Below, piece by piece: positions 1-64,000 of a stretch of DNA of 64,000 nucleotides (position 1 is its first letter; each line of letters opens with the position of its first letter). Below the pieces are notes generated by a model. The model saw only the letters and a program-made list of their open reading frames with translations, searched no databases and was not told the origin of the DNA. Source of the stretch: a virus (taxonomy: Duplodnaviria; Caudoviricetes); IMG/VR virus record IMGVR_UViG_2895442618_000001, positions 26,636 to 90,635 of that record. One strand, 5' to 3'. The translations under genes were made by a program, and so were the position numbers.

Positions 1-1286
1 CAGGCGATGTACTCGTCCTTGAAGCTCTTGATGTTCTTGGCGAGTTCCTTCTCTTCCTTCGACAGGTCGGCGAAGGCGTCCTTCAGCTTGGCCGCCGCCC
101 CGCCGCCGCCGGCCATGGCGGCCTGCTGCTGCAGGTGCAGCAGTTTGAGCTGCTGCTCCGCCTGGGCGACCTTGTCCTGCGTCTGCCGCAAGTTGTCGAG
201 AGCGTCCTGGTACTCCTTGGTGCCCTTGACCCCAGCCGCGTTCGCTTCCGCGGTGTCCTTGCGGGCCCGCTGGGTCTTGACCTCTTGCTCACGGGCGCGC
301 TGCTGCGCCATCTCCAGCGACAGCTGGGCGCGCTCGATCTCCAGCGCGGTCGCCTTCGGGTCTCCCTGCAGCTCGGCCAGCCGGGCTTCGGCCTCGCGGA
401 CCGCGAGGGCAGCGTCCTTCTGGCTGAGGATGGACCTCTCCAGCGAGAAGTTCATATCCTCCAAGGCCCTGCGCCCGGCCTCGCGCGCCCGGGTCAGGTC
501 CTCTTGGGCGGCCCGCTCCTCGTTCTGCGCGTCCTTCAGCCGACGCTCAGCCTGCTCCAGCTGCAGCGCCTGCTGGGCGGCCTGAGCAGCACTCTGCCCG
601 GCCCCGCCGGTCGCGCCCCCCGCCGCCTTGGCTGCCGTCTCCTGCGCCTTGAGTGCGTCGTTGATCCGGCCCAGCGCGGGCACGGCGACGGCGCCGAAGG
701 CCGCCGCCCCTGCCCCGGCTGCCGCGAACGCGCCGCCGAGAGCGGTCACGCCGACGGCGATCGTGGTGACTGCCGGAAGGGAAGCCAGCGCTCCGCCGAT
801 CAGCGCAATGTTGCGTAGCGCACCCGAAACGTCGGCGTCCACCCGCACGTCGGCCGTACGCCCGTTGACCCGGGAAATCTCGGCGTCGACCGCGCGGAGT
901 TCCGCCAGCGCCTCACCGATGTCGGCGCGGATGTTGATGTCGGCCTCGTTGCGCTGAAGCTGCTCCAGTTCGCGTTCGATCTCGCGGATCTGCGTCATCG
1001 CGTCGGCCGCGGAGATGTCGATGCCGATCTTCTTGTCGCCGAGCGACTCCATCTGCGAACGCAGCTGCGCGAACTTAATTTCAGCGGCCGTCGAGTCCGC
1101 ATCGATCTTGATTTTCGGGAGCGCCTTCGTGGCTGCTTCGAGGCGGCGGCGCATCCGGTCGGCCGACGCGCCCGTCTCGGTCATCTGACGCGAAAGGTTC
1201 TGCGTCTCGCCCTTGGCTTCCCGCATCCCGGCGACGAATCCGGAGACGCGCGCCCTCAAGTTGATCGAAATCGAGCGCTCGGCCAC
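1..1286 (-). CDS. Tape measure protein, N-terminal part (runs off window start)
   Basis: GTG at 1286 reads MAERSISINLRARVSGFVAGMREAKGETQNLSRQMTE; Ala-rich helical frame with no stop seen to base 1; follows tail chaperones. Absent from the ORF track, consistent with having no stop in the window. Confidence 0.9.
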   Translation of the reverse strand, partial: MAERSISINLRARVSGFVAGMREAKGETQNLSRQMTETGASADRMRRRLEAATKALPKIKIDADSTAAEIKFAQLRSQMESLGDKKIGIDISAADAMTQIREIERELEQLQRNEADINIRADIGEALAELRAVDAEISRVNGRTADVRVDADVSGALRNIALIGGALASLPAVTTIAVGVTALGGAFAAAGAGAAAFGAVAVPALGRINDALKAQETAAKAAGGATGGAGQSAAQAAQQALQLEQAERRLKDAQNEERAAQEDLTRAREAGRRALEDMNFSLERSILSQKDAALAVREAEARLAELQGDPKATALEIERAQLSLEMAQQRAREQEVKTQRARKDTAEANAAGVKGTKEYQDALDNLRQTQDKVAQAEQQLKLLHLQQQAAMAGGGGAAAKLKDAFADLSKEEKELAKNIKSFKDEYIA

Positions 1287-1396
1287 CCTGCTCACCCCCG
1301 CCCGTCAGGTCACGAAATGAGCCGAATGGCGGCAATGAGGCGTTGGACCGTGGCATCATCGCCACGGATCGGGGGATCTCACGAAGGGACTTCGAG

Positions 1397-1582
1397 ATGC
1401 TCCGCAACAGCGACCACATGGCCGGCGGGCCCGGCGACCCGAAGACCGGCCGGGAATGGTGGAGCTACTTCAAAGGCTGGCCGCTACGCGTGGTGCTCTC
1501 GGTGCTCGCGTTCTTCTTGTTCGCGCTCGTCGTCACCGTGCTCGACCAGCACGTGTACTGGTTCCACGCGCTGTTCAGGTGA
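1397..1582 (+). CDS. Small membrane protein, antisense to tail operon
   Basis: GAAGGGA RBS before ATG 1397; hydrophobic segment VVLSVLAFFLFALVVTVL. Confidence 0.65.
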   Translation: MLRNSDHMAGGPGDPKTGREWWSYFKGWPLRVVLSVLAFFLFALVVTVLDQHVYWFHALFR

Positions 1583-2000
1583 CCTGCTCGACGTGCCGCA
1601 ACAAAGCCTCCGGCCGGACCGTCGGCTTCTTCGCACGCTCCTTGTCGTCCTTCAGCAACTCGTCGCACCCGTAGCAGCGCGCCGGATCCGGCACGTGGTA
1701 GCTGTGCACCGGTTCGCCGTCCCGCATCGCGGTCGTGTCGGCGAGCTGCAGCCCGCACCCGGGGCATTTGCCCGCCACCCACCGCCGCCACGCCTGCGCC
1801 CACGACACGTCCTCGGGTAGCCAGCGCGGCTCCCACGTGGTCTCGCTGCGGACCAGCAGGCCGTCCTCGTCGTAGAAGTACTCCGTCGTCGCCTGTGTCT
1901 GGCGTCCCAGCAGTTCACTGCGTGGGACGCCCCACATGGCGGCTACTTCGAGTTCTTCCTGGAGTTCTGGAGAATCGCGGAGGCGGCGAAGGAGAAAGGG
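1575..2000 (-). CDS. Tail assembly chaperone -1 frame extension (gpT-like)
   Basis: Open -1 frame overlapping the chaperone 3' end, from slippery heptamer CCCTTTC (1994-2000) to stop at 1575. Confidence 0.7.
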   Translation of the reverse strand, partial: PFLLRRLRDSPELQEELEVAAMWGVPRSELLGRQTQATTEYFYDEDGLLVRSETTWEPRWLPEDVSWAQAWRRWVAGKCPGCGLQLADTTAMRDGEPVHSYHVPDPARCYGCDELLKDDKERAKKPTVRPEALLRHVEQVT

Positions 2001-2497
2001 ACATCCACATCCCGCTTGTTCACCGAGAACGCGGCGCCGACGAGGCTGTCCCACTGCGCCTGCGTGAGCACGTCAGCGATCTGACCCGCCTCGTCCGCGG
2101 TCATGGTGGGCTCGACCGCGCACGCAGCGACGAGGGCGACCGAGAACTGCTCCCAGTCGACCTCCGCGCCCTTCTCCTTGTCCTCGTCGGACGGAGGGCA
2201 CGACGCCACCAGGTCGGAGTACTGCTTGCGGGGCAGGCCGCGGAACTTGAACACCGTGGTGTGCTCGCGCATCCGCTCCCGCAGCTCCATGATCTGCTGC
2301 GCGATCTGCGTCGCCATGGGATTCGCGCCGCCGGCCAGTGTCCCCTCGGCGGGCTGGTCCCGAGCGATCTGCAGGTCTCGTTCCAGGTCCTCGAACTCGG
2401 CCTGCAGATCACCTGCCAGGCAGATCTGGACTGTCTTCTCGGGGCGCTTGACCTGGCCGATGATGTCCGCGATCGCGGACGGTCGGGTCGAGGTCAT
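1943..2497 (-). CDS. Tail assembly chaperone (gpG-like)
   Basis: ATG 2497 overlaps tail tube stop; position between tail tube and tape measure genes. Confidence 0.8.
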   Translation of the reverse strand: MTSTRPSAIADIIGQVKRPEKTVQICLAGDLQAEFEDLERDLQIARDQPAEGTLAGGANPMATQIAQQIMELRERMREHTTVFKFRGLPRKQYSDLVASCPPSDEDKEKGAEVDWEQFSVALVAACAVEPTMTADEAGQIADVLTQAQWDSLVGAAFSVNKRDVDVPFSFAASAILQNSRKNSK

Positions 2498-2982
2498 GCC
2501 GCCACCGTGGATTCGACGCTGTACGTGCCGGAGGCGTACAGCTTGAGCTGGACCTTCTCGTAGCTCTCCCGCTCGGGGGCGAGCGGGCGGCGCTCGCCGC
2601 AGGTCACCTCGTACACCTCGACCTTCTGGTCTGCGGCGTACGCGGTCGACGCCGTGACGCCTCGCCGCACCACCAGGAATCCCGCGGTGCCGCGGGTCAT
2701 GACGGACCACATGCGGTCCGCGGCGGTGGTCGAGTCGCGGTAGTAGGTGAGCTCGATCTGCGCCTTCGACCGGCCCGGCGACTCGAAGTCCTGCGTACTC
2801 GCCAGAACGTTGCCCTCAACGGTGCCCTCATCGAAGGAGATGTCGAGACCATCGTCAGTGACGGTGTTCTCCAGGGCGACGATGCCAGAGTCGGTGAGCT
2901 CGGCGACCGTGGGCGCGGTGATGGACGAGATGGTGGGCACGAACGTGGCCTTGGTGTTGCCGTCGGTAAGCCGCTTAGCCAC
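2494..2982 (-). CDS. Major tail (tube) protein
   Basis: MAKRLTDGNTKATFVPTISSITAPTVAEL, actinophage tail tube-like; synteny. Confidence 0.8.
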   Translation of the reverse strand: MAKRLTDGNTKATFVPTISSITAPTVAELTDSGIVALENTVTDDGLDISFDEGTVEGNVLASTQDFESPGRSKAQIELTYYRDSTTAADRMWSVMTRGTAGFLVVRRGVTASTAYAADQKVEVYEVTCGERRPLAPERESYEKVQLKLYASGTYSVESTVAA

Positions 2983-3199
2983 CGGGCTGCTCCTTCACAT
3001 CCTGGGCAGCCCGAGCCGCCCTCTGGGTGGACTTGGGGGCGCCGGTCTTGTCCGGCGATTGCGCAGGCGACTCGTCCTGCTGAGAGGGGGCCGGTTCGGG
3101 GAGGATCGTGTAGCCCTCGCGGTGCTCCCAGAACTTGCGCGCGGTCGCGTCGATCTCGAACTCGTTGCCGTACGGGTCGCGAATCGTGAGCGTCGCCAT
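2975..3199 (-). CDS. Hypothetical protein
   Basis: ATG 3199 MATLTIRDPYGNE; coupled to tail tube gene. Confidence 0.6.
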   Translation of the reverse strand: MATLTIRDPYGNEFEIDATARKFWEHREGYTILPEPAPSQQDESPAQSPDKTGAPKSTQRAARAAQDVKEQPGG

Positions 3200-3203
3200 G
3201 GGC

Positions 3204-3530
3204 TCAGATCCGCTCAACGGTGAAGGTCACGGACGTGGTGGACTCCCACCCGAGCGCGATCAGCCCATCAGTGGGGCTGATGTACTCGTTGAAGCTGAGC
3301 GGGATGACCTTCGTCGCGGCGGCCGCGATCGTGATCACCTTGTCGGGCAGGTCGCTGCCGTACGCGGACGTGCCGTGGACGGTGATCGTCAGGTCCACGT
3401 CGGCGCCGGCGCCGTTGGTGACGCGGAGGATGACATTCCTGTCGGGGGTGATCTTGTCGCCGGAGGCTGCGGTACGAGACGTCGCGACCAGGCCATCGGT
3501 CGTGATCGCCTGCGCGGAGTAGGTAGCCAT
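3204..3530 (-). CDS. Hypothetical virion-associated beta-rich protein
   Basis: ORF track 108 aa; GGAGAG RBS; lies in structural operon. Confidence 0.6.
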   Translation of the reverse strand: MATYSAQAITTDGLVATSRTAASGDKITPDRNVILRVTNGAGADVDLTITVHGTSAYGSDLPDKVITIAAAATKVIPLSFNEYISPTDGLIALGWESTTSVTFTVERI

Positions 3531-3551
3531 GCGGGCTCTCCTCAGGGCATG

Positions 3552-3573
3552 AAAAAAGCCCGCCGTGGCGGGC
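3552..3573 (-). terminator. Intrinsic terminator
   Basis: Minus strand GCCCGC-CACG-GCGGGC followed by T6. Confidence 0.75.
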
Positions 3574-3592
3574 CGAATGGATCAGAAGAGGG

Positions 3593-4003
3593 TCAGGTGG
3601 GGTCTGACCTGGTCAGGTATTGGGCGGTGGCGAAGAACAGCGCAGTTCCGTCGTCCTCGCGGCGAACGGGCTGCGAGCCTTCCTCGATCGCGGGCCACAC
3701 CCGGCGCCCCGAAACCGTGGCGACGGTGCCCAGGACGGCAGCGGCCATCTTGTCCGCCACCCACGCGGCCTGATCACGCGTCGCACCGACGGACGTGATC
3801 TGGTAGCGCAGCTCGTTCGGGCCGTCGTTGGTGAGGTCGCGGTGGAAGCCCGACTTCATCCCGGTGTCGAAGTACGCCACCGCGTAGGGGGGCTCGGCGT
3901 CAGGCGATGCCTGAGCATCGTGGATCTTCAAGGTGTCCGGCACGGCCGCCCGCCAGGAGGCCAGAAGGGCATCTACGAGCGGCCTGGAGGGAAGCGGCGT
4001 CAC
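3593..4003 (-). CDS. Tail terminator / tail completion protein
   Basis: 136 aa, RYQITSVG and ADKMAAAVL segments; synteny between neck and tail tube genes. Confidence 0.65.
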   Translation of the reverse strand: MTPLPSRPLVDALLASWRAAVPDTLKIHDAQASPDAEPPYAVAYFDTGMKSGFHRDLTNDGPNELRYQITSVGATRDQAAWVADKMAAAVLGTVATVSGRRVWPAIEEGSQPVRREDDGTALFFATAQYLTRSDPT

Positions 4004-4386
4004 AGGAGGCTCCGCACGATCTCATCCAGGCTCTTGTAGAACTTCGGCTCCTCCGCAACGGCTGCGCGGGCGCCATCCCAGTGGGGCGGCTGGTTACGGC
4101 TGCCATGCTCGAAACCTGGCCCCATCCCGCCCTGAGGCATCATCGACTCAGGGCCGACCGTCCACTCGATCGCTTCCGCGGCAGGAACCTGCTCCGTCGT
4201 GATCGTCTTCGGATACCGTTTGCCGTGCTTGCGCGCGGTCTCCTTGGCGTTCTTCCGCCACTGGTCACGCAACGCCTCTGCGTGCCGCTCAACCACCGGG
4301 TAGGTCTTGCTGGCAGCCTCATGTTCGGCGTTGTCGAGGTACTGGACGAGGTCAAGAAGTTCCGAGCCGTCAATGTCGGCCATCAC
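4000..4386 (-). CDS. HK97 gp10-like neck protein
   Basis: GPGFEHGSRNQPPH motif; synteny. Confidence 0.65.
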   Translation of the reverse strand: MMADIDGSELLDLVQYLDNAEHEAASKTYPVVERHAEALRDQWRKNAKETARKHGKRYPKTITTEQVPAAEAIEWTVGPESMMPQGGMGPGFEHGSRNQPPHWDGARAAVAEEPKFYKSLDEIVRSLL

Positions 4387-4793
4387 CCCTCCTTGTCCTC
4401 CACGAGCAGCCGCCTGGCGGTCGCGGTTCCGGCGAGGGAGATGTCAATGACTTCGAGGTGCCGCCCGATCAGCCATGTGTCGTCGGACGCTGTGACGGTC
4501 AGACGGTCCTCTCGGGCGATCACCTCTGTGGTGTCCCACGGGAGTACGGCGGTGTACTGGTGCAGGGTGACTTCACGCTCGCCCCACTCGGTTTCACGGC
4601 CCGCGCCTTGTCCTGCCCGGCCGCCGGACTTGACCCGGCACACGCCCGTGTAGACCGTGGTCCACGCCTGTTCGAGCTGCCCGGTCTCGTCGTTGAGCAC
4701 CGGGTCGCCGTCTTTGCGTTCCACCGTGCAGGTGTCGCGCATCAGCATGAGCGCCGCCGTCCGGCCCCGGGCGAGCACCCCTGAGACGCTCAC
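4383..4793 (-). CDS. Head-tail joining (head closure) protein, DUF6093-like
   Basis: GTG 4793, MRDTCTVER...VYTGVCRVK motif. Confidence 0.7.
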   Translation of the reverse strand: MSVSGVLARGRTAALMLMRDTCTVERKDGDPVLNDETGQLEQAWTTVYTGVCRVKSGGRAGQGAGRETEWGEREVTLHQYTAVLPWDTTEVIAREDRLTVTASDDTWLIGRHLEVIDISLAGTATARRLLVEDKEG

Positions 4794-5362
4794 CGCGGCC
4801 TCACCACGTACGCACCCGGAGCAGACCCGAGGAATCCGGCCAGAGACGCGCACTCGCCAGGGAGCAGCCCGGACGCCGTCTCCACCGCTTCGGCCGCGTA
4901 CGTCACCGAGTAGTCGTCGATCGACTCGGACCGGATTCCTGCTTCCATGCCGGCGGCGTCGTCCGTTGCGGACAGCCGTACAGCGACGGAGCAGACCAAC
5001 TCCAGCAGTTCGTCCGGGATGGTGGTGAACCCGTGCGTGTAGGTGACGTTGACGTCTCCGCACCACAGCGGGATGCAGTGGATGCGCTCCATGCCGTCCC
5101 ACCGCCACCCGGAGAGCGTGTCCCCGCCGTCCTCCGCGAGCCGGGCCACGGTGGACACGGCGGTGATCGGCCCGCCCGGGAGCAGGACCTTCCCGCCGTC
5201 CACACGCCGGCGCACAGTCGAGGTGGTGGAGGAGATGGGGCGGCCCGCTTCCCGCCGCAGCCGGGCGGAGGCGCGGGCCAGGAACTCCATCTCCCTGCCG
5301 TCAGGCAGGGTGTAGCCGAGCCTGGCGGCGTCAGCAGGGGATGCGAGCGGAAGCGGTGGCAT
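4790..5362 (-). CDS. Head-tail adaptor protein
   Basis: YTHGF..IPDELLELVCSVAVR and ESIDDYSVTY motifs. Confidence 0.7.
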   Translation of the reverse strand: MPPLPLASPADAARLGYTLPDGREMEFLARASARLRREAGRPISSTTSTVRRRVDGGKVLLPGGPITAVSTVARLAEDGGDTLSGWRWDGMERIHCIPLWCGDVNVTYTHGFTTIPDELLELVCSVAVRLSATDDAAGMEAGIRSESIDDYSVTYAAEAVETASGLLPGECASLAGFLGSAPGAYVVRPR

Positions 5363-5391
5363 GACGCCTCCTCAGGATGAAGTCCGCTCGA

Positions 5392-5994
5392 TCAGGTCGC
5401 GACAACACGCGGCACGTTGACGACCGCCGTCGGGGTGGCGATTGTGGCTGGGGCGGTGGTCGTCAGCGACGAGCCCGAGGTCTGGGCGATGATCTTTTCG
5501 CCCGTGAACCATCCTGCGGACGCGCCAGCGATGCCGAGGCTCGCGCCGACCAGGGACGGCAGGTCGGTCGCCTTGACCATGATTCCGGCGTAATGGACTC
5601 CGGTCTCTTCGATGGTCTGCGCGCTGGACAGCGCCAGCGTCTTCACGGTGTTCGCCGCCCAGGCCGTGGTGGTCTGGTCCGCGGTCTGGGCCAGGAGCGC
5701 GCCCTCGGTGTCGTACAGGGCGAACCACCAGTTGGTAGGCGTGTCCGCCGCAGTCGCACCTGACTTGAAGGTGAGGTTGGTGACGACATCACCGGCGCGC
5801 AGGTAGAGGGCCACCGACAGCATCACCTGCGTGGTCAGCGGGTCCAGATCGGTGTCGCAGGCGCGGCGCGACAGGTTCGCCCGGTACAGGTCGCCCGAGG
5901 TGAAGTCCACGCCGGGCTCGCCCTGGTAGAGGTCGTCGGCGTAGTAGCCGAAGTCGTCACGGAGGATGCCGGTATAGCGGCCGTGAACCGTCAC
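5392..5994 (-). CDS. Hypothetical virion protein (possible capsid decoration)
   Basis: 200 aa beta-rich ORF downstream of capsid gene; function inferred from position only. Confidence 0.5.
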   Translation of the reverse strand: MTVHGRYTGILRDDFGYYADDLYQGEPGVDFTSGDLYRANLSRRACDTDLDPLTTQVMLSVALYLRAGDVVTNLTFKSGATAADTPTNWWFALYDTEGALLAQTADQTTTAWAANTVKTLALSSAQTIEETGVHYAGIMVKATDLPSLVGASLGIAGASAGWFTGEKIIAQTSGSSLTTTAPATIATPTAVVNVPRVVAT

Positions 5995-6353
5995 TGCTCG
6001 CTCTCCTTCTCGTGCTTGTCGATGAGGTCGAGCAACTCGACCCGGGTCTTGGCGTCGGCGTCGTCCTTGGTCATGCCGAGTTCAGCGACCGCGTAGGCGA
6101 CGAGGGTGTCCTTGTTGGCGTTCTTGCCGGGCCGCTGCGAGCCTTCCGACTGGTCGGCGACCTGCTCGGGCGCTTCGACCGGCGGCTCGGTGTGCGCTGG
6201 CGCCACGGCGTCCACTCGGTAGCCCTTACGGCGGAAGTAGGCGACTGCGCGCACGTTGGCCGCGTCGTCCACTTCGGCGGATCCGTTGGCGAACGCCACG
6301 CCCGCGACTTCGCCAGTGAAGCCGCGGACGGGAGTCGTGATCCGATAACGCAT
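5991..6353 (-). CDS. Hypothetical protein downstream of major capsid gene
   Basis: ATG 6353 MRYRITTPVRGFTG; C-terminal short helical motif. Confidence 0.6.
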   Translation of the reverse strand: MRYRITTPVRGFTGEVAGVAFANGSAEVDDAANVRAVAYFRRKGYRVDAVAPAHTEPPVEAPEQVADQSEGSQRPGKNANKDTLVAYAVAELGMTKDDADAKTRVELLDLIDKHEKESEQ

Positions 6354-6355
6354 CG

Positions 6356-7420
6356 TTACTGCACCTTCACGTTGCGGAGCACACCGCACGCCTTGGTCGA
6401 CCGCAGCACAGCCGCCAGGGGCCCCATCTCGACCTCACCCGACTTGACCGCGCCAGCGCGGTCGTAGTCCGGCATCCACGTCTGCAGCAGAGGGATACCG
6501 GCCGGGCTCGCGGCGTGGAAGGCGTCCAGGCCGAACGAAACGGCGTACAGGTCGGTCAGGCCGGCGATGCTGCCGCCACCACCGCTGCCGTCAGCGTCGC
6601 GGCTCTCGATCGGGATGATCGGGCTGGAGCCGTCCACCCGGTCGCCGATGTCGACCAGCGTCCACGGACCGTACATCTCGATGTGACGGCCCAGGTCGTC
6701 CTGGGTGGCGGTGTAGGCGCCCGCCCGCCGGGCCAGAGCCCGCACGCGGGTGATCGACTGAGTGTTGCCCAGAATCGCCTTCACACCGGGCGGCAGCGCG
6801 CCGGGCTGGTTGAGGTCGCCGCCGCCGACGCGGGACGGAACGATCCGGGACAGAAAGTCGTCCAGGTAGTCCAGCGCCGTCATCGCCTTGTCCTGGTCGT
6901 TGACGGTGGAGATCGTCCAGTCCAGGTAGCCAGCGGTGACGCTGTTGTCGTTCGGGTCCCACTCGGTGTCCGTACCAGTGAGGATCTTGTCCAGGCCGTC
7001 GAAGCCGCGGTCATCCACAGCGGTGTCGCCCCGGATCAGCTCCTGCTGGAACCGCATGCGCACCGAGGTGAGCAGCTCGTTCATCTGGAACGTGATCTCG
7101 TTCGTGGCCGCCGGGCCAAGGTTGGAGAACACGCGGTCCAGGGTGAACGCGCCACCGAGCGGCTTCAGGTCCACCGAATACCGCTGCCGGGTGGCCGCAG
7201 CAGCCGTGTACTCGGTGTTGTAGTCGCGGAAACCCGCCTGGCGCGGCGTGGTCAGCCGCGTGTAACCGTAGGTCAGGGTGCCGCCGCCGGTGCCAGGGGT
7301 GGCGACGTTGTCGAACACCATCTGGTCGGCGAGCCACGAGTACCGGCGCAGCGAGTCGATCACGCTGAAGTCGACGTCGGTCTGCGTGTTGACCTGCGCC
7401 TGAGCAAGGGTGACAGGCAT
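6356..7420 (-). CDS. Major capsid protein
   Basis: 354 aa MPVTLAQAQVNTQ..., GFDGLDKIL; directly after scaffold gene. Confidence 0.85.
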   Translation of the reverse strand: MPVTLAQAQVNTQTDVDFSVIDSLRRYSWLADQMVFDNVATPGTGGGTLTYGYTRLTTPRQAGFRDYNTEYTAAAATRQRYSVDLKPLGGAFTLDRVFSNLGPAATNEITFQMNELLTSVRMRFQQELIRGDTAVDDRGFDGLDKILTGTDTEWDPNDNSVTAGYLDWTISTVNDQDKAMTALDYLDDFLSRIVPSRVGGGDLNQPGALPPGVKAILGNTQSITRVRALARRAGAYTATQDDLGRHIEMYGPWTLVDIGDRVDGSSPIIPIESRDADGSGGGGSIAGLTDLYAVSFGLDAFHAASPAGIPLLQTWMPDYDRAGAVKSGEVEMGPLAAVLRSTKACGVLRNVKVQ

Positions 7421-7429
7421 TCAGTTCTC

Positions 7430-8224
7430 CTATTTCTTGTCGTAATGCCTGGTGATCGCTTCACCGAGGCTCTTGGGACGGGCGGGCTTGACCGGCTTTG
7501 CGCCGCCGTCGCCCGAGCCCTTGAACCGCTTGCGTTCGCCTTGCGCGGGCACAGCCAGATAGGGCTTCTTCTCCAGCAGGTCGGCGATCGCGTCGTCGAT
7601 CTGCTCGGTGTCGACGTTGCCGTCGGCATCCACCTCGAACTTGGAAAGATCGAGAAACTTGAGGGCGTCCACCGGGTCGGACAGCTTGCCCGCGGCGGAC
7701 GCTCGTACTTCGGCCTTGATGATCCGTTCGTTGGCCTTGGCCGTCGCCTTCGCGTCGGCCTCCCGCTGAATCTCCTCCGGATCGATGTCCGGCTCGTCGT
7801 CGGCGGGCTTCTCCTCCGGCTTCGCCACCTTGGCCTTGGCGCGCTCAGCAGCCCGGCGCAGCTTCGCCAACTCCGCTTCCGCGGCGTCGGCTCGCGCCTT
7901 CTCGGCGCGGGCACGCTCGGCGGCCTGCTTGCGCTTCTCCTTCTCGGCCAGGTACGCCTTCTCACCGGCCGGACCGAGGGGCTTGTCCTCGTCGTCGGGC
8001 TTGTCGGGCTTGTCGTCCTTGGCGTCGTCGCTCTCGCCCGAGTCGCCGTCTTCGGCGTCGTCGTCCTGGCCTTCGTCGGCCTTCGCGTCGTCCTCGGTGG
8101 CGACGTCGTCATCGTCGTCTTCCGCCCCGCCCAGAACGGGCCAGATGGGCTTCCCGTTGCGGAGCAGCCCAATGGCCTGAAGGCCGGTACGAGGGTGGAA
8201 AGGAAGCTCGGTTTCGAGCGTCAT
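7430..8224 (-). CDS. Capsid scaffolding protein
   Basis: ATG 8224; acidic coiled coil; AIGLLRNGKPIWPVLGG and KPYLA motifs. Confidence 0.8.
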   Translation of the reverse strand: MTLETELPFHPRTGLQAIGLLRNGKPIWPVLGGAEDDDDDVATEDDAKADEGQDDDAEDGDSGESDDAKDDKPDKPDDEDKPLGPAGEKAYLAEKEKRKQAAERARAEKARADAAEAELAKLRRAAERAKAKVAKPEEKPADDEPDIDPEEIQREADAKATAKANERIIKAEVRASAAGKLSDPVDALKFLDLSKFEVDADGNVDTEQIDDAIADLLEKKPYLAVPAQGERKRFKGSGDGGAKPVKPARPKSLGEAITRHYDKK

Positions 8225-8317
8225 GCATGTCTCCCGGAAGGGACGGCCCTGGCGTTGCGCGAGGGCATGCGGAATCACCGGTGACGCGTTGCGCGTACCG
8301 GCAGGTGGGGGAAGGGG

Positions 8318-9286
8318 TCAGGAGGTACGAGTCAGATAGCCGAACCGTTCGAGCAGGCGGATCGCCTCATCGCGGTCGCCGCCCGCGTCCGCCAAGAGCT
8401 GCTCGGGCATGGGCCTCGGGATCGTGGAGCGGCGGTAGCGTTCGCCCGGGAGGCGGACGTACTTGCCGAGCCGCCGGCCGGCCACCCCTCGTACGGTGGT
8501 GCCCTCGGTGGTGATCAGCTTCCCGCCCGCGGTCTGCATGCCGCGGCGAGCGTTGACGATCTGCCCCATGTCGGCGCCGAGCCTGATCGCCTCAGCTCCG
8601 GCTTTCCCGAATCGGCGGTCCTGTTCCTCGGCGGACATCTGCTCGAACAGGTCCATCGGCGACGGAATGTCTACATCGTCGCCGGTCACAGGCATCATGC
8701 CGCAGTCACACGCGGGGTGCCGGGCGAACCCCGTGGAGTGAGAATAGGTGCGCCCGGCCAGGATGATGCACCTGGAACAGGCCGGCAGATCGACCACTCG
8801 CACGTACATCACCCACGCGCGGTTCGCGGTCATGCCCACCTCAACAGCGCCACGGCCTGCGTCCGCGGCCTGCGTCGCGGCAATCATCGCCACGTGCGCA
8901 GTCGCCTGCCTCATCGCCTCCTCGGGGCTCACCCCCGCCACCAAGAGGCGTTTGAACAGCACGATCGGCTGATACAGGAGGCTCTCCAGCGGGCGGCCAT
9001 CCGAGGCGATCCCCGAGAACGCCGCAGCGACCGGTTCCAGACCCGACGGCGGCACCCCCTGAGCGGCGGCCAGCGCCTGCAGGTAGCCAGGCGCGAGCGC
9101 CGCAGCCTCCAACTGGGCTCTGGCCATCGTCTCAACGATGGACGGCCCCACGCCTGACTGCCACGACTCGGTGAGCCGCTCCTGGTCAAGCCGCCGCCAC
9201 AGTCCGAGGATCGCCGCGATCGCGGCCAAGACGATGCTCTTCTGCCGCTGCTGGTACGCCCGGGCGATCTCCTCCGGCGCCGCCAT
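8318..9286 (-). CDS. Head morphogenesis / minor capsid protein (MuF-like)
   Basis: ACSRCIILAGR...FARHPACDCGM motif; between portal and scaffold. Confidence 0.7.
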   Translation of the reverse strand: MAAPEEIARAYQQRQKSIVLAAIAAILGLWRRLDQERLTESWQSGVGPSIVETMARAQLEAAALAPGYLQALAAAQGVPPSGLEPVAAAFSGIASDGRPLESLLYQPIVLFKRLLVAGVSPEEAMRQATAHVAMIAATQAADAGRGAVEVGMTANRAWVMYVRVVDLPACSRCIILAGRTYSHSTGFARHPACDCGMMPVTGDDVDIPSPMDLFEQMSAEEQDRRFGKAGAEAIRLGADMGQIVNARRGMQTAGGKLITTEGTTVRGVAGRRLGKYVRLPGERYRRSTIPRPMPEQLLADAGGDRDEAIRLLERFGYLTRTS

Positions 9287-9289
9287 CGG

Positions 9290-10822
9290 CTACGCGTCCG
9301 GTTCAGACTCGACCGCGAACGGGTCGTCTCCAGGGGCGGCCCGTAGCGCCCGAGGCGGCTGGGCGCCGCCGTTCAGCATCTGATTGACCGGGTCCATTTC
9401 CGCCTGTTCCTCGACCATTGCCATGACGCGGTCGACCTCGGGCGGCTCCAGCCCGTACTGTTCGGCAATCCAGCGCAGCGGGAAGCCCATGGACTTCATC
9501 TTCATGAGCGCGTCGACCTTCTGGCCGATCGCCCTGAACTGCGGGTCTGCCCACATGACGACGCTGCGACGGCAAGCCTTCGCCTTCTCTTCGTCGTTCA
9601 TGGCGCTGGCCATCAGGGAGTGGATCTCCCGGATCGGCGAGTTGCAGTAGGTGATCCGTTCGCCTGTCTTGGCCACCAGGCCGGTTTCCGCGGCAGTCAG
9701 TGCTTCAGCGCTGAGGTTGGCGACCTTGCCGATCAGATAGTGAGGTGGGGTGCGGGTTTGTGCGCTGATGTGCTCGATCGCCCGCTCGATCACGTTGCTG
9801 TATGCGGACAGGTCCGCGGCTGGCCACGAGCCGATGCTGGCGTCGCCCGTCAGCCACAGGATCCGCTCGTTGATCAGCGTGTCCAGTTCCAGCGGGCGTT
9901 CGCCGACCTTCTGCCCGTTCTCGTCGAGGATCGGCATCTTGGGCACGTCCGCGCCCATGACGACCCGCTGCGGCAAGCTGGCGAAGTCGAGGGCGTTCAT
10001 CAGGTACGCCCACGTCAGGTTGATGGCGTCCTGCATCGCCATCACGCCGGCGATATCCGAGAGCGGGTCATCGTCGAGCAGCGTCTGGTTCCGCAGCTCC
10101 ACCATCGGGACGCGCTTCATCGGGTTCGGGATCGGCCATGTGTCGTCGTTCGGGCCTTGTCGCGGCTGCCACCCCTCCGGGCCCGCCGACCTGACGACGT
10201 CGCTCCCCGCGGGGACGATCAGCCCCGAAACGCTGTACCCGTTACGGGCGTAGCGCGGGCGGGCGAACTTCCACACGAACAACTTCTCGTACAAGGTGGC
10301 GTACTCGCGGGTGTCGTCAGACCACAGCTTCAGCGCCGCGATCCGCTCCCCGGTGTCGGAGTCGTACGCCACGATCGCCTGATCGGGACGCTCCCACGTC
10401 ACCCGCGGCTCGTCGTCCTCGGTGCCCCACACCAGGCAGTAGGCGCGGGCCGCCGCCAGCATGACGACGAACGCCTCCGAGGAGCCGCGCTCGCAGTCGG
10501 CGAACCGCCACGCCTCCGCCAGGTCCGCATCCGTCTCCTGCTCACCCGGCAGCCGGATGCCGAGCACGTTCATCCGCTCGGCGGGCGCCGCCGCAACCGG
10601 GGCGGTCCAGTTGTCGGAGAACCCCTTGAACCGGTCAGCGAAGTAGTCCCGGAACTCCGGGGAGGCGTAGCACAGCTTGTGCTTGCCCTTGTAGTAGTCC
10701 AGCCGCCTGGTTGTCTCCGTCTCCCGCCGGCGGAGCTCGTCAGCGAGACGGTTCAGGACGTTCACCGCCCGGCGTGCCTCGTCCGTGTTCGGCCCGTCCA
10801 CGACAGGCAGGGGCATGGCCAC
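9290..10822 (-). CDS. Portal protein (SPP1 gp6-like)
   Basis: 510 aa; YYKGKH, TRTPPHYL, LSAEAL motifs; follows terminase. Confidence 0.9.
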   Translation of the reverse strand: MAMPLPVVDGPNTDEARRAVNVLNRLADELRRRETETTRRLDYYKGKHKLCYASPEFRDYFADRFKGFSDNWTAPVAAAPAERMNVLGIRLPGEQETDADLAEAWRFADCERGSSEAFVVMLAAARAYCLVWGTEDDEPRVTWERPDQAIVAYDSDTGERIAALKLWSDDTREYATLYEKLFVWKFARPRYARNGYSVSGLIVPAGSDVVRSAGPEGWQPRQGPNDDTWPIPNPMKRVPMVELRNQTLLDDDPLSDIAGVMAMQDAINLTWAYLMNALDFASLPQRVVMGADVPKMPILDENGQKVGERPLELDTLINERILWLTGDASIGSWPAADLSAYSNVIERAIEHISAQTRTPPHYLIGKVANLSAEALTAAETGLVAKTGERITYCNSPIREIHSLMASAMNDEEKAKACRRSVVMWADPQFRAIGQKVDALMKMKSMGFPLRWIAEQYGLEPPEVDRVMAMVEEQAEMDPVNQMLNGGAQPPRALRAAPGDDPFAVESEPDA

Positions 10823-10828
10823 CGGGCG

Positions 10829-12487
10829 TCACCTCCGTCGTGTTGATGACGCCGTGTAGATCAGGTTCTCGGTGGGCTTCTCGACCGTGAACAGCCCGGC
10901 GGCGGTCGCGTCGCCGTACGCCTCGTGCGCGAGCACGGAGCAGACGGTCAGGTCGATCTTCTGGGTTTGGCTGGCCTTCGCCAGCACGTACCGCTGGCCC
11001 GGCCGCGGCGCCTTGCGGGTGTTCCGGACGTGGATGGCGGTGATCGGGCAGCCGTCGTGCCGGAAGCTCGAATCAGCTTTCCCGACGTCCACGTGCAGCC
11101 GCTCGCACGCGGCGTGCATCTGCACCGGCCGGTAGGTCGCCCACCGGATCACGATCTTGTCGCCGTACTTCTCCGCCCACGCGTCGATCTCGGACGTCCA
11201 CCCGGGCGGGTCGATGTAGGCCCGCACCACGTTGAACCGGGTCATGAGCTCGTCGAACGCCGCCGCCACTTCAAGCCGCGGCACCTGCCCGCCGTACGCC
11301 GCCGGGTCCCACACGGTGGGCCGCCGGTCGGGGCCGAATGTGGGCGTGAACTGGAAGCCGTCGCTGGTCTCGGCTCGGATCCCGGTCCAGTCGTCGACGT
11401 CGCTGCCGTCCATCCCGAGCACGATCGCGGTACCGTCCGGCACCTCGCACGGTTCGGCCCGACCATCCCAGACGTCGCCGTCGATGAAGTGGCCGGCGCC
11501 GTAAACGATCCGGTTGCCGAAGAACCGCTCCGCCTGGGCGGGATCCCGCTCGATCAGGTCCGCGGCCTCAGCTTCGATCGAGTCGAGGTCGACGTGGCCG
11601 CCGTTCTCCTTCAACGCCTCGCCGTACACGATGCGGTGGATCCTGCGCCGCTCCGCCTTGTTCCGATACGACAGGTGCCCTGGCGGCTGCACAAACTGGC
11701 GGTAGATGTCCTGCGCCGACGACTCGAACTGCTGCTGAGCGACCGAATTCTCCGACGGGTCCCACGCGTTCGTCGTCAGCGACGCCCGCCCGCCCATACC
11801 CGCCAGGCCGCGGTACTGGGTGTCGGCAACCCTCGTCATCTTGTTGGTCGTCGTCCACAACCCAACCTCGTCCTGCGGGACGAACGTGACCCGCTGACCA
11901 AGCCGCGACTGCGCGGAGGACGTCACCGTGTCCACTCGGCCGCCGCCCGGCAGGCGGATGAACTCCTCGCCCGTCTTCGGGATCAAGTCCGCGAGCGGCC
12001 CCAGTTCGATCATCGGCCGGAGCGCACCATAGATGTTGTCCGTCTGCTCCTCGGACACGGCGGTGATCTGGATGAGCGGCGTCGGCCACGGCATGCCCAT
12101 CGGCTCGCCGCGCTCGTACGGGTACTCCCACCCGCAGCCACACCCGAAGTCGGCGCACGCGTACCCATCATCACGGCCCGCCCAGCCAGCGAACAGCGCA
12201 GGCCCGACACCCTCCACACACACATGCGCGGCGGTATGCGGTCCCTTGCCAAGCTTCTGCGGACCAGCGAGCAAGCCACGCCGGTACACGAACGCCGGGC
12301 CGAGAACCGGATCCTCCGGCTGCCACACCGCATCCCCGCGCACCAGATAGAACGCGGCGAAGTAGCGGAGCTGGTAGTCGTACAGGTTGAACGGGTCGCC
12401 GCGACGGAAACCGTCCGGGATCACACAGTGCGCCTCGATCCACGCCGGCGCGACGAGCAGAGGCCGCGGGCTACGCTCCCCCGCCAT
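10829..12487 (-). CDS. Terminase large subunit
   Basis: Walker A-like GPQKLGKG, QDEVG Walker B, nuclease GMDGSDVDD and KIDLTVCSVLA. Confidence 0.9.
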   Translation of the reverse strand: MAGERSPRPLLVAPAWIEAHCVIPDGFRRGDPFNLYDYQLRYFAAFYLVRGDAVWQPEDPVLGPAFVYRRGLLAGPQKLGKGPHTAAHVCVEGVGPALFAGWAGRDDGYACADFGCGCGWEYPYERGEPMGMPWPTPLIQITAVSEEQTDNIYGALRPMIELGPLADLIPKTGEEFIRLPGGGRVDTVTSSAQSRLGQRVTFVPQDEVGLWTTTNKMTRVADTQYRGLAGMGGRASLTTNAWDPSENSVAQQQFESSAQDIYRQFVQPPGHLSYRNKAERRRIHRIVYGEALKENGGHVDLDSIEAEAADLIERDPAQAERFFGNRIVYGAGHFIDGDVWDGRAEPCEVPDGTAIVLGMDGSDVDDWTGIRAETSDGFQFTPTFGPDRRPTVWDPAAYGGQVPRLEVAAAFDELMTRFNVVRAYIDPPGWTSEIDAWAEKYGDKIVIRWATYRPVQMHAACERLHVDVGKADSSFRHDGCPITAIHVRNTRKAPRPGQRYVLAKASQTQKIDLTVCSVLAHEAYGDATAAGLFTVEKPTENLIYTASSTRRR

Positions 12488-12941
12488 CGATGGCCTTCAG
12501 CCGATCCCTCACGGAACGCCCCGGCGCCGCCTTCACAGTCTTCGTAGCGCGCTTCTCCGCGACCTCATTCGCCGAGAGACGCCACCGGTTGCGCAGCATC
12601 CCCTGCGTGGAGAGCCCCAGCGAGTCGAAGTACTGTCGGACCACCTTCTGCAATTCGATCGACGACTTCGGCTGCTCCGCGCGGGCGAGCATGCGCACGC
12701 ACATCGCGACCTCGTACAGCTGGCCCATCTTCTCCCACATGAGCGCCTGCGGGCGGGACCAGAAGTCCGCCCACAACTCCCACTCGCGGCCGTCCGGCTC
12801 CAGTAGCGGCCATTCGGGAGGTTCGCCCTCGCGGCCTTCGGAAGGAAGGGTGGTCCACGTGGCTGCGTCCGCGGGCCTGCTTCGACGTAGCGCGTTCGGA
12901 TCCGGTGCGGGCCCGGACGCTGCATGTCCGCCTCTTGGCAT
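12471..12941 (-). CDS. Terminase small subunit
   Basis: SGPAPDPNALRR and LGLSTQGMLRNRWR motifs; overlaps terL start. Confidence 0.85.
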   Translation of the reverse strand: MPRGGHAASGPAPDPNALRRSRPADAATWTTLPSEGREGEPPEWPLLEPDGREWELWADFWSRPQALMWEKMGQLYEVAMCVRMLARAEQPKSSIELQKVVRQYFDSLGLSTQGMLRNRWRLSANEVAEKRATKTVKAAPGRSVRDRLKAIDGGGA

Positions 12942-13072
12942 GGTTCATTCACTCCTCAGCCGCGTTGCGCGACATCGGGCGACGGTCACATTGCGTCACC
13001 ATCTTGAGGTTGATCAAGGACTCTCTGACCTGGCAGACCTTCGACGGCTCTCCCCCGCGGTCCTCTAATATG

Positions 13073-13201
13073 TGTCCGATTTGGGGGTTATGCCCCATAT
13101 GTCCGATTTGTGGTGATTCCCGAAATGTCCGATTTGAGGGTGCGCCCGGAACTCTGTGTAATCATGATCATGAGCGCTGTTTATGCCCTAATGTCCGATT
13201 T
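13073..13201. repeat. Four direct repeats TGTCCGATTT
   Basis: Copies at 13073, 13100, 13126 and 13192 in AT-richer intergenic DNA upstream of terS. Confidence 0.85.
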
Positions 13202-13307
13202 CGTGAATGTCGACATGACCCAGAGGAATAGGTATTGCATGATCACCAGTAGTGGCGTGTATGTGATCACTACTCGTGCAGCGGGGGCGGGCATGCAGGG
13301 ATATCGA

Positions 13308-13688
13308 TCACGCGTCGTCCTCATCAGCGTGGGCGTAGCCATGCCGCACGATGTCGGAGCCTGCCGTGATCAAGCCGATCGCTTCTATCCACGAGATGCC
13401 CTCGCTGTGGGCGTAGATCAGAGTGACCGAGCCGTCGTCCTTCACGACCTTGACAAGGGCTACCGCTGAGGTGGCCAGGTCTCCAGGGTCGAGGTCGAGG
13501 GTGAGGCCGAGGCTGTCGAGGATCTGGCCGGCGGGCTGCTCCACTCGCTCCTCCTGGTTCAGCATGCGCGTCAGGTAGGGCAGGTCTGCTTGTGCTGCCA
13601 GGTAGGTGCACCACAGATCAACGGTGGCGGCGAGGATCTGTGTGCGCTGTGGATCCCGTGCTCGGAGGGCTGCGGTGTACCAGTCCAT
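13308..13688 (-). CDS. Hypothetical protein
   Basis: ORF track 126 aa; tightly packed with neighbours. Confidence 0.55.
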   Translation of the reverse strand: MDWYTAALRARDPQRTQILAATVDLWCTYLAAQADLPYLTRMLNQEERVEQPAGQILDSLGLTLDLDPGDLATSAVALVKVVKDDGSVTLIYAHSEGISWIEAIGLITAGSDIVRHGYAHADEDDA

Positions 13689-13691
13689 GCG

Positions 13692-13931
13692 CTACCCCTC
13701 GTGCTGCGTGGACAGGTGGTCCACAGCTACAGCCCACAGGCCTGGAATGGTGGCGACGTTGGCCACCTCCGGATCCGAACAGATGCTGCCGGCCCGGTCG
13801 TAGTAGGCGAGCGGCCGTCCGCCGTCGTGGTGGTCGCGGCAGTGGAGTCCTACTCCGCCGTTCTCGTCACCGCTGAGGTAGAAGCAGGGATGCGTGAGGG
13901 CTTCGAGGAGAGCGTCGACGGGGAGCTTCAC
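13692..13931 (-). CDS. Hypothetical protein
   Basis: 79 aa; start overlaps upstream stop. Confidence 0.55.
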   Translation of the reverse strand: MKLPVDALLEALTHPCFYLSGDENGGVGLHCRDHHDGGRPLAYYDRAGSICSDPEVANVATIPGLWAVAVDHLSTQHEG

Positions 13932-14089
13932 GGCTGGCGCTCCTCACCTCGGTAGGCGAGTAGCACGCATTGCGCGCCGGAAGGCCCATCCTCGGACGGG
14001 GCGTCTGGCACAACCCTGGTCGACAGGTCTGCATCGAACTCGACGACCGCGCCATCATCGAAGGTCCAGTGGACTCGGACGGCAGTCAT
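13928..14089 (-). CDS. Hypothetical protein
   Basis: ATG 14089 with GGAGGAAG RBS, MTAVRVHWTFDDG. Confidence 0.55.
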   Translation of the reverse strand: MTAVRVHWTFDDGAVVEFDADLSTRVVPDAPSEDGPSGAQCVLLAYRGEERQP

Positions 14090-14394
14090 CTCTTCCTCCC
14101 ACGCGCGCGGGAGCGGCGGTGGTACTCCGTCTTCACCCTGCGGGAGTGAGGGTGCGGGAGGTCGAACAGCAGGCGGTACGAAGGCCACGGGACGCGCCCA
14201 CGCAGGCTGACCCGGTTCGTTCCTGCCGAGCGCAGCATGCGAACGGGGATGGCCACGTACCGCTCGGACGTGGGTACCAGCAGAGACCTGGACTCGGGCA
14301 GAGGCTTGGTCGTGAACTCCAGATCGGCTACCTGTTCGCCGAGATCGGCAGGTGCAGGTAGGGCGGGAACCCAGGAGACCTGAACGGTGGTCAT
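14086..14394 (-). CDS. Hypothetical protein
   Basis: 102 aa; stop/start overlaps at both ends. Confidence 0.55.
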   Translation of the reverse strand: MTTVQVSWVPALPAPADLGEQVADLEFTTKPLPESRSLLVPTSERYVAIPVRMLRSAGTNRVSLRGRVPWPSYRLLFDLPHPHSRRVKTEYHRRSRARGRKR

Positions 14395-14789
14395 CGGTCA
14401 CCTGCCGGAGAAGGCCAGCCGGGGCAGGAGAAGCGGCCAGACACGGGGACGTCGCCGTCCCACTCGTGGGCCGTGTGCTCCTTGCTCATCGACCAGTCTG
14501 GGCAGGCGGCCTCCGATACGGGCGGAGTCCAGCCGAGAGCGATCAGCGCAGCGCGTGTTTCGTCGGGCATGACCACCTCGAAGTGGGCGTCCTTCACGCC
14601 GAGCTCGGTCACCTCGATGGCGTGGATGGCGAGTTCCGCTTCCACGCGGGGCAGGCTGTCGCGCGGGTCCACGTCGATGGTCATGCGGCGGATGGCCTGG
14701 CTCAGGTCATGCCCGTCAAGGGTGACCGTGTAGACGAATGGGCCGCCGGACAGGGTGAGCTTGTGCTGAGGCGGCAGGTGCAGAGGCAT
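14391..14789 (-). CDS. Hypothetical protein
   Basis: 132 aa with GGGAGA RBS. Confidence 0.55.
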   Translation of the reverse strand: MPLHLPPQHKLTLSGGPFVYTVTLDGHDLSQAIRRMTIDVDPRDSLPRVEAELAIHAIEVTELGVKDAHFEVVMPDETRAALIALGWTPPVSEAACPDWSMSKEHTAHEWDGDVPVSGRFSCPGWPSPAGDR

Positions 14790-14810
14790 GTGTTTCTCCC
14801 GGGGTGTGGC

Positions 14811-14844
14811 GAGGCCCCCGAGCCCGGAAGTTCTCGGGGGCCTC
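14811..14844. terminator. GC-rich hairpin, probable terminator
   Basis: GAGGCCCCCGAG...CTCGGGGGCCTC perfect 12-bp inverted repeat, intergenic. Confidence 0.55.
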
Positions 14845-14880
14845 TACCTCCCGCCGCGAACCGGGAGGATCTTGATGGGT

Positions 14881-15033
14881 TCAGGTGGTGAGCAGTTCTC
14901 CGCCCGCCAACACGAGGAAGGCGACGCCGAGACAGAACAGCGCCGACACCCACGACTTGTGGATGAAGCCGACGACGGAGGCGGTGAGGAAGCAGACGAG
15001 GGCGAGCAGGGTGAAGAGATCGGAGGCGTTCAT
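14881..15033 (-). CDS. Small two-TM membrane protein (50 aa)
   Basis: Hand-translated MNASDLFTLLALVCFLTASVVGFIHKSWVSALFCLGVAFLVLAGGELLTT. Confidence 0.6.
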   Translation of the reverse strand: MNASDLFTLLALVCFLTASVVGFIHKSWVSALFCLGVAFLVLAGGELLTT

Positions 15034-15113
15034 GTGCTTCTCCATTCCTGCGATTACTACAGACGGTCACCGATCATGGTTCTCCCGCCGGTGACGAGTT
15101 GTACCGAGCGTGA

Positions 15114-15479
15114 CTATCGGGCGTTCCATCCGCCGGGTTGATCACGTGCCGTCCGCCTCGAATGGTGAGACTTTGTGAGCGCCCTCAGGTTGCTCGGGTC
15201 GTGACCGCGCGGACCGTTCGGTCCGAGCCCGTCGATGTGGTCCACGTCCGTCGCGGCGGGGCGCTGCTCGTACGGCAGAGCCTCGCAGTCCTCGCACTCA
15301 CAGCGGGGATGGTTCTTCAGGTAGGCCGCTCTCGTACGCTGCCAGGCCGCGTCATAGCCGCGCTGTGAGGCGCTGCCTCGCTGCCGTTCCGCCTCTCGCC
15401 TGCAGACAGCGCAGCGACCGCCCGAAGTGAGTTCGGCGCACGAAGGCGTAGAACAAACTGTTAATGATCTACGAGGCAC
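15114..15479 (-). CDS. HNH endonuclease (packaging-associated type)
   Basis: GTG 15479; SASQRGYDAAWQRTR, DVDHIDG...NLRALTKSHHSRRT. Confidence 0.85.
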   Translation of the reverse strand: MPRRSLTVCSTPSCAELTSGGRCAVCRREAERQRGSASQRGYDAAWQRTRAAYLKNHPRCECEDCEALPYEQRPAATDVDHIDGLGPNGPRGHDPSNLRALTKSHHSRRTARDQPGGWNAR

Positions 15480-15481
15480 GG

Positions 15482-16354
15482 TCACCCCAGCAATAGGAGT
15501 TGGTCTCCACCGGGACCGGCATTGGCCCACTTGCGGGAGTTGCACCTCTTGTGCGCGAGGCGGACGTTGGCGGTTTCATGAGTCCCGCCTCTCGACAGCG
15601 GGATGATGTGATCCAGGCTCCACTCGCCCGCTCTGACGCGCTTCCTGCAGATCTGGCAGACGCCCTGGTCTCGCTGGAAGATGTACTGCGGATCAACCAC
15701 TTCGACGAATGCTGCACGCAGGCGGCGACGGCGGTTGAACTTCACCTTCCGCATGATGGCTGCACGACGGGCGCGATACTCGGGATCCACCTTCGCCCGC
15801 TCCTTGTTGCGCTCATATTGACGCTTCCTAGCAACCTTCCCAGTGGGAGTAAGCCGCCATCGTCGACGAGTCTGCAAGTGCCGTATGCGGGCTTCGGGGT
15901 CCCGCTTGAAGAGCGGAACGTATTCGGGGTGGCGAGCCTTCCAGATGCCTATGGCCTTCCGCTGGCAGTCCTTGCAGTCCCACTGTCCCCCCTTGTGGAA
16001 GGACTTGATACTGAGGACTGCACGACACGTCCGGCATAGGCGGAGACCTAACTGGCGGAGTTTTACGTGGAAGATGCGCGCGAACGGGCGCTCTGCGCCA
16101 TTCGCCTTGAAGTACTGGTAGCAGGCAGGGCACCGGCCGAGTTGAATCCTGGTGGACATCTCCAAGCAGCGCGAGCACTCGCGGGGCTTGATAGTGCTAG
16201 GTCGCGGAAGCCTCTTCCCATCGATGACTTCCTTGGGCCGCTCTACGCCACGGCGGCTGAAGTACTTCGCGCACCGTGGACAGCGGCCCTTGCGCGTCGG
16301 GAAGTGCTCCGCCTGGCAGGCAGGGTTAACGCACACGTGTGTACTCTGTGACAC
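15482..16354 (-). CDS. HNH endonuclease with N-terminal Cys-rich domains (homing-type)
   Basis: C-terminal RDQGVCQIC...SLDHIIPLSRGG...NVRLAHKRCNSRK; several CxxC motifs. Confidence 0.85.
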   Translation of the reverse strand: MSQSTHVCVNPACQAEHFPTRKGRCPRCAKYFSRRGVERPKEVIDGKRLPRPSTIKPRECSRCLEMSTRIQLGRCPACYQYFKANGAERPFARIFHVKLRQLGLRLCRTCRAVLSIKSFHKGGQWDCKDCQRKAIGIWKARHPEYVPLFKRDPEARIRHLQTRRRWRLTPTGKVARKRQYERNKERAKVDPEYRARRAAIMRKVKFNRRRRLRAAFVEVVDPQYIFQRDQGVCQICRKRVRAGEWSLDHIIPLSRGGTHETANVRLAHKRCNSRKWANAGPGGDQLLLLG

Positions 16355-16505
16355 GTCGATCTCCTCAGTAGATCGGCCACGCCCCGGGAGTGTTGGTAGC
16401 ACTCGCCGGGGTTCACTTTTCGGTTGTGTTGGTCAGGCTACACCGGTTGAAAGCGTAGAGTCCTAGCCTCGTGACGGATCGCGTTCGGTGCGGTACGACC
16501 GGAGC

Positions 16506-17048
16506 ATGCGGTACGGGCAAAGGGGTGGGTACACGCCCGCGGAACAGGAGCGGCGGGAGCGTGTACGGCTGCAGGCGGCCGAGTGGTTCGAGGCCGGGGA
16601 GCCGACCAGGACGGTCGCGGCGCGGTTACGGGTGCACGAGCGGTCGGTGACCCGCTGGCGGAAGGCATGGCGAGAGGGCGGCAGGCCGGCGCTGCTGTCC
16701 AAGGGGCCGGTGTCGAGGGAGAAGCTGTCGGCCGCTCAGTGGGCGCGGCTGGATGCCGAGTTACGACGGGGCCCGCTGGCCTGGGGATATGCCGAGGATC
16801 AGTGCTGGACGCTGGGCCGGATCAAGACACTGATCGGGCGGCTGTTCCACATCGGCTACACCATCGAGGGCGTGGGCAAGCTGATGCACCGCCACGGCTG
16901 GTCGGTGCAGGTCCCGGCCCGGCGCGCGATCGAGCGGGACCAGGAGGCCATCGCGTTGTGGAAGGCCGAGGTGTGGCCCGCGGTAAAAGAACCGCGGCGG
17001 ACCTGGGCGCCTACCTCTGCTTCGAAGACGAAGCCGGGCAGGGGCTGA
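16506..17048 (+). CDS. IS630 transposase orfA (HTH / winged helix)
   Basis: MRYGQRGGYTPAEQERRERVRL...WTLGRIKTLI...LMHRHGWS. Confidence 0.85.
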   Translation: MRYGQRGGYTPAEQERRERVRLQAAEWFEAGEPTRTVAARLRVHERSVTRWRKAWREGGRPALLSKGPVSREKLSAAQWARLDAELRRGPLAWGYAEDQCWTLGRIKTLIGRLFHIGYTIEGVGKLMHRHGWSVQVPARRAIERDQEAIALWKAEVWPAVKEPRRTWAPTSASKTKPGRG

Positions 17049-17584
17049 GGCCGCCGAAAGGACGCACCTGGGCACCGGTCGGCGCCCGGCCGGTGGTGAC
17101 GGTCCGCGGCAGAGGCTCGGGCCGGGTCAACATGGCCGGCGTCCTGGCCTTCCGGGACGGTGAACGGCCGCACCTGTTCTACCGCCTGCACGTCTACCAC
17201 GGCCGCAAGGGCGAACCCAAGACCTTCTCCTGGATGGACTATCGGGACCTGATCGTGGCCACCCACCACCATCTGGGTGCGCCGCTGGTGTGGTGCTGGG
17301 ACAACTTGAACGTGCACCTGGCCGGCCAGCTCGCCGACTTCGCCGCCGAGAACGCCGACTGGTTACGCATCGTCCAGCTTCCCGCCTACGCTCCCGAGCT
17401 CAACCCCGCCGAGGGTGTGTGGTCGCTGCTCCGCCGGGCCCTGGCCAACTTCGCCGTCACCGACCTGCCCGGGCTCGTCCGGATCATCAAACGCAAGCTG
17501 AAGAAGATCCAATACCGGCCTCACCTGCTCACCGGCTGTCTGACCCAGACCGGGCTCACCCTCGATACCCCGGCAAAGCCATGA
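16985..17584 (+). CDS. IS630 transposase orfB (DDE), joined by -1 frameshift
   Basis: FEDEAG...WDNLNVH...LPAYAPELNPAEGVW; A-AAA-G at 16985-16989 in the overlap. Confidence 0.85.
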   Translation, partial: KRTAADLGAYLCFEDEAGQGLRPPKGRTWAPVGARPVVTVRGRGSGRVNMAGVLAFRDGERPHLFYRLHVYHGRKGEPKTFSWMDYRDLIVATHHHLGAPLVWCWDNLNVHLAGQLADFAAENADWLRIVQLPAYAPELNPAEGVWSLLRRALANFAVTDLPGLVRIIKRKLKKIQYRPHLLTGCLTQTGLTLDTPAKP

Positions 17585-17659
17585 CCGACTCTACGAATTT
17601 AATGTGTGTATCGGACGACTCCGACATATTCGAGCACACGGTCAACGACTTGCGCGGGC

Positions 17660-18016
17660 TCATGAGTCCGCGACGCTGAGCCACCCTTCGATGGCCGTCT
17701 TGGTCGCCGATGGGGAACCGCGACTCACCCTGATCTTGTAGAACCAGACGCCCGGCGACTCGGTCACGCCCGAAGGGAAAGTGAGCGTGATCAGCCCGTT
17801 CGCTGCGTCGTCGATGGTGACGCCGTCGCCCTCGGTCAGGGTGAACACGCCCGTGCTCGCGTCGTCCTCCACTGCCTGGCTGGCCTTGATGACGGCGAAC
17901 ACGTCAGCGCCGGTGAGCCCGAGAGCGTCGCCCGCGTCGTCGGTGATACGGAAGGAGGCGGACTCGTCGTCGTCCTCGGTCAGGGTCAGGTTGACGAAGT
18001 CGGGCACAAGAACCAC
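17660..18016 (-). CDS. BppU N-terminal-like beta-sandwich virion protein
   Basis: FRITDDAGDALGLTGA...DAANGLITLTF...WFYKIRV pattern. Confidence 0.6.
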   Translation of the reverse strand: MVLVPDFVNLTLTEDDDESASFRITDDAGDALGLTGADVFAVIKASQAVEDDASTGVFTLTEGDGVTIDDAANGLITLTFPSGVTESPGVWFYKIRVSRGSPSATKTAIEGWLSVADS

Positions 18017-18022
18017 CCCCTT

Positions 18023-20968
18023 CTACGCGCGTGATCCGCCGAGCTGGTTGGTGGTGACCTTCGACCCGCCGAGCCCTTGCCCGTCCACCCTTGAGCCGCC
18101 AAGCTCGTGGCGGGCCACGAGCGCGCCGCCGAGTTCGGGAGGCAGGTCCGGGGCCACGCCTGTGGACACGGATGGTGTCGGGATGGACGCCACCGCAGCC
18201 ACGACGGGAGGCCGTGCGGTGGTGGAGATGAGCGCGGCCGGGATGGACGCGTACGCCTCCACCACCTGTGGAGTAGCAGCAACGAGGGTCGTGGTGGTGG
18301 GTGTCGGGACCGCAGCAGTAGCGAGGATCAGAGTGGGTGTGGCCGTGGAGCTGGTGCTCACGGCCGGCCCGGGGATGCTCGCTACGGCGTTGATGGTCGC
18401 GGGTTGGGCGTTGGCGTTGCCGCCGGCTTGGACGGTGGGCGACGGGATCGACGCGCTCGCCTGGATGGTGCCTGGGGTTGCGGTGGCTCCCGTGGCAACG
18501 TCCGGGGTTGGGATGGCCGTAGAGGCGTCCACAGCGCTCGGGGAGGCGGTGGACGACGCGGAGGCCGTGGGAGCGGCTACGGACGCCGTAGCGGCGACTA
18601 CAGGCGCGCTCGCGGTGCTTCCCGCCGAGACGCCCGGGGCAGGGATCGACGCCGCGGCGTGGACGGTGTCCGGTGCTGCGGTCGTGGAGCTGCCCGACTG
18701 GACGGCCGGAGACGGGATCGACGCAACCGCTGTGACCGTGTCGGGGGTGGCGGTCTGCCCGTACGCCACGGTGGGTGTCGGGATCGTGGCCGTCGCGGTG
18801 ACGGTCGCGGGCGTGGCGACCTGGCCGGTGGCGACCTCGGGCGTCGGGATGGCCGTGCTGGCTGTGATCGTGCTGGGCGTTGCGGTTGAGCTCGCCGAGA
18901 CGGTCGCAGCCGGCACGTCCGCCGACGCTTGGACCACGGTGGGGCTCGCCGTTGAGCCTGTCGTGGTTGTGGCCTCGGGGATGGTGGTGGTCGCCGAGAC
19001 CACGGCCGGGCTCGCAGTCGCCCCAGAGGACGTGGTAGGCGCTGGGATCGATGCCGTGGCCTCGACGACGTTCGGGGCGGCTGTCGAGCTTGTGGAGATG
19101 CTCGCGGCCGGGATCGTGGCGGTGGCCGTGACCGTGCTGGGGGACGCCGCGGTGACCGCCGAAACCGCCGGAGATGGCACGGTGGCGGTCGCCTGGACCG
19201 TGGCTGGCGACACGCTCGAACCGGCGCTCACCGCAGGGTCCGGGATGGACGCCGACGCTGCCACGGCATCCGGGTGGGCGACCTTCTCAGCCAGCACCAC
19301 CGGATCTGGGATCGACGCGGATGCGTCCACCGTCGCCGGAGATGCAGTAGCGGCAGCGCTGACGGCCGGGCTGGGGATGGACGCGGACGCGGCGACCACG
19401 CCAGGGCTCGCGGTCGACGACGCCGCCACACCAGGAGCAGAGATCGACGCAGCAGCAGCGACAGTGGACGGTTGCGCGGTCGCGCCCGCCGAAGGCGACA
19501 CAGCCGGCAGGGACGCTGTGGCGGCCACCACGCTCGGCGAAGCGGTAGACCCGGTGCTGGGCGTAGGGGCGGGAACGGACGCCGTGCCGGCGACGACAGC
19601 CGGGGTGGCGGTCGCGTCGACTGCAGCAGCGCCCGGCGCGAGAACGACCGACCAGATGCCGATCGGCCCCGTAGCGCCACCGAACGCGCGGGTGCCGGTA
19701 GCGCCCGGCGTCTCAATCAGCTGGTCGGCTTCGGCGTTGTAGGCGAAGCTTGATGAGGGGGTGCGCAGCGTCATCCCGGCCGGCGCGGTCAACGTCTGCA
19801 CCGACTCGTCCGCGTACAAGCAGACCAGCATCGAGTCCGGGACCGTCGTCGTCACCGACGGGGCGGTAGCGGAGCCGGCAGAGCTTTGGGAGAACACCTC
19901 GGGGGCGGTCGCGCCCCGATAGCAGAGGATGTCCACGATGGGGCCGTCAACGCCCACCCACGTCAGGTCCGGGGCGGAAGCTCCCACGGTCGTGGTCCAG
20001 GCGTTACCGGCGAAATCGGAAGCGGTGCGGTCGTCGCCGAGTTTGGTCCAGCCGTCCGGCCCCGTGGGCGGGGCCGTGGCTTGGATGATGGCGAGGAGGA
20101 TGTCGCCCTGCTGGGCACCCTCGGGCAGGACGCCGGTGAACGACGTCGCATGCGAAGCCGAAACGAACGTGACCTCGCCCGCCGACGTGTCCGGGGTGGG
20201 GATGCTGGCCGTCGCAGCTACCACGGCAGGGGTGGCGGTCGCCGACAGGTCCGCCTGCACGGACGGGCCCGGGATCGACGCCGTAGCAGCCACCACGGCC
20301 GGGGTCGCGGTGGCGTCCGTCCCGCCAGGCTGCCCAAGCGTGATCGAGAAGCCGATCCGGTCCGCTGGCGCGGGCGACACGGTGAAGTTCGCCGTGCCCG
20401 TGGCCGCGCCTGAGGCGAGCGACCGGGTGGCCGTCGAGCAGGCGGCGTTGGTGAACACCACGTTGACGTTGGCGTCGCCGCGTTCGGTGTGCGACGCGGG
20501 CGCGGTGAACGACATCGCTGACGAGCCGCGTGCTGTGCCCACCCGGATCAGCAGGTCCGTTGTGCCGTTCGGGGTGACGGACGGGGTGGTGAGCGTGGTG
20601 CTGGTACCGGAGATCGCTGAGGCGTTGACGATGGTCGAGGCGTCCGCGCCCGACACCGACAGGACGATCACCGCGCTGCCGCCGCCTGAACCCTGCGAAA
20701 ACGTGTAGTTGGTGCCCTCGGAGCCGCCAGCGGTCTTGTACCAGATCTTCACCCCGGCGAGGTTGCTGGCGTCGCCCCACTGGCGGGAGGTCAGCAAACT
20801 CCAGGCCGTGCCACCGCTGGGCGTGCCCATGTTCGCGAACGTGACCAGGTCTGCCGACTGGACCGCGAACACCACATCCCCGGACGCTGTCCCGGCCGGG
20901 ACAGCGCACGTGAACGTGGACGACTGCGACGTGGTCTGAGTGTGGGAGCGGTAAGCGGCGACCACCAC
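18023..20968 (-). CDS. 981-aa repeat-rich putative tail fibre / virion surface protein
   Basis: Two related beta-rich domains plus about 24 copies of a 22-aa xxxTAxPxxVxAxAxIPxPxVx repeat. Confidence 0.6.
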   Translation of the reverse strand: MVVAAYRSHTQTTSQSSTFTCAVPAGTASGDVVFAVQSADLVTFANMGTPSGGTAWSLLTSRQWGDASNLAGVKIWYKTAGGSEGTNYTFSQGSGGGSAVIVLSVSGADASTIVNASAISGTSTTLTTPSVTPNGTTDLLIRVGTARGSSAMSFTAPASHTERGDANVNVVFTNAACSTATRSLASGAATGTANFTVSPAPADRIGFSITLGQPGGTDATATPAVVAATASIPGPSVQADLSATATPAVVAATASIPTPDTSAGEVTFVSASHATSFTGVLPEGAQQGDILLAIIQATAPPTGPDGWTKLGDDRTASDFAGNAWTTTVGASAPDLTWVGVDGPIVDILCYRGATAPEVFSQSSAGSATAPSVTTTVPDSMLVCLYADESVQTLTAPAGMTLRTPSSSFAYNAEADQLIETPGATGTRAFGGATGPIGIWSVVLAPGAAAVDATATPAVVAGTASVPAPTPSTGSTASPSVVAATASLPAVSPSAGATAQPSTVAAAASISAPGVAASSTASPGVVAASASIPSPAVSAAATASPATVDASASIPDPVVLAEKVAHPDAVAASASIPDPAVSAGSSVSPATVQATATVPSPAVSAVTAASPSTVTATATIPAASISTSSTAAPNVVEATASIPAPTTSSGATASPAVVSATTTIPEATTTTGSTASPTVVQASADVPAATVSASSTATPSTITASTAIPTPEVATGQVATPATVTATATIPTPTVAYGQTATPDTVTAVASIPSPAVQSGSSTTAAPDTVHAAASIPAPGVSAGSTASAPVVAATASVAAPTASASSTASPSAVDASTAIPTPDVATGATATPGTIQASASIPSPTVQAGGNANAQPATINAVASIPGPAVSTSSTATPTLILATAAVPTPTTTTLVAATPQVVEAYASIPAALISTTARPPVVAAVASIPTPSVSTGVAPDLPPELGGALVARHELGGSRVDGQGLGGSKVTTNQLGGSRA

Positions 20969-20983
20969 GACCCCCAGACACGC

Positions 20984-21003
20984 GAAAGCCGCCCGTAGGC
21001 GGC
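20984..21003 (-). terminator. Probable intrinsic terminator
   Basis: GCCGCC-TACG-GGCGGC-TTT on minus strand. Confidence 0.55.
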
Positions 21004-21033
21004 GAGGTCAGGCGGCGGGCGCGCAGGTCACGG

Positions 21034-21495
21034 CTAACTGTTGAGCGTCACCGTGAAGATCCCGCTCGCGTTCCAGGTGATCGCAAGCGTTCCGTTCGAG
21101 GTGGAATACCCGCTTCCCAGGTTGACGAGCACGACCGCGTTCTTACCGGTCAGACCGTCCGCGTAGATCAGCGCACCCTTAGCGCCCGTGATCGTCGAGG
21201 ACGTCCACGACGAGTCGGCGGCGTCGAACTTCAGCACCCCGGACGCGCCCGTGAGCGCGGCGGTTCCGAGGACCGCGCCGCCGGCCGTGTAGCCGGTGCC
21301 GGAGACTTCGTTCGACGCCCACACGCCGGCGCCGTACGCGGCAGATGCGGCCACCGCATCGAAGTCGGGGACGACGCTGTCCGTGAAGAGGGCCACCTTG
21401 AACATGTCGTCGTCGTCCAGGTCCAGCCCGATCTGGGACGCGCCCAGCGTGGCGACGAACGTCGAAGTGAAGAAGCCGCTCGAAGTAATCGACAT
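21034..21495 (-). CDS. Putative minor tail / fibre-associated structural protein
   Basis: FKVALFT...NEVSGTGYTAGGAVL...FDAADSSW...GTLAITWNASGIF pattern typical of phage fibre modules. Confidence 0.6.
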   Translation of the reverse strand: MSITSSGFFTSTFVATLGASQIGLDLDDDDMFKVALFTDSVVPDFDAVAASAAYGAGVWASNEVSGTGYTAGGAVLGTAALTGASGVLKFDAADSSWTSSTITGAKGALIYADGLTGKNAVVLVNLGSGYSTSNGTLAITWNASGIFTVTLNS

Positions 21496-21500
21496 GATGA

Positions 21501-21788
21501 TCAGCCCCTCGACTGCTCGTTAGCGCCGCTGCTCGTGGTCGTGGCGACGGTGGCGCGGATGGTTTCCGTGGACTTGATGTGCACGGACTGTTGGTCGTTG
21601 CCGTGCTGGATGACGTCGTTGCCGAGCTGGTCGGTGACGACTTTGAAGCGGCGGCCGTCTTCGCCGACGCCCTCGCGCACCTGGTCGTGGGTGGCGTTCG
21701 TCCATCCGCCGGCACGGGTCTGGACGCCCTTCTCGCGGAGCCACCTGCCGTAGGAGCCGTGGAGGGAGGGGTCGTACTCGTCGGCCAC
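21501..21788 (-). CDS. Hypothetical protein
   Basis: 95 aa with GAGGAGG RBS. Confidence 0.65.
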   Translation of the reverse strand: MADEYDPSLHGSYGRWLREKGVQTRAGGWTNATHDQVREGVGEDGRRFKVVTDQLGNDVIQHGNDQQSVHIKSTETIRATVATTTSSGANEQSRG

Positions 21789-21810
21789 GCGACCACCTCC
21801 TCAGGCGTGC

Positions 21811-21830
21811 GAAAGCCCGCCGTGGTGGGC
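21811..21830 (-). terminator. Probable intrinsic terminator
   Basis: GCCCAC-CACG-GCGGGC-TTTC, near-identical to the 3552-3573 terminator. Confidence 0.55.
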
Positions 21831-21904
21831 GGGTCTCGGGGTGGTACAGGGCTAGAACCCCAAAGACCACAGACGCGCCGTGCGTATCCGGCTACCGTCC
21901 GGGC

Positions 21905-22051
21905 ATGGGCAAAAAGGACGACGACGAAGCCCCACCGATCTGCGGCGTGTGTCTCGGCGCGCAGGGGGAGTGGATGGAGATGAACGGCGAGGAGAACAAG
22001 CAGCGGAAATGGGTTCCGTGCTCGGCGTGCGGCGGGACAGGGCGCGGATGA
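21905..22051 (+). CDS. 48-aa DnaJ-type zinc-finger protein
   Basis: Hand-translated MGKKDDDEAPPICGVCLGAQG...VPCSACGGTGRG; TACCGT 6 nt before ATG. Confidence 0.6.
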   Translation: MGKKDDDEAPPICGVCLGAQGEWMEMNGEENKQRKWVPCSACGGTGRG

Positions 22052-22356
22052 CCGACCCGATCACCTGCCCCGAGTGCCAGGGCAGCAAGGGCGAGCTGGT
22101 CGGCCCGCTGTTCCTCGCGTGCCGCTTCTGCGGCGGGCTCGGCTGGGTCGGCGGCGACAATGAGCCGGCGGAAGCGTGCTCCAAGCCGCCGCCACCGGAG
22201 CCGACCGCGACGAACCACCGGGTGTGGTCCGATCCTGTGGTCTCGGCTGCGTTCCCGTGCCGTCTGTGTTTCGGGTCGCGGAAGGTCGCCCACTTCGATC
22301 GGGAGGCGGGGACGCTCGTTCAGGTGCCGTGCCGGTGCGCGGGCGGAGAGGCGTAG
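22048..22356 (+). CDS. DnaJ-type zinc-finger protein
   Basis: ATGA overlap; CPECQGSKG, CRFCGGLG, CRLCFG, PCRC. Confidence 0.65.
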   Translation: MTDPITCPECQGSKGELVGPLFLACRFCGGLGWVGGDNEPAEACSKPPPPEPTATNHRVWSDPVVSAAFPCRLCFGSRKVAHFDREAGTLVQVPCRCAGGEA

Positions 22357-22524
22357 CTACGGCAGCGCGCTCAGGTCTCCGAGGTCAGCGAGGAACTGCG
22401 GATGCCGGAAGAGGACGTGGCAGTCGCACAAGAGGCGGCCGTCCGACTGGACGTAGGATCAGCGCGAGGCGTGGTTCTCTGCCGGGACGGAGCGGGAGAT
22501 CTTCCAGCCTGTGGCGAAGTCCAT
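22357..22524 (-). pseudogene. Small Cys-rich ORF interrupted by in-frame TGA
   Basis: MDFATGWKISRSVPAENHASR*SYVQSDGRLLCDCHVLFRHPQFLADLGDLSALP in one frame. Confidence 0.4.
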
Positions 22525-22784
22525 CAGTCCACGCCCCACGGCTGGAGAGTCCCGTCGTGGGCGATGTGGAGCACCCGGTCCCGCCGGGCTGTGAGGCAGT
22601 CGTCGCACACGTTCACGTCCAGGCGGGAGCCGTCCATCGGGTCGAACACGGTGGACCCGTAGTGGCCAGTCGTCGTGAACGTGGTCGCCCCGGACGGCTG
22701 GTTGATGCACGCTCCGGGCAGGGCCGACGTGAGGGGCTTGCCGCAGGCCAGGCACGGGAGGGTGAGGTCCGAGCGGTCGGGCAT
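22524..22784 (-). CDS. Hypothetical Cys-containing protein
   Basis: ATG 22784; CLACGK...VCDDC; GHYGSTVFDPM. Confidence 0.6.
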   Translation of the reverse strand: MPDRSDLTLPCLACGKPLTSALPGACINQPSGATTFTTTGHYGSTVFDPMDGSRLDVNVCDDCLTARRDRVLHIAHDGTLQPWGVD

Positions 22785-22839
22785 GAGGGGCTCCCGAGGA
22801 TGAGGGGTTGATGTCCGGGCGGGCAGCCAAGCATGCGGC

Positions 22840-22990
22840 TTGACATCCTCCCCCGCCTGGCGGCGGGGAATTCCAACGGCAACTACCTCACGGGGAGGAT
22901 GTCGTGTTGAGGTTCGCGGTTCACCGGCCCGCCCAACGGCGGGCCTCCCCGCGCAGACACGGCATGCCCTGCCGCGTGTTTGATGTTCCT
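22840..22990 (-). ncRNA. TnpB omegaRNA scaffold / IS200-IS605 right end
   Basis: Ends GGAATTCCCCGCCGCCAGGCGGGGGAGGATGTCAA (TCAA at 22843-22840); GACATCCTCCCC complement inside tnpB 3' end; 5' boundary approximate. Confidence 0.7.
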
Positions 22991-24094
22991 GGCCGCGTTC
23001 ACGTCGGCGTTGCAGGCGTATCCGCAGGATCGGCAACGGAAGTCGGCTTGGCTCTCGCGCGACTTCGCGTCCACGATCCCGCACGCCGAGCAACGCTGAC
23101 TCGTGTACGCGGGGTTGATCTTCACGATTCGGCCCGGGGCCTTGTGTTCCAGCCGTTCGACCAGTTGTCCCCAGCCCGCCGCGAGGATGCCTCGGTTCAG
23201 CCCGGCCTTCTGCCGGACGTTCCGGCCCGGCGCGTCGATGGTGCCTTTGGCCGATCGGGTCATGTTGCGGATCTTCAGGTCTTCGACCGCGATCACGTCG
23301 AAGCGGCGTGCGAGGTCGGTGCTGGTCTTCTCAATCCAGTCCTTGCGGCGATCCGTGTCCCGCGCCTTCAGTTTCGCGATGGCGGCCTTCACCTTGCTCC
23401 GCCGGTTCGACCCGCGCTGGGCACGGGCCAGTTTGCGGAGCAGTCGCAGGAGGCGGGCCTTCTCGGTGTCACGATACGTTGGCGCATGCAGCAACTCGCC
23501 CGTAGACAACGCGGCAGACACAACAACGCCACGATCAACGCCAACAACGTCACCCGTGCCGGGTGCTGAGATCGGTTCCGGTATAGCCGCGAAGGCGACA
23601 TGCCAGCGACCTGAAGCGTCTCGGGTGATCCTGAACGACTTGACGTCTTCGGGGACGGCACGCGACCAGCGGAAGCGGACCCAGCCCACTTTGGGGACCT
23701 TGACCTCGCCGACATTGCGGGAAACGCGGCGGACATCCCACTTACCGTGGCGTCCGGCTCCACGCTGCCCAACTATGCGAAATCCTTCCATCCGCCCGCG
23801 CTTGCGCCATGTCGGCTTGCGGTGACTGCCACCGAAGAAGTTGGCCATAGCCTGCGCGAAATCCTTCAGCGCCTGCTGCTGCACCATCTGGCTGCCTGCG
23901 CGCAGCCACTCAAACTCTGCGCGGGCCTCGGTTAATTGGCGACACTGCTCGGCGAACCCGGGCGCGCTCTTACGTCCTGGCCTCCAGTGGGAGCACTGCT
24001 CAAGCGCCAGATTCCAGACGAACCGGGCATGCCCGCAATGCTCCAGCAACGCCACCTCTTGGGCAGGCGTCGGCGTGAGGCGGTAGCGGGACAC
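22883..24094 (-). CDS. tnpB: RNA-guided endonuclease TnpB (IS200/IS605/IS607 OrfB)
   Basis: SRYRLTPT N-terminus; RuvC GVDRG, AVEDL, NADVNAARNI all intact; CSACG/CRSCG zinc ribbon. Confidence 0.92.
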   Translation of the reverse strand: MSRYRLTPTPAQEVALLEHCGHARFVWNLALEQCSHWRPGRKSAPGFAEQCRQLTEARAEFEWLRAGSQMVQQQALKDFAQAMANFFGGSHRKPTWRKRGRMEGFRIVGQRGAGRHGKWDVRRVSRNVGEVKVPKVGWVRFRWSRAVPEDVKSFRITRDASGRWHVAFAAIPEPISAPGTGDVVGVDRGVVVSAALSTGELLHAPTYRDTEKARLLRLLRKLARAQRGSNRRSKVKAAIAKLKARDTDRRKDWIEKTSTDLARRFDVIAVEDLKIRNMTRSAKGTIDAPGRNVRQKAGLNRGILAAGWGQLVERLEHKAPGRIVKINPAYTSQRCSACGIVDAKSRESQADFRCRSCGYACNADVNAARNIKHAAGHAVSARGGPPLGGPVNREPQHDILPVR

Positions 24095-24110
24095 GGCAGG
24101 CTAACCCTTC

Positions 24111-24135
24111 TTTAACCCAACTGTCTTGGGTTAAA
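24111..24135. promoter_or_regulatory. Perfect palindrome between tnpB and HTH gene
   Basis: TTTAACCCAA-CTGTC-TTGGGTTAAA. Confidence 0.6.
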
Positions 24136-24156
24136 GCTTACCCTAATCTGTTGGGT

Positions 24157-24348
24157 GTGGAGGACTACCTGACCACCAAGCAAGCTGCCGTGATCCTCGG
24201 AGTGGACGAGCGGACGGTGTACTACTACGCCCGCGATCACGAGGACTTCCCCGAGCCGAAGCGGTTCGGACGGGCGCTCATGTGGCAGGAAGCGCCGCTA
24301 CGCGAGTGGCGGGCCAAGCACCCTGCGCGCCCCCGCGAGGAGACTTGA
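24157..24348 (+). CDS. AlpA/excisionase-like HTH protein, probably leaderless
   Basis: YLTTKQAAVILGVDERTVYYY...FPEPKRFGRALMW; TAATCT 7 nt before GTG. Confidence 0.8.
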   Translation: MEDYLTTKQAAVILGVDERTVYYYARDHEDFPEPKRFGRALMWQEAPLREWRAKHPARPREET

Positions 24349-24402
24349 GTGGTGCACCGGGCGAACGACCGGCGTGCAGTCAGAGTCGCTCGCCCGGAGT
24401 CT

Positions 24403-24627
24403 TTATTCGGCTCTCGCCTGGTCTCTCTCCCGTACGAACCACAGCAGGGCGCACCACAGCAACACCTGCACGAGAGTCGTCCCGGACAGGACAGGCCAAC
24501 CCTCTGGGGCGAACGCCCGATAGTTCCAGGCAGCCAACTCCAGAGGGATCATCCCTTTGAGGACCATTGCCGCTTCGCTGCCAGCAGGGTCGGCGTATGC
24601 CCGCCAGGCACGGTGGAGGGCGTTCAT
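24403..24627 (-). CDS. Small membrane protein
   Basis: C-terminal hydrophobic LVQVLLWCALLWFV. Confidence 0.55.
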   Translation of the reverse strand: MNALHRAWRAYADPAGSEAAMVLKGMIPLELAAWNYRAFAPEGWPVLSGTTLVQVLLWCALLWFVRERDQARAE

Positions 24628-24809
24628 GACCGCGCCCGCGAGGTGAGCACCAGCCGTCTGACTGCCGCCTCCTCGTACACGATCACCCGGTCCTGTCCTT
24701 CAGAGAGGATCCGGGATCGGGCGGGATCAGCGGCCACGCGCCGGGTCGGCTGCCAGCGCCGCATCCACTCGGCCACCTCGTGCAGGTGGGCGGCGGTGAG
24801 CGCGGCCAT
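24624..24809 (-). CDS. Hypothetical protein
   Basis: ATG 24809; coupled overlaps at both ends. Confidence 0.5.
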   Translation of the reverse strand: MAALTAAHLHEVAEWMRRWQPTRRVAADPARSRILSEGQDRVIVYEEAAVRRLVLTSRARS

Positions 24810-25081
24810 CAGCCCTGCCCCTCGTCGCCCTGGTGCTCGCTTCCGGATGCGTCGTCGCCGGGCTCGCTCACCTCTTCGGTGGTCGCTTCCCGTACCGACA
24901 GGGAGACGACATGCCGGGTGTCGTGGGAGTGGTGGCAATCCACCGTGGTCTTGTCGCTGACACCCTCAGCGTCGAGGGCGCGAACGAAGTCCCTGAGCGC
25001 CCACACCGTCATGCTGCCCTGGTAAGGCGGGCGGCTGCGGATGTACAGGGACGCTGAGCGGGTTCGCTTGACCTCGGCCAT
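24809..25081 (-). CDS. Hypothetical protein
   Basis: ATG 25081 MAEVKRTR; TGATG overlap. Confidence 0.55.
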   Translation of the reverse strand: MAEVKRTRSASLYIRSRPPYQGSMTVWALRDFVRALDAEGVSDKTTVDCHHSHDTRHVVSLSVREATTEEVSEPGDDASGSEHQGDEGQG

Positions 25082-25479
25082 CAGACCCGCGCCTCCTCGC
25101 TGGGAGGCTCCTCTGGCGAGCAGGTGCACGGCCGCTTGCCGCACTCTTGGCACCGGCCAAGCCGGGCACACATCTCCCGCGCAACCCGCTCAGGATCTAC
25201 GCCCGGAACGTTGAGACGGACCTCATGGGTCCGGCTCGGCTCGACGGCGGGGGCTTCGGCGTACCCGTCCACAACCTCGACCGTCTCGTCAGTGATGATC
25301 ACCGACCGGGCACCGCACTCCTGGGCGAACTCCCGCCACCGCCGCGCCATGACGTCGGCTACGTGCGGTGACATGAGGTTCGGGTCGTCGTAGCGGCACT
25401 GATCCACGACCAGCGCGAACGGCTCCTCAAGGTCGTCGCCGACCATGACGGCAGGGAGGGGCAAGATCTGGATGCGCAT
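25081..25479 (-). CDS. Hypothetical protein
   Basis: ATG 25479 MRIQILPLP...PFALVVDQ. Confidence 0.6.
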   Translation of the reverse strand: MRIQILPLPAVMVGDDLEEPFALVVDQCRYDDPNLMSPHVADVMARRWREFAQECGARSVIITDETVEVVDGYAEAPAVEPSRTHEVRLNVPGVDPERVAREMCARLGRCQECGKRPCTCSPEEPPSEEARV

Positions 25480-25964
25480 CAGGCGTCCACCTCGCCGGGC
25501 GTCCACACGCACTTCTCCGAGTCCCACACCATGCCGAGCGTCCTGTTGTTCAGCCACTCGGCGCGGCGCTCGCCGTACACCTTCAGGACGCGCTCAGCGT
25601 CCCAGCCTTCGACGGTGAGCGACGCCTTTCCCTTGGCGTAGCCACCCATCCAGCGATGCTCCACGTGATTGGGTCGCGCGTCGAAGTCGCGCCGCCGCCC
25701 TTCAATGGGGCGCGGGTTGGTGAGGGTGAGCATGTAGTCAGGGCGGTGTCCGTGGCCGGACATCGGCACCTCGTGATCTCCGTCAGGCTCGTCGGGCCAC
25801 CAGGTGAGCGAATACCAGACGCGCGTCTCGACAGGTCCCTCGTGCAGCTCGAACTCTTCGACCCGGTCGGCCAGCTCGTACGCTTCGGCGTCCTCGCGCC
25901 TGGCGAAGACGTGATCGATTTCGTAGTCCGAGTAGGCGCCACTCGTGGCTAGGTACACCTTCAT
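25479..25964 (-). CDS. Hypothetical protein
   Basis: 161 aa MKVYLATSGAYSDYEIDHVF; GGAGAG RBS. Confidence 0.65.
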   Translation of the reverse strand: MKVYLATSGAYSDYEIDHVFARREDAEAYELADRVEEFELHEGPVETRVWYSLTWWPDEPDGDHEVPMSGHGHRPDYMLTLTNPRPIEGRRRDFDARPNHVEHRWMGGYAKGKASLTVEGWDAERVLKVYGERRAEWLNNRTLGMVWDSEKCVWTPGEVDA

Positions 25965-26184
25965 TGGTGCTCTCCAAGGGGGTTCCAGGGGGTCTACCGC
26001 GCGACCGGACCTGACCCCCCAGCTAGGCCCGGCCGCACGTCTTTGGTTGGTCGCCCGACCCCGCGACCCTCACGACACGAGGGCCGGGCGACCAGGGTGG
26101 GGCTCGACGCTGAACCATCGGGGAAGAACAGCGGAGCCGACGCACTCCTCACGGGAGCGCGCGTCTCAGGGTTTCTAGCGGTGT

Positions 26185-26406
26185 CTAGGCAGCGACGTTG
26201 TCCGGCCGGCGCGCGTGCTTCCGAGTCGCGTACTCGGCCTTCGCAACGGCCAGCTGCGTGAAAAGCATCTGACCGCGCTCGTCCCGGCCTACAGGCTCCA
26301 GGTGTCCGCGCTTCACCCACTGGCGGACAGCCGGCGGCTTCACACCGCACAGCGCCGCAGCTTCGGCAGTGGTGACGTACACCTCTTCGGGGTCGTAGTC
26401 GGCCAC
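26185..26406 (-). CDS. MerR-like HTH DNA-binding protein
   Basis: GTG 26406; VTTAEAAALCGVKPPAVRQWVKRGHL. Confidence 0.8.
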   Translation of the reverse strand: MADYDPEEVYVTTAEAAALCGVKPPAVRQWVKRGHLEPVGRDERGQMLFTQLAVAKAEYATRKHARRPDNVAA

Positions 26407-26426
26407 GGCCACCTCCCCCGCACACG

Positions 26427-26463
26427 AAAAAGCCCCGGCCTGGAATCTCTTCCTGACCGGGGC
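26427..26463 (-). terminator. Intrinsic terminator
   Basis: GCCCCGG...CCGGGGC followed by T5 on minus strand. Confidence 0.7.
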
Positions 26464-26522
26464 ACACGTCTCCGAAAACCGAGAGTAACGCGTCACGCCG
26501 CTGATCCACAAGTCGGCGCTGG

Positions 26523-28118
26523 TCAGAACGGCCAGTCGCACGACCTCCCCGCCTCAAGCAGCGGGATCAGCTTGAACGTGGAGTCGGAGAACCCGCCGAG
26601 CTCGTGCCGGTTCCCGGCGCCGGTCGGCATCGCCGCGTGCTGGTAGCCGACCAAGTTAAACCCGTACATCGGGATGTGCTTGGGCGCGGCGTCGGTGACG
26701 TTCCCGGCGTAGTAGCCGCTCATCGTCTGCATGTCCGACAGGATGATGACCCTGTCGTGGCCGGAGTAGGTGCGCTGCACGGACGCGGCGATCTGCGTGC
26801 CGTGGCCCACCTCGCCCGTCCGCGCGGCGAATCGCTCCAACTCCCGCAGCACAGACGCGCCCTTGCCGACCTCGTGCTTGAACACGCTGTCAGCGAAGCC
26901 GTACAGGTCCACGCCGCCCTTCACTGCCAGCGACACCCCGAACAACGCCGCGGCCTGCGCCGGCGAGACGGACGACCTGCCGGAGATACGGCTACCGGTC
27001 ATCGACGCCGACGTGTCCACGAGCACGAGCGTGCGCCCCTTGAACGCGGGAACGTTCGACGTGGCCAGGGTGAGCGCCTTGTCGAGCGCGTGACCCCACC
27101 GCAGCGACGGAGCATTCAGATACGCCGAGAAGAACCGGAACGGAAGCTGCCGGGAGCGGGCAACCTCCTCCGGGTTCACCAGCTTGGCGATGATCTGGTC
27201 GGCGATCTCGTCGGGGATGCCGGCCTGGTCGAAGTTGCGAAGGTTCCTCAACAGCGCCATGTAGCCCATCGACGGGATAACCGCCGTCCACGCCTGCGCG
27301 TCCATCGGCCCCTGAAGCCAGCCCGCGAGCGCCTCCCACGTCATGCCCGCGTCGGCGAGCGTGGCGTTGACCGCGGACGGCACGCCCACGGCAACGATCG
27401 CGCGGCGTTCGGCGACCGGCATCGACATGAGGTGTGCGCGGCGCCGCAGCATGGCGAGCGACTCGGGAATGTCGTTGTCGCGGCCGTGGCGCCGGTCGAG
27501 CGCGTGCCGGAAGAGGTCGCCCTGCCAGCGCTTCGCCGCGTCCGGCGACGGGTGAACGAGGTCGATGACGTCGCCGAACCGGTAGCCCTTGGAGTCGGTG
27601 TCGTACTTGAGCAGGTTGCGCTCGTTGTACATCCGCTGGACGGCGTCGGCGATGCCGCGCTTGACCGGCTTCGGGATCGCACGCCCGTACGTGGACGTCC
27701 AGTAGGCGAGCGCCTCCCCTGGCTCGTCTGGGCGCTGGAGCACTGTGTTCACGAGCTGCCGGTTAAGGCCCTGCTCGCCCGCGGCGAGACGTGCCTTGAC
27801 CGCTTCGAGCGCGGCGACGATCGGCGCGGACCGCATGTTCGCCTCGCCGCGCAGCCACGGCAGGAACCGGGCCAGCCACTCGCCGTCCTCGATGGCCACC
27901 TGGTGGACGAGAGCCCGGAACCGGTTGTCCCGGCCGCCGGCCTTCTCGTAGAAGGTGTCTTCGCCCACCATGTTCGACACGGCGAGCAGGAAGAGTTCTC
28001 CCTTTGCGTCCCTGATGTATCCAGGGGCTCCCTCGTGGGTGCGCCCGGATGGGGTCCGTTCGGTCTTCACCGGGCTGAACACGGCCGGGCGGGTGGTCGT
28101 GCTGTTGAACTTCGTCAT
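26523..28118 (-). CDS. rsr: TROVE-domain RNA-binding protein (Ro60 / Rsr orthologue)
   Basis: GEDTFYE, NMRSAPIV, MGYMALLRNLRN, vWA MIDAS VDTSASM, LSDMQT; 531 aa. Confidence 0.92.
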   Translation of the reverse strand: MTKFNSTTTRPAVFSPVKTERTPSGRTHEGAPGYIRDAKGELFLLAVSNMVGEDTFYEKAGGRDNRFRALVHQVAIEDGEWLARFLPWLRGEANMRSAPIVAALEAVKARLAAGEQGLNRQLVNTVLQRPDEPGEALAYWTSTYGRAIPKPVKRGIADAVQRMYNERNLLKYDTDSKGYRFGDVIDLVHPSPDAAKRWQGDLFRHALDRRHGRDNDIPESLAMLRRRAHLMSMPVAERRAIVAVGVPSAVNATLADAGMTWEALAGWLQGPMDAQAWTAVIPSMGYMALLRNLRNFDQAGIPDEIADQIIAKLVNPEEVARSRQLPFRFFSAYLNAPSLRWGHALDKALTLATSNVPAFKGRTLVLVDTSASMTGSRISGRSSVSPAQAAALFGVSLAVKGGVDLYGFADSVFKHEVGKGASVLRELERFAARTGEVGHGTQIAASVQRTYSGHDRVIILSDMQTMSGYYAGNVTDAAPKHIPMYGFNLVGYQHAAMPTGAGNRHELGGFSDSTFKLIPLLEAGRSCDWPF

Positions 28119-28123
28119 AACGC

Positions 28124-28162
28124 AACGAGCCCCTCTCGAATGTCGATCGAGAGGGGCTCGTT
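28124..28162 (-). promoter_or_regulatory. 16-bp perfect hairpin covering the rsr ribosome-binding site
   Basis: AACGAGCCCCTCTCGA-N7-TCGAGAGGGGCTCGTT, ending 5 nt before the ATG. Confidence 0.7.
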
Positions 28163-28173
28163 CAAGAGATCGC

Positions 28174-28311
28174 GCCCGAGATCAAGGTCGGCGTAGGTGA
28201 CTGTTTGTGTGCTCTGCCAACTGAGCTACACCCCGCGTAGTGCGGGGTGACAGGACTTGAACCTGCGACTCCACCCTCCCAAAGGAAGTAACCCATGCCT
28301 GCGCACCGGGC
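28174..28311 (-). ncRNA. Y RNA-like RNA 1 (YrlA-type, with tRNA-like domain)
   Basis: 5' GCCCGGTGCG pairs with 3' TTGATCTCGGGC; T arm GCAGG-TTCAAGT-CCTGT precedes a closed acceptor stem and D arm TAGCTCAGTTGGCAGAGC. Confidence 0.8.
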
Positions 28312-28330
28312 ACGCGCTCTGAAGTTGTAT

Positions 28331-28460
28331 CCCTCCCGAGATCAAGGTGACGGCGGTGTTTGGCTTGTCCCGCGACGCTCGGCCAGAGCCGAGCACAGGA
28401 GTCGAACCTGTCTTGTCAGTTATTGAGACTGAAGTAACCGCAGTCAGCGCACCGGGAAGG
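28331..28460 (-). ncRNA. Y RNA-like RNA 2 (YrlA-type)
   Basis: Same CCCGGTGCGC, GGTTACTTC and ACCTTGATCTCGGG boxes; T arm ACAGG-TTCGACT-CCTGT; closed stem GCTCGGC-TCTG-GCCGAGC. Confidence 0.75.
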
Positions 28461-28477
28461 TGCATATCCAGTTGTGA

Positions 28478-28551
28478 GCTTCAGAGATCAGAACGGCGCC
28501 GGGTCGGTTTCATTTAGCAGATGAAGGAACCGGAGCCCTCGCACCTGAAGC
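28478..28551 (-). ncRNA. Short Y RNA-like RNA 3 (YrlB-type, no tRNA domain)
   Basis: GCTTCAGGTGCG...CTGATCTCTGAAGC terminal stem; TACGGT -10 box 7 nt upstream. Confidence 0.7.
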
Positions 28552-28558
28552 ACTCCCC

Positions 28559-28585
28559 ACCGTAGCGGTAGGCGTGACGCGTCAC
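28559..28585 (-). promoter_or_regulatory. Putative promoter of the Yrl-rsr operon with palindrome
   Basis: -10 TACGGT (28564-28559) and perfect palindrome GTGACGCGTCAC (28574-28585). Confidence 0.55.
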
Positions 28586-28639
28586 AGCCCATTTTCGGGC
28601 GGGTCGGGAAAAGTGATGCGATCGCCCCGAGCTATGACA

Positions 28640-28843
28640 TCACGCAGCCCTCCGGGATCGGTAGGCGCGCATCCCGGCGGCGTGCTGGCACGCCTTGGAG
28701 CAGTAGATCGCGTCCGCTCTCGGGTGCGCTCGACCTCGTCCGTCGTCCTGCCACACGAACTCGCGTCCGCAGTCCGGCAGAGCGCACGTCTTCGCGTCGG
28801 GGACCTCTCCCCTGCCGAGGCAGGTGGGGCACTGGGCGCTCAT
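28640..28843 (-). CDS. Small zinc-finger protein
   Basis: CPTC, CALPDCG, DAIYCSKACQ motifs. Confidence 0.65.
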   Translation of the reverse strand: MSAQCPTCLGRGEVPDAKTCALPDCGREFVWQDDGRGRAHPRADAIYCSKACQHAAGMRAYRSRRAA

Positions 28844-29610
28844 GACGCCTTCTCCAGGACGAGTGCGTCGTACTCGTCCTGCGTCATGACGACTGGCCCG
28901 CCGCGAGATGCTCCGCAATCACGGTTGCGGCACTCGATCTTGTCTTCGCCGTCCATCTGGGAGAGCGTCGCCAAATGGCATTGGGGGCACCTCAGGGGCT
29001 TGCTGCGTCGGCGGGGCCGGGCCTTCGCCGCCTGGTCGATGCGGCGGGTCCAGCGCAGCACACCCTCAGCGAACTCGGCTGCGAGCTCGGGGTGGGCGAG
29101 GATGCCGTCCAGATGCTTCGACAGCCAGCCGACTGCGGACGTGAGCGCCGACGCGGACGCTCCTCGGTACGGGGCGGTGAGCCAGTCCAGCTGAGACGCC
29201 CGGTAGGTGGTCTCGTGGTGTCGCAGCCAGCCCAGCAGATCGTTCAGGTCGTCGTACGCGGACGACGGGGAGGGCGGTTCCGCCGAACCAGAGACGCGTT
29301 CTGATTCGCCGCGGGCTTCGTAGCCGTCGCCGTAGAGCAGGCGGAGCGTCATCAGCTCGTCAAGGTCGGCGAGCGCGGCGCGGACTTTCGCCTTGTCGTT
29401 CTCGCAGACGAGCGGGGCGCCGGGCCAGAAGCGGACGTCGGGCTGCTCAGGTTCGGCAGGCGGTTCGCCCTGCTGGCCGGCTGCCAGCCACGCCTCTACT
29501 GCGGCGGCGTGCGCCTCGCGGGCCTTGTGGTACGCCCTCCATGCTTCTCGGCTTCGGTGGTTACACGAGCCTACGCAGGCCCCTTCGGGCGAGATGGACG
29601 GATCGAACAC
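28840..29610 (-). CDS. Putative late transcription regulator with C-terminal zinc ribbon
   Basis: LRCPQC...IECRNRDC; position at the early/late junction; function is inference. Confidence 0.5.
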   Translation of the reverse strand: MFDPSISPEGACVGSCNHRSREAWRAYHKAREAHAAAVEAWLAAGQQGEPPAEPEQPDVRFWPGAPLVCENDKAKVRAALADLDELMTLRLLYGDGYEARGESERVSGSAEPPSPSSAYDDLNDLLGWLRHHETTYRASQLDWLTAPYRGASASALTSAVGWLSKHLDGILAHPELAAEFAEGVLRWTRRIDQAAKARPRRRSKPLRCPQCHLATLSQMDGEDKIECRNRDCGASRGGPVVMTQDEYDALVLEKAS

Positions 29611-29736
29611 TGTGGTGCCTCCCCCGAGGTCGGTACGCTAGCGGGAGAAGCTTCGGCTGTGGCGGCTGAGGTGTGGCGAGGGTAGTGGGGTCGAGGGCGG
29701 TCTTCCGAGTGACGGCGGAGGGCCGCTCTTCGCGTC

Positions 29737-29928
29737 TCAGCGTCTTCGGCGGGCGGCTTGTTCCCGGCCCTGCTTGGCCAGCCACTCGCCCACGTCTACC
29801 AGCTGGTCCGGGTCCAAGCGGACGCCGACCGCGAGCAGGTAGGACTCACCCGAGCGCGGCCCGTGCATCAGCTCGACGCCGGGCAGGCGCGGGTGGCGGG
29901 AGACGAGGGCGGGATTCGGGTCGTACAC
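29737..29928 (-). CDS. Hypothetical protein
   Basis: ORF track 63 aa. Confidence 0.45.
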   Translation of the reverse strand: MYDPNPALVSRHPRLPGVELMHGPRSGESYLLAVGVRLDPDQLVDVGEWLAKQGREQAARRRR

Positions 29929-29994
29929 AATGCGATCATTATCGCAGGTGAGACGTTGCCGTATGTCCAGACGGGCGGATCGGCAGCAAGAGCC

Positions 29995-30546
29995 TCAAAG
30001 CCACCTCACCCACTCGGCGATCGTCACGGGCTGCCACCACGTGGTCTCGCAGTCTGGGCACTGGTGGATGGCGAGGCGGACACTGTGGCCGATTTCGGGC
30101 CATGAGATCGCCTCAGGGTCAACGTAGGGCCGGTCCACGCACTGGTGTTGGCAGGTGAGCCATGCTGCGGTCAGTTGCTCACCGCATCCTTGGCAGAGCC
30201 CTGCAACGACTTCGCCGGCGGAGACGACCTCGACGACGTCGTCATGGGCGCACTCTGGGATGGTGGGTGCGGGGCGCCCTCGCAGCGCGTCAGTGATCCT
30301 TGAGCGGCGGAAGCGGCGGCGGGCGCGCGCGGCGGCTGCGCGGATCATGTCCTGGGTGATAGGCGGACCATGCTTCGATGCGGCCAGCGCGTCGAGTGCG
30401 TCTTGGACGTTGCTTTTCACGGCATGGAGCGTGGCGTCGTTGTCCTCGATCCGCTGCCGGTAGGCGGGCTTGGCTTTCTCCCAGGCGGCGCGCTCGGCTT
30501 CGAGGGTGGCCCACAGGTGTTCGAACGCGGGCAGGGCGTCAGGCAT
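29995..30546 (-). CDS. Hypothetical protein (coiled coil plus Cys motifs)
   Basis: ATG 30546 MPDALPAF; CQGC, CPDC. Confidence 0.55.
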   Translation of the reverse strand: MPDALPAFEHLWATLEAERAAWEKAKPAYRQRIEDNDATLHAVKSNVQDALDALAASKHGPPITQDMIRAAAARARRRFRRSRITDALRGRPAPTIPECAHDDVVEVVSAGEVVAGLCQGCGEQLTAAWLTCQHQCVDRPYVDPEAISWPEIGHSVRLAIHQCPDCETTWWQPVTIAEWVRWL

Positions 30547-30739
30547 GGCGATCAGAGCTCCCGTTTTCGTGCGCCTCAAACAAGTCGCCTTGCCCTTCGC
30601 AGTCTCCTCCGTCTCTCCGGGAGAAGCGGGGAGAGTGCGGGGTGATGATGCCCAGCTTGGCCGCGCACTCCGGCCCGTACCCGAGTTCGCGGCTCTTGGG
30701 GTCCCACAGGAGCTTGCCGCAGCGGGCGAGGCAGTACAT
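30539..30739 (-). CDS. DUF6011-like small zinc-binding protein
   Basis: CGKLLWDPKSRELGYGPECA. Confidence 0.7.
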   Translation of the reverse strand: MYCLARCGKLLWDPKSRELGYGPECAAKLGIITPHSPRFSRRDGGDCEGQGDLFEAHENGSSDRHA

Positions 30740-30774
30740 GGGCGGGAGGGGCGGGGCTTCGAGGTCGAGCAGGG

Positions 30775-30993
30775 TCAAGGCCGCTTCTGTCTGATCTGCG
30801 CTGCGGTCTTGAAGTCCTTGGTTGCCTGCTTCCAGCGGCGTTCCGCTTCGTTCCACGACTTTTCAGCCTGCTCCCAGTTCGCGATGGCCCGCTGGGCGCT
30901 GCGCTTGACGTCGCGACAGACCCAGATCGACACGGCGAGGGCCACCACGGATAGCGCCAGGGTCCCGTACGGGAGCCACACGAGCCAGTTCAC
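30775..30993 (-). CDS. Membrane-anchored coiled-coil protein
   Basis: N-terminal TM helix followed by WEQAEKSWNEAERRW. Confidence 0.6.
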   Translation of the reverse strand: MNWLVWLPYGTLALSVVALAVSIWVCRDVKRSAQRAIANWEQAEKSWNEAERRWKQATKDFKTAAQIRQKRP

Positions 30994-31454
30994 GTCTCCT
31001 CCTCGGGTGGTGCTGGCGTCTCTGCCTCGTCGAGGATCGCCAGCGCCTGGCGGTAGCGGCGAGCCAACGATGCGGCCTGTCTCGGCTCCAAAGTGGCCAG
31101 ACGGTCAGGCGCGGAGTTGTGGCCGATGTCTGCTCTCTTGACCAGCCTGCCCATCGGGTGCGCTGCGGCTCGGCGGATGAAGTCGGCGTAAGCCTCGCCT
31201 TCGCGGCGGGTCACCGAGAGGATCGCGTCCACGGTGTCCGCTTCCACTCCAGCGGCGAGAAGGTCTTCCGCTGTCACGTCGGTGTCTTCGATGACGTCGT
31301 GGAGTATCCCCGCGATGCGGGCCTGCTCGCCGTGTTCGGTGAGCGCGTCGGCGACGGCCAGAGGGTGGTGGATGTACGGCACTCCTGCCTTGTCCGTCTG
31401 GCCGTGGTGGGCCTTCTCGGCGAGACGGTAGGCGTCCTCAAATGTGAAGGTCAT
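30990..31454 (-). CDS. Stand-alone HD-domain hydrolase (RelA/SpoT hydrolase, Mesh1-like)
   Basis: HHGQTDKAGVPYIHHP, LHDVIEDT, VKRADIGHN. Confidence 0.85.
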   Translation of the reverse strand: MTFTFEDAYRLAEKAHHGQTDKAGVPYIHHPLAVADALTEHGEQARIAGILHDVIEDTDVTAEDLLAAGVEADTVDAILSVTRREGEAYADFIRRAAAHPMGRLVKRADIGHNSAPDRLATLEPRQAASLARRYRQALAILDEAETPAPPEEET

Positions 31455-31689
31455 CGGCGGTCACCTCCTTCGCCTTGCGGGCTCTCCACGTACGCGCACA
31501 CCAGCCGCACACGTCCCCCGCCTCCGGGTACAGCCTGCCCTGCCCGCGCCGCGGAGGCTCCCCTGAGCGTCGCAGAGCAGGGCACGACGGGTAGACGTGA
31601 TCGGTGTACTCGCCTACGTACCACTCGGTCACGGACTCGTAGCCGGCGAACGGGGCTTCGAGGTCTATGGCCAGGGCGGGGTCAGCCAT
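31438..31689 (-). CDS. Hypothetical protein
   Basis: ATG 31689; HVYPSC and VCGWC motifs. Confidence 0.55.
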   Translation of the reverse strand: MADPALAIDLEAPFAGYESVTEWYVGEYTDHVYPSCPALRRSGEPPRRGQGRLYPEAGDVCGWCARTWRARKAKEVTADDLHI

Positions 31690-31712
31690 GGTCGGTCTCC
31701 TGGTCGTTGAGG

Positions 31713-31934
31713 TCAGAACCATCGGAGGACATGCGTCTCGCCCTCCCGCTCGTCGTGGGTGAGGATCTGCCTGCCCGCCGCCTGCTCTGCCTCAACGTAG
31801 GCGTAGATCTGGAGCGCCCTGTTGACGATGTCCACCTCCGACAGGTTGGTGCGAGCGGCCAACTCGCCGAGCGCTCGTGACGACCGGGCTGTCAGCTTGG
31901 TCTTGATCTCCCGATAACGGAGGTCATCAGGCAC
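31713..31934 (-). CDS. Ribbon-helix-helix-like protein
   Basis: TKLTARSSRALGELAARTNLSEVDIVNRALQIY. Confidence 0.6.
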   Translation of the reverse strand: MPDDLRYREIKTKLTARSSRALGELAARTNLSEVDIVNRALQIYAYVEAEQAAGRQILTHDEREGETHVLRWF

Positions 31935-32286
31935 GGTCCATCCCCTTGATCTCATCGATGACGGCTTTCAGCACGCCTTGTACGGTGACGCCGTCGCCCA
32001 GGTGTTCGGCGTGGCGGTCCTCGAAGCGGCGCCGCCACTCTCGGGTGATCACCATGTCGTCGAAGTGGCGGGCGATCCGGGTCCGCTCGCCTGCCGCGTC
32101 TTTGCGGTCCTGGTCGTCGGCGATCAGATCCGCTGTGCCCCGGTCTCCCATCGCCCGCGTGTATCCCTCGTCATAGCCCTCCCGGTACACCCGGTCGAGG
32201 ATCTGCCGGATGACGAACACCCGCTCGTACGGGGAGGTGTCGTTGAGGGTGGCGAGCTTGCGGATCGGGACGGTGAAGTCAGGCAT
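31927..32286 (-). CDS. Hypothetical protein
   Basis: 119 aa, coupled. Confidence 0.55.
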   Translation of the reverse strand: MPDFTVPIRKLATLNDTSPYERVFVIRQILDRVYREGYDEGYTRAMGDRGTADLIADDQDRKDAAGERTRIARHFDDMVITREWRRRFEDRHAEHLGDGVTVQGVLKAVIDEIKGMDRA

Positions 32287-32539
32287 CGGCGGACTCCTCG
32301 GGTAGGGCGGCGCGGAGGCGGTTCATCGCGTCCCGTTCCTCTTCGGTCATGTCGACGCCTCGGTACGTGTAGGCGCGCAGGTCTTCAGCGGAGACGACGA
32401 CCAGGCCCGCGCCGGCGAGGGCGTCTACGGCGGCTTCTACGGTTGCCCGTACCAGGTCCTCGCGGGAGGCTCCGGACACCCAGGCGCATTCGTGAGCCCG
32501 TACGGCGTCGCGTAGGGCTTCCTCGGGGATCTCAGGCAC
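32279..32539 (-). CDS. Hypothetical protein
   Basis: GTG 32539 after GGAGG RBS. Confidence 0.55.
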   Translation of the reverse strand: MPEIPEEALRDAVRAHECAWVSGASREDLVRATVEAAVDALAGAGLVVVSAEDLRAYTYRGVDMTEEERDAMNRLRAALPEESADA

Positions 32540-32735
32540 TCTGCACCTCCTTGATCGGGGTGAGCCGGTACCGCCACACCACGGGATCGTTCCGGGCGAC
32601 GTCCTGCTCGCCTCGGTCGCCGCACGGCTCGCACACCAGAGAAGTCTTCCGTTGGATGCGCTTGAAGTAGAAGACGAACGCCTGCGTGGCAGGGCTGTTA
32701 CGACACCATTCACAGGTGATCGGAGTCTCAGGCAT
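32532..32735 (-). CDS. Small CxxC protein
   Basis: CEWC...CEPC. Confidence 0.55.
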   Translation of the reverse strand: MPETPITCEWCRNSPATQAFVFYFKRIQRKTSLVCEPCGDRGEQDVARNDPVVWRYRLTPIKEVQSA

Positions 32736-33111
32736 CGGGGTCTCCGTTCGCGATCTCCAGCAAAACGCGGGCGTGGCACCAGTCGGTCTCTCCCGGCTCG
32801 GGCAGTGGACACCAGCACGCGAGATCCTTGCCCGCCAGTTCGCGCCGGATCTCGTCCTTGCTCGGGTAGCCGGACATGCCGCCGCTGTAGGCGACGGCAG
32901 CCTGGAAGTCCACCACGGCGTAGCGGCGGCGGGCGGAAGTGGGGCTTGAGAACGGCTCGCCGTCGCAGTCGAACCGAACGGAAGGGTAATCAGTCCAGCG
33001 GAGCGGATTTCCCCACTTCGTTGGGCGGCCTACGTACACGGCTCCCTCGGGCATGGTCCAGCCCTTCGTGCGTCTCCTCTGGATGCGCTTGGGCTCTCGG
33101 GTCTCAGGCAC
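32728..33111 (-). CDS. DUF4326-like protein
   Basis: RIQRRRTKGW, VYVGRPTKWGNP, ELAGKDLACWCP, CHARVLLEIAN. Confidence 0.8.
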   Translation of the reverse strand: MPETREPKRIQRRRTKGWTMPEGAVYVGRPTKWGNPLRWTDYPSVRFDCDGEPFSSPTSARRRYAVVDFQAAVAYSGGMSGYPSKDEIRRELAGKDLACWCPLPEPGETDWCHARVLLEIANGDPDA

Positions 33112-33313
33112 GCCCCATCACCCTCTCAAGATCCGCTTTCGCCTGGTCGCAGGTCTTCTCGATGGCGGAGCCGTACACGTGGCTCCGGTTCTGCAGGACA
33201 GCCGCCTCGCATCTCTTGCATGTCCACCGGGAGGCGCTGGATGCGAAGGGCGGGTCCCACTCCATGGTGTGGCCGAGCGCCTCAGCGTGCTGTACGGGGG
33301 ATTGGGAGGTCAC
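33104..33313 (-). CDS. Hypothetical protein
   Basis: GTG 33313, coupled. Confidence 0.5.
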   Translation of the reverse strand: MTSQSPVQHAEALGHTMEWDPPFASSASRWTCKRCEAAVLQNRSHVYGSAIEKTCDQAKADLERVMGRA

Positions 33314-33561
33314 CGCTCCGTCTCCGTCTCCTCGTGCACCGTCCACTCGGGGACGTCCCGGGACACCACGACGGCGTCAACCGGGAGCCCTTTGCGCTTC
33401 TGCCACGCTCGGGTGTCGCTCACGGTCGCTCGGGCCGCCGCCAGTCCGGCGTTGCCGAACCCGGTCAGGTCGTAGACCGTGGCCTGCTTGTCGTCGCGGG
33501 TTTCCGGGTCGTAGGCGTAGCCGGTGAAGCGGCAGGCGTACTCGGTGTTGACGTCGGCCAC
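33310..33561 (-). CDS. Hypothetical protein
   Basis: 83 aa after GGAGGG RBS. Confidence 0.55.
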   Translation of the reverse strand: MADVNTEYACRFTGYAYDPETRDDKQATVYDLTGFGNAGLAAARATVSDTRAWQKRKGLPVDAVVVSRDVPEWTVHEETETER

Positions 33562-33564
33562 GGC

Positions 33565-33822
33565 TCAGCCCTCCTTCGGGGAGTCCGGGAAGACCGCCCC
33601 GAGCTTCTGGACAAACTCCTCAAGCACCTGCTCGGCGCGACGCTTCAGCACGTCGGCGTCGTCGTCCTTCAACGCCTGCGTGTCCAAGCCGGGCAGCTTC
33701 GTCCTGAGGGTGTGATCGGGGTCTTCGCGGCGGATCTTCCAGTCGATAGTGAACAGGCAGAGGCCGCCCACGTAGCCGTTCAGGCTGCTGTACGGGGCGT
33801 TCACCCAAAGGATGCGGGGCAT
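33565..33822 (-). CDS. Hypothetical protein
   Basis: 85 aa, AAGGAG RBS upstream. Confidence 0.55.
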   Translation of the reverse strand: MPRILWVNAPYSSLNGYVGGLCLFTIDWKIRREDPDHTLRTKLPGLDTQALKDDDADVLKRRAEQVLEEFVQKLGAVFPDSPKEG

Positions 33823-34125
33823 CGGGCATCTCCTTGTCGATGAGGGTCTTGTGGATCTGAGCGCCCTCTCCGCGTTCTGAGCGCGTGCCCGGCCGTACCG
33901 GGAGAGGGCTGGGAGGGTCAGTCGTCGGTGTCTTCGGCAGGGGCAGGCTTGCTACCTCGGCGGCGGTGCCACTCCAGGAACCAGTCGCAGGTACACACGT
34001 CGTCGTGGACACCCATCGCGAAGATGAGGTCCGTGTCGCTCATCGACGCGGGATCGGGCGGGGACTCGCTCATGGTCGGTTCTCCGGAGGTTGAGGAGTC
34101 CCGGAAGGGACTCCGGGACAGAAGG

Positions 34126-34332
34126 TCACTCGTCCACCACGGAGCCGCCGCCATCGACGTACTCCCAGATCCACTCCTTCCACTCCTCGTGGACGCGCTC
34201 CTCCTGCTGCTCCGAGGTGAGAGCGTTCCACTCGCTCACAGGAATCCCCGTGTCGATCACGTCGCTGCGCTCGGCGTTCGCCAGGCCGATGCCGAGCGTC
34301 ACCGCCAGCTTGATCGTCGGCTCGTTGTCCAT
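34126..34332 (-). CDS. Small acidic hypothetical protein
   Basis: ATG 34332 after AAGGAG; IGLANAERSDVIDTG...WIWEYVDGG. Confidence 0.6.
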   Translation of the reverse strand: MDNEPTIKLAVTLGIGLANAERSDVIDTGIPVSEWNALTSEQQEERVHEEWKEWIWEYVDGGGSVVDE

Positions 34333-34408
34333 ATCTGACTCCTTGGTCATCGTCGGGGGGTTGGGGTCCGCTCTCCCGGTAGAAGAGACACCGGGAGAGC
34401 GGGAGGGG

Positions 34409-34756
34409 TCAGGTGTCGAGCGTGAACGCCGGGTCCCACAGGCGACCTGCGTGCAGGTCCACCAGCTCGGCCGCCCATTCGTCGCCCGCCCGCGCCGCCT
34501 TCAGGTGCTCTTGCGCCTGCCCCCACAGCCGGTCCATCAGGCCGGGAGCGAAGAACACCACAGCGGCGGCGCGCTCGTACCCGAGCGGGTTGGCGTCGGA
34601 CACCGCCGGCCACCACAGGACGTGCGTGTCGCCCTCGCGGGCTTCGACGCGCTCGGTCGCCGTGGCGAGCGCTGCGTCGATGCCCCGGATCTTGCGGGCG
34701 ATCCGTAGGTAGGCGTCAGCGTCTGGGTTGCCGGTGGCGACGAGCTTGCCGAGCAT
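34409..34756 (-). CDS. Hypothetical protein
   Basis: 115 aa, AGGAG RBS. Confidence 0.6.
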   Translation of the reverse strand: MLGKLVATGNPDADAYLRIARKIRGIDAALATATERVEAREGDTHVLWWPAVSDANPLGYERAAAVVFFAPGLMDRLWGQAQEHLKAARAGDEWAAELVDLHAGRLWDPAFTLDT

Positions 34757-34827
34757 CGCGGTCTCCTACGTCGAGGGCGGGCATTGGGGTCAGGAAGAGG
34801 AGGGGGCCCCTTGCGGGGCCCTTGGGG

Positions 34828-35130
34828 TCAGCGGGTGGACAAGAACTCGGCGAGGGCGTCCATCGGCGAGGAGGGTGCCTCAGGACTGGGGTTGGCCAGC
34901 GTGGGCAACTCGACCACGACGATCTCGCGGTGCAGCCACGCCACCAGCGCGTCGCTGTCGGTCTTGCACAGGTCGATCCAGCGCGGACCCGCCTCGGTCT
35001 GCACCACGTAGGCGGTGGTCGCGGTCTTGGGGCAGCGCAGGCACGGGTGGCCTTCAGCGGCGCGGGTGGCGCGCTGGTCTGCGGTGTCGTTCGCGGGCGC
35101 CGGAGGCAGGTCGCTCCAGTTGATGGCCAT
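34828..35130 (-). CDS. Hypothetical zinc-finger protein
   Basis: CLRC...GPRWIDLC. Confidence 0.6.
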   Translation of the reverse strand: MAINWSDLPPAPANDTADQRATRAAEGHPCLRCPKTATTAYVVQTEAGPRWIDLCKTDSDALVAWLHREIVVVELPTLANPSPEAPSSPMDALAEFLSTR

Positions 35131-35136
35131 GGCGGG

Positions 35137-35403
35137 TCAGCCCTGGAAGTACGCGAAGTCGAAGGTGCAGTCGTTGCCGTCGTTGTCGAGGACCTCGATG
35201 TTCCAGGCGACGTCCTCGGACGCCTTCATGAGCACCTTGCCGATCGTCTCGACGCCGGAGGCGGGCAGGTGGCGGACGACCTTGACGGTCTCGCCGCTGC
35301 CCTTGGCGCGGGTCTCGTAGGACAGCGTGAAGACCTTGGCGTAGCGGCCCTGGCGGTCGCGGTTGAGGGTGCCGAGGTTGATCTCGCGGACGGCGGTGGT
35401 CAT
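35137..35403 (-). CDS. Hypothetical protein
   Basis: ATG 35403 after GAGGAG. Confidence 0.65.
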   Translation of the reverse strand: MTTAVREINLGTLNRDRQGRYAKVFTLSYETRAKGSGETVKVVRHLPASGVETIGKVLMKASEDVAWNIEVLDNDGNDCTFDFAYFQG

Positions 35404-35510
35404 GTCGTCTCCTCGTTGCTGGGTTTGGTCTACGTGCCCGTCCGGGTCTCGCACCCGGATGACTGCTGGTCGGGCTGGGCGGCCCCGGTCTCCCGGGGCC
35501 CTTGGGGTCT

Positions 35511-35675
35511 TCAGTCGGTCCACTCGGGGCAGAGGGCGGGCCTCTCCTTCCGGACCGCCGCCCAGAACTGGTCCTCGCTCTTGGAGTCCATGCCGGCCGA
35601 GTAGTCGATCAGCTCCTGGAGGGTGATGTTCGGGTTGTCGGCGAGGAGGGCGGCGGCGGTGAGGCGGGCGGTCAT
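35511..35675 (-). CDS. 54-aa hypothetical protein
   Basis: Hand-translated MTARLTAAALLADNPNITLQELIDYSAG...; GGGAG RBS. Confidence 0.55.
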   Translation of the reverse strand: MTARLTAAALLADNPNITLQELIDYSAGMDSKSEDQFWAAVRKERPALCPEWTD

Positions 35676-35711
35676 CTCGTGCTCCCTGGTCGGTGTCCCT
35701 TGCTGATAACC

Positions 35712-35750
35712 CCAACGTATTGGCCAACCTGTTGGGTGTCAATAGGTTGG
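35712..35750. promoter_or_regulatory. Three 12-bp quasi-palindromic operator-like sites
   Basis: CCAACGTATTGG, CCAACCTGTTGG, TCAATAGGTTGG between divergent genes. Confidence 0.65.
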
Positions 35751-35819
35751 CGGGGCGAATGCCAGCAGCCCCAACGCGGTGGCCTTCCCGGTGGGCTTTC
35801 GGTGTGCGAGGATGAGGCC

Positions 35820-36098
35820 ATGAGCAAGAGCGACTACACACCCGACGACCGCGAAGCCAAGACCTTCGCCCGCTTCAAGCGGCACTACGAGGCGCACAAG
35901 GCGCTCCTGCCCGAGGTCAAGGAGATGGCTGCCCACGCGCTCAAGCAGGGGGCGACCACCGGCCAGCTCGCCAAATGGACGGGCCTCACAGACGAGTTGT
36001 TCCGCCGCATCGCCCGAGCCGAAGGAGTCGAACGGCACCGCCCGCCCACTGTGGGACGGGATGCCACGCCCGCACCTCCCGCCGGCGAGTCGGAGTAG
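35820..36098 (+). CDS. Small HTH DNA-binding protein
   Basis: ALKQGATTGQLAKWTGLTDELFRRIAR. Confidence 0.7.
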   Translation: MSKSDYTPDDREAKTFARFKRHYEAHKALLPEVKEMAAHALKQGATTGQLAKWTGLTDELFRRIARAEGVERHRPPTVGRDATPAPPAGESE

Positions 36099-36102
36099 CT
36101 GT

Positions 36103-36312
36103 TCACCTCTCGCCCTTCCCGTCCAGGTAGTCGATCCGCCAGGTCGGGTGGCACGGGATGATCCGCTTCGGGTCGTCGTCGAGCCGGACACGGAGTGCCG
36201 CATCCTTGAAGCCCACGATGGTGCCCGCCTGCCCTCGGAACTTGATCCGGGCGCCGCGCTTGGCGGGCACCTGGTAGTAGCGGCGGATGTAGTCGGCGCT
36301 GCCCTTGGTCAT
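36103..36312 (-). CDS. Hypothetical protein
   Basis: ATG 36312; YIRRYYQVPAKRGARI...CHPTWRIDY. Confidence 0.65.
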   Translation of the reverse strand: MTKGSADYIRRYYQVPAKRGARIKFRGQAGTIVGFKDAALRVRLDDDPKRIIPCHPTWRIDYLDGKGER

Positions 36313-36713
36313 CAGGGAGCCTCCCCGATCTCGTCGTCGCGGGGATCCCATGCCTCGTTCAGGTCCCGTTCCGTGGACGCCCACACGTTGGTCGGGCAGG
36401 GCCACGCGAACCCGCACTCGCCGCACAGGCCGGACGTCGTCCCGTGCGGCCCTTCACTCTTGGAGTGGGCGTCGGCGATCCTGCCGAGCCGGCCGGACGG
36501 GTCGACGAGCACGATCCGTGTTGATCCGTTGTGCCCGTGGACGTGCTTGACGTCGTCGATCCGGTTGTAGTGGACCGTGGATGGACGCTCACCGCGCCAG
36601 CGGAGCGCTACCGCCCCGTCCGGCCACAGCACGCCGTCGGCGACCTCGCCTGTGCCGGACACCCCGCTGACGTCCTCGTCGCGGACCAGCTTGAACAGCA
36701 TCGGCGCGGCCAT
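36312..36713 (-). CDS. Conserved phage hypothetical protein
   Basis: FKLVRDEDVSGVSGTGEVADGV...HGHNGSTRI motif. Confidence 0.7.
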   Translation of the reverse strand: MAAPMLFKLVRDEDVSGVSGTGEVADGVLWPDGAVALRWRGERPSTVHYNRIDDVKHVHGHNGSTRIVLVDPSGRLGRIADAHSKSEGPHGTTSGLCGECGFAWPCPTNVWASTERDLNEAWDPRDDEIGEAP

Positions 36714-37453
36714 CAGGAAGCCTCCTTCCGTTGGGAGGCGTGACGGCGGCGGAAAGTCTCGTACCGGTCCCGCAGCGTCGACGTACGCCGCGTCTTGGCC
36801 ACTGCGATTGCTTGCAGCCAGTCCACCGCCGCGCCTGTCGGTTCGATGCCGTCCAGACGCATGCGCCGCACCGACCAGGCCAGGCGGTGGGCGGCAGCCA
36901 TCAGCGGGTTCGACGGCATGCGATCCCAGGTGGTGGTGCCTTCGGCGTCGGGGACGTGGCGGACGGTGATGGGGCGGCGCCGGAGCAGGTTGTTCACCTC
37001 GTCGACCGCCTGCCGGTCGCGGCACCCGCCGCTTGCTGGCTTCCGGGTGCGGGCCATGTGCTGCACGGCGGCGATCACTTCCTGGTTGTCGAGCAACAGC
37101 GTTACGGGGCCTTCTCCGGAGCGGCGCAGCGCAAATCTGACGGCCTGCATCTCCGCTGTTTGGCTGTTCATGCGCGGGCCGTGGCACGTCCCGACAGTGA
37201 CGTGGCCGTCGCCGGAGACGGCAGCGAACCCGGCGTGCTCGCATTCCGGGGTGACCGACCCGTCGGTGCCGATCACGTTGCGCTGCCCGGTGAATCCGTC
37301 CAGGCGGAAGCGTATGGGGCGGGCTACCTCGAATGTCTCGGGCGCCTGATGCGGCGCTGTCCAGCTCGACCCCTCGGGGGAACTGGTGCCGTTGGCGAAG
37401 CGGTAGGCCAACGCTGCGAGCATCTCGGAACTCACCTCCTCGGCTGCTGGCAT
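36713..37453 (-). CDS. RNase H-like fold protein
   Basis: GTDGS, TAEMQAV, LLDNQ; expected fourth acidic residue appears as His (AAAHRLA). Confidence 0.65.
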   Translation of the reverse strand: MPAAEEVSSEMLAALAYRFANGTSSPEGSSWTAPHQAPETFEVARPIRFRLDGFTGQRNVIGTDGSVTPECEHAGFAAVSGDGHVTVGTCHGPRMNSQTAEMQAVRFALRRSGEGPVTLLLDNQEVIAAVQHMARTRKPASGGCRDRQAVDEVNNLLRRRPITVRHVPDAEGTTTWDRMPSNPLMAAAHRLAWSVRRMRLDGIEPTGAAVDWLQAIAVAKTRRTSTLRDRYETFRRRHASQRKEAS

Positions 37454-37580
37454 GTTCGAGTCCTCTCTCAAATATCGATCTTGCAGAGCTTGATCAGTGA
37501 TCTTTCTCGGACTGATGAGCGACTGAGCGAGCCACAGAAGCCCGCTCAATCCCAAGGACGGGAAAAGGTACGGGAGAGCC

Positions 37581-37979
37581 CTACAAACCCGCGAGCGTCG
37601 ATCCTGGAGCCACGGAGACGCCTTCCACGCCCGACCCGAGCCGCGCCAGATCGAACTCGTGGGCGTGGACACCCCGCACGAACGCCGCCATCTCCGACTC
37701 CGTGAACTGCAGAGCCACCGTCTTGTCGCTGGTCAACCACACCAGCCACTCATCCAGACCGACCCTGGACGCCTGCACCAGCCCGCCAGCCCAGCCCATC
37801 GACCCGGTCTTGACCGCGTCCAGGAACGCGCACCAGTCGCCGGCCGGAACCACGAGGGTCGGCCCCTCGGGGTGCTTGGAGTCCCTCACCCCGATGTCTC
37901 CGTCAGAGAGCAGGGCCACCTCCCCGCAGGCGGTGGCGCCGTTGCAGAAGCTCGACTTCCGCCAGACCTGGCCGCTCAT
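37581..37979 (-). CDS. DUF397-domain protein
   Basis: WRKSSFC...CGEVA...VRDSKHP...W.AFLDAVKTG, plus degenerate second copy FTESEMAAFVRGVHAHEFD. Confidence 0.8.
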   Translation of the reverse strand: MSGQVWRKSSFCNGATACGEVALLSDGDIGVRDSKHPEGPTLVVPAGDWCAFLDAVKTGSMGWAGGLVQASRVGLDEWLVWLTSDKTVALQFTESEMAAFVRGVHAHEFDLARLGSGVEGVSVAPGSTLAGL

Positions 37980-38482
37980 GACGTGGTCCCGTTCAGGACC
38001 CTGGCCACAGCCAGCGGGCGGTCGAAGCACTCGCAGCGAAGGCCGGGCGCGTCGGCGTCGGCCAGCCAGTTCCCACACCCCTCGTCGTGGACGAGAGCGT
38101 CAGGGTGCCCGGCGCACCCTTCGCCGCAGTTCGGGCACTCCGGGGTGTCCGTGATGACCTCGCGGTCGAACTCCTCCGCCGCCTGCTCCAGCCAGGAGGC
38201 GAGAGGCTCAGCCAGCGCGGGCGAGGCCAGCGCGATCCACTGCCCGTCCCGAACGGCCTGGTCGCGCATGTAACGCCACGCGGAATCGCGGGTACTCAGG
38301 TTGATCTCAGCGACCAGCGTGTGCTCCGCGCTGACTGCTACCTGCGTGCTGTAGTCCTCGCGCTCTTCCATCTGGCCGCACACCCATCGGCCCTCGGTGG
38401 TGCCCGCAGACACCCGACGCAGCTTCGCCGCCGTCTCTCGCAGCTCGTCGCCGATGGTCTTCTCGGTCTTCGCGTCACTCAT
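37976..38482 (-). CDS. Hypothetical protein
   Basis: 168 aa; WIALASPALAEPLASWLE. Confidence 0.6.
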   Translation of the reverse strand: MSDAKTEKTIGDELRETAAKLRRVSAGTTEGRWVCGQMEEREDYSTQVAVSAEHTLVAEINLSTRDSAWRYMRDQAVRDGQWIALASPALAEPLASWLEQAAEEFDREVITDTPECPNCGEGCAGHPDALVHDEGCGNWLADADAPGLRCECFDRPLAVARVLNGTTS

Positions 38483-38861
38483 GGTCGGCTCCCTGGTTGA
38501 TCACCCGGGCGATCCGCAGGGCGTGCTGGAAGTCGTCCGGCATCGGCCCGTCCTGGCTCAGGTGGATGCCCTCCTTTGACTCCAGCCAGTCGGCGACCGG
38601 ATCGGCGAGATGCCGCAGGAGGACGTCTCCGGTCAGGTGGCCGTTGCGGCGGGCGCTCTCGGCCGCCCGACGCAGGGTGTCCACCGCCGACTGAAACTCG
38701 TCGGCGATCGTCTTCCCGGTGGTGCCGACGATGCGCGCGGCCATGCAGTGGGCGCAGAACGGCCCGTCTGGGTGCTGGCCGTCTCCGCGCTCGCGCAGGT
38801 GCGCCGCGTTCGGAGCGCTGCACGAGACGCAGGCGTCCGGATCGATCACGGTCTCAGCCAT
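38475..38861 (-). CDS. Hypothetical protein
   Basis: 128 aa with CxxC pairs. Confidence 0.55.
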   Translation of the reverse strand: MAETVIDPDACVSCSAPNAAHLRERGDGQHPDGPFCAHCMAARIVGTTGKTIADEFQSAVDTLRRAAESARRNGHLTGDVLLRHLADPVADWLESKEGIHLSQDGPMPDDFQHALRIARVINQGADHE

Positions 38862-39315
38862 GGGTCTTCTCCCCGGTGTCGAGTTGGGCGAGCGCTTCCG
38901 TGATGGGTCCGCGAGCGGACGGGATCAGGTCGAGGGTGAGAACGTCGCCTACGGGCACCCAGGCAGCCCGGTCGATCTCGGCGGCCACGACGCGAGGCGT
39001 GGAGCCTGCGGCGGTCGCGCACAGCCTGGCTACCGCCACCACCGTGGGAGCGTCCGGGCCGTCGCCCAGCCGCCACGACCACACCGCCAGCGGACGGCCC
39101 GGGATCACCTTCAGCCCGACCTCCTCCCACACCTCGCGGGCCAGAGCGTCGTCCGGGGATTCGCCCGCCCGCATCCGGCCGCCCGGCAACTCCCAGCGGC
39201 CCGGCTGGAACGGGTCGTCGGGGCCTTTGCGGACCGTGAGCACCCGGTCGCCGTCGAGGATGACGGCCTTCTGGGCGAACTGGACGCGAGCGTCAGCCGC
39301 GGTCGTGGCGCTCAT
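38854..39315 (-). CDS. Nudix hydrolase
   Basis: Canonical Nudix box GRMRAGESPDDALAREVWEEVGL. Confidence 0.9.
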   Translation of the reverse strand: MSATTAADARVQFAQKAVILDGDRVLTVRKGPDDPFQPGRWELPGGRMRAGESPDDALAREVWEEVGLKVIPGRPLAVWSWRLGDGPDAPTVVAVARLCATAAGSTPRVVAAEIDRAAWVPVGDVLTLDLIPSARGPITEALAQLDTGEKTHG

Positions 39316-39794
39316 CGGGCGAACACCTCGCCGCCCTGCTTCGCCGCGACCTCGCACGGCCACTGCCAGGCGGCGCCGTCCTCCCAGCAGACCGCGCACA
39401 GCCACGCATTCGGCTGGCCGTTGCCGTCCCAGACGGGCACGTGGAAGCGGGCCGGGAGCTTGCGCCGCTCCTCGATCGTCTCCGGCAGGTCCTCGTAACC
39501 TGGGTGGTCCGGCGCCTGCAGCAGGATCGCGCGCACGTCGCCGCCGCGCTCCCTGAAGTGCAGCCTGGCCACCTCCTTCATCGCGCTGGTGACCGGCTTG
39601 TGTCGGTGCTCGACCGGCTCGATGAGCACGCTCGCCTTCTCGTCGAGCGCCTGTTCCGCCACGTCTTCGAGGTCGCCGGCGCAGACCGCAACCGGACGGA
39701 ACCGGGCATTCGGGTAGGTGAGACGAGCGACCGCCGGGGTGTCCTCGTCGTGGTCCTCGTTGCCGCACAGCACGGTCGTCTTCGTGTCACTCAT
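39312..39794 (-). CDS. Hypothetical protein
   Basis: 160 aa, coupled overlap. Confidence 0.55.
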   Translation of the reverse strand: MSDTKTTVLCGNEDHDEDTPAVARLTYPNARFRPVAVCAGDLEDVAEQALDEKASVLIEPVEHRHKPVTSAMKEVARLHFRERGGDVRAILLQAPDHPGYEDLPETIEERRKLPARFHVPVWDGNGQPNAWLCAVCWEDGAAWQWPCEVAAKQGGEVFAR

Positions 39795-39850
39795 GGGCGT
39801 TGATCTCCCCTTGGGCTGTTAGGTCGGTATCGGGAGGGGCGGGAGCGGGA

Positions 39851-40579
39851 TTAGGCGCTGCATGCCTGGCCGCGCTCGCCGTGACGTGGACACCACCGGT
39901 AGTAGTTGGTGTCGAGGTTGTGGCTTGGCATGGCCCGACCGTTGACCGGGCGCCAACCGCTCCAGTGGCGGGTGTTGCAGGGGTTGCAGAGCGGCGCTCG
40001 GACGAACCCATGGGTGTGGCAGTGGTCCCACACCTGCGCCCGTGCGGTCACGCAACTTGGACACATGAAGTCCGCGGCCTTCGGCCAGTCGCTGCGGCCG
40101 GCCCGGGTGACGGAGTAGGTGCGGCCCTGCAATTGGCCGCGGTAGACCTGGGCACCCCCTTCAGCGCCTTTGGGGCCGTAGACGACCTTGGTTCGGGCGA
40201 TCTCACCCAAGTCCGCCACCACGGCGTCCCCAACTCGCTCGAACCAGCCTCCAGAGGACTCTCCGTGGTGGGCGCCTAGGCACGAGCAGTCGCACTCCAT
40301 GCCCATCGCATCCAGGCACGATTTGGTGCACCTCGACAGCTTCGACATGTCCCGGTACACCGCGACGTAGCCGAAACGGTCGATCGCCGCCATCACGAAC
40401 TTCATCAGGCAGTTGCGAGGCAGGGACCACCGATCGCCTTCGAGGCTGGGTGAGCGGATTTCCAGCGTGTGATGTAACCACCGGAAGTTGCCTTTCCGCG
40501 GCGGGACCTTCGCGATCACCTGGCCTTCTTTCGGAAGCCAGATCATCGCCTCCACAGTCGGAGCGACGGTGACGCTCAC
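39851..40579 (-). CDS. Protein with C-terminal endonuclease VII-like domain
   Basis: CPSC...WDHCHTHGFVRAPLCNPCN. Confidence 0.7.
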   Translation of the reverse strand: MSVTVAPTVEAMIWLPKEGQVIAKVPPRKGNFRWLHHTLEIRSPSLEGDRWSLPRNCLMKFVMAAIDRFGYVAVYRDMSKLSRCTKSCLDAMGMECDCSCLGAHHGESSGGWFERVGDAVVADLGEIARTKVVYGPKGAEGGAQVYRGQLQGRTYSVTRAGRSDWPKAADFMCPSCVTARAQVWDHCHTHGFVRAPLCNPCNTRHWSGWRPVNGRAMPSHNLDTNYYRWCPRHGERGQACSA

Positions 40580-41247
40580 CCGGACTCCCCGTGCTCGAAA
40601 CGAGCCGACCGGGCAGCGCGGTAAGCGTCGAGAAGCCGCGGGGTGTGGTGCCGGAATTGCACGGCTTGCAACTCGGCGTCGTCGGGGAGGTCTGGGCAGC
40701 CGAACACCTGGCCAGACAGCTTGATGATCGCCCGCGGGCAGTAAGGGCAGTCCATCCACCACCAGAAGTCGCTCTTCGGCTGCCCTGGCGTGGGCCGCGG
40801 GTTCAGCCTGTAGGCGGTCGGTGTGAGGTTGAGCTCCCACTGCGCCGGCCGAACCGGGTAGGGCAGCCATCCGACGCTGTTGTCCCATTCGTAGCCGGGG
40901 CTGCCGATGAGATCTTCGAGGTCGGTGATGTGCGACAGGTCGGGCGCTGGCACTTCGACCTTGCCGAAGTAGACGTAGGCGGGAATGCTCGTTCCGGTTG
41001 CGAGTCCCTGGGCCTTGGCGACCTCGTCGGCCGTCGGTGCGGTGCCCTTGATTTCCAGCCAGAACGCGGCTGGGGTGTCGGGGTAGACAAGGAAGTCAGG
41101 CAGGTAGGGCTTGCCGTCCACGACGTAGCCCTCCAATTCGTAGTCCCACGGGACGTCGAGGTGGTCCATGAAGACGGCCCACCTCGCCTCGGTGCGGGAC
41201 CTGAAGCGGTAGCCGCGGTACCTGGTCTCGATCGGGTTGATGTTCAC
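40576..41247 (-). CDS. PD-(D/E)XK nuclease
   Basis: FRSRTEARWAVF...YLPDF...WLEIKG. Confidence 0.75.
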   Translation of the reverse strand: MNINPIETRYRGYRFRSRTEARWAVFMDHLDVPWDYELEGYVVDGKPYLPDFLVYPDTPAAFWLEIKGTAPTADEVAKAQGLATGTSIPAYVYFGKVEVPAPDLSHITDLEDLIGSPGYEWDNSVGWLPYPVRPAQWELNLTPTAYRLNPRPTPGQPKSDFWWWMDCPYCPRAIIKLSGQVFGCPDLPDDAELQAVQFRHHTPRLLDAYRAARSARFEHGESG

Positions 41248-41711
41248 GCCGTCCCCTCCTCGCCAGCGTCGGCGGCACGGCGGACGATGGGATCGGTGGA
41301 CAGCCACTCCGCGAGGTTGCGAATCAGGGCATCAAGGTCACGCTTCTCGATGGCCTCGGGAATCCCTGCACGCAAGGCGCGGGCCGCGTGCACTGCGCTG
41401 GGTTCGGGGTTTAACTCGAGCTCGAGGTGCGCCCGGTCGGCAAGACGAATGACCGCGTCAACGAACGCCAGTCCTTCGATCTTCTCAATGAACGTGATGG
41501 CGTCTCCGCCGGCATCGCAGCCGAAGCAGAACCACATGCCACGGCTCGGCGCCACGTAGAACGTCTCCGTAGGGTCGGCGCTGAACGGGCAGGTGCCCTT
41601 CAGTGTGCCGTCGTCAGCCGGGATGAGGTTGACGTGCTCTCGAACGATGTCGGCGATCGGGCTGAGCGCCAGGACTCGAGCGATGTCACGGTCAGGGATC
41701 TGTAGAGACAT
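41244..41711 (-). CDS. Stand-alone DnaG-type CHC2 zinc-binding domain protein
   Basis: CPFS...WFCFGCDAGGDAITF...FVDAVIRLA; no TOPRIM domain. Confidence 0.75.
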   Translation of the reverse strand: MSLQIPDRDIARVLALSPIADIVREHVNLIPADDGTLKGTCPFSADPTETFYVAPSRGMWFCFGCDAGGDAITFIEKIEGLAFVDAVIRLADRAHLELELNPEPSAVHAARALRAGIPEAIEKRDLDALIRNLAEWLSTDPIVRRAADAGEEGTA

Positions 41712-41721
41712 GAGGTTTCCT

Positions 41722-43116
41722 TCAGTTCACGACGTGCAGGTCGGGTCGGCCGGTAGGGGTTGAGGTGGGCTCGTCCTTGGCCATGTCGATCAGCCGGGAG
41801 TAGTGGAGTTGGGCGGCCACGGTCACGGTCGCCTGGGGGCCGCCGCGGTTCTTCGCCACGATCAGCTCGGCCTCGCCCGCTCGAGGGGACTCCGGCTCGT
41901 AGGCATCTTCGCGGTGGATGAGGATCACCACGTCGGCGTCCGCCTCGATGGAGCCGCTGTCCTTCAGCTCCCCGATCTGGGGCCGCTTGTCGGTGCGTTT
42001 CTGCGACTCGCGGTTGAGTTGGCTGAGCAGCACGATCGTCAGCCCGAACTCGCCCGCCATGGCCTTCAACTGCTGGGTGACCATGCCAAGCTCGATGTCA
42101 CGGCGCGGATTCTTGGGCGCGGTCATGATCTGCAAGTAGTCGACGACCACGAGCTTCGCCGGGTCTTCACGGGACAGCCAGCGAAGCTGGGAACGGATGT
42201 GATCGAGCGTGCAGCCGGGCACGAAGTCGATCGTCAGCGGCGACCCGGAGATGCGGGCGCCGGCCTCCGCGGCGGCGGCGAGTTGCTGCCGGGTGACGTT
42301 GCGGGTGCGGATGGCGCGCAACGGTATGCGCCCTTCGGCGGCGGTGATGCGGTCGACGACCTCTTCCTCGCTCATTTCGAGCGTGAAGATGATGCTCCGC
42401 TCGCCGTTCTGGATGGCGGCCTTGCGGGCGAAGTCGACGGACAGGACGCTCTTGCCCAGGCCGGGCCGACCGGCTATGACGACGAGCTGCCCCTTGCGGA
42501 AGCCTCCGCCGAGCAGGTGGTTGAGGTCCTCAAACGGCGTCTCGATCACGTCGAGCTTCGGCGGCGGGTTCTCCAGCTCGTCGAGCAGTTTGACCACGGT
42601 GGCCGAAACGTCCTTGGGTCGCTCGCCGATCCGGCGGGTCAACGCCTCGTCGACCATCTTGCGGACCTGATCGATGTCCGTGGACGGGTCCCACGTCGCG
42701 TGCTCGGTCATCTGGATGCTGGTGCGGAGTGCCTGCTGCAGACGGCGGCGTTCGGCGTCCTGGGAGATCTCCTTGCACAGGCGGCCCACCGACCCGGCGA
42801 CGGCGGCGTGCTCCATCAGCGTGTGCAGGTACGAGCCGCCGCCCACCCGCTCGAGGTCGCCTTGGTTTTGCAGCTGGATCAGCACCTCGGTGGTGTCGAT
42901 CCGCGTCTTGGCGCGGTCGGCCGGCTTGCAGTTGTCCCGCACCTCCAGCGCTGCGGCGAACACGTAGCGGGCGACGCTGTAGAAGTCCGCAGGCGTCACA
43001 ATGTCGGCAGCCTCGTCCAGCAAGAGCCGGGACTGGATCGCCGCGCCAGCGATGGCCATCTCCGCGGCGATGACCTTCTCGGTCGCTTCCCAGCCGGACG
43101 TCTCGAAGTCGGTCAT
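41722..43116 (-). CDS. dnaB: Replicative DNA helicase, DnaB family
   Basis: AGRPGLGKS, VVVDYLQ, SQLNR, DSGSIEADAD, IVAKNRGG. Confidence 0.93.
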   Translation of the reverse strand: MTDFETSGWEATEKVIAAEMAIAGAAIQSRLLLDEAADIVTPADFYSVARYVFAAALEVRDNCKPADRAKTRIDTTEVLIQLQNQGDLERVGGGSYLHTLMEHAAVAGSVGRLCKEISQDAERRRLQQALRTSIQMTEHATWDPSTDIDQVRKMVDEALTRRIGERPKDVSATVVKLLDELENPPPKLDVIETPFEDLNHLLGGGFRKGQLVVIAGRPGLGKSVLSVDFARKAAIQNGERSIIFTLEMSEEEVVDRITAAEGRIPLRAIRTRNVTRQQLAAAAEAGARISGSPLTIDFVPGCTLDHIRSQLRWLSREDPAKLVVVDYLQIMTAPKNPRRDIELGMVTQQLKAMAGEFGLTIVLLSQLNRESQKRTDKRPQIGELKDSGSIEADADVVILIHREDAYEPESPRAGEAELIVAKNRGGPQATVTVAAQLHYSRLIDMAKDEPTSTPTGRPDLHVVN

Positions 43117-43676
43117 CGGCCCGCCCTCAGGTCAGGGCCCCCCAGGGCCACAGCGGTCGCGTTGTCGGCCAGACGGGATGCGATCCGCGGGCCAAGACGC
43201 TCGCCCAGTTCGGGCAGGTTCGTCGTGATGATGGTGGGTCGGCCGTTCGCCCATCGGGCGTCGATCACCGGCAGGAGCAGTTCGCGCTGCCACTCCTCCG
43301 CGCGAAACGTTCCGAAGTCGTCGAGGGCGAGCACGTCAACGTCGCGCATCTTCGCCAACCCCTCACGGTCAGCGGGGGGGCCGACGATTTCCTGCCACTC
43401 GGCCTGGCTGCGCATCGCGATCTCGCCCATGTATCCGGCCTTGAGGGTGCGCTCCATGACTTCCCATGTCGACCAGCTCTTTCCGGTGCCGGTCGGGCCG
43501 AGAAGGATCAGGTTGCCGGCGGTGTGGTCGAACAGGCGGCTGCCCCACTCGGCGATGTCGGGGTGCAGTTGGCCGGAGGTACGGAGGCGAACAGGCCGCC
43601 TGGCGTGGAAGTCCGCGACGCGCTTACGGCGCCGCTCTGCGTGCCACTCAGCCAGGCCGTTCGGGTCATCAGTCAT
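43113..43676 (-). CDS. DnaC/IstB-like ATPase (helicase loader)
   Basis: GPTGTGKS, LALDDFG, IITTNL. Confidence 0.85.
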   Translation of the reverse strand: MTDDPNGLAEWHAERRRKRVADFHARRPVRLRTSGQLHPDIAEWGSRLFDHTAGNLILLGPTGTGKSWSTWEVMERTLKAGYMGEIAMRSQAEWQEIVGPPADREGLAKMRDVDVLALDDFGTFRAEEWQRELLLPVIDARWANGRPTIITTNLPELGERLGPRIASRLADNATAVALGGPDLRAGR

Positions 43677-44587
43677 GAGGCGTTTCCAATCCCGAAGATC
43701 TTGGACAGGTCGGAGGTGTAGCCGTCACGAGGCGGCAACTGTGAGTTGGAGCCATTGCCCGGCGAGTCCCTGCCCTGGCCTCGCATCTGGCCGAGCACGT
43801 ACTGGATGCTGGCGCCGGAGATCGGCTTACCTTCGCGGCCGAGCCGATCGATGGCTCTGGCGAGGTTGTCGCGGCTGATGCCGTTGCCGAGCGCGCCGCG
43901 GAGCACCTGCCGGATCGCGATGAACTGCTGGGCGGTCTCGTAGCGCTCGAAGAACTTCGTGGTGAGGTCCTGCGCCTGGCGCTCACGCTCGTCGAGTTCG
44001 GCCTTGGTGGCTCTCTTGCGCTTTGGCTTCGAGGAGTCGCCGGAGGTGCTATCACGCGTACGCGCGTCTTTGTTCTCTCCCGTAGGGAGAGAACAACTCT
44101 CGGACGGTTCTACGGACGGTTTGTCGGAAGCAGGCTTCCGGCCTGTCTGCGCTGCGCTTCCGGCCGGACGCTCACTTCCGCCCGGAAGCCCACTTCCGGA
44201 CGCAGAACTGTCACCTGCGGATTCGTCCTGATCTGCGCCAGGCTTCCGGCCGGAAGCGTGATTCCGGCCGGAATCACGCTTCCGGCCAACCCGTTCTTTG
44301 CGACGCTCCATCGCCACGTCCCACACCACCGGGCGCTTGTTGGGCGCGAGATGGGCCACGAGACCTTGGTCCCCGCGCCGGATCAGCCCCAGCTCCTCCA
44401 GCATGGCCAGATCCGACCTGCACGACCGGTCAGACTTGCGGGCGTAGCCGGCCAGCGTCTGCTGATCCGGGTACGCCCCGCGGCCGAACTCGTCGGCATG
44501 GTTGGCGAGCCCCATGAGCACACCGAGAGCCTGAGCCGGTACGTCTGGAGCATCCTCCAGGGCCCACACCATCGCTTGCGTGCTCAT
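43673..44587 (-). CDS. Phage replication initiator with N-terminal HTH
   Basis: VLMGLANHAD...AYPDQQTLA...LEELGLI; upstream of loader and helicase; start could be further upstream. Confidence 0.8.
   Translation of the reverse strand: MSTQAMVWALEDAPDVPAQALGVLMGLANHADEFGRGAYPDQQTLAGYARKSDRSCRSDLAMLEELGLIRRGDQGLVAHLAPNKRPVVWDVAMERRKERVGRKRDSGRNHASGRKPGADQDESAGDSSASGSGLPGGSERPAGSAAQTGRKPASDKPSVEPSESCSLPTGENKDARTRDSTSGDSSKPKRKRATKAELDERERQAQDLTTKFFERYETAQQFIAIRQVLRGALGNGISRDNLARAIDRLGREGKPISGASIQYVLGQMRGQGRDSPGNGSNSQLPPRDGYTSDLSKIFGIGNAS
44126..44287. repeat. Iteron-like CTTCCG repeats and palindromes (putative origin)
   Basis: GCTTCCGGCC at 44134, 44156, 44242, 44278; palindromes at 44242-44257 and 44258-44277. 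Confidence 0.65.
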
Positions 44588-44706
44588 GTAGGTCGGCCAT
44601 CCATTCGTCGTCGCCAAGGGGTTCAGGGACTCATGCGGTAAGGCCGATCTTCGGAGTGACGCCACTTCAGTCCCCCTGATCACTCAGTTGTTCGAGTCCA
44701 ACAATA

Positions 44707-44767
44707 CCCCACATGATGATGTGGGGCCTACTTGAGATGTGGGCACATTGCAATGTGGGCCCCACAT
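44707..44767. promoter_or_regulatory. Operator-like ATGTGGG/CCCACAT cluster
   Basis: Five copies forming palindromes at 44707-44726 and 44753-44767, plus CACATTGCAATGTG. Confidence 0.65.
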
Positions 44768-44804
44768 GCTAAGGTGGCCACATCAGTGGTGTGATGATGG
44801 AGAG

Positions 44805-45134
44805 GTGAGCGACCCGATGGCCCCCCTCGATGCTGCCTATGCTGAGGTCCAGCGAGCCGAGAAACTCGCCGAAGAGATCGTCAACGGTGCGTGGCTCGAA
44901 TTCGGCCGCGCCATCAGAGAAGCCCGCGCAAGTGGCGTGAAGCAGGCGGACATCGCCCGTCACTTCGAGCGCGAGCCGGAACACATTCGCCGCATCCAGG
45001 AAGACGCCGACGTGGTCGACGGCATCAAGCCTCCGCCGGCACGCAAGACCAGGCCCGTCGCCCACGTCACACTTCGGGACCTCGAAGCGGCAGGCTTCCG
45101 CCTCACCGACTCGCCCGAGCCCTCCGACTCCTGA
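44805..45134 (+). CDS. Small HTH DNA-binding protein
   Basis: ARASGVKQADIARHFEREPEHIRRI; same pattern as 35820-36098. Confidence 0.7.
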   Translation: MSDPMAPLDAAYAEVQRAEKLAEEIVNGAWLEFGRAIREARASGVKQADIARHFEREPEHIRRIQEDADVVDGIKPPPARKTRPVAHVTLRDLEAAGFRLTDSPEPSDS

Positions 45135-45151
45135 GGTACGGAGAGACGCCC

Positions 45152-45331
45152 TCACGACGCCTCCCCAAGCCACGCCTCGACACGGGCACGCAACGGCTTC
45201 GACAGGTGCCCGTGCCGCATCCGGTTCAGGAACACGCCGCTGATCTGCAACTGGATCGCCACCCGCCACCAGGGCAGGCCGAGGGTACGGCGGCGTTCGT
45301 CGAGGGCGGCATGAAGCTGTTGAGGGGTCAC
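45152..45331 (-). CDS. Small HTH-like protein
   Basis: LDERRRTLGLPWWRVAIQLQISG. Confidence 0.55.
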   Translation of the reverse strand: MTPQQLHAALDERRRTLGLPWWRVAIQLQISGVFLNRMRHGHLSKPLRARVEAWLGEAS

Positions 45332-45828
45332 GACGCCTCCCGCTTGCCCTGCTCCCACGCCGCGACCTCCGAGAGCATGAGCCGGCGCCGTCCCGCGGCC
45401 TTCCCAGGACCGTCTTCTCGCCACTGGGTGAACAGCCCCAGAGCCGGGTCGTCGGCGGGCACCAGGGAGGCCAAGACGACCGCGAGGGCGCGCAACTCCA
45501 TCACGCCCATCGCGCCGATGATGTTGGCCACCTCGTCCGGGTCCTCGTCGTGGACGGCGGGGACGAGACGGCAGGCGGGCAGGATCATGTCGTCGGCCAG
45601 AGCATCCAGGTCGACGCCGTCGTCTACGACCGGGACGAGCGCGAGCCGCATCCCGAAGAGGGCGGCAACCTCCTCAACCGAGGCGAGTTTCCGGCTGCCG
45701 GGCGAGTTCTCGAAGAACGCGACCGCCTCGGGTGTCTTCCACAGGCGCCGGGCGAGCTCGGCCTGAGTCCAGCCGCGGTCCTCCCTGGCCTGCTTGAGGG
45801 CGGCGACGATCGGGTGGACGGGCTTCAC
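45328..45828 (-). CDS. XRE-family HTH protein
   Basis: LKQAREDRGWTQAELARRL. Confidence 0.75.
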   Translation of the reverse strand: MKPVHPIVAALKQAREDRGWTQAELARRLWKTPEAVAFFENSPGSRKLASVEEVAALFGMRLALVPVVDDGVDLDALADDMILPACRLVPAVHDEDPDEVANIIGAMGVMELRALAVVLASLVPADDPALGLFTQWREDGPGKAAGRRRLMLSEVAAWEQGKREAS

Positions 45829-46088
45829 GACCCCTCCAGCCCGAGCATCTGCAGGACCTCAGATACCGCCTCGTCGCCGGCGACAGTCCGGCGAACGAAC
45901 CGGAACACCAGATCGGCCTCCCACGGTTCGATCGGCTTGATCGCGCCGAGTCGGGAGGAGGAGACGGGAGACTTCAGCAGCGGCTTCCTGCCGGCGCGTC
46001 CGGCCTGCATCAGCCGGTCGTTCAGCTCGTGCTCGCGCTGCAGCAGCCATTCGGCGTCGTGGCCGCCCATCGCGGTGACGTAGCTCAT
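45825..46088 (-). CDS. Hypothetical protein
   Basis: ATG 46088, TGATG overlap with whiB-like gene. Confidence 0.55.
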   Translation of the reverse strand: MSYVTAMGGHDAEWLLQREHELNDRLMQAGRAGRKPLLKSPVSSSRLGAIKPIEPWEADLVFRFVRRTVAGDEAVSEVLQMLGLEGS

Positions 46089-46543
46089 CACGCCACCTCT
46101 GCGGCTTCGCGGCGCTGAGCGCGGGCCTTCCGGCCGGCCTCGCTGGCGCATTCCTTGCACGTCCGGTTGAGCCCGTCCGGCTGGCGGCGATCCTTCGGGA
46201 ACTCGATCGCCGACTTGGTGGTGCCGCAGGCCGGGCAGTGCTTGTCGTCGGGGAGCGGCACGTAGGCGCCGACAGTCTTCCGCTCGAACGCGGTCCGCTT
46301 CAGCCACGAGCGGCGCTTGGAACGCCTCTCCTCCTCCCCCAGTCCGCCCCAAACGCCCGAGTCGTCCTTGCGCTCGAACGCGGCCAGGAGGCAAGGGGTG
46401 CGCACCGAACAGCGGGCGCAGATGGCGGTTGCCACCTGCTCGCGCGCTTCCCGGTCAGGCTGCCGCTCGCCCTCGTGGCCGAAGAACAAGTACAGGTCCT
46501 CGCCGCGGCACGCGGCACGCTTCTCCCAGTTAGGCGTGGACAT
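46088..46543 (-). CDS. whiB: WhiB-family transcription factor with extra C-terminal Cys domain
   Basis: W..RAAC...FF...CARCSVRTPC...GVWGG; then HCPACG...TCKEC. Confidence 0.85.
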   Translation of the reverse strand: MSTPNWEKRAACRGEDLYLFFGHEGERQPDREAREQVATAICARCSVRTPCLLAAFERKDDSGVWGGLGEEERRSKRRSWLKRTAFERKTVGAYVPLPDDKHCPACGTTKSAIEFPKDRRQPDGLNRTCKECASEAGRKARAQRREAAEVA

Positions 46544-46766
46544 CAGAGTTCGCCTCCATTCGGTTTCGTTCGGGGTCGTTCGAGGGGGTTCCGTCTCGCT
46601 GCGAGACGGTCTGCGCGAGGAGATCTACTGCTGCGCGGGTGAGAGCGGCCTCCATCCGCATGTACGCCCGAACTACGGGGTGAACGGACTCGTCAGCGGC
46701 GGCGGCTTCGAGGCACGGGATGTGGGAGCGGAGACGCTCCACATCCCGAGCGAGGTGCGTGCTCAC
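46530..46766 (-). CDS. Hypothetical protein
   Basis: GTG 46766 overlapping methyltransferase stop. Confidence 0.5.
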   Translation of the reverse strand: MSTHLARDVERLRSHIPCLEAAAADESVHPVVRAYMRMEAALTRAAVDLLAQTVSQRDGTPSNDPERNRMEANSDVHA

Positions 46767-47659
46767 GCCGTCAACTCCGCAGCTGTGAAGAGAGCCGGGG
46801 TGGCGGCGTGCATCTCGGCCTCTTGGAGGTTCGTGACGCCGGCACGCCAGTACGAGCTCTTGAGTTCGCAGCCGATGAAGCGGCGGCCCGTCCGGACCGC
46901 GACGTAGCCCTCGGAGCCGATGCCGCCGAACGGCGACAGGACCAACTCGCCAGGGTTGGACCACAGCCGGACACACCGCTCGATCAAGTCCAACTGAAGG
47001 GGGCAAATGTGCCGCTCGTCCGCGCTGTCCTTCGCGACCGTGGTGTTGAGGGTGTTGGTCTCGCGGATGCCGTACCAGATGGGGCGCGCCCATGCGATCC
47101 ACTCGTCGTTGGTGACGTCCGTCTTGATCGGGACCGTGTTCTCGCCCGGCTTCTTGAACAGCAGCAGGTAGTCAGCGAGGGCGGGCCGGGTGCCGGACGA
47201 GTCGCGGTTCTTCGTCACGAACATCAGGGCGTGGCTCTTGGTGCGGATGGCCTGGGCCTGCGGATCCTTGTCGATGGTGATCTCGCCGAAGTAGATCCAG
47301 CCCTCTTCGACGTAGGCGCGGATCACCTCGCCGCGGAAGTCTTGAAGGCCGGTGTAGCCAGCAACGCCCTTGATGATGGGGACCTGGGCGACGTGCACGG
47401 CCGCCATCCGGCCGGGCGCCGTCGCCCGCAGGTTCTCCCGGATGATGTACCGGTAGTGCTCGAAGAACTCCGGCCAGTCGGCGCTGTTGCCGAGGTCGCG
47501 GGGCGAGTCGGAGTAGACGTACAGGGACGCGAACGGCGGCGAATACACCGACAGGTGCACGCTGCCCGTCTCAACCTCGGCGAGCCTCTCGCAGCTGTCG
47601 CCGAGCATGAACCGCCAGCCCGTGCCTGCGGCTTCGTCAGTGACATACAGGTCGCTCAT
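46763..47659 (-). CDS. Orphan DNA methyltransferase (N4-C/N6-A, beta-class)
   Basis: SPPF catalytic motif; HICPLQ, VLSPFGGIGSEG SAM-binding motif. Confidence 0.88.
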   Translation of the reverse strand: MSDLYVTDEAAGTGWRFMLGDSCERLAEVETGSVHLSVYSPPFASLYVYSDSPRDLGNSADWPEFFEHYRYIIRENLRATAPGRMAAVHVAQVPIIKGVAGYTGLQDFRGEVIRAYVEEGWIYFGEITIDKDPQAQAIRTKSHALMFVTKNRDSSGTRPALADYLLLFKKPGENTVPIKTDVTNDEWIAWARPIWYGIRETNTLNTTVAKDSADERHICPLQLDLIERCVRLWSNPGELVLSPFGGIGSEGYVAVRTGRRFIGCELKSSYWRAGVTNLQEAEMHAATPALFTAAELTA

Positions 47660-48960
47660 GCGGCACTCCACGTTCCGGCCGCGCGCATCCGCTCCACGAG
47701 GGCGGCCATCGTGGCGGCGGCCTCTCGCTCCTTGCGGGCGACGTTCGCGGCGATCTGAGATTCGAGTTCGGACACGACGATGTGGGCCGTGACCGGCCGG
47801 GTCTGGCCGTACCGGTAGCAGCGGCGAATCGCCTGGTAGTAGGACTCGTATGAGTCGGACAGGCCGACGAAGGCCATGCGGGCGCAGTGCTGCCAGTTCA
47901 ACCCGAAGGCCGCGATGGACGGCTTGGTGACCATGACGCGGATGTCGCCATCGGCGAAGCGGAGGAAGGCGTCAGCCTTCGCCTCGGGCGTCCACGAACC
48001 TTCGACGTTGACGGCGCCAGGCACGCGGCGGGCGATCTCTCGCGCCTCGTCGTTGAGCCCGCACCACACCACCCACGGCTCCGTTGGCTCGGCGTTGATG
48101 AGGTCCGCGGCTTTCTCGCAGCGGGCGGCTAGCGTCTGCTTGCGGACCTTGGCCCGCCCGCCCACGCCGCCCAGGTCGACGGCGAACAGTTGGCCCTCGG
48201 GCACCTCATCCACCGGCAGCCGGTGCGCCTGGATGTCCAAGCCGGGCAGGTCGTAACCGTCGTCGCTGCCGCCGATGTCCGAGGGACGGCGCAGGGCGAC
48301 CGCCCACGACGCCATCCACCGGAACATCGGCTCCCTGGCGTGACCCTTGAGCCGCCACCCGTCCGAGTCGTGCACGAAGTACGCGGCGAGCATCTCCGCG
48401 CGGGTGGTGACGCCCAAGAACTCGGCCTGATTGGTCAGCTCCTCGACATCGTTCGGCGCCGGCGTCGCCGTGCACGCGAGACGATGCTTGACCGGCTTGA
48501 AGTGCTGGATGAGCGCCGTACGGGTCTTGCCGTCCGACTGCTTCAGGATCGACGCCTCGTCCAACACCACCGCGTCCAGCGTGTCCGGATCGAACCGCTC
48601 GGCCATCTCGTAGTTCGTCACCCACACGCCCGGGCCGTCGGCGTCGGCGCCGCTGCGCACGTAGCGGGCATTCACGCCTACCTTGGCCGCTTCACGCACC
48701 GTCTGCCCGCACACCGCCAGGGGCGCCACGATCAGCGACCTCTCGCCGGACAAACGCGCCCACTCGACCTGTTGGACGGTCTTGCCCATGCCGGTGTCCT
48801 CCCACAGCGCGGCACGGCCGGTGCGGACACCCCAGGCGACGATCCGGCGCTGCCACTCGTGCAGCATCGGGTGGACATCGCTCGGCTCGGCGGGAAGGCC
48901 GACGGGCGTGATCGTGCGGCGCTTGCGGTCGATGAAGTCGGCGTACGACGGGCTAGGCAT
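47656..48960 (-). CDS. SF2 (SNF2-like) helicase
   Basis: DTGMGKT, LDEAS, TATPAPN, GLNWQ, QAIRRCYRYGQ. Confidence 0.88.
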   Translation of the reverse strand: MPSPSYADFIDRKRRTITPVGLPAEPSDVHPMLHEWQRRIVAWGVRTGRAALWEDTGMGKTVQQVEWARLSGERSLIVAPLAVCGQTVREAAKVGVNARYVRSGADADGPGVWVTNYEMAERFDPDTLDAVVLDEASILKQSDGKTRTALIQHFKPVKHRLACTATPAPNDVEELTNQAEFLGVTTRAEMLAAYFVHDSDGWRLKGHAREPMFRWMASWAVALRRPSDIGGSDDGYDLPGLDIQAHRLPVDEVPEGQLFAVDLGGVGGRAKVRKQTLAARCEKAADLINAEPTEPWVVWCGLNDEAREIARRVPGAVNVEGSWTPEAKADAFLRFADGDIRVMVTKPSIAAFGLNWQHCARMAFVGLSDSYESYYQAIRRCYRYGQTRPVTAHIVVSELESQIAANVARKEREAAATMAALVERMRAAGTWSAA

Positions 48961-49162
48961 CGGCCACCTCCGTGGGGTCAGGCGCCGGCACGATGTGGCG
49001 GGCCAGGAACGGCTTGTCCTCTTCGGGCACCACGTCGGGGGTGAGTCCGAGAGCGCGGGCACGCTGCCGGGTCAGGAGCCGCTGCCCGACGTCGCTGGGG
49101 ATGTCCGGGTCGGACAGGACTGCCCACACGTCGATCATGGGGTGGGAGGCGAAGTCAGACAT
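48953..49162 (-). CDS. Hypothetical protein
   Basis: 69 aa, coupled. Confidence 0.5.
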   Translation of the reverse strand: MSDFASHPMIDVWAVLSDPDIPSDVGQRLLTRQRARALGLTPDVVPEEDKPFLARHIVPAPDPTEVADA

Positions 49163-49445
49163 CGGACGCTCCTTCTGCCAGGAACGCCGCGATTGGGTCA
49201 GCCCACTCCTTCGGCAGCCGCTCCCGCATGGCCGCCAGGGTGGCCTTGGCGTCCGGGTAGCCGACGTTCAAGCACACGTCGGTGATGGAGGCGCGTTCGG
49301 CCACGCGGGTCAGATGGTTGCGAGCCCTGTCCCAGTCGCCCCGCTCCACGGCGTGCAGGGCGCGGCCGAGATGTTCGATGGCGGCGGCGAAGTGCTTCAC
49401 CACCTCCGTGGCGCGCTGGTTCGCGCTGGGGACCCTGGGATTCAT
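49155..49445 (-). CDS. Hypothetical protein
   Basis: 96 aa, coupled. Confidence 0.5.
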   Translation of the reverse strand: MNPRVPSANQRATEVVKHFAAAIEHLGRALHAVERGDWDRARNHLTRVAERASITDVCLNVGYPDAKATLAAMRERLPKEWADPIAAFLAEGASDV

Positions 49446-49798
49446 GCGGCTGACTCCTCAAGTACCTCGCCTGGGATGAGTTCGATCCGACACCCCAAGG
49501 CGGCGGCCCACTCCTCAAGCGCCTGGAGCGACACCCGGCGGGAGCCGTTCTCCACCCAGCCGACCGAGTACGGCGACGACCAGCCCAGCTGTTCGGCAAG
49601 CTCGGCCTCTGACAGCCCAGCGCGCTGGCGTGCCTGGGTCAGGCTGCGGCCCAACGGGGAGGCTTCCGCTCTGCGTGCCCGCCGGTTCGCGAGGTCGCGA
49701 CCGTGTGCTTCCATGCACGGCCCGCAGGCATGCTCGCCGCGGCGGCGGTGCCAGGCGTAGCCGCGCTGAGTGCCGTGCTCGACGTCCTCGGGACGCAT
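49442..49798 (-). CDS. XRE HTH protein with N-terminal His/Cys motif
   Basis: HGTQRGY..H...GEHACGPC, then ARQRAGLSEAELAEQLG...VENG. Confidence 0.75.
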   Translation of the reverse strand: MRPEDVEHGTQRGYAWHRRRGEHACGPCMEAHGRDLANRRARRAEASPLGRSLTQARQRAGLSEAELAEQLGWSSPYSVGWVENGSRRVSLQALEEWAAALGCRIELIPGEVLEESAA

Positions 49799-49963
49799 CG
49801 GCGGCCTTCCTCTGGTCACGTCTGCGGCCCTCCTTCCTCGGTCGTGGCGAACAGGTCGAACAGGGCTTCTGTCTGCGGGTCTTCGGCTCGGGCGTCGCAC
49901 ACCGGGAAGTGCTCCTCGGGTGTGGTCCCGTCAAGGCCGGCCTGCTGGCAGCAGGGGCGCAGG

Positions 49964-50131
49964 TCAGCCACGGCCGTCTCCGTCGATCACCGCGTACAGT
50001 GCGGGAGCGACTAGGAACAGGCCACCCAGGACGAGCACCCAGAACGCGGCACCCGGGTCGGTCTGGTTGACGAACCAGGCGACGGCCAGCACGCCGGCAG
50101 TGACGATCGCCAGGGCGATAACGCGGGCCAT
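49964..50131 (-). CDS. Small two-TM membrane protein
   Basis: MARVIALAIVTAGVLAVAWF...FWVLVLGGLFLVAP. Confidence 0.6.
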   Translation of the reverse strand: MARVIALAIVTAGVLAVAWFVNQTDPGAAFWVLVLGGLFLVAPALYAVIDGDGRG

Positions 50132-50454
50132 CAGCCCTCCTCTTCGGGGAACGCGTCGTGGACGTCCACGCCGAACTGGTCCCGGATCTGCGCGCGGGTG
50201 AGGGGGCGGCTGGCGGCGTCCTCGCGGAGGATCCGCTCCAGCCGGGTGCGCGGGTGGATGTCCCGCTCGTCGTCGGCGCGGTCGACCGTCCGGGCGGGGC
50301 GCTGGCGGGCGGGCAACCGGGTGGCCTTGGACGCCACCCACGCCACGCAGGCGGCGGCCAGGATGACCGCGATGACGACGCCGGCCAGCAGCCATCCGCG
50401 ACCGCCAGAGGACCCCACCCAGGCGATCCACGCTGCGAGGTTGTCGAGGCTCAC
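50131..50454 (-). CDS. Membrane protein
   Basis: WLLAGVVIAVILAAACVAWV TM segment. Confidence 0.6.
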   Translation of the reverse strand: MSLDNLAAWIAWVGSSGGRGWLLAGVVIAVILAAACVAWVASKATRLPARQRPARTVDRADDERDIHPRTRLERILREDAASRPLTRAQIRDQFGVDVHDAFPEEEG

Positions 50455-51215
50455 CGCGACACCGCCTGACGGAACGCTCCCAGTACGGCGGACACGGCAG
50501 ACGTCTCGACGCCTTCCAGGCCGGCCACGGCGGTCTTCAGGGCGTCCCAGTCGATGGCCAGGGCGGCCCGCGCGTCGCTTTGCAGGGCGGCCACGTGGTC
50601 CTTCAGGACGGACACCTGGCTGGCGAGGTCCGCGCGTTCGGCGTCGGACTCGGTCAACTCCTTGTCCAGGGCGTAGGCGTCAGAGTCGCGGGCGGCGGAA
50701 GCCAGACGGTCCCGCTCGGAGGTGAGGCGCTGGATGGTCAGCCAATCGCGCGCCTTCTCGAAGTGTCGATCGGTGAGCCCGTGGTCTCCGTCCACGTGGA
50801 CGATCAGGAACTCGCCCACGCCCGGGTGGGTCTTCAGGTACGCCTCGTCCGCGTCGTTGAGGTCGTCGTCGAACCAGACGAACGGGCGGCCCTTCACGTA
50901 CTCGGCGACGGCGGGCGTCTTCCAGAGCACGCCCGGCACGTCGTGCGCAGAGCCGAGCTCGATCACGGGCATCTCGGGCAGGCCCACCTTGGGGCCGATC
51001 TCCCGGTTGGCGTCGTGCTCCCACGTGGTGGCCCACGTCAGCTCAGCGCCCGTCTCTTCGGCGAGCTTCAGCAGCATCGGCCCATGTGACGGGTTGAGCA
51101 GTAGGCGGAAGCCCAACGCTCTGGTGGCGATCCACTCGGGGCCGGGTCGCTGGAGGGCGTTCAGGACGCCATCAACGTCCAGGAGCAGCAGTGGCGGCTC
51201 AGACATTGCCGTCAC
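50451..51215 (-). CDS. HAD-superfamily phosphatase (HAD_SAK-like) with coiled-coil tail
   Basis: LLLDVDGVLN, WATTW, WK, FVWFDDD. Confidence 0.8.
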   Translation of the reverse strand: MTAMSEPPLLLLDVDGVLNALQRPGPEWIATRALGFRLLLNPSHGPMLLKLAEETGAELTWATTWEHDANREIGPKVGLPEMPVIELGSAHDVPGVLWKTPAVAEYVKGRPFVWFDDDLNDADEAYLKTHPGVGEFLIVHVDGDHGLTDRHFEKARDWLTIQRLTSERDRLASAARDSDAYALDKELTESDAERADLASQVSVLKDHVAALQSDARAALAIDWDALKTAVAGLEGVETSAVSAVLGAFRQAVSR

Positions 51216-51633
51216 CGCCGCCCTGGTCTGCCTGAGCGGCCTCAGCGGCGGCGACGTACCGGTTCAGGACGTGCACGGCTTCCTCGTGCTCGACCTGGGA
51301 GAGCGCCTGACGGATCGTCCACTCGGCGGCGTCCAGGCGGGCCTTGAGGCGCGCCACCTCGTCACGCTGCTCCTGGTAGACCGTGACGCCCGTCTTGGTG
51401 ATCTCGCGCCGCTTCTTGAAGTCGGCCATGATCGCCTCAGCGTGCTGGCGGACGTTGTCCGGGACGGCGGCGAGCATCGTGTCCGCCAGCGGCTCCCGGA
51501 ACACGTCGGCCATCCCGGCCCCCCACAGCGACCAGTCGAGCAGTGACCAGAGCTCGCCGTGTGCGCACTCTGGGGCGCTCTCGCGGAACGCCTCCAGTTC
51601 TTCCATGGACATGGGGTTAGGCATTGGACGCAC
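51199..51633 (-). CDS. Hypothetical protein
   Basis: 144 aa, coupled. Confidence 0.55.
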   Translation of the reverse strand: MRPMPNPMSMEELEAFRESAPECAHGELWSLLDWSLWGAGMADVFREPLADTMLAAVPDNVRQHAEAIMADFKKRREITKTGVTVYQEQRDEVARLKARLDAAEWTIRQALSQVEHEEAVHVLNRYVAAAEAAQADQGGGDGNV

Positions 51634-51684
51634 CGCCCGTCTGAGCCTGAGCGGCCTCAGAGAGGTTCTCGGGGGTGATGTCGT

Positions 51685-52341
51685 TCATGACGCCGCCCCG
51701 GAGAACAGGTCAAGCTGGCCCGACGACTCGGCTTCCCCGTAGGGCTTCTGCGTCCAGATCAGTGCCGTGCTGACCTTGGCCCCCATGTCGGAAAAGGCGC
51801 CTCGTTCGCACGCTCGCGCCCTTCCGCATTCGTCGAGGAGGCCGCGCACCTTTTGTACGAGCTTGGAGCGGCCGGTCATCACGATGCGGGGAACCACCGC
51901 GCCGATGACGCCGTATGGCGCGAGCAGGTGCGGATGGTAGTAGCACGCCAGCACGTGTTCGGCCCATGCCTCGCGGCGGTCCGGCAGGGTGAACGGCGGG
52001 TTCATGATCACCAGATGGAAGGGCTGCCACGGACCATTGGTCGCCTGCCGTGTGACGTCAGCGAGGTACGACTCCAGGGTGGTCTGCACGACCTCGATGC
52101 CAGGCGTCGCGCGCAGTGCCGCAGCCCGCGTCTCGCTGGGCTCGACCGCAGTGATGTGCGCTTCGGGCAGGCGCTCCCGAATCGCGCGGACAAGGTGCCC
52201 CTCGCCTGCTGAAGGTTCGAGCACACGGACGCCATCACCGAGGGCGTGCCACGGCTCCATCAGCCAGTACACGAGATCGTCGGCGACCTCGGCCGGGGTA
52301 GGCCAGAAGGACATTTCGCGGTCTGAGGCTGAGACGTTCAT
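51685..52341 (-). CDS. Orphan amino-methyltransferase (NPPF type)
   Basis: WPTP, VLEPSAGEG, MNPPF. Confidence 0.8.
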   Translation of the reverse strand: MNVSASDREMSFWPTPAEVADDLVYWLMEPWHALGDGVRVLEPSAGEGHLVRAIRERLPEAHITAVEPSETRAAALRATPGIEVVQTTLESYLADVTRQATNGPWQPFHLVIMNPPFTLPDRREAWAEHVLACYYHPHLLAPYGVIGAVVPRIVMTGRSKLVQKVRGLLDECGRARACERGAFSDMGAKVSTALIWTQKPYGEAESSGQLDLFSGAAS

Positions 52342-52739
52342 GCCACACCGCCGAACAGGTGGTTGGCCAGGGCGGTCTTGAACTCCATCTCGGTGGCCGG
52401 GCGGACGGTCGGCTGGTGCTCGGCGTACTCGTCGGCGGCGCTGAGCGTCAGGAACAGCTCGGCCGCCTCTTCCGCGTCCAGCAGGCCGACCGGGCGGTCC
52501 GAGCCGGGAGCGATCGGGGCGCGCTGCCCGTCCACCTCCACCACCCACTTGCCGTGACCGGTAGAGCGGGGCATCAGGGCCAGGCCCTCGTCCAGGAGGC
52601 AGTCCTCCAGCGCGGTCGCGTCGTCCAGTTCGTGGCCGGAGTCGCTGCCGTCGCCCTGCTGCCAAGTGCTTATGGCGCGGGAGATGGCCTCACGGCGGGC
52701 CTGGTACGGGTTCTTCGTCTCGGGGGTTTCGGTGCTCAT
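52338..52739 (-). CDS. Hypothetical protein
   Basis: 133 aa, AAGGA RBS. Confidence 0.55.
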   Translation of the reverse strand: MSTETPETKNPYQARREAISRAISTWQQGDGSDSGHELDDATALEDCLLDEGLALMPRSTGHGKWVVEVDGQRAPIAPGSDRPVGLLDAEEAAELFLTLSAADEYAEHQPTVRPATEMEFKTALANHLFGGVA

Positions 52740-52905
52740 GCTGCGTCCTTCGGGGAGTCGTAGGGGTGGATGTGAGGGGTGGAGGTGCGCGGCCGGGTGA
52801 AGGACTCCACGACCGGCTCAAGGCCGACCAGGAAGGCGAGGGCAGACCAGCCCGTCAAGCTGCCGTGACGGCAGTGGAGACCCCGGCGGCGGGCGAACAG
52901 GCGGC

Positions 52906-53364
52906 TCACGAGACGCTCCCCGCGCGGCGCTCTTCCTCGATCGCGCCCTCCCACCGCTCGAACGACTGGTCCGCAGGACCCGCAGGGGCGGCAACGGGCG
53001 ACTTGTGCCGGTCCGGCCAGCACACCTTGCCGTTCTTGACCAGCTCCCGGCCGGAGTGCGTCCACTCGCCCTCGACCTGCACGACCTTCTCGCCGCAGGC
53101 TGAGCACTTCGCCACGCTCGCGGCGGGCGGCTCGGCCGCCGGCAGGTCGGCGCTGGCCTCGACGTCTTTCTGTGCCTGCCTCAACTCGGAGATGTACCTC
53201 TCGCCGTCTTCGATCTGGGCGACGAGGTGGTTCACCTGCTCCTGCAGTTTGGCGATCTCTCCGGTGACGCGCTGAATCTCGGGTCCGGTGAGGTTGCGGA
53301 ACAGGTCCACGACGGCCGGACGGTAGGCGACTCGCTGATCGAAAACGCTGCTGGTGGTGCTCAA
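52906..53364 (-). CDS. Hypothetical coiled-coil protein
   Basis: TTG 53364 after AGGAG; C-terminal CSACG...WTH. Confidence 0.55.
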   Translation of the reverse strand: MSTTSSVFDQRVAYRPAVVDLFRNLTGPEIQRVTGEIAKLQEQVNHLVAQIEDGERYISELRQAQKDVEASADLPAAEPPAASVAKCSACGEKVVQVEGEWTHSGRELVKNGKVCWPDRHKSPVAAPAGPADQSFERWEGAIEEERRAGSVS

Positions 53365-53457
53365 AACGATCTCCTGTTGGCGTGCTTGTTCGGGTTGATC
53401 GGAGTGGCTCGCCCTGGGGAGGGCGAGCACGAGGGGGGTCAGAGTTCGTGGAGGCGG

Positions 53458-54453
53458 CTACCGGACCCAGGCGTGGACCTTCTCCCCGCCGAGCATCGGA
53501 GCCCCTTCAGGGCCCTTGATGTGGGGGGCGATCCACACGGGGCGGTGGACGCCTCGGGACGGGTACCACTGCTGACGCCAGTGGCCTCGGACGATCCACT
53601 GGTGGTGGAACTCGCGGTCGGAGTCGCCGTGCTCGCTAGTGGTCTTTGCGCGGCGAAGCATGATGACTCGTACTCGGCTCGGCTCGATCTTCTGTCGCTC
53701 CAAGCGGCGGCGATCATGCCGCTTGTACTCCGCATCCGAGACGGTCGCCACTGGCTGCTGCATGAGCAGCCACGCCGATTTCAGGATGCGCATCCACCGC
53801 CCAGCACCCTCGCTGTCGTCAAGCCGCACAGGCCGATCGCCGTCGCTGCCGATGTCCGCAGTTATCGCCTCGGGGCTGAATGGAACGACGCTCACCTCGA
53901 TGCACATGAGGCGCGGGGCGTGGCGAAACGTCGCTATCCATCTGTCGAGATCTGCGCCGTTCTTGCCGGGGGTGACGTGCAGCCCAGCGTTGGCGAGAGC
54001 TTCCTCTCTGCCGAGATACCAGCTCACCCAGAGAGCCCCGTGCGGCATCATCGAAGGGTCCGTGACCAGTTCGCCACTCACATGCATGGGTCCCCAGGAA
54101 ACGGCCACGATTGGCGCTTGCTGCCGACCGTCTTCGCTAAGCTCGCCGATGTTGACCGGCTCCTCTAGGAACAGGAACCCGCAGGCAGACGGCAAGTCCT
54201 CTGGGAGGAGGTTGAAGGCGGGCAAGCCCTCGGACGCCGCGATGGCCAACGCCGACATATCGCCGCTCGCGAAGAACAACTCGGCTCGGCGCAACCGGTC
54301 GGCTTCTTCCTTGGCGACGGCGTCACCAAGGTCGCGGTCCTTGAAGACGAAGCGCTTCGCTAGTTCACCAAAAGCCCAGTCGCCAACGGCAGAAGACGTG
54401 AGTCGCGCGAGTTCTTCTCGCACCAGCGGCAAATCGACTGGACGGATGATCAC
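53458..54453 (-). CDS. Conserved phage protein of unknown function
   Basis: C-terminal HQWIVRGHWRQQWYP...WIAPHIKGP motif. Confidence 0.7.
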   Translation of the reverse strand: MIIRPVDLPLVREELARLTSSAVGDWAFGELAKRFVFKDRDLGDAVAKEEADRLRRAELFFASGDMSALAIAASEGLPAFNLLPEDLPSACGFLFLEEPVNIGELSEDGRQQAPIVAVSWGPMHVSGELVTDPSMMPHGALWVSWYLGREEALANAGLHVTPGKNGADLDRWIATFRHAPRLMCIEVSVVPFSPEAITADIGSDGDRPVRLDDSEGAGRWMRILKSAWLLMQQPVATVSDAEYKRHDRRRLERQKIEPSRVRVIMLRRAKTTSEHGDSDREFHHQWIVRGHWRQQWYPSRGVHRPVWIAPHIKGPEGAPMLGGEKVHAWVR

Positions 54454-55235
54454 GACGCACCGTCCAGAGGAAGCTCAGGCCAGCCGGGAGGGTCCATCGG
54501 CAGAGCGCGCTGCGCCGCAGCCTGAAGGCGGAGCTTCGTGGACTCGTACAGGTGGTACAGGCCCTTGATGTGGTGGGCATGGACCTCATAGGCGCTGCCG
54601 GTGTGCCAGAACATCGCCTCGTACTTGGCTTTCGGCCTGCGCTCGTCCTGGCGCAGCACACCGCCCTGCCGGAGCGTCTCGGTCAGGTCCTTAACGGAGA
54701 TCCGGACGCCGTACTCCTGCCGCATGAGCACCACGGCGTCGGTAAAGGGGAAGGTCTTCGGCTGAAGCACCTGAGACTCGGCTTGCTGCATCGCCCTGCT
54801 CGCGAGGTAGATCTCCCGAGCGCGCTCTTCCACATCAAGCAGGTGCTTGCGGACGCCCTCCGCCACGGGCGACTCAGTGAGCATCTGCCCGACATTGAGG
54901 ATCGTCCGGCGGGTAAAGGTCGTCACGGTGTTCTGCGAAGAGGCCAGGGACAGGGTGTCCCCGCCCTCAGGGGCGACCGCGTTGACGACGGCGAACTCTC
55001 GATACTCCTCGCCGCGCCGCACCCGCATGCCGTTGCGTTCGAGTTCCTTGCGGTTGCGCTGGATTACCTTCTTGATCACGTCCAGGCTCACCTCGAAGTA
55101 ATCGGCGACGCCAGGCGTGTCAACGTGCTCGCCGTCCGGGAAGAACGTGAGCGCCTTCACCTTGTCCAGGACATCGACGCGATCCATGTACTGGGCTCGC
55201 AGAGACGGGCTCTCAGTGAGAGCAAGTTCGTTCAT
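54450..55235 (-). CDS. Antirepressor-like DNA-binding protein
   Basis: VLDKVKAL, VADYFEV, FTRRTILNVGQMLTESPVA; KilAC-like C-terminus. Confidence 0.65.
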   Translation of the reverse strand: MNELALTESPSLRAQYMDRVDVLDKVKALTFFPDGEHVDTPGVADYFEVSLDVIKKVIQRNRKELERNGMRVRRGEEYREFAVVNAVAPEGGDTLSLASSQNTVTTFTRRTILNVGQMLTESPVAEGVRKHLLDVEERAREIYLASRAMQQAESQVLQPKTFPFTDAVVLMRQEYGVRISVKDLTETLRQGGVLRQDERRPKAKYEAMFWHTGSAYEVHAHHIKGLYHLYESTKLRLQAAAQRALPMDPPGWPELPLDGAS

Positions 55236-55480
55236 CGGTGGGACTCCCCCGAGTCGGCTGGGATGACTTCCCAGATGTCGCCGAATGCGACGTCGTCATT
55301 GAGTGCCGCCATCAGCGATGCGATGAAGTCCTGGGACGGTTTGGCCCTGCCGCGCATGACCCGGTTGACGGTCCCTCTGTCCGCGCCCATGGCGGCGGCG
55401 AGGTCGCCTTCGGTCTTGAGGCCGGCACGGACTCGGTGCTTGGCCAGCTCGTCCTTACGGAGCCGGAGCGTGGCATTCAC
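55232..55480 (-). CDS. Cro-like HTH protein
   Basis: LAAAMGADRGTVNRVMRGRAKPS. Confidence 0.75.
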   Translation of the reverse strand: MNATLRLRKDELAKHRVRAGLKTEGDLAAAMGADRGTVNRVMRGRAKPSQDFIASLMAALNDDVAFGDIWEVIPADSGESHR

Positions 55481-55611
55481 TGTGGTCTCCTCTCTCCAAA
55501 TAGGTGGGCCGGTCGCAACGCCTGATGCGTGTACGCCTCAGTGTACGGCGTGAGTGCCGTAGCCCTCAAGTCATATCGGCAGTTCTCTTGGCCACATGGA
55601 CCGTGATCGCC

Positions 55612-55641
55612 TGGACGGGGTGAGGCGTGGACGCCTACCCT
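55612..55641 (+). promoter_or_regulatory. Leaderless promoter with overlapping palindrome
   Basis: TGGACG-N18-TACCCT-N7-ATG; AGGCGT-GG-ACGCCT at 55623-55636. Confidence 0.55.
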
Positions 55642-55648
55642 GTTGCGC

Positions 55649-55939
55649 ATGAGTTGGTGGACGTACGTTCAGCAGATCGCCGGGCAGGCGTCCGCACGCG
55701 AGATCTCCCGGCGAACCGGCATCGGCCAGACCAGCGTCAACCGCTGGCAGCACGCCTCGCCGAAACCCGAAAACGTCGCCACCTTCGCCCGCACCTACGA
55801 ACGGCCCGTGCTCGAAGCCTTCGTGGCTGCTGGCTTCCTCACCGAGGAAGAGGCCGGGACGACCGAGATCCCCACGGATCTCACGTACGTTCCAGGAGAG
55901 GTCCTGATCGCGGAGATGAAGCGCCGCCTCAAGTACTGA
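55649..55939 (+). CDS. XRE-family repressor-like protein
   Basis: SAREISRRTGIGQTSVNRW...VLEAFVAAGFLT. Confidence 0.8.
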   Translation: MSWWTYVQQIAGQASAREISRRTGIGQTSVNRWQHASPKPENVATFARTYERPVLEAFVAAGFLTEEEAGTTEIPTDLTYVPGEVLIAEMKRRLKY

Positions 55940-56023
55940 CACCCCTCTCCCCTCCCTTCCTGAGGTCTGGTGGTCTAGGTGTGTGCCGCGCCCGCCCCCG
56001 AGCGGGCGCGGAAGATCAGAGGG

Positions 56024-56416
56024 TCAGAACGGAGCGCCGTCGATCGGCTCCCACGGGTGGACAGTCAGGCGGCGAACCCATGCCTGACGTCCCTTCTCGG
56101 GAGCCTTGAGCGCCTCGCCAGGGGTCACCCGGTACGGGTGGTGCTTGTTCGGCGGGATGTCGCGCTGGTCGGTCGTGGCGAACTCTTCGCGGCCCGGCAG
56201 CGCCTCCCACTCGGCGATCCGCCGGCGGGCCTCACGCAGTTCCGCGATGAGGACGGGAACGTTCAGGTACACCACGTGAGCCCACGCGGGGAGAGCTCCG
56301 GGCTCGCCTGAGAGGTCGTACAGCTTCTCCAGGTCGTCCAGGTCGAGCGGCGGTTCCTGCTCGGGCTCGCCGGGCTCTCGGTCGTTCGGCTCGTGCAGGT
56401 CGTCTACGTGCGTCAT
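56024..56416 (-). CDS. Hypothetical protein
   Basis: 130 aa, GAGGAG RBS. Confidence 0.6.
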   Translation of the reverse strand: MTHVDDLHEPNDREPGEPEQEPPLDLDDLEKLYDLSGEPGALPAWAHVVYLNVPVLIAELREARRRIAEWEALPGREEFATTDQRDIPPNKHHPYRVTPGEALKAPEKGRQAWVRRLTVHPWEPIDGAPF

Positions 56417-56426
56417 GGGGGTCTCC

Positions 56427-56759
56427 TCAGGGGGTGTCGAGGTCGGAGGGCGAGCCGTACTCGATCAGGTCGGCACGGCGGGCAAGGTCCCGCTCCTGTG
56501 CGGCGAGGCAGACATCGCACGTGCCGCAGGGCCACAGCCCGGTCTTGCGCAGGCACGGCGTCAGGTCCGTCACGCACTCCCCTCCCACCGGGTGCGTCAC
56601 CCGGCAGTGAGGGCAGCGCTCCACGTCCATCACGGCGGCGAGAACGTCGTCGTAGACCGTGCGGATGGTCCAGCAGGACCGGCAGGTGGCCTCCCGGCCC
56701 TCCACCATGTGAGGGCCGGTCGTGTCACAGTCGGGGCAGTACAGGGAGTGCTCCATCAC
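56427..56759 (-). CDS. Cys-rich hypothetical protein
   Basis: Several CxxC motifs. Confidence 0.55.
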   Translation of the reverse strand: MMEHSLYCPDCDTTGPHMVEGREATCRSCWTIRTVYDDVLAAVMDVERCPHCRVTHPVGGECVTDLTPCLRKTGLWPCGTCDVCLAAQERDLARRADLIEYGSPSDLDTP

Positions 56760-57265
56760 GCCACCTCCCTGGCGTCGATGGCCTGCCAGGTGCCGTCAGC
56801 GAGAGGGAGTGCCCAGCCGAGCCACTCCACCAGCACGGGCTCCGTGGCGGGGTTGGAGGTGCCGTTGGTGGACAGCCGCCACCCGTTGCCGAAGGCGTCG
56901 CACTTCTCCGGCTTCAGGGTCACCTCGCCGTGGCACAAGGTCAGAGGAGTCCCGCACAAGGTGATCAAGTTCGAGATGACGTTCGCCTTGCTCGAACCGC
57001 CCAGGCCGCGGTTCCGCCGGTGGTGGACGTTGCCGCCGCCGTACAGGTGCACCCCGCACTTCACGCAGCGGTCGCCGTCGCGCCGGCGAGCCTGAGCCTT
57101 CAGCGGGTCCAGTCCGCGGTTCGTCTTCGCCTGCCCCGACGACTTCTTCGCGGGTGGGTTGGCCTCGCGCTTGAGCCCTGCCCCGCGAGGCATCTCAGTC
57201 TTGCGCTGGAGCGGCTTGCCCTGCTTCAGGCCGGTCTTGCGGCGCGGCATCGGTGATCGCTTCAC
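56756..57265 (-). CDS. HNH-family nuclease
   Basis: RDGDRCVKCG...VHHRRNRGLGG...NLITLCG...CHGEV. Confidence 0.75.
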   Translation of the reverse strand: MKRSPMPRRKTGLKQGKPLQRKTEMPRGAGLKREANPPAKKSSGQAKTNRGLDPLKAQARRRDGDRCVKCGVHLYGGGNVHHRRNRGLGGSSKANVISNLITLCGTPLTLCHGEVTLKPEKCDAFGNGWRLSTNGTSNPATEPVLVEWLGWALPLADGTWQAIDAREVA

Positions 57266-57606
57266 AGCTGACCGCCCGCCAATTGCATCTCCGCCCGCGC
57301 CGTGGACTGGATGGTCCTGCCCACGTCGATCCGCGAATGGAGCGCCTTAACGTTTTCCTTCCGGAGCCGGACCAGCGCGGCAGCCTTGCCCCAGATCCGC
57401 CAGAGGTCGATCGTCTCTTCGGTGGCGATCTGCTTGCGGTCCTCAACCGACCCGACCGCGGTACGGAACGCCTTGGAGAAGGCAACCTTGAACTTTGCCT
57501 CATCCTCGACGGCCTGCTCTTCGGCCTTCCCGAGCTCCTTCACCGCCTCGTCCAGGTCGCGAGAGAGCTGGCCGAGCTGCTTGACGATCGTGAGCATCTC
57601 GCTCAT
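57262..57606 (-). CDS. Coiled-coil hypothetical protein
   Basis: 114 aa helical, coupled to recombinase gene. Confidence 0.65.
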   Translation of the reverse strand: MSEMLTIVKQLGQLSRDLDEAVKELGKAEEQAVEDEAKFKVAFSKAFRTAVGSVEDRKQIATEETIDLWRIWGKAAALVRLRKENVKALHSRIDVGRTIQSTARAEMQLAGGQL

Positions 57607-58574
57607 GACTGGCCTCCCTCAGAGTCGGCCACCTCGTCCTCGTCGTAGTGGAGCGGGTTGTCCTCGGCCGGCGCCGTGAACGGCGGCTCGTCAACGAAGT
57701 CGCCGCGGTTGAGTGCCGCCATCACCTGCGCGGCCTCGGCTCCGGTCAGGTCCTCGCTCTTGCCGATCTCGCGGTCGGCGACCTTGGCCATGTACGCCAG
57801 CCCCATGTCCGGGTCGGTGATGCCCTTCTCCGACAGGAGCTGCACGATCTGGAAGCGCTGGTGCTTGGTCGCCCCACCGGGTGTGGCGTCACCGTTCTTC
57901 GCCGCGGCGGTCTCGCGGATGGTCTCCCCCACGATGACGTCGCGCGGCTGCTCCTCATCGAGGTGGGCCATCTCGTCGTCGGTGTACAGGTCGCCCAAGT
58001 CCTCGGGGAACGCCTTGCGGAGCGCGAGCGCCTCCGCGCACTTGGCGGTCATCCCGGCCGGGTCGGTCTTCCACCGGTTCTTCGGCCTACCGTCCCGGTC
58101 GGTGTCGACGTACGCGCTGTACAGCGCCACAGCGGAGAACCGTTTGCCGTTCTTGATGACGGCGACCTTCGCCGCGGCGGGCGGCTCGCTGGCCAGCCAC
58201 ACCTCGTGCTGGGAGCCGTCAGGGCCGAACCAGATGGTGTCCTCGTACTCGTACTCGATGCTCGCGCGGCGTGCCGCCCGCTGGGCCAGGACACGGAACC
58301 CATCGATGCCGGTCTGCGGGGTGTAGACGGTGCGGTAGCTGCCGTCGCGCTGCTTCTGATTGCGGCCAACGAGGTACACCTGCTTGAGGAACGGGTCCAA
58401 GCCTCGCTTCTGGCACAGGTGGAGATAGCCGGCCAGGACGGCGTTCGGGCAGTCATCCGCGACGCCGAGCGTGGCGAGAACGGCGCGCTGGTAGGGCGTC
58501 CACATCGACTGCTCCGGCTGAATCGCCAGGGTTCCGTTTCCCTGCGTCGCCGGCAGGTTGTCGGTCACGGTCAT
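57603..58574 (-). CDS. RecT/Bet-like single-strand annealing protein
   Basis: GLDPFLKQVY, TGIDGFR, KCAEALALRKAFP, LYTDDEM. Confidence 0.88.
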   Translation of the reverse strand: MTVTDNLPATQGNGTLAIQPEQSMWTPYQRAVLATLGVADDCPNAVLAGYLHLCQKRGLDPFLKQVYLVGRNQKQRDGSYRTVYTPQTGIDGFRVLAQRAARRASIEYEYEDTIWFGPDGSQHEVWLASEPPAAAKVAVIKNGKRFSAVALYSAYVDTDRDGRPKNRWKTDPAGMTAKCAEALALRKAFPEDLGDLYTDDEMAHLDEEQPRDVIVGETIRETAAAKNGDATPGGATKHQRFQIVQLLSEKGITDPDMGLAYMAKVADREIGKSEDLTGAEAAQVMAALNRGDFVDEPPFTAPAEDNPLHYDEDEVADSEGGQS

Positions 58575-59506
58575 GCCGCAACTCCTCGAAGAAGATCGGA
58601 AAGGTCAGGAAGCTTCTGCTCGGTCACCAGGTACGGCGTGCCGCCGCCCTTCGCCTGTCGGCGGGCGAGCCGATAGCCGTCGTAGAAGGCGCGGTGCGCG
58701 GGCCCCATCGCCTCAAGCAGGCGGGTACGGGCCTTCTGTTCGCGCTCCTGCGCTTCACGGAGACTGGTGGTGGCGTCGATGAACTCGACCGCCAGGTCAA
58801 GGTCCGCGACGAACGCCGCGTCCTTATCGATGTCCGGGTGGAGTTTCCGCACCGCGGCGTAGGTGGCCGGGTGGTGGTCCAGGTCCGGCATCTCCCGCCA
58901 GTACAGCGACGACAGGAAATCCTCGGCCTGGTCGCGCATCCACACGCAGTCCTGGGCGTCGTAGTGGACGACGTACTCGCGGAACTCCAGCCGCCCCGTG
59001 AGGACGACGACGTACCAGACGTCCAGGCCGAGCGTGTCCATGTACCACTGGACCTGCGGCCGGTAGTAGGGCGGGATCTGATCCGTCCCCGGACGGCCCC
59101 AGCCGGACGCTTCGGCGTCGGTCTTCAACTCCAGCCCTGCCCGCACGCCCGGCTCAGGGAAGTGGCCGGGCATGCCGAGCAGCAGCCGGTCAGGGTTGGC
59201 GAGCTGGTAGTCCCGTTCGGCGTGCACGTACGTACCGGCCTCGCGCACCTCGTACTCGGGGTGCTGGTCGGCGAACCATGCCGCGATCCCAGCTTCCAGG
59301 TAGTGGCCGCGCGCCTGCTGCTTGGTCTGCTTGTCCTTCTCCACGAGCCCGGCCATCTGGCACCACACCGAGTACGGCGACTCCCACGGCGACAGACCCA
59401 GCAGGGCGGCCATGCGGGAGCCGCCGAGACGCTGAGCCCGAGCCGCGTCCCACTGAGGGGACCCACTCTCCCAGCGCCCCAGCAGGCGTCCCGTCGGCGT
59501 GCGCAT
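58571..59506 (-). CDS. YqaJ / lambda-type exonuclease
   Basis: LGGS, GHYLE, ANPDRL, LELKT, YRPQVQWYM. Confidence 0.88.
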   Translation of the reverse strand: MRTPTGRLLGRWESGSPQWDAARAQRLGGSRMAALLGLSPWESPYSVWCQMAGLVEKDKQTKQQARGHYLEAGIAAWFADQHPEYEVREAGTYVHAERDYQLANPDRLLLGMPGHFPEPGVRAGLELKTDAEASGWGRPGTDQIPPYYRPQVQWYMDTLGLDVWYVVVLTGRLEFREYVVHYDAQDCVWMRDQAEDFLSSLYWREMPDLDHHPATYAAVRKLHPDIDKDAAFVADLDLAVEFIDATTSLREAQEREQKARTRLLEAMGPAHRAFYDGYRLARRQAKGGGTPYLVTEQKLPDLSDLLRGVAA

Positions 59507-59814
59507 CAGGCGTTGTCTCCCTCGTCGTTGGGGGCATCCAGGGGCTTGATGTGGCGGGCGTAGACCGTCGCGTCGGTGTGCGACAGGGTGTTCCGAGCGG
59601 TGACCTCCCACTCGTGGCCCGCCCAGGCGTACCGGCTGTTGCGGACCTGACCCACGAGCCGGTTGGCGTCCTTGTAGTCGCCGACGAAGACCTTCGCCCA
59701 CTGGCCGGTCTTCTCGATCAGAGCGGCGATGGTGGGCGCCCATATGGAGGCGTCCCGCGGACCGTTGGCGGCTGGGGGCGGGTCCATGAAGACCGGCTCC
59801 ATGGGGGCGTTCAC
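59506..59814 (-). CDS. Hypothetical protein
   Basis: 102 aa, coupled. Confidence 0.6.
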   Translation of the reverse strand: MNAPMEPVFMDPPPAANGPRDASIWAPTIAALIEKTGQWAKVFVGDYKDANRLVGQVRNSRYAWAGHEWEVTARNTLSHTDATVYARHIKPLDAPNDEGDNA

Positions 59815-60173
59815 GTGCCCTTCTCCGTCCGGTACAGGTCTTCCGCTTCGCCGCCGATGTCGGGTCCGCCGCCCACGGTCGGCGTCTCCGCGTGCTCGGC
59901 CAGGAATGCGCCCTCTCGGGCGTCCAGCTCCGATGCGGGGCCGCGCTCCAGGACGTGGACCTCCCGCGACCCGTTCAGGTGCAGGTGGACCGTCTTGCCC
60001 TCGGGGTTCAGCGCGTCACACGTCAGCGCCTTGCAGGGGCCGTCCCCGCACGGGACCGGTTCACCGATCAGCAGCAGCGGCTTCGACCAGGACTCGCCGC
60101 GGCCCAACTTGCCGACCCGGACGCCGGCGATCTGGAGCCGGTCCCCGAGGTGGGCGCGAGAGAAGACCGTCAT
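59811..60173 (-). CDS. Hypothetical protein
   Basis: 120 aa, coupled. Confidence 0.55.
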   Translation of the reverse strand: MTVFSRAHLGDRLQIAGVRVGKLGRGESWSKPLLLIGEPVPCGDGPCKALTCDALNPEGKTVHLHLNGSREVHVLERGPASELDAREGAFLAEHAETPTVGGGPDIGGEAEDLYRTEKGT

Positions 60174-60475
60174 GACCCCGACTCCTCGCCGCCGATATCG
60201 AACCGCTCACCGGCGAACTCCTCGCCGCCCGTCACCAGGCGGATGGTCCGGATGTCGTCCTCCAGCGCCGACAGCACCAGCCGCCAATGCCCGCCGAACT
60301 CGCCGTGCATCTGGATCCGGCGGTCGTCATGGGTGACCTGGACACCGAGCAAGCCGCCGGCGAAGCCCATGTCGCGGCTGTGGTGGGTGATCTGGTGGCA
60401 CTGGACACGCTCGACGTGCCCCGACTTCCACGTGATCTCGTACGTCTGCAAGGGGCCGTAGTCGTAGTCGTTCAT
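60170..60475 (-). CDS. Hypothetical protein
   Basis: ATG 60475 MNDYDYGPLQTYEITWKSG. Confidence 0.6.
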   Translation of the reverse strand: MNDYDYGPLQTYEITWKSGHVERVQCHQITHHSRDMGFAGGLLGVQVTHDDRRIQMHGEFGGHWRLVLSALEDDIRTIRLVTGGEEFAGERFDIGGEESGS

Positions 60476-60822
60476 GCCGCGTCCCCCGTCTTCACCTCGA
60501 CGGGCGTCGGACAGTTGCACCCGTAGGCGCTGCACTGCTGGGTGAACGTCTTGCTCGGCTCGCGCTCACCGAACTTGCGGCCGGTGTGTTCGTTGACGAC
60601 CAGGTGGCCGCACTCGCAGCGGGCCCGAAGGTCGTCCTCCTCGCACCAGAAGCGACCACGCTTGTCGGCGGCGACAACGGCGTCAACGCTGTAGCCGACG
60701 CATGAGCCCTCGCCGATCTGCTCGCCGTCCTCCATGAGCCGTTCGGCCTCGTCGGCGTTCTCCGCCGTGACGAGGTACTCGTACTCCAGCAGGGCGCGGA
60801 TGATGAACTTCTGCTCAGGCAT
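60472..60822 (-). CDS. Hypothetical protein with C-terminal Cys motif
   Basis: CECGH...CSAYGCNC. Confidence 0.6.
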   Translation of the reverse strand: MPEQKFIIRALLEYEYLVTAENADEAERLMEDGEQIGEGSCVGYSVDAVVAADKRGRFWCEEDDLRARCECGHLVVNEHTGRKFGEREPSKTFTQQCSAYGCNCPTPVEVKTGDAA

Positions 60823-61075
60823 GCGCCGCTCCCGCCTTCTCGGCGAGGTAGGCGTCCACTCGGCGAGCGCTCGGGGTGGCGTCGATCTTCTCGACGGCGA
60901 GGAGCGTCCACCACATGCCGCCCGACCACACCTCCCGCTCCCCGCGAGCCAGAGCGGCCTCCCGGGTGGGCGGGTTCAGAGCGGTGACGACCACGCTGTA
61001 CGCGTCGTCGCGGTGGTAGGTGTCCCCCACCTCAAGGTCAGCCGCGATTCTGATCAGCGGCGGTATCTTTGTCAT
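60815..61075 (-). CDS. Hypothetical protein
   Basis: 86 aa with GAGAG RBS. Confidence 0.55.
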   Translation of the reverse strand: MTKIPPLIRIAADLEVGDTYHRDDAYSVVVTALNPPTREAALARGEREVWSGGMWWTLLAVEKIDATPSARRVDAYLAEKAGAAHA

Positions 61076-61157
61076 GGTCCTGCTCTCTCTCGATCAGTCG
61101 GTGCTCTGGAGCGGGATCAGCGAGGTCAGCCCGGGACGGCTGGCCTCGCGCTGTTTG

Positions 61158-61307
61158 CTAGGGGGTGAGGGCGCGGTGCCTGCCCTCGTAGGCGGCCAGC
61201 AGGTCCGCCAGCTCGTCCTCGAACGCGTCCAGGACGGCGAGCTCGGACACCCGCTGCGACAGGGCGGCGGTCATCTCGGCGGCGGCGATCCGCTCGGGGA
61301 TGCTCAT
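61158..61307 (-). CDS. Small hypothetical protein
   Basis: ATG 61307 after GGAGG. Confidence 0.45.
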   Translation of the reverse strand: MSIPERIAAAEMTAALSQRVSELAVLDAFEDELADLLAAYEGRHRALTP

Positions 61308-61419
61308 TTGCCGCACCTCCGGCAGGTGAGCGCCCCGTTTCGGTTGACCCCTCCACACCGGCACACCCATGTGGACGGCGTAGACGGCGGCAGCCACGGG
61401 GACGGGGGCTTCTTCGCCA

Positions 61420-61767
61420 TCACGACGCACCCCTAAGGCGCTGGGAGCGGTCCTTGGCGACGAGTCGGCGCACGTTGTTCCCGGCGCCAGCGGCTGCCGG
61501 CGGAGGTTGGGGGGTGCGTCGCTGCCTCGTCTGCCGGACCGGCTCGGCCTTCGGCTTGGGCTGCTGCGGTTCGGCGGCCTGCTCGTTGGGCCAGTGCTCG
61601 TGCTGCCGGTCGATCCACTCGACCATGGCGGGCGTGAACCGGTACTCGCCGAGAACCTTGGTCGACGGCCACTCCTTGCGCCATGCCTTTTCGGCGACGG
61701 CGCGTGCCTTGCAGCCGTACCGTTCGGCCAGGTCGCGCGTGGTGTAGAGCTTGCCCAGGTCGCTCAC
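61420..61767 (-). CDS. Excisionase-like HTH protein
   Basis: LYTTRDLAERYG...KVLGEYRFT. Confidence 0.65.
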   Translation of the reverse strand: MSDLGKLYTTRDLAERYGCKARAVAEKAWRKEWPSTKVLGEYRFTPAMVEWIDRQHEHWPNEQAAEPQQPKPKAEPVRQTRQRRTPQPPPAAAGAGNNVRRLVAKDRSQRLRGAS

Positions 61768-62003
61768 GCAGACTCCCGGGGGGTCTTCACGGGCTGCGCC
61801 GACATGTCCTTGATCGCCTCAAGATCTTCCCGGGCGAATCGGAAGAGCCGGCCAACTCTGCGGTGCGGGATGAGACCCTGGCGGGCTCTGTACTTCAGCC
61901 AGTACGGCGTGAGTTGTACAAGCGCTGCGGCTTCCTCTGCCGTGTAGAGGATCTGTTCCTGCGCCTGCTCGGACGCGCTGGCGTCTTCGCTGGTGTCTTC
62001 CAT
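61764..62003 (-). CDS. Excisionase-like HTH protein, leaderless
   Basis: LYTAEEAAALV...IPHRRVGRLFRF; TTGCGA-N17-TAGGTT-N6-ATG promoter. Confidence 0.8.
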   Translation of the reverse strand: MEDTSEDASASEQAQEQILYTAEEAAALVQLTPYWLKYRARQGLIPHRRVGRLFRFAREDLEAIKDMSAQPVKTPRESA

Positions 62004-62009
62004 GACTTC

Positions 62010-62038
62010 AACCTAGCCACGCTCGCATGCGTTCGCAA
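62010..62038 (-). promoter_or_regulatory. Early leftward promoter
   Basis: -35 TTGCGA (62038-62033), 17-nt spacer, -10 TAGGTT (62015-62010). Confidence 0.6.
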
Positions 62039-62207
62039 GTTTTCGCATGTTTTGACTTGCGGATACATGCGAGTCAAGAGGGTGCAACACATGCTGTCGC
62101 GCGGCTCTGCATGCGAAGACTCGCCAATGCGCGCTGAAACCCGTAAAGTCATGTCTGACACGGGGACCCCTCACATCCGCCCCGGCGACAGTCAGGATGC
62201 AGTGGTC

Positions 62208-62669
62208 ATGAGCGACACCACGTACCCGCCGGAAGCATGGGCGAGGCTCGGCCTCAAAGCGCGCCAGAGACGCATCAGCCTCGGACTCAGCCAACCCGAG
62301 GTGAGCGCGGCCGGCGGCCCATCCACCGGAGTCATCAGCAAGATCGAAAACGCGAAGCAGACGACCTACGAAGACCGGGTGCTCGTCCAACTCGAACGCG
62401 CCCTCAAATGGCAGCCCGGCAGCGCGGCGAGAGTGCTCAGCGGTGGCGAACCGCGCCCCATCGATGAGCTTCGCGGGGAGACGCAGGGCGGCGCGGGAGA
62501 GTTGAGCGCCGCTGACGAGGAGCAGGATTCGCCGATCACGCCCCAGCTGCGTGCCCTGCTGGAGCAGGCGCAGCGGCGTACGGACGACCGGCTCGCCGAA
62601 CTGACGGAGAAGGTCGAGCGTTCGAACGAATTGATCAGGAAGCTTTTGGAGGAACAAAGGGGCGCCTGA
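62208..62669 (+). CDS. Immunity repressor-like XRE HTH protein (alternative start 62151)
   Basis: ARQRRISLGLSQPEVSAAGGPSTGVISKIEN...LERALKWQPGS. Confidence 0.8.
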   Translation: MSDTTYPPEAWARLGLKARQRRISLGLSQPEVSAAGGPSTGVISKIENAKQTTYEDRVLVQLERALKWQPGSAARVLSGGEPRPIDELRGETQGGAGELSAADEEQDSPITPQLRALLEQAQRRTDDRLAELTEKVERSNELIRKLLEEQRGA

Positions 62670-62891
62670 CCCGCCACCATAACCAGCCGTTATGTAACGG
62701 AATGATTACACAGCGTTATAAGGTCTGGCCAAATACGGCTAAAGGGCGTGCTATGTAAGCCCGACAGCGCAAAACAGGCGAGGGAACAGCGGAACTCTCC
62801 AGCAGCACAGGAGGCGTCCGGAGTGACATCCCGAAGCAACCCCTCACACGACAACAGCAATCCAGGAGGCCCCGACGACTCCCGCAACCGC

Positions 62892-63194
62892 ATGACCGAA
62901 AAAGCCGTGCGCTACTCCCGCACCACCCTCAAAGACCGCATCATCATGCGGGAAATCGTCCAAAACCTCGACCGCCACGACGCCGACACCGCGGGCACAC
63001 TCGCATCCCCGCCTGGACCGTTCCGGGCAGCGCTCCGCCGGCCGGTCGGCTCCAAACGCAAACCCGTCACCGTGACCATCGGCGGCCGTCCCGTCTCCCT
63101 TCTGCTCAACCCGCAAGGCCGCGTCGATGTGGAGCGGGAGCAGTGGCTGTGGGAGTACGTGCGTGACCTCGTCGAGGGAGGGAGGAGCGCATGA
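62892..63194 (+). CDS. Hypothetical protein (start uncertain)
   Basis: Stop overlaps ATG of the next gene; RBS GGAGG near its end serves 63191. Confidence 0.5.
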   Translation: MTEKAVRYSRTTLKDRIIMREIVQNLDRHDADTAGTLASPPGPFRAALRRPVGSKRKPVTVTIGGRPVSLLLNPQGRVDVEREQWLWEYVRDLVEGGRSA

Positions 63195-64000
63195 GCGAGA
63201 ACGTCCGCCCGCTCCCCTCCCGCAAGGACCTGCCGCCTGAGATCGCCGCGCTCGCGGTGCCGGCCGACGACCCCGACGAGCCGACAACCGTCATCCTCAA
63301 CTCCAACGAGGAAGACCTGGGAACGGTCTACCGAGAGCTCAGGCTCGGCATCTTCATCCCTGCCTTTCTTGGCTGGGCGGTTGAGCGGGCGTTACGGGCG
63401 ACACGCGACCACCAGGTAGCCAGTGCCGCCGTCTCTGCGGCGTTGGCGGCCAGCGTCGCTGTCACCGGCCTGCACGCCGTCCTGGACAACAACGACAGGC
63501 ATGCCGTGCTCCCCAGCCCGTCGCCGCTCATCGTCACCGTCGCCCCGCCGACGCCGACCATGACGCAGCCGCCGCCGACACCGGCACCTGAGCCGACGCG
63601 TGCCCGCACACCCGTCCGCCCCTCACCCATGAATCCGCTGCCCGCCCGGCTGCCGGAACCGTTGAGGGACACCCAGGCGGAGGAGAGGCCGCGGCCGAGA
63701 CGCCCCCGGCCCAAGTCGACCCCTCCCTCGCGGACGGTGGCCCGCCCGCCCACGACAGCCGCGCCTGCCATCTCCAAGACGGCCGAAGCCGTCGTCGAAG
63801 CGACCGACGAGGCCACCGTCGAAGCGGGGCGTGACACTGCCGACGAGCCGCGCGAGACGAGCCCACCCCCAGACGCGAGCCCACCGCCCTCCACCACGGA
63901 GCCGCCGGCGCCGACCCCCGACACTCCCACGACGGCGGGACGAGACTGTGTCATCGGCGTCGACCTGGACCCGCTGCTGAACGTTTGCGTGCGGCTCTAG
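63191..64000 (+). CDS. Membrane-anchored Pro/Thr-rich protein
   Basis: Hydrophobic segments near aa 50-95, long Pro-rich linker, C-terminal C-x11-C; stop at 64000. Confidence 0.7.
   Translation: MSENVRPLPSRKDLPPEIAALAVPADDPDEPTTVILNSNEEDLGTVYRELRLGIFIPAFLGWAVERALRATRDHQVASAAVSAALAASVAVTGLHAVLDNNDRHAVLPSPSPLIVTVAPPTPTMTQPPPTPAPEPTRARTPVRPSPMNPLPARLPEPLRDTQAEERPRPRRPRPKSTPPSRTVARPPTTAAPAISKTAEAVVEATDEATVEAGRDTADEPRETSPPPDASPPPSTTEPPAPTPDTPTTAGRDCVIGVDLDPLLNVCVRL

What the first reader, a model, noticed from the sequence alone, without database searches (positions are those of the whole stretch)
26523..28585. Phage-borne Ro60/Rsr gene with three tandem Y RNA-like genes
Seen: a TROVE/vWA protein preceded on the same strand by three self-complementary units. 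RNAs 1 and 2 share CCCGAGATCAAGGT (28175, 28335), GAAGTAACC (28285, 28431) and GCGCACCGGG (28301, 28447); RNA 3 is a short variant. Established: bacterial Rsr binds Yrl RNAs that mimic tRNA and act in RNA degradation or repair, and such RNAs have been reported in some phages. Inference: this self-contained cassette, with two tRNA-mimic RNAs plus one short RNA, sits between the putative late regulator and an HTH gene. No rtcB was seen in the window. It could serve counter-defence or RNA surveillance during infection.
Basis: partly seen in the sequence, partly recalled or inferred. Interest (0 to 1): 0.85.

Follow-up and report, generated by a model that had tools for sequence, protein, structure and literature searches.

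The report
Prophage Ro60 gene with three Y RNAs
A prophage in an actinobacterial genome carries a self-contained cassette: a gene for the ring-shaped RNA-binding protein Ro60 (Rsr) preceded by three related small "Y RNA" genes, one of them a full tRNA look-alike. The finding is real, but phages carrying this pairing have been described before.

Summary
A covariance model built from 37 homologous units in related loci scores all three units as full-length matches:
- RNA1 28170-28315(-), 130.6 bits.
- RNA2 28330-28461(-), 68 bits.
- RNA3 28476-28553(-), 47.4 bits.

They share one Rsr-binding helix and differ in the distal module. RNA1 is a complete YrlA-type tRNA mimic, RNA2 lacks the D arm, and RNA3 lacks the whole tRNA-like domain.

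The ORF 26523-28118(-) is a full Ro60 fold (TROVE ring plus vWA domain with an intact MIDAS motif). Its closest solved relative is Thermus phage phiLo Ro60.

The cassette appears to have its own -10 element, a conserved hairpin that masks the Shine-Dalgarno sequence before rsr, and a terminator. It lies between phage replication and packaging genes.

The same Rsr clade with 1-7 upstream units recurs in 251 actinobacterial stretches and 43 viral contigs. Phage Rsr with Y RNAs is already published (Chen 2014; phiLo 2025), so this is a new member of a known kind.

I did not find the following described: the "V" hairpin of many units has an anticodon-loop signature (CU-NNN-AA), and RNA1 resembles a permuted tRNA-Pro(UGG).

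This scan has noted Ro60-like protein/RNA pairs in at least 30 other genomes, but the ones listed involve other protein and RNA families.

The parts
28559..28585 (-). Putative promoter region of the Y RNA array. A -10-like TACGGT (28559-28564) ends 6 nt before RNA3. A 12-bp palindrome GTGACGCGTCAC (28574-28585) lies just upstream and may be an operator.
   Evidence: TANNNT sits at the same place in all 10 aligned relatives, and the palindrome is kept in L005-L008 (A5). The sigma-70 consensus scan found nothing. This is inferred, with no expression data.
28476..28553 (-). RNA3: a short Y RNA with the Rsr-binding helix, the GGUUCCUUC motif and one hairpin (5-bp stem, loop CUGCUAA). It has no tRNA-like domain.
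   Evidence: R1 gives 47.4 bits, E 1.7e-10, over the full model with 70 positions replaced by 7 nt. Sixteen homologues align, and 7 of 18 pairs show compensatory changes.
28330..28461 (-). RNA2: a Y RNA with the Rsr-binding helix, V hairpin (loop CUCAAUA), T arm and a 7-bp closed acceptor-like stem. The D arm is replaced by about 10 nt. It is comparable to YrlB of M. smegmatis, which also keeps a T arm.
   Evidence: R1 gives 68 bits, E 3e-13. The fold z-score is -3.1.
28170..28315 (-). RNA1: a full YrlA-type Y RNA. In order it has the Rsr-binding helix, linker stem, UA kink motif, V hairpin (loop UUUGGGA), T arm, an 8-bp closed acceptor-like stem and D arm.
   Evidence: R1 gives 130.6 bits (RNA1 is a seed member). 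Rfam YrlA gives 34.4 bits, E 1.8e-5, on 28205-28274. The family structure has 96.2% of cells paired and 24 pairs with double changes; 0/500 shuffles reach this.
28124..28162 (-). A 15-16-bp GC-rich hairpin between RNA1 and the rsr ATG. Its 3' arm holds the Shine-Dalgarno-like GAGAGGGG (28130-28137), 11 nt before the ATG. It may be a terminator or attenuator, a translational mask, or both.
   Evidence: MFE is -34.9 kcal/mol. A hairpin with a purine-rich 3' arm occupies this place, with different sequences, in most of the 45 relatives folded.
26523..28118 (-). rsr: a phage-type Ro60 with a TROVE HEAT-repeat ring and a vWA domain.
   Evidence: See (9KOP/9L5Y at E 2e-28; 2NVO at 7e-5). The AlphaFold model has pLDDT 85.7, and its top 13 PDB matches are all Ro60 with TM 0.61-0.73. 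MIDAS residues D368, S370, S372, T441 and D462 are invariant in 23 relatives.
26427..26463 (-). Intrinsic terminator after rsr: stem GCCCCGG/CCGGGGC followed by TTTTT.
   Evidence: Read directly from the sequence. The scan missed it because the loop is longer than 8 nt.

Best explanation
This is a self-contained accessory cassette of a temperate actinophage. It encodes a phage-type Ro60 (Rsr) ring protein and three cognate Y RNAs.

Transcription (inferred): the three RNAs are probably made as one transcript from a promoter just upstream of RNA3. A conserved ACAACU spacer lies between the units, where the transcript may be cut apart. The strong hairpin before rsr would limit read-through and mask the rsr ribosome-binding site, so RNA would be in excess over protein.

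RNA design (shown by sequence and covariation): each RNA pairs its 5' and 3' ends into the same bulged helix, 5' GGUGCG(A/C)AGG over 3' CCG..YUGAUCUC. This sits where Ro60 binds all known Y RNAs. The distal ends differ: RNA1 is an L-shaped tRNA mimic, RNA2 is a mimic without a D arm, and RNA3 has a single hairpin.

Function (by analogy): in Deinococcus and Salmonella, and in vitro for phage phiLo, Y RNAs tether Ro60 to host polynucleotide phosphorylase (PNPase) and gate its cavity. The three RNAs most likely give the phage Rsr three alternative adaptors or gates. These would redirect host exonuclease or tRNA-binding enzymes to structured or damaged RNA during lysogeny or lytic growth.
For: - The protein is a full Ro60 by sequence, fold and MIDAS motif.
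- All three RNAs are homologous full-length matches to one covariance model.
- The structure is supported by covariation: 22 of 31 pairs compensatory, and 96.2% paired against 81% shuffled and 35-49% slid.
- RNA1 matches Rfam YrlA in the T arm, acceptor stem and D arm core.
- The RNA-protein linkage is conserved. There are 194 units in 80 genome loci and 120 in 43 viral loci, all on the rsr strand. No neighbouring protein gene is conserved.
- Phage genes lie on both sides: capsid, protease, portal and TerL at 6-12.5 kb, and DnaB, RecT and RecE at 41-60 kb.
- Published precedent: Chen 2014 (PMC4201824) reports YrlA next to Rsr in 254 bacteria and 22 phages. The phiLo Ro60 paper (PMC12135203) shows binding to two upstream Yrl RNAs and complexes with host PNPase.
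Against: - There are no expression, processing or binding data for this locus.
- Rfam YrlA is not reached at gathering score (34.4 against 69 bits), and RNA2 and RNA3 get no Rfam hit.
- The consensus scan found no promoter or terminator. The -10 element, terminator and processing site rest on my reading of alignments.
- PNPase tethering is extrapolated from other species. The effector of YrlA-type tRNA mimics is unknown even in the model organisms (bioRxiv 10.1101/312249).
Confidence: 0.88

Rival explanations
1. tRNA decoy or sensor panel. This is a functional variant of the main reading, not an alternative identity. The hairpin just 5' of the T arm mimics an anticodon arm with a different 'anticodon' in each RNA: GCU in RNA3, CAA in RNA2 and UGG in RNA1. 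The Rsr-bound RNAs would soak up or sense host anticodon nucleases or tRNA-modifying enzymes, protecting the phage's translation.
For: - Among 243 units, 81 of 134 with a hairpin of at least 4 bp at this place have a 7-nt loop.
- In 61 distinct hairpins the loop shows C32 79%, U33 89%, R37 90% and A38 87%, with 27 different middle triplets. U33 plus R37 occurs in 51 of 61, against about 10% expected from composition. The spacer to the T stem is 4-6 nt.
- ARAGORN takes this loop as the anticodon in pseudo-tRNA calls inside units of at least 13 relatives.
- RNA1's 3' half is 39/46 identical to host tRNA-Pro(UGG), and its three best matches are all tRNA-Pro.
- Both host YrlAs show CUUCUAA and UUCGGGA loops (read).
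Against: - Only about a third of all units (81 of 243) show the 5-bp/7-nt form. RNA1's own stem is weak, with 3 bp for the 7-nt loop, or a UUUG tetraloop instead.
- The triplet does not predict the rest of the body in general: 9 of 63 matches against 3.8 expected, with a maximum of 10 in 2000 permutations. For the acceptor stem the test gives p = 0.097.
- The signature could be a relic of a tandem-tRNA origin, or a binding site for something else.
- No anticodon nuclease was looked for.
- Published work calls this element the variable arm (PMC4201824).
Confidence: 0.15
2. Cis-acting leader. The three units are not free small RNAs but part of a long structured 5' leader of the rsr mRNA. Rsr would bind this leader to autoregulate its own synthesis.
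For: - The units are on the same strand and close to rsr, and no terminator lies between them.
- The conserved hairpin sequesters the Shine-Dalgarno-like sequence of rsr.
Against: - In every system studied, upstream Y RNAs accumulate as discrete Rsr-bound RNAs (PMC4201824, PMC12135203).
- In some relatives the units lie downstream of rsr or among tRNA genes (L115, L116, L110).
- The number of units varies from 1 to 7, which is unusual for a leader.
Confidence: 0.07
3. Decayed tRNA genes. The units are remnants of a phage tRNA cluster with no function of their own.
For: - tRNA-like T and D arms are present.
- Relatives carry rsr beside arrays of 20-21 tRNA genes (L091, L123).
Against: - ARAGORN finds no tRNA in the window.
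- The arm order is permuted and the acceptor stem is closed by a loop.
- Compensatory changes occur in all helices, including the non-tRNA terminal helix.
- The linkage to rsr is strict across 123 loci.
Confidence: 0.02

Closest known systems
Thermus phage phiLo Ro60 with Yrl1/Yrl2 (PDB 9KOP, 9L5Y; PMC12135203)
   Same: - Phage-encoded Ro60 with Y RNA-like genes directly upstream on the same strand.
- Closest solved sequence relative (E 2e-28) and top fold match.
- A CGAA-type motif sits in the 5' strand of the helix. Many relatives here read GUGCGAAGG; the window has GCGCAGG and GCGAGGG.
   Different: - About 24% identity.
- Three RNAs here, not two.
- As described in the paper, the phiLo Yrls are stem-bulge-stem hairpins, not tRNA mimics.
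- The host is an actinobacterium and the phage is integrated.
YrlA / YrlB of Mycobacterium smegmatis and mycobacteriophages (Chen et al. 2014, PMC4201824; Rfam RF02553)
   Same: - Located upstream of rsr.
- Terminal Rsr-binding helix.
- Permuted tRNA-like domain in the order V stem-loop, T arm, closed acceptor stem, D arm.
- A second RNA that keeps only a T arm (YrlB, comparable to RNA2) and a simpler hairpin RNA.
- RNA1 has a closed acceptor stem of at least 7 bp, like the M. smegmatis YrlA that RNase P cleaves.
   Different: - Scores below the Rfam gathering cut-off.
- The Rsr clade is only 24% identical to the host's chromosomal Rsr.
- The helix sequence differs from that of the host's own YrlAs.
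Deinococcus radiodurans Rsr with Yrn1/Yrn2 and the RYPER complex with PNPase
   Same: - Several Y RNAs encoded in a row upstream of rsr and processed from a polycistronic precursor.
- Y RNA acts as tether and gate.
   Different: - Yrn1 has a different arm order and only partial tRNA features.
- Sequence similarity of the proteins is weak (2NVO, E 7e-5).

Membership tests
Ro60 / Rsr (TROVE + vWA) | TROVE domain detectable by sequence | tested here: met
   PF05731 at 2.6e-14, 53.7 bits against a cut-off of 23. phrog_850 matches over the full length at 1.3e-47.
Ro60 / Rsr (TROVE + vWA) | Full-length HEAT-repeat ring plus C-terminal vWA fold | tested here: met
   The model has pLDDT 85.7 and pTM 0.82. 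The top 13 PDB matches are all Ro60 (phiLo, Xenopus, human, Deinococcus), with TM 0.61-0.73 over about 510-555 columns.
Ro60 / Rsr (TROVE + vWA) | MIDAS motif DxSxS...T...D in the vWA domain | tested here: met
   D368, S370, S372, T441 and D462 are invariant in 23 relatives of 46-84% identity.
Ro60 / Rsr (TROVE + vWA) | Binds Y RNA helix and misfolded RNA | not testable with these tools
   This needs EMSA or RIP.
Y RNA (general) | Long stem formed by the 5' and 3' ends, carrying a conserved bulged helix (the Ro60 site) | tested here: met
   The helix has a bulged U, an internal loop and C-G plus G-U/C pairs. It is the same in all three units and in A1 and A2. The outer pairs covary: helix 1 has 6 of 11 pairs with double changes and 97.5% paired.
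Y RNA (general) | Encoded next to the Ro60 gene | tested here: met
   The units lie 52-435 nt upstream on the same strand. 116 of 121 related loci with upstream sequence have at least one unit.
YrlA (Rfam RF02553) | Score at or above the Rfam gathering cut-off (69 bits) | tested here: not met
   RNA1 scores 34.4 bits as a local match to model positions 23-87. RNA2 and RNA3 get no hit. The host's chromosomal YrlA also fails, at 43.8 bits.
YrlA (Rfam RF02553) | tRNA-like domain in the order T arm, closed acceptor-like stem, D arm, with the conserved tertiary-contact nucleotides | tested here: met
   This holds for RNA1 only. It has T loop UUCAAGU, the UA linker, D loop AGUUGGCA with G18 and G19, C at the last variable-loop position to pair with G15, and the UA kink motif (read). 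RNA2 lacks the D arm and RNA3 lacks the whole domain.
YrlA (Rfam RF02553) | Substrate of tRNA enzymes (TruB, DusA, RNase P, CCA-adding enzyme) | not testable with these tools
   No data.

The most novel reading that the evidence does not exclude
In actinobacterial and actinophage YrlA-type Y RNAs, the so-called variable stem-loop is a maintained anticodon-arm mimic: a 5-bp stem, a 7-nt CU-NNN-AA loop and a 4-6-nt spacer to the T arm. Its 'anticodon' differs from unit to unit. An array such as this one would then display several pseudo-anticodons on one Ro60 platform, as decoys, sensors or guides for anticodon-directed enzymes. Some units (RNA1 here, L124, L012) are near-complete permuted copies of real tRNAs (Pro, Pro, Glu). 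This also supports an origin by tandem duplication of tRNA genes.
Probability: 0.2. Interest if true: 0.75.

Novelty: new member of a known kind. Interest (0 to 1): 0.4.

Why it matters
What phage Ro60 particles do during infection is an open question. So is which effector binds the tRNA-like domain of YrlA.

This locus belongs to a very large clade of temperate actinophage cassettes that can be searched by sequence: 251 genomic stretches and 43 viral contigs. The clade has natural variation in unit number (1-7) and in unit type (full mimic, no D arm, stem only). The host here also has a second, chromosomal Rsr with its own two YrlAs, whose binding helix has a different sequence. That gives a natural test of whether the phage and host particles are insulated from each other.

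The anticodon-loop signature, if functional, would link Y RNAs to the phage-host conflict over tRNAs. As it stands, the finding mainly adds a well-documented example to a known class. It also shows that the Rfam YrlA cut-off misses this clade.

Tried and rejected
- Rfam at gathering score found nothing in the window. At E up to 10 it found only a partial YrlA hit for RNA1. The other weak hits (L31 leader, guanidine-III, Ocean-VII, UptR, twister-sister) are chance-level.
- ARAGORN found no tRNA or tmRNA in the window, so these are not ordinary tRNA genes.
- The megablast search of 24 kb of the window against the phage collection found no close relative. Only the rsr gene matches annotated actinophages, at 67-77%.
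- tblastn with seven neighbouring proteins found none conserved with the cassette.
- I tested whether the pseudo-anticodon predicts the tRNA identity of the rest of the unit. Best-hit concordance was 9 of 63 against 3.8 expected. Acceptor-stem concordance gave p = 0.097. This is not a general rule and holds only for a few units.
- The palindrome GTGACGCGTCAC could be a repeated operator. It has only one near-copy, just after rsr, and 14% of shuffles give two hits. This is inconclusive.
- Pfam on six further ORFs, including the right end of the window, found no integrase. The prophage ends were not mapped.
- The Annual Review on bacterial Ro60 (PMC10870794) and the supplementary tables of Chen 2014 could not be read. 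I therefore could not check how many units were reported per phage, or whether the V-loop signature has been noted.
Full report
**Setting**

The window is G000:C20:30923-94922 of an 11.0-Mb, 64-contig, high-GC actinobacterial genome. The closest rsr loci are in Nonomuraea and Streptosporangium.

It is a prophage, and nearly all of its genes lie on the minus strand:
- major head protein 6356-7420, protease 8318-9286, portal 9290-10822 and large terminase 10829-12487;
- HNH endonuclease 15482-16402;
- DnaB-like helicase 41722-43116, RecT 57603-58574 and RecE-like exonuclease 58571-59743.

The finding lies between the replication and packaging regions. I did not map the prophage ends, and six extra ORFs gave no integrase.

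**The observation**

ORF 26523-28118(-) hits Pfam TROVE (2.6e-14) and, over its whole length, phrog_850 (1.3e-47).

The closest solved structure by sequence is Ro60 of Thermus phage phiLo (9KOP/9L5Y, E 2e-28). Deinococcus Rsr is far weaker (7e-5).

An AlphaFold model built on 23 relatives (pLDDT 85.7, pTM 0.82) finds only Ro60 structures in its top 13 PDB matches, with TM 0.61-0.73 over the full length. The vWA MIDAS residues D368, S370, S372, T441 and D462 are invariant in relatives of 46-84% identity. The protein is therefore a complete Ro60.

**The RNAs**

Rfam at gathering score finds nothing. At E-value threshold it finds YrlA (RF02553) on 28205-28274(-), at 34.4 bits and E 1.8e-5. The match covers model positions 23-87, which are the T arm, closed acceptor-like stem and D arm.

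The cut-off of 69 bits is evidently too strict for this clade. The host's own chromosomal rsr (C21, 24% identical to the prophage protein) has a YrlA upstream that also reaches only 43.8 bits.

I therefore collected relatives of the protein. There are 251 stretches in one-per-species genomes (the best 80 were kept, all Actinomycetes) and 43 IMG/VR viral contigs. BLAST of the three units against their upstream regions showed homologues of all three.

Thirty-seven full-length units align well (A1):
- RNAalifold predicts 31 pairs, 22 of them with compensatory changes.
- With the V hairpin added, 96.2% of cells are paired, against 81.1% in shuffles and 35-49% when partners are slid.
- 24 pairs have double changes, and 0 of 500 shuffles reach any measure.

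The covariance model R1 gives these scores in the window:

| Unit | Coordinates | Bits | E-value | Note |
|---|---|---|---|---|
| RNA1 | 28170-28315(-) | 130.6 | 7.7e-27 | seed member |
| RNA2 | 28330-28461(-) | 68 | 3e-13 | 18 D-arm positions replaced by 10 nt |
| RNA3 | 28476-28553(-) | 47.4 | 1.7e-10 | filters off; 70 positions replaced by 7 nt |

All three are end-to-end matches.

Sixteen RNA3 homologues show the same terminal helix, and 7 of 18 pairs have compensatory changes.

All three units share this helix, in order:
- an outer stem that covaries (CCCG/CGGG in RNA1 and RNA2, UUCA/UGAA in RNA3);
- G-C and G-C pairs with a bulged U on the 3' strand;
- a 2x2 internal loop;
- C-G and G-U pairs.

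Its conserved letters are 5' GGUGCG(A/C)AGG and 3' CCG..YUGAUCUC. This is the position of the Ro60 site in all Y RNAs. From memory, unverified, it resembles the GGUCCGAAGG / UUGACUA helix of human Y RNAs. Many relatives carry the CGAA motif stressed in the phiLo paper (PMC12135203).

**Anatomy of the cassette**

A TANNNT hexamer (TACGGT, 28559-28564) lies 6 nt before RNA3 and is present at that place in all ten aligned relatives. A perfect 12-bp palindrome (28574-28585) lies just upstream and is kept in the four closest loci.

The spacers after RNA3 and RNA2 share ACAACU, which is conserved after short units in A2.

Between RNA1 and the rsr ATG lies a 15-16-bp GC hairpin (28124-28162, -34.9 kcal/mol). 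Its 3' arm contains GAGAGGGG 11 nt before the ATG. A hairpin with a purine-rich 3' arm occupies this place, with different sequences, in most of the 45 relatives folded.

After the rsr stop there is a stem-plus-TTTTT terminator (26427-26463).

None of seven neighbouring proteins is conserved with the cassette, so the RNA array plus rsr moves as one module.

**Distribution**

R1 finds 194 units in the 80 genome loci and 120 in the 43 viral loci, all on the rsr strand. At stricter thresholds, 116 of 121 loci have at least one unit and 77 have two or more.

Full-size, mid-size and short units are mixed in many orders. The unit next to rsr is a full tRNA mimic in 88 of 113 loci. L095 has seven units.

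In the own genome only the prophage and the chromosomal rsr locus have such RNAs. The chromosomal locus has two YrlA-like units (77.9 and 41 bits). Their terminal helix reads GGGUCGAAU / CCAUAUCC instead of the phage motif. This suggests, but does not show, that the two particles are insulated from each other.

**What is known**

Chen et al. 2014 (PMC4201824) reported 355 putative YrlAs next to Rsr in 254 bacteria and 22 phages, including several per locus. The paper also reported these points:
- M. smegmatis has YrlA plus a YrlB that keeps a T arm.
- Each species studied also has a simple hairpin Y RNA.

The YrlA crystal structure paper (bioRxiv 10.1101/312249) shows a true L-shape and notes that the effector is unknown.

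The phiLo paper shows two Yrl genes upstream of a phage Ro60, their binding to that protein, and complexes with host PNPase.

'Ro-like RNA binding protein' is a routine annotation in Streptomyces, Gordonia, Arthrobacter and Mycobacterium phages.

The finding is therefore a new member of a known kind.

**The V hairpin**

Two other first-stage notes on this genome proposed anticodon-like loops and a permuted tRNA-Pro. I tested both.

Anticodon-like loops:
- Right after the invariant CUUC, 134 of 243 units have a hairpin of at least 4 bp, and 81 of these have a 7-nt loop.
- In 61 distinct hairpins the loop reads C32 79%, U33 89%, R37 90% and A38 87%, with 27 different middle triplets.
- U33 with R37 occurs in 51 of 61, against about 10% expected from composition.
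- The spacer to the T stem is 4-6 nt.
- ARAGORN uses this loop as the anticodon when it calls pseudo-tRNAs inside units of at least 13 relatives.

Permuted tRNA-Pro:
- RNA1 from this hairpin to the acceptor 3' strand is 39/46 identical to the host tRNA-Pro(UGG), and its next two matches are the other tRNA-Pro genes.
- Its acceptor 5' strand CGGGGUG equals that of tRNA-Pro(CGG).
- Two other units behave likewise: L124 (Pro) and L012 (Glu).

The rule is not general. The triplet predicts the best-matching tRNA body in 9 of 63 units against 3.8 expected, with a maximum of 10 in 2000 permutations. For the acceptor stem, p = 0.097.

My reading is that the anticodon-loop shape is maintained in many units, and that some units have recently copied tRNA segments. 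A decoy or sensor role is possible but unproven. I found no paper that describes this, but I could not read the main review.

**Verdict**

I am about 0.88 confident in the Rsr plus three cognate Y RNAs reading, which rests on sequence, fold, covariation and conserved linkage. The operon logic and processing are inferred. PNPase tethering or gating is by analogy only, and I would put that step alone at about 0.4.

Other agents of this scan have reported Ro60-like proteins with partner RNAs in at least 30 other genomes. The ones listed involve different protein and RNA families, whereas this one is the canonical TROVE/YrlA type.

Noticed in passing
G000:C21, locus L004 6710-8458(-) and 8427-8741(-): The host chromosome has a second rsr, 582 aa and 24% identical to the prophage copy. 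Two YrlA-like RNAs lie upstream. Their Rsr-binding helix has a different sequence (GGGUCGAAU / CCAUAUCC), so there may be two insulated Ro60 particles in one cell.
   Followed up: partly
window 28574-28585 and 26485-26496: A perfect palindrome GTGACGCGTCAC lies just upstream of the Y RNA array, and a one-mismatch copy lies just after the rsr stop, so the two bracket the cassette. 14% of shuffles give two hits, so this is weak. It could be an operator or a module boundary.
   Followed up: partly
window 22883-24094 (-): A TnpB / IS605 OrfB-type gene sits inside the prophage: Cas12f1-like TNB, OrfB_IS605 and HTH_OrfB_IS605 domains, and phrog_506 at 7e-84.
   Followed up: no
window 30990-31454 (-): A small HD_4-domain phosphohydrolase (phrog_990 at 4.8e-47). 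It is of the RelA/SpoT-hydrolase type and may be an alarmone hydrolase.
   Followed up: no
L091 168-2659; L123 259-2764; also L110, L111, L115, L116: In more distant viral contigs, rsr and its Y RNAs sit at the end of, or inside, arrays of up to 21 tRNA genes. In L115 and L116 the units lie downstream of rsr.
   Followed up: no
L029, L036, L081, L083, L086, L055 (rsr-proximal units): In this subgroup the segment CGGAU...AUCCG can pair instead of the V hairpin. This competes with the linker stem and may be an alternative fold.
   Followed up: no
window 28316-28329 and 28462-28475: The spacers between units share ACAACU, which is conserved after short units in relatives. It may be a processing site of a polycistronic precursor.
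   Followed up: no
Rfam RF02553 (YrlA): The gathering score of 69 bits misses both the prophage YrlA (34.4 bits) and the host chromosomal YrlA (43.8 bits). The family model seems to under-represent this actinobacterial clade.
   Followed up: partly
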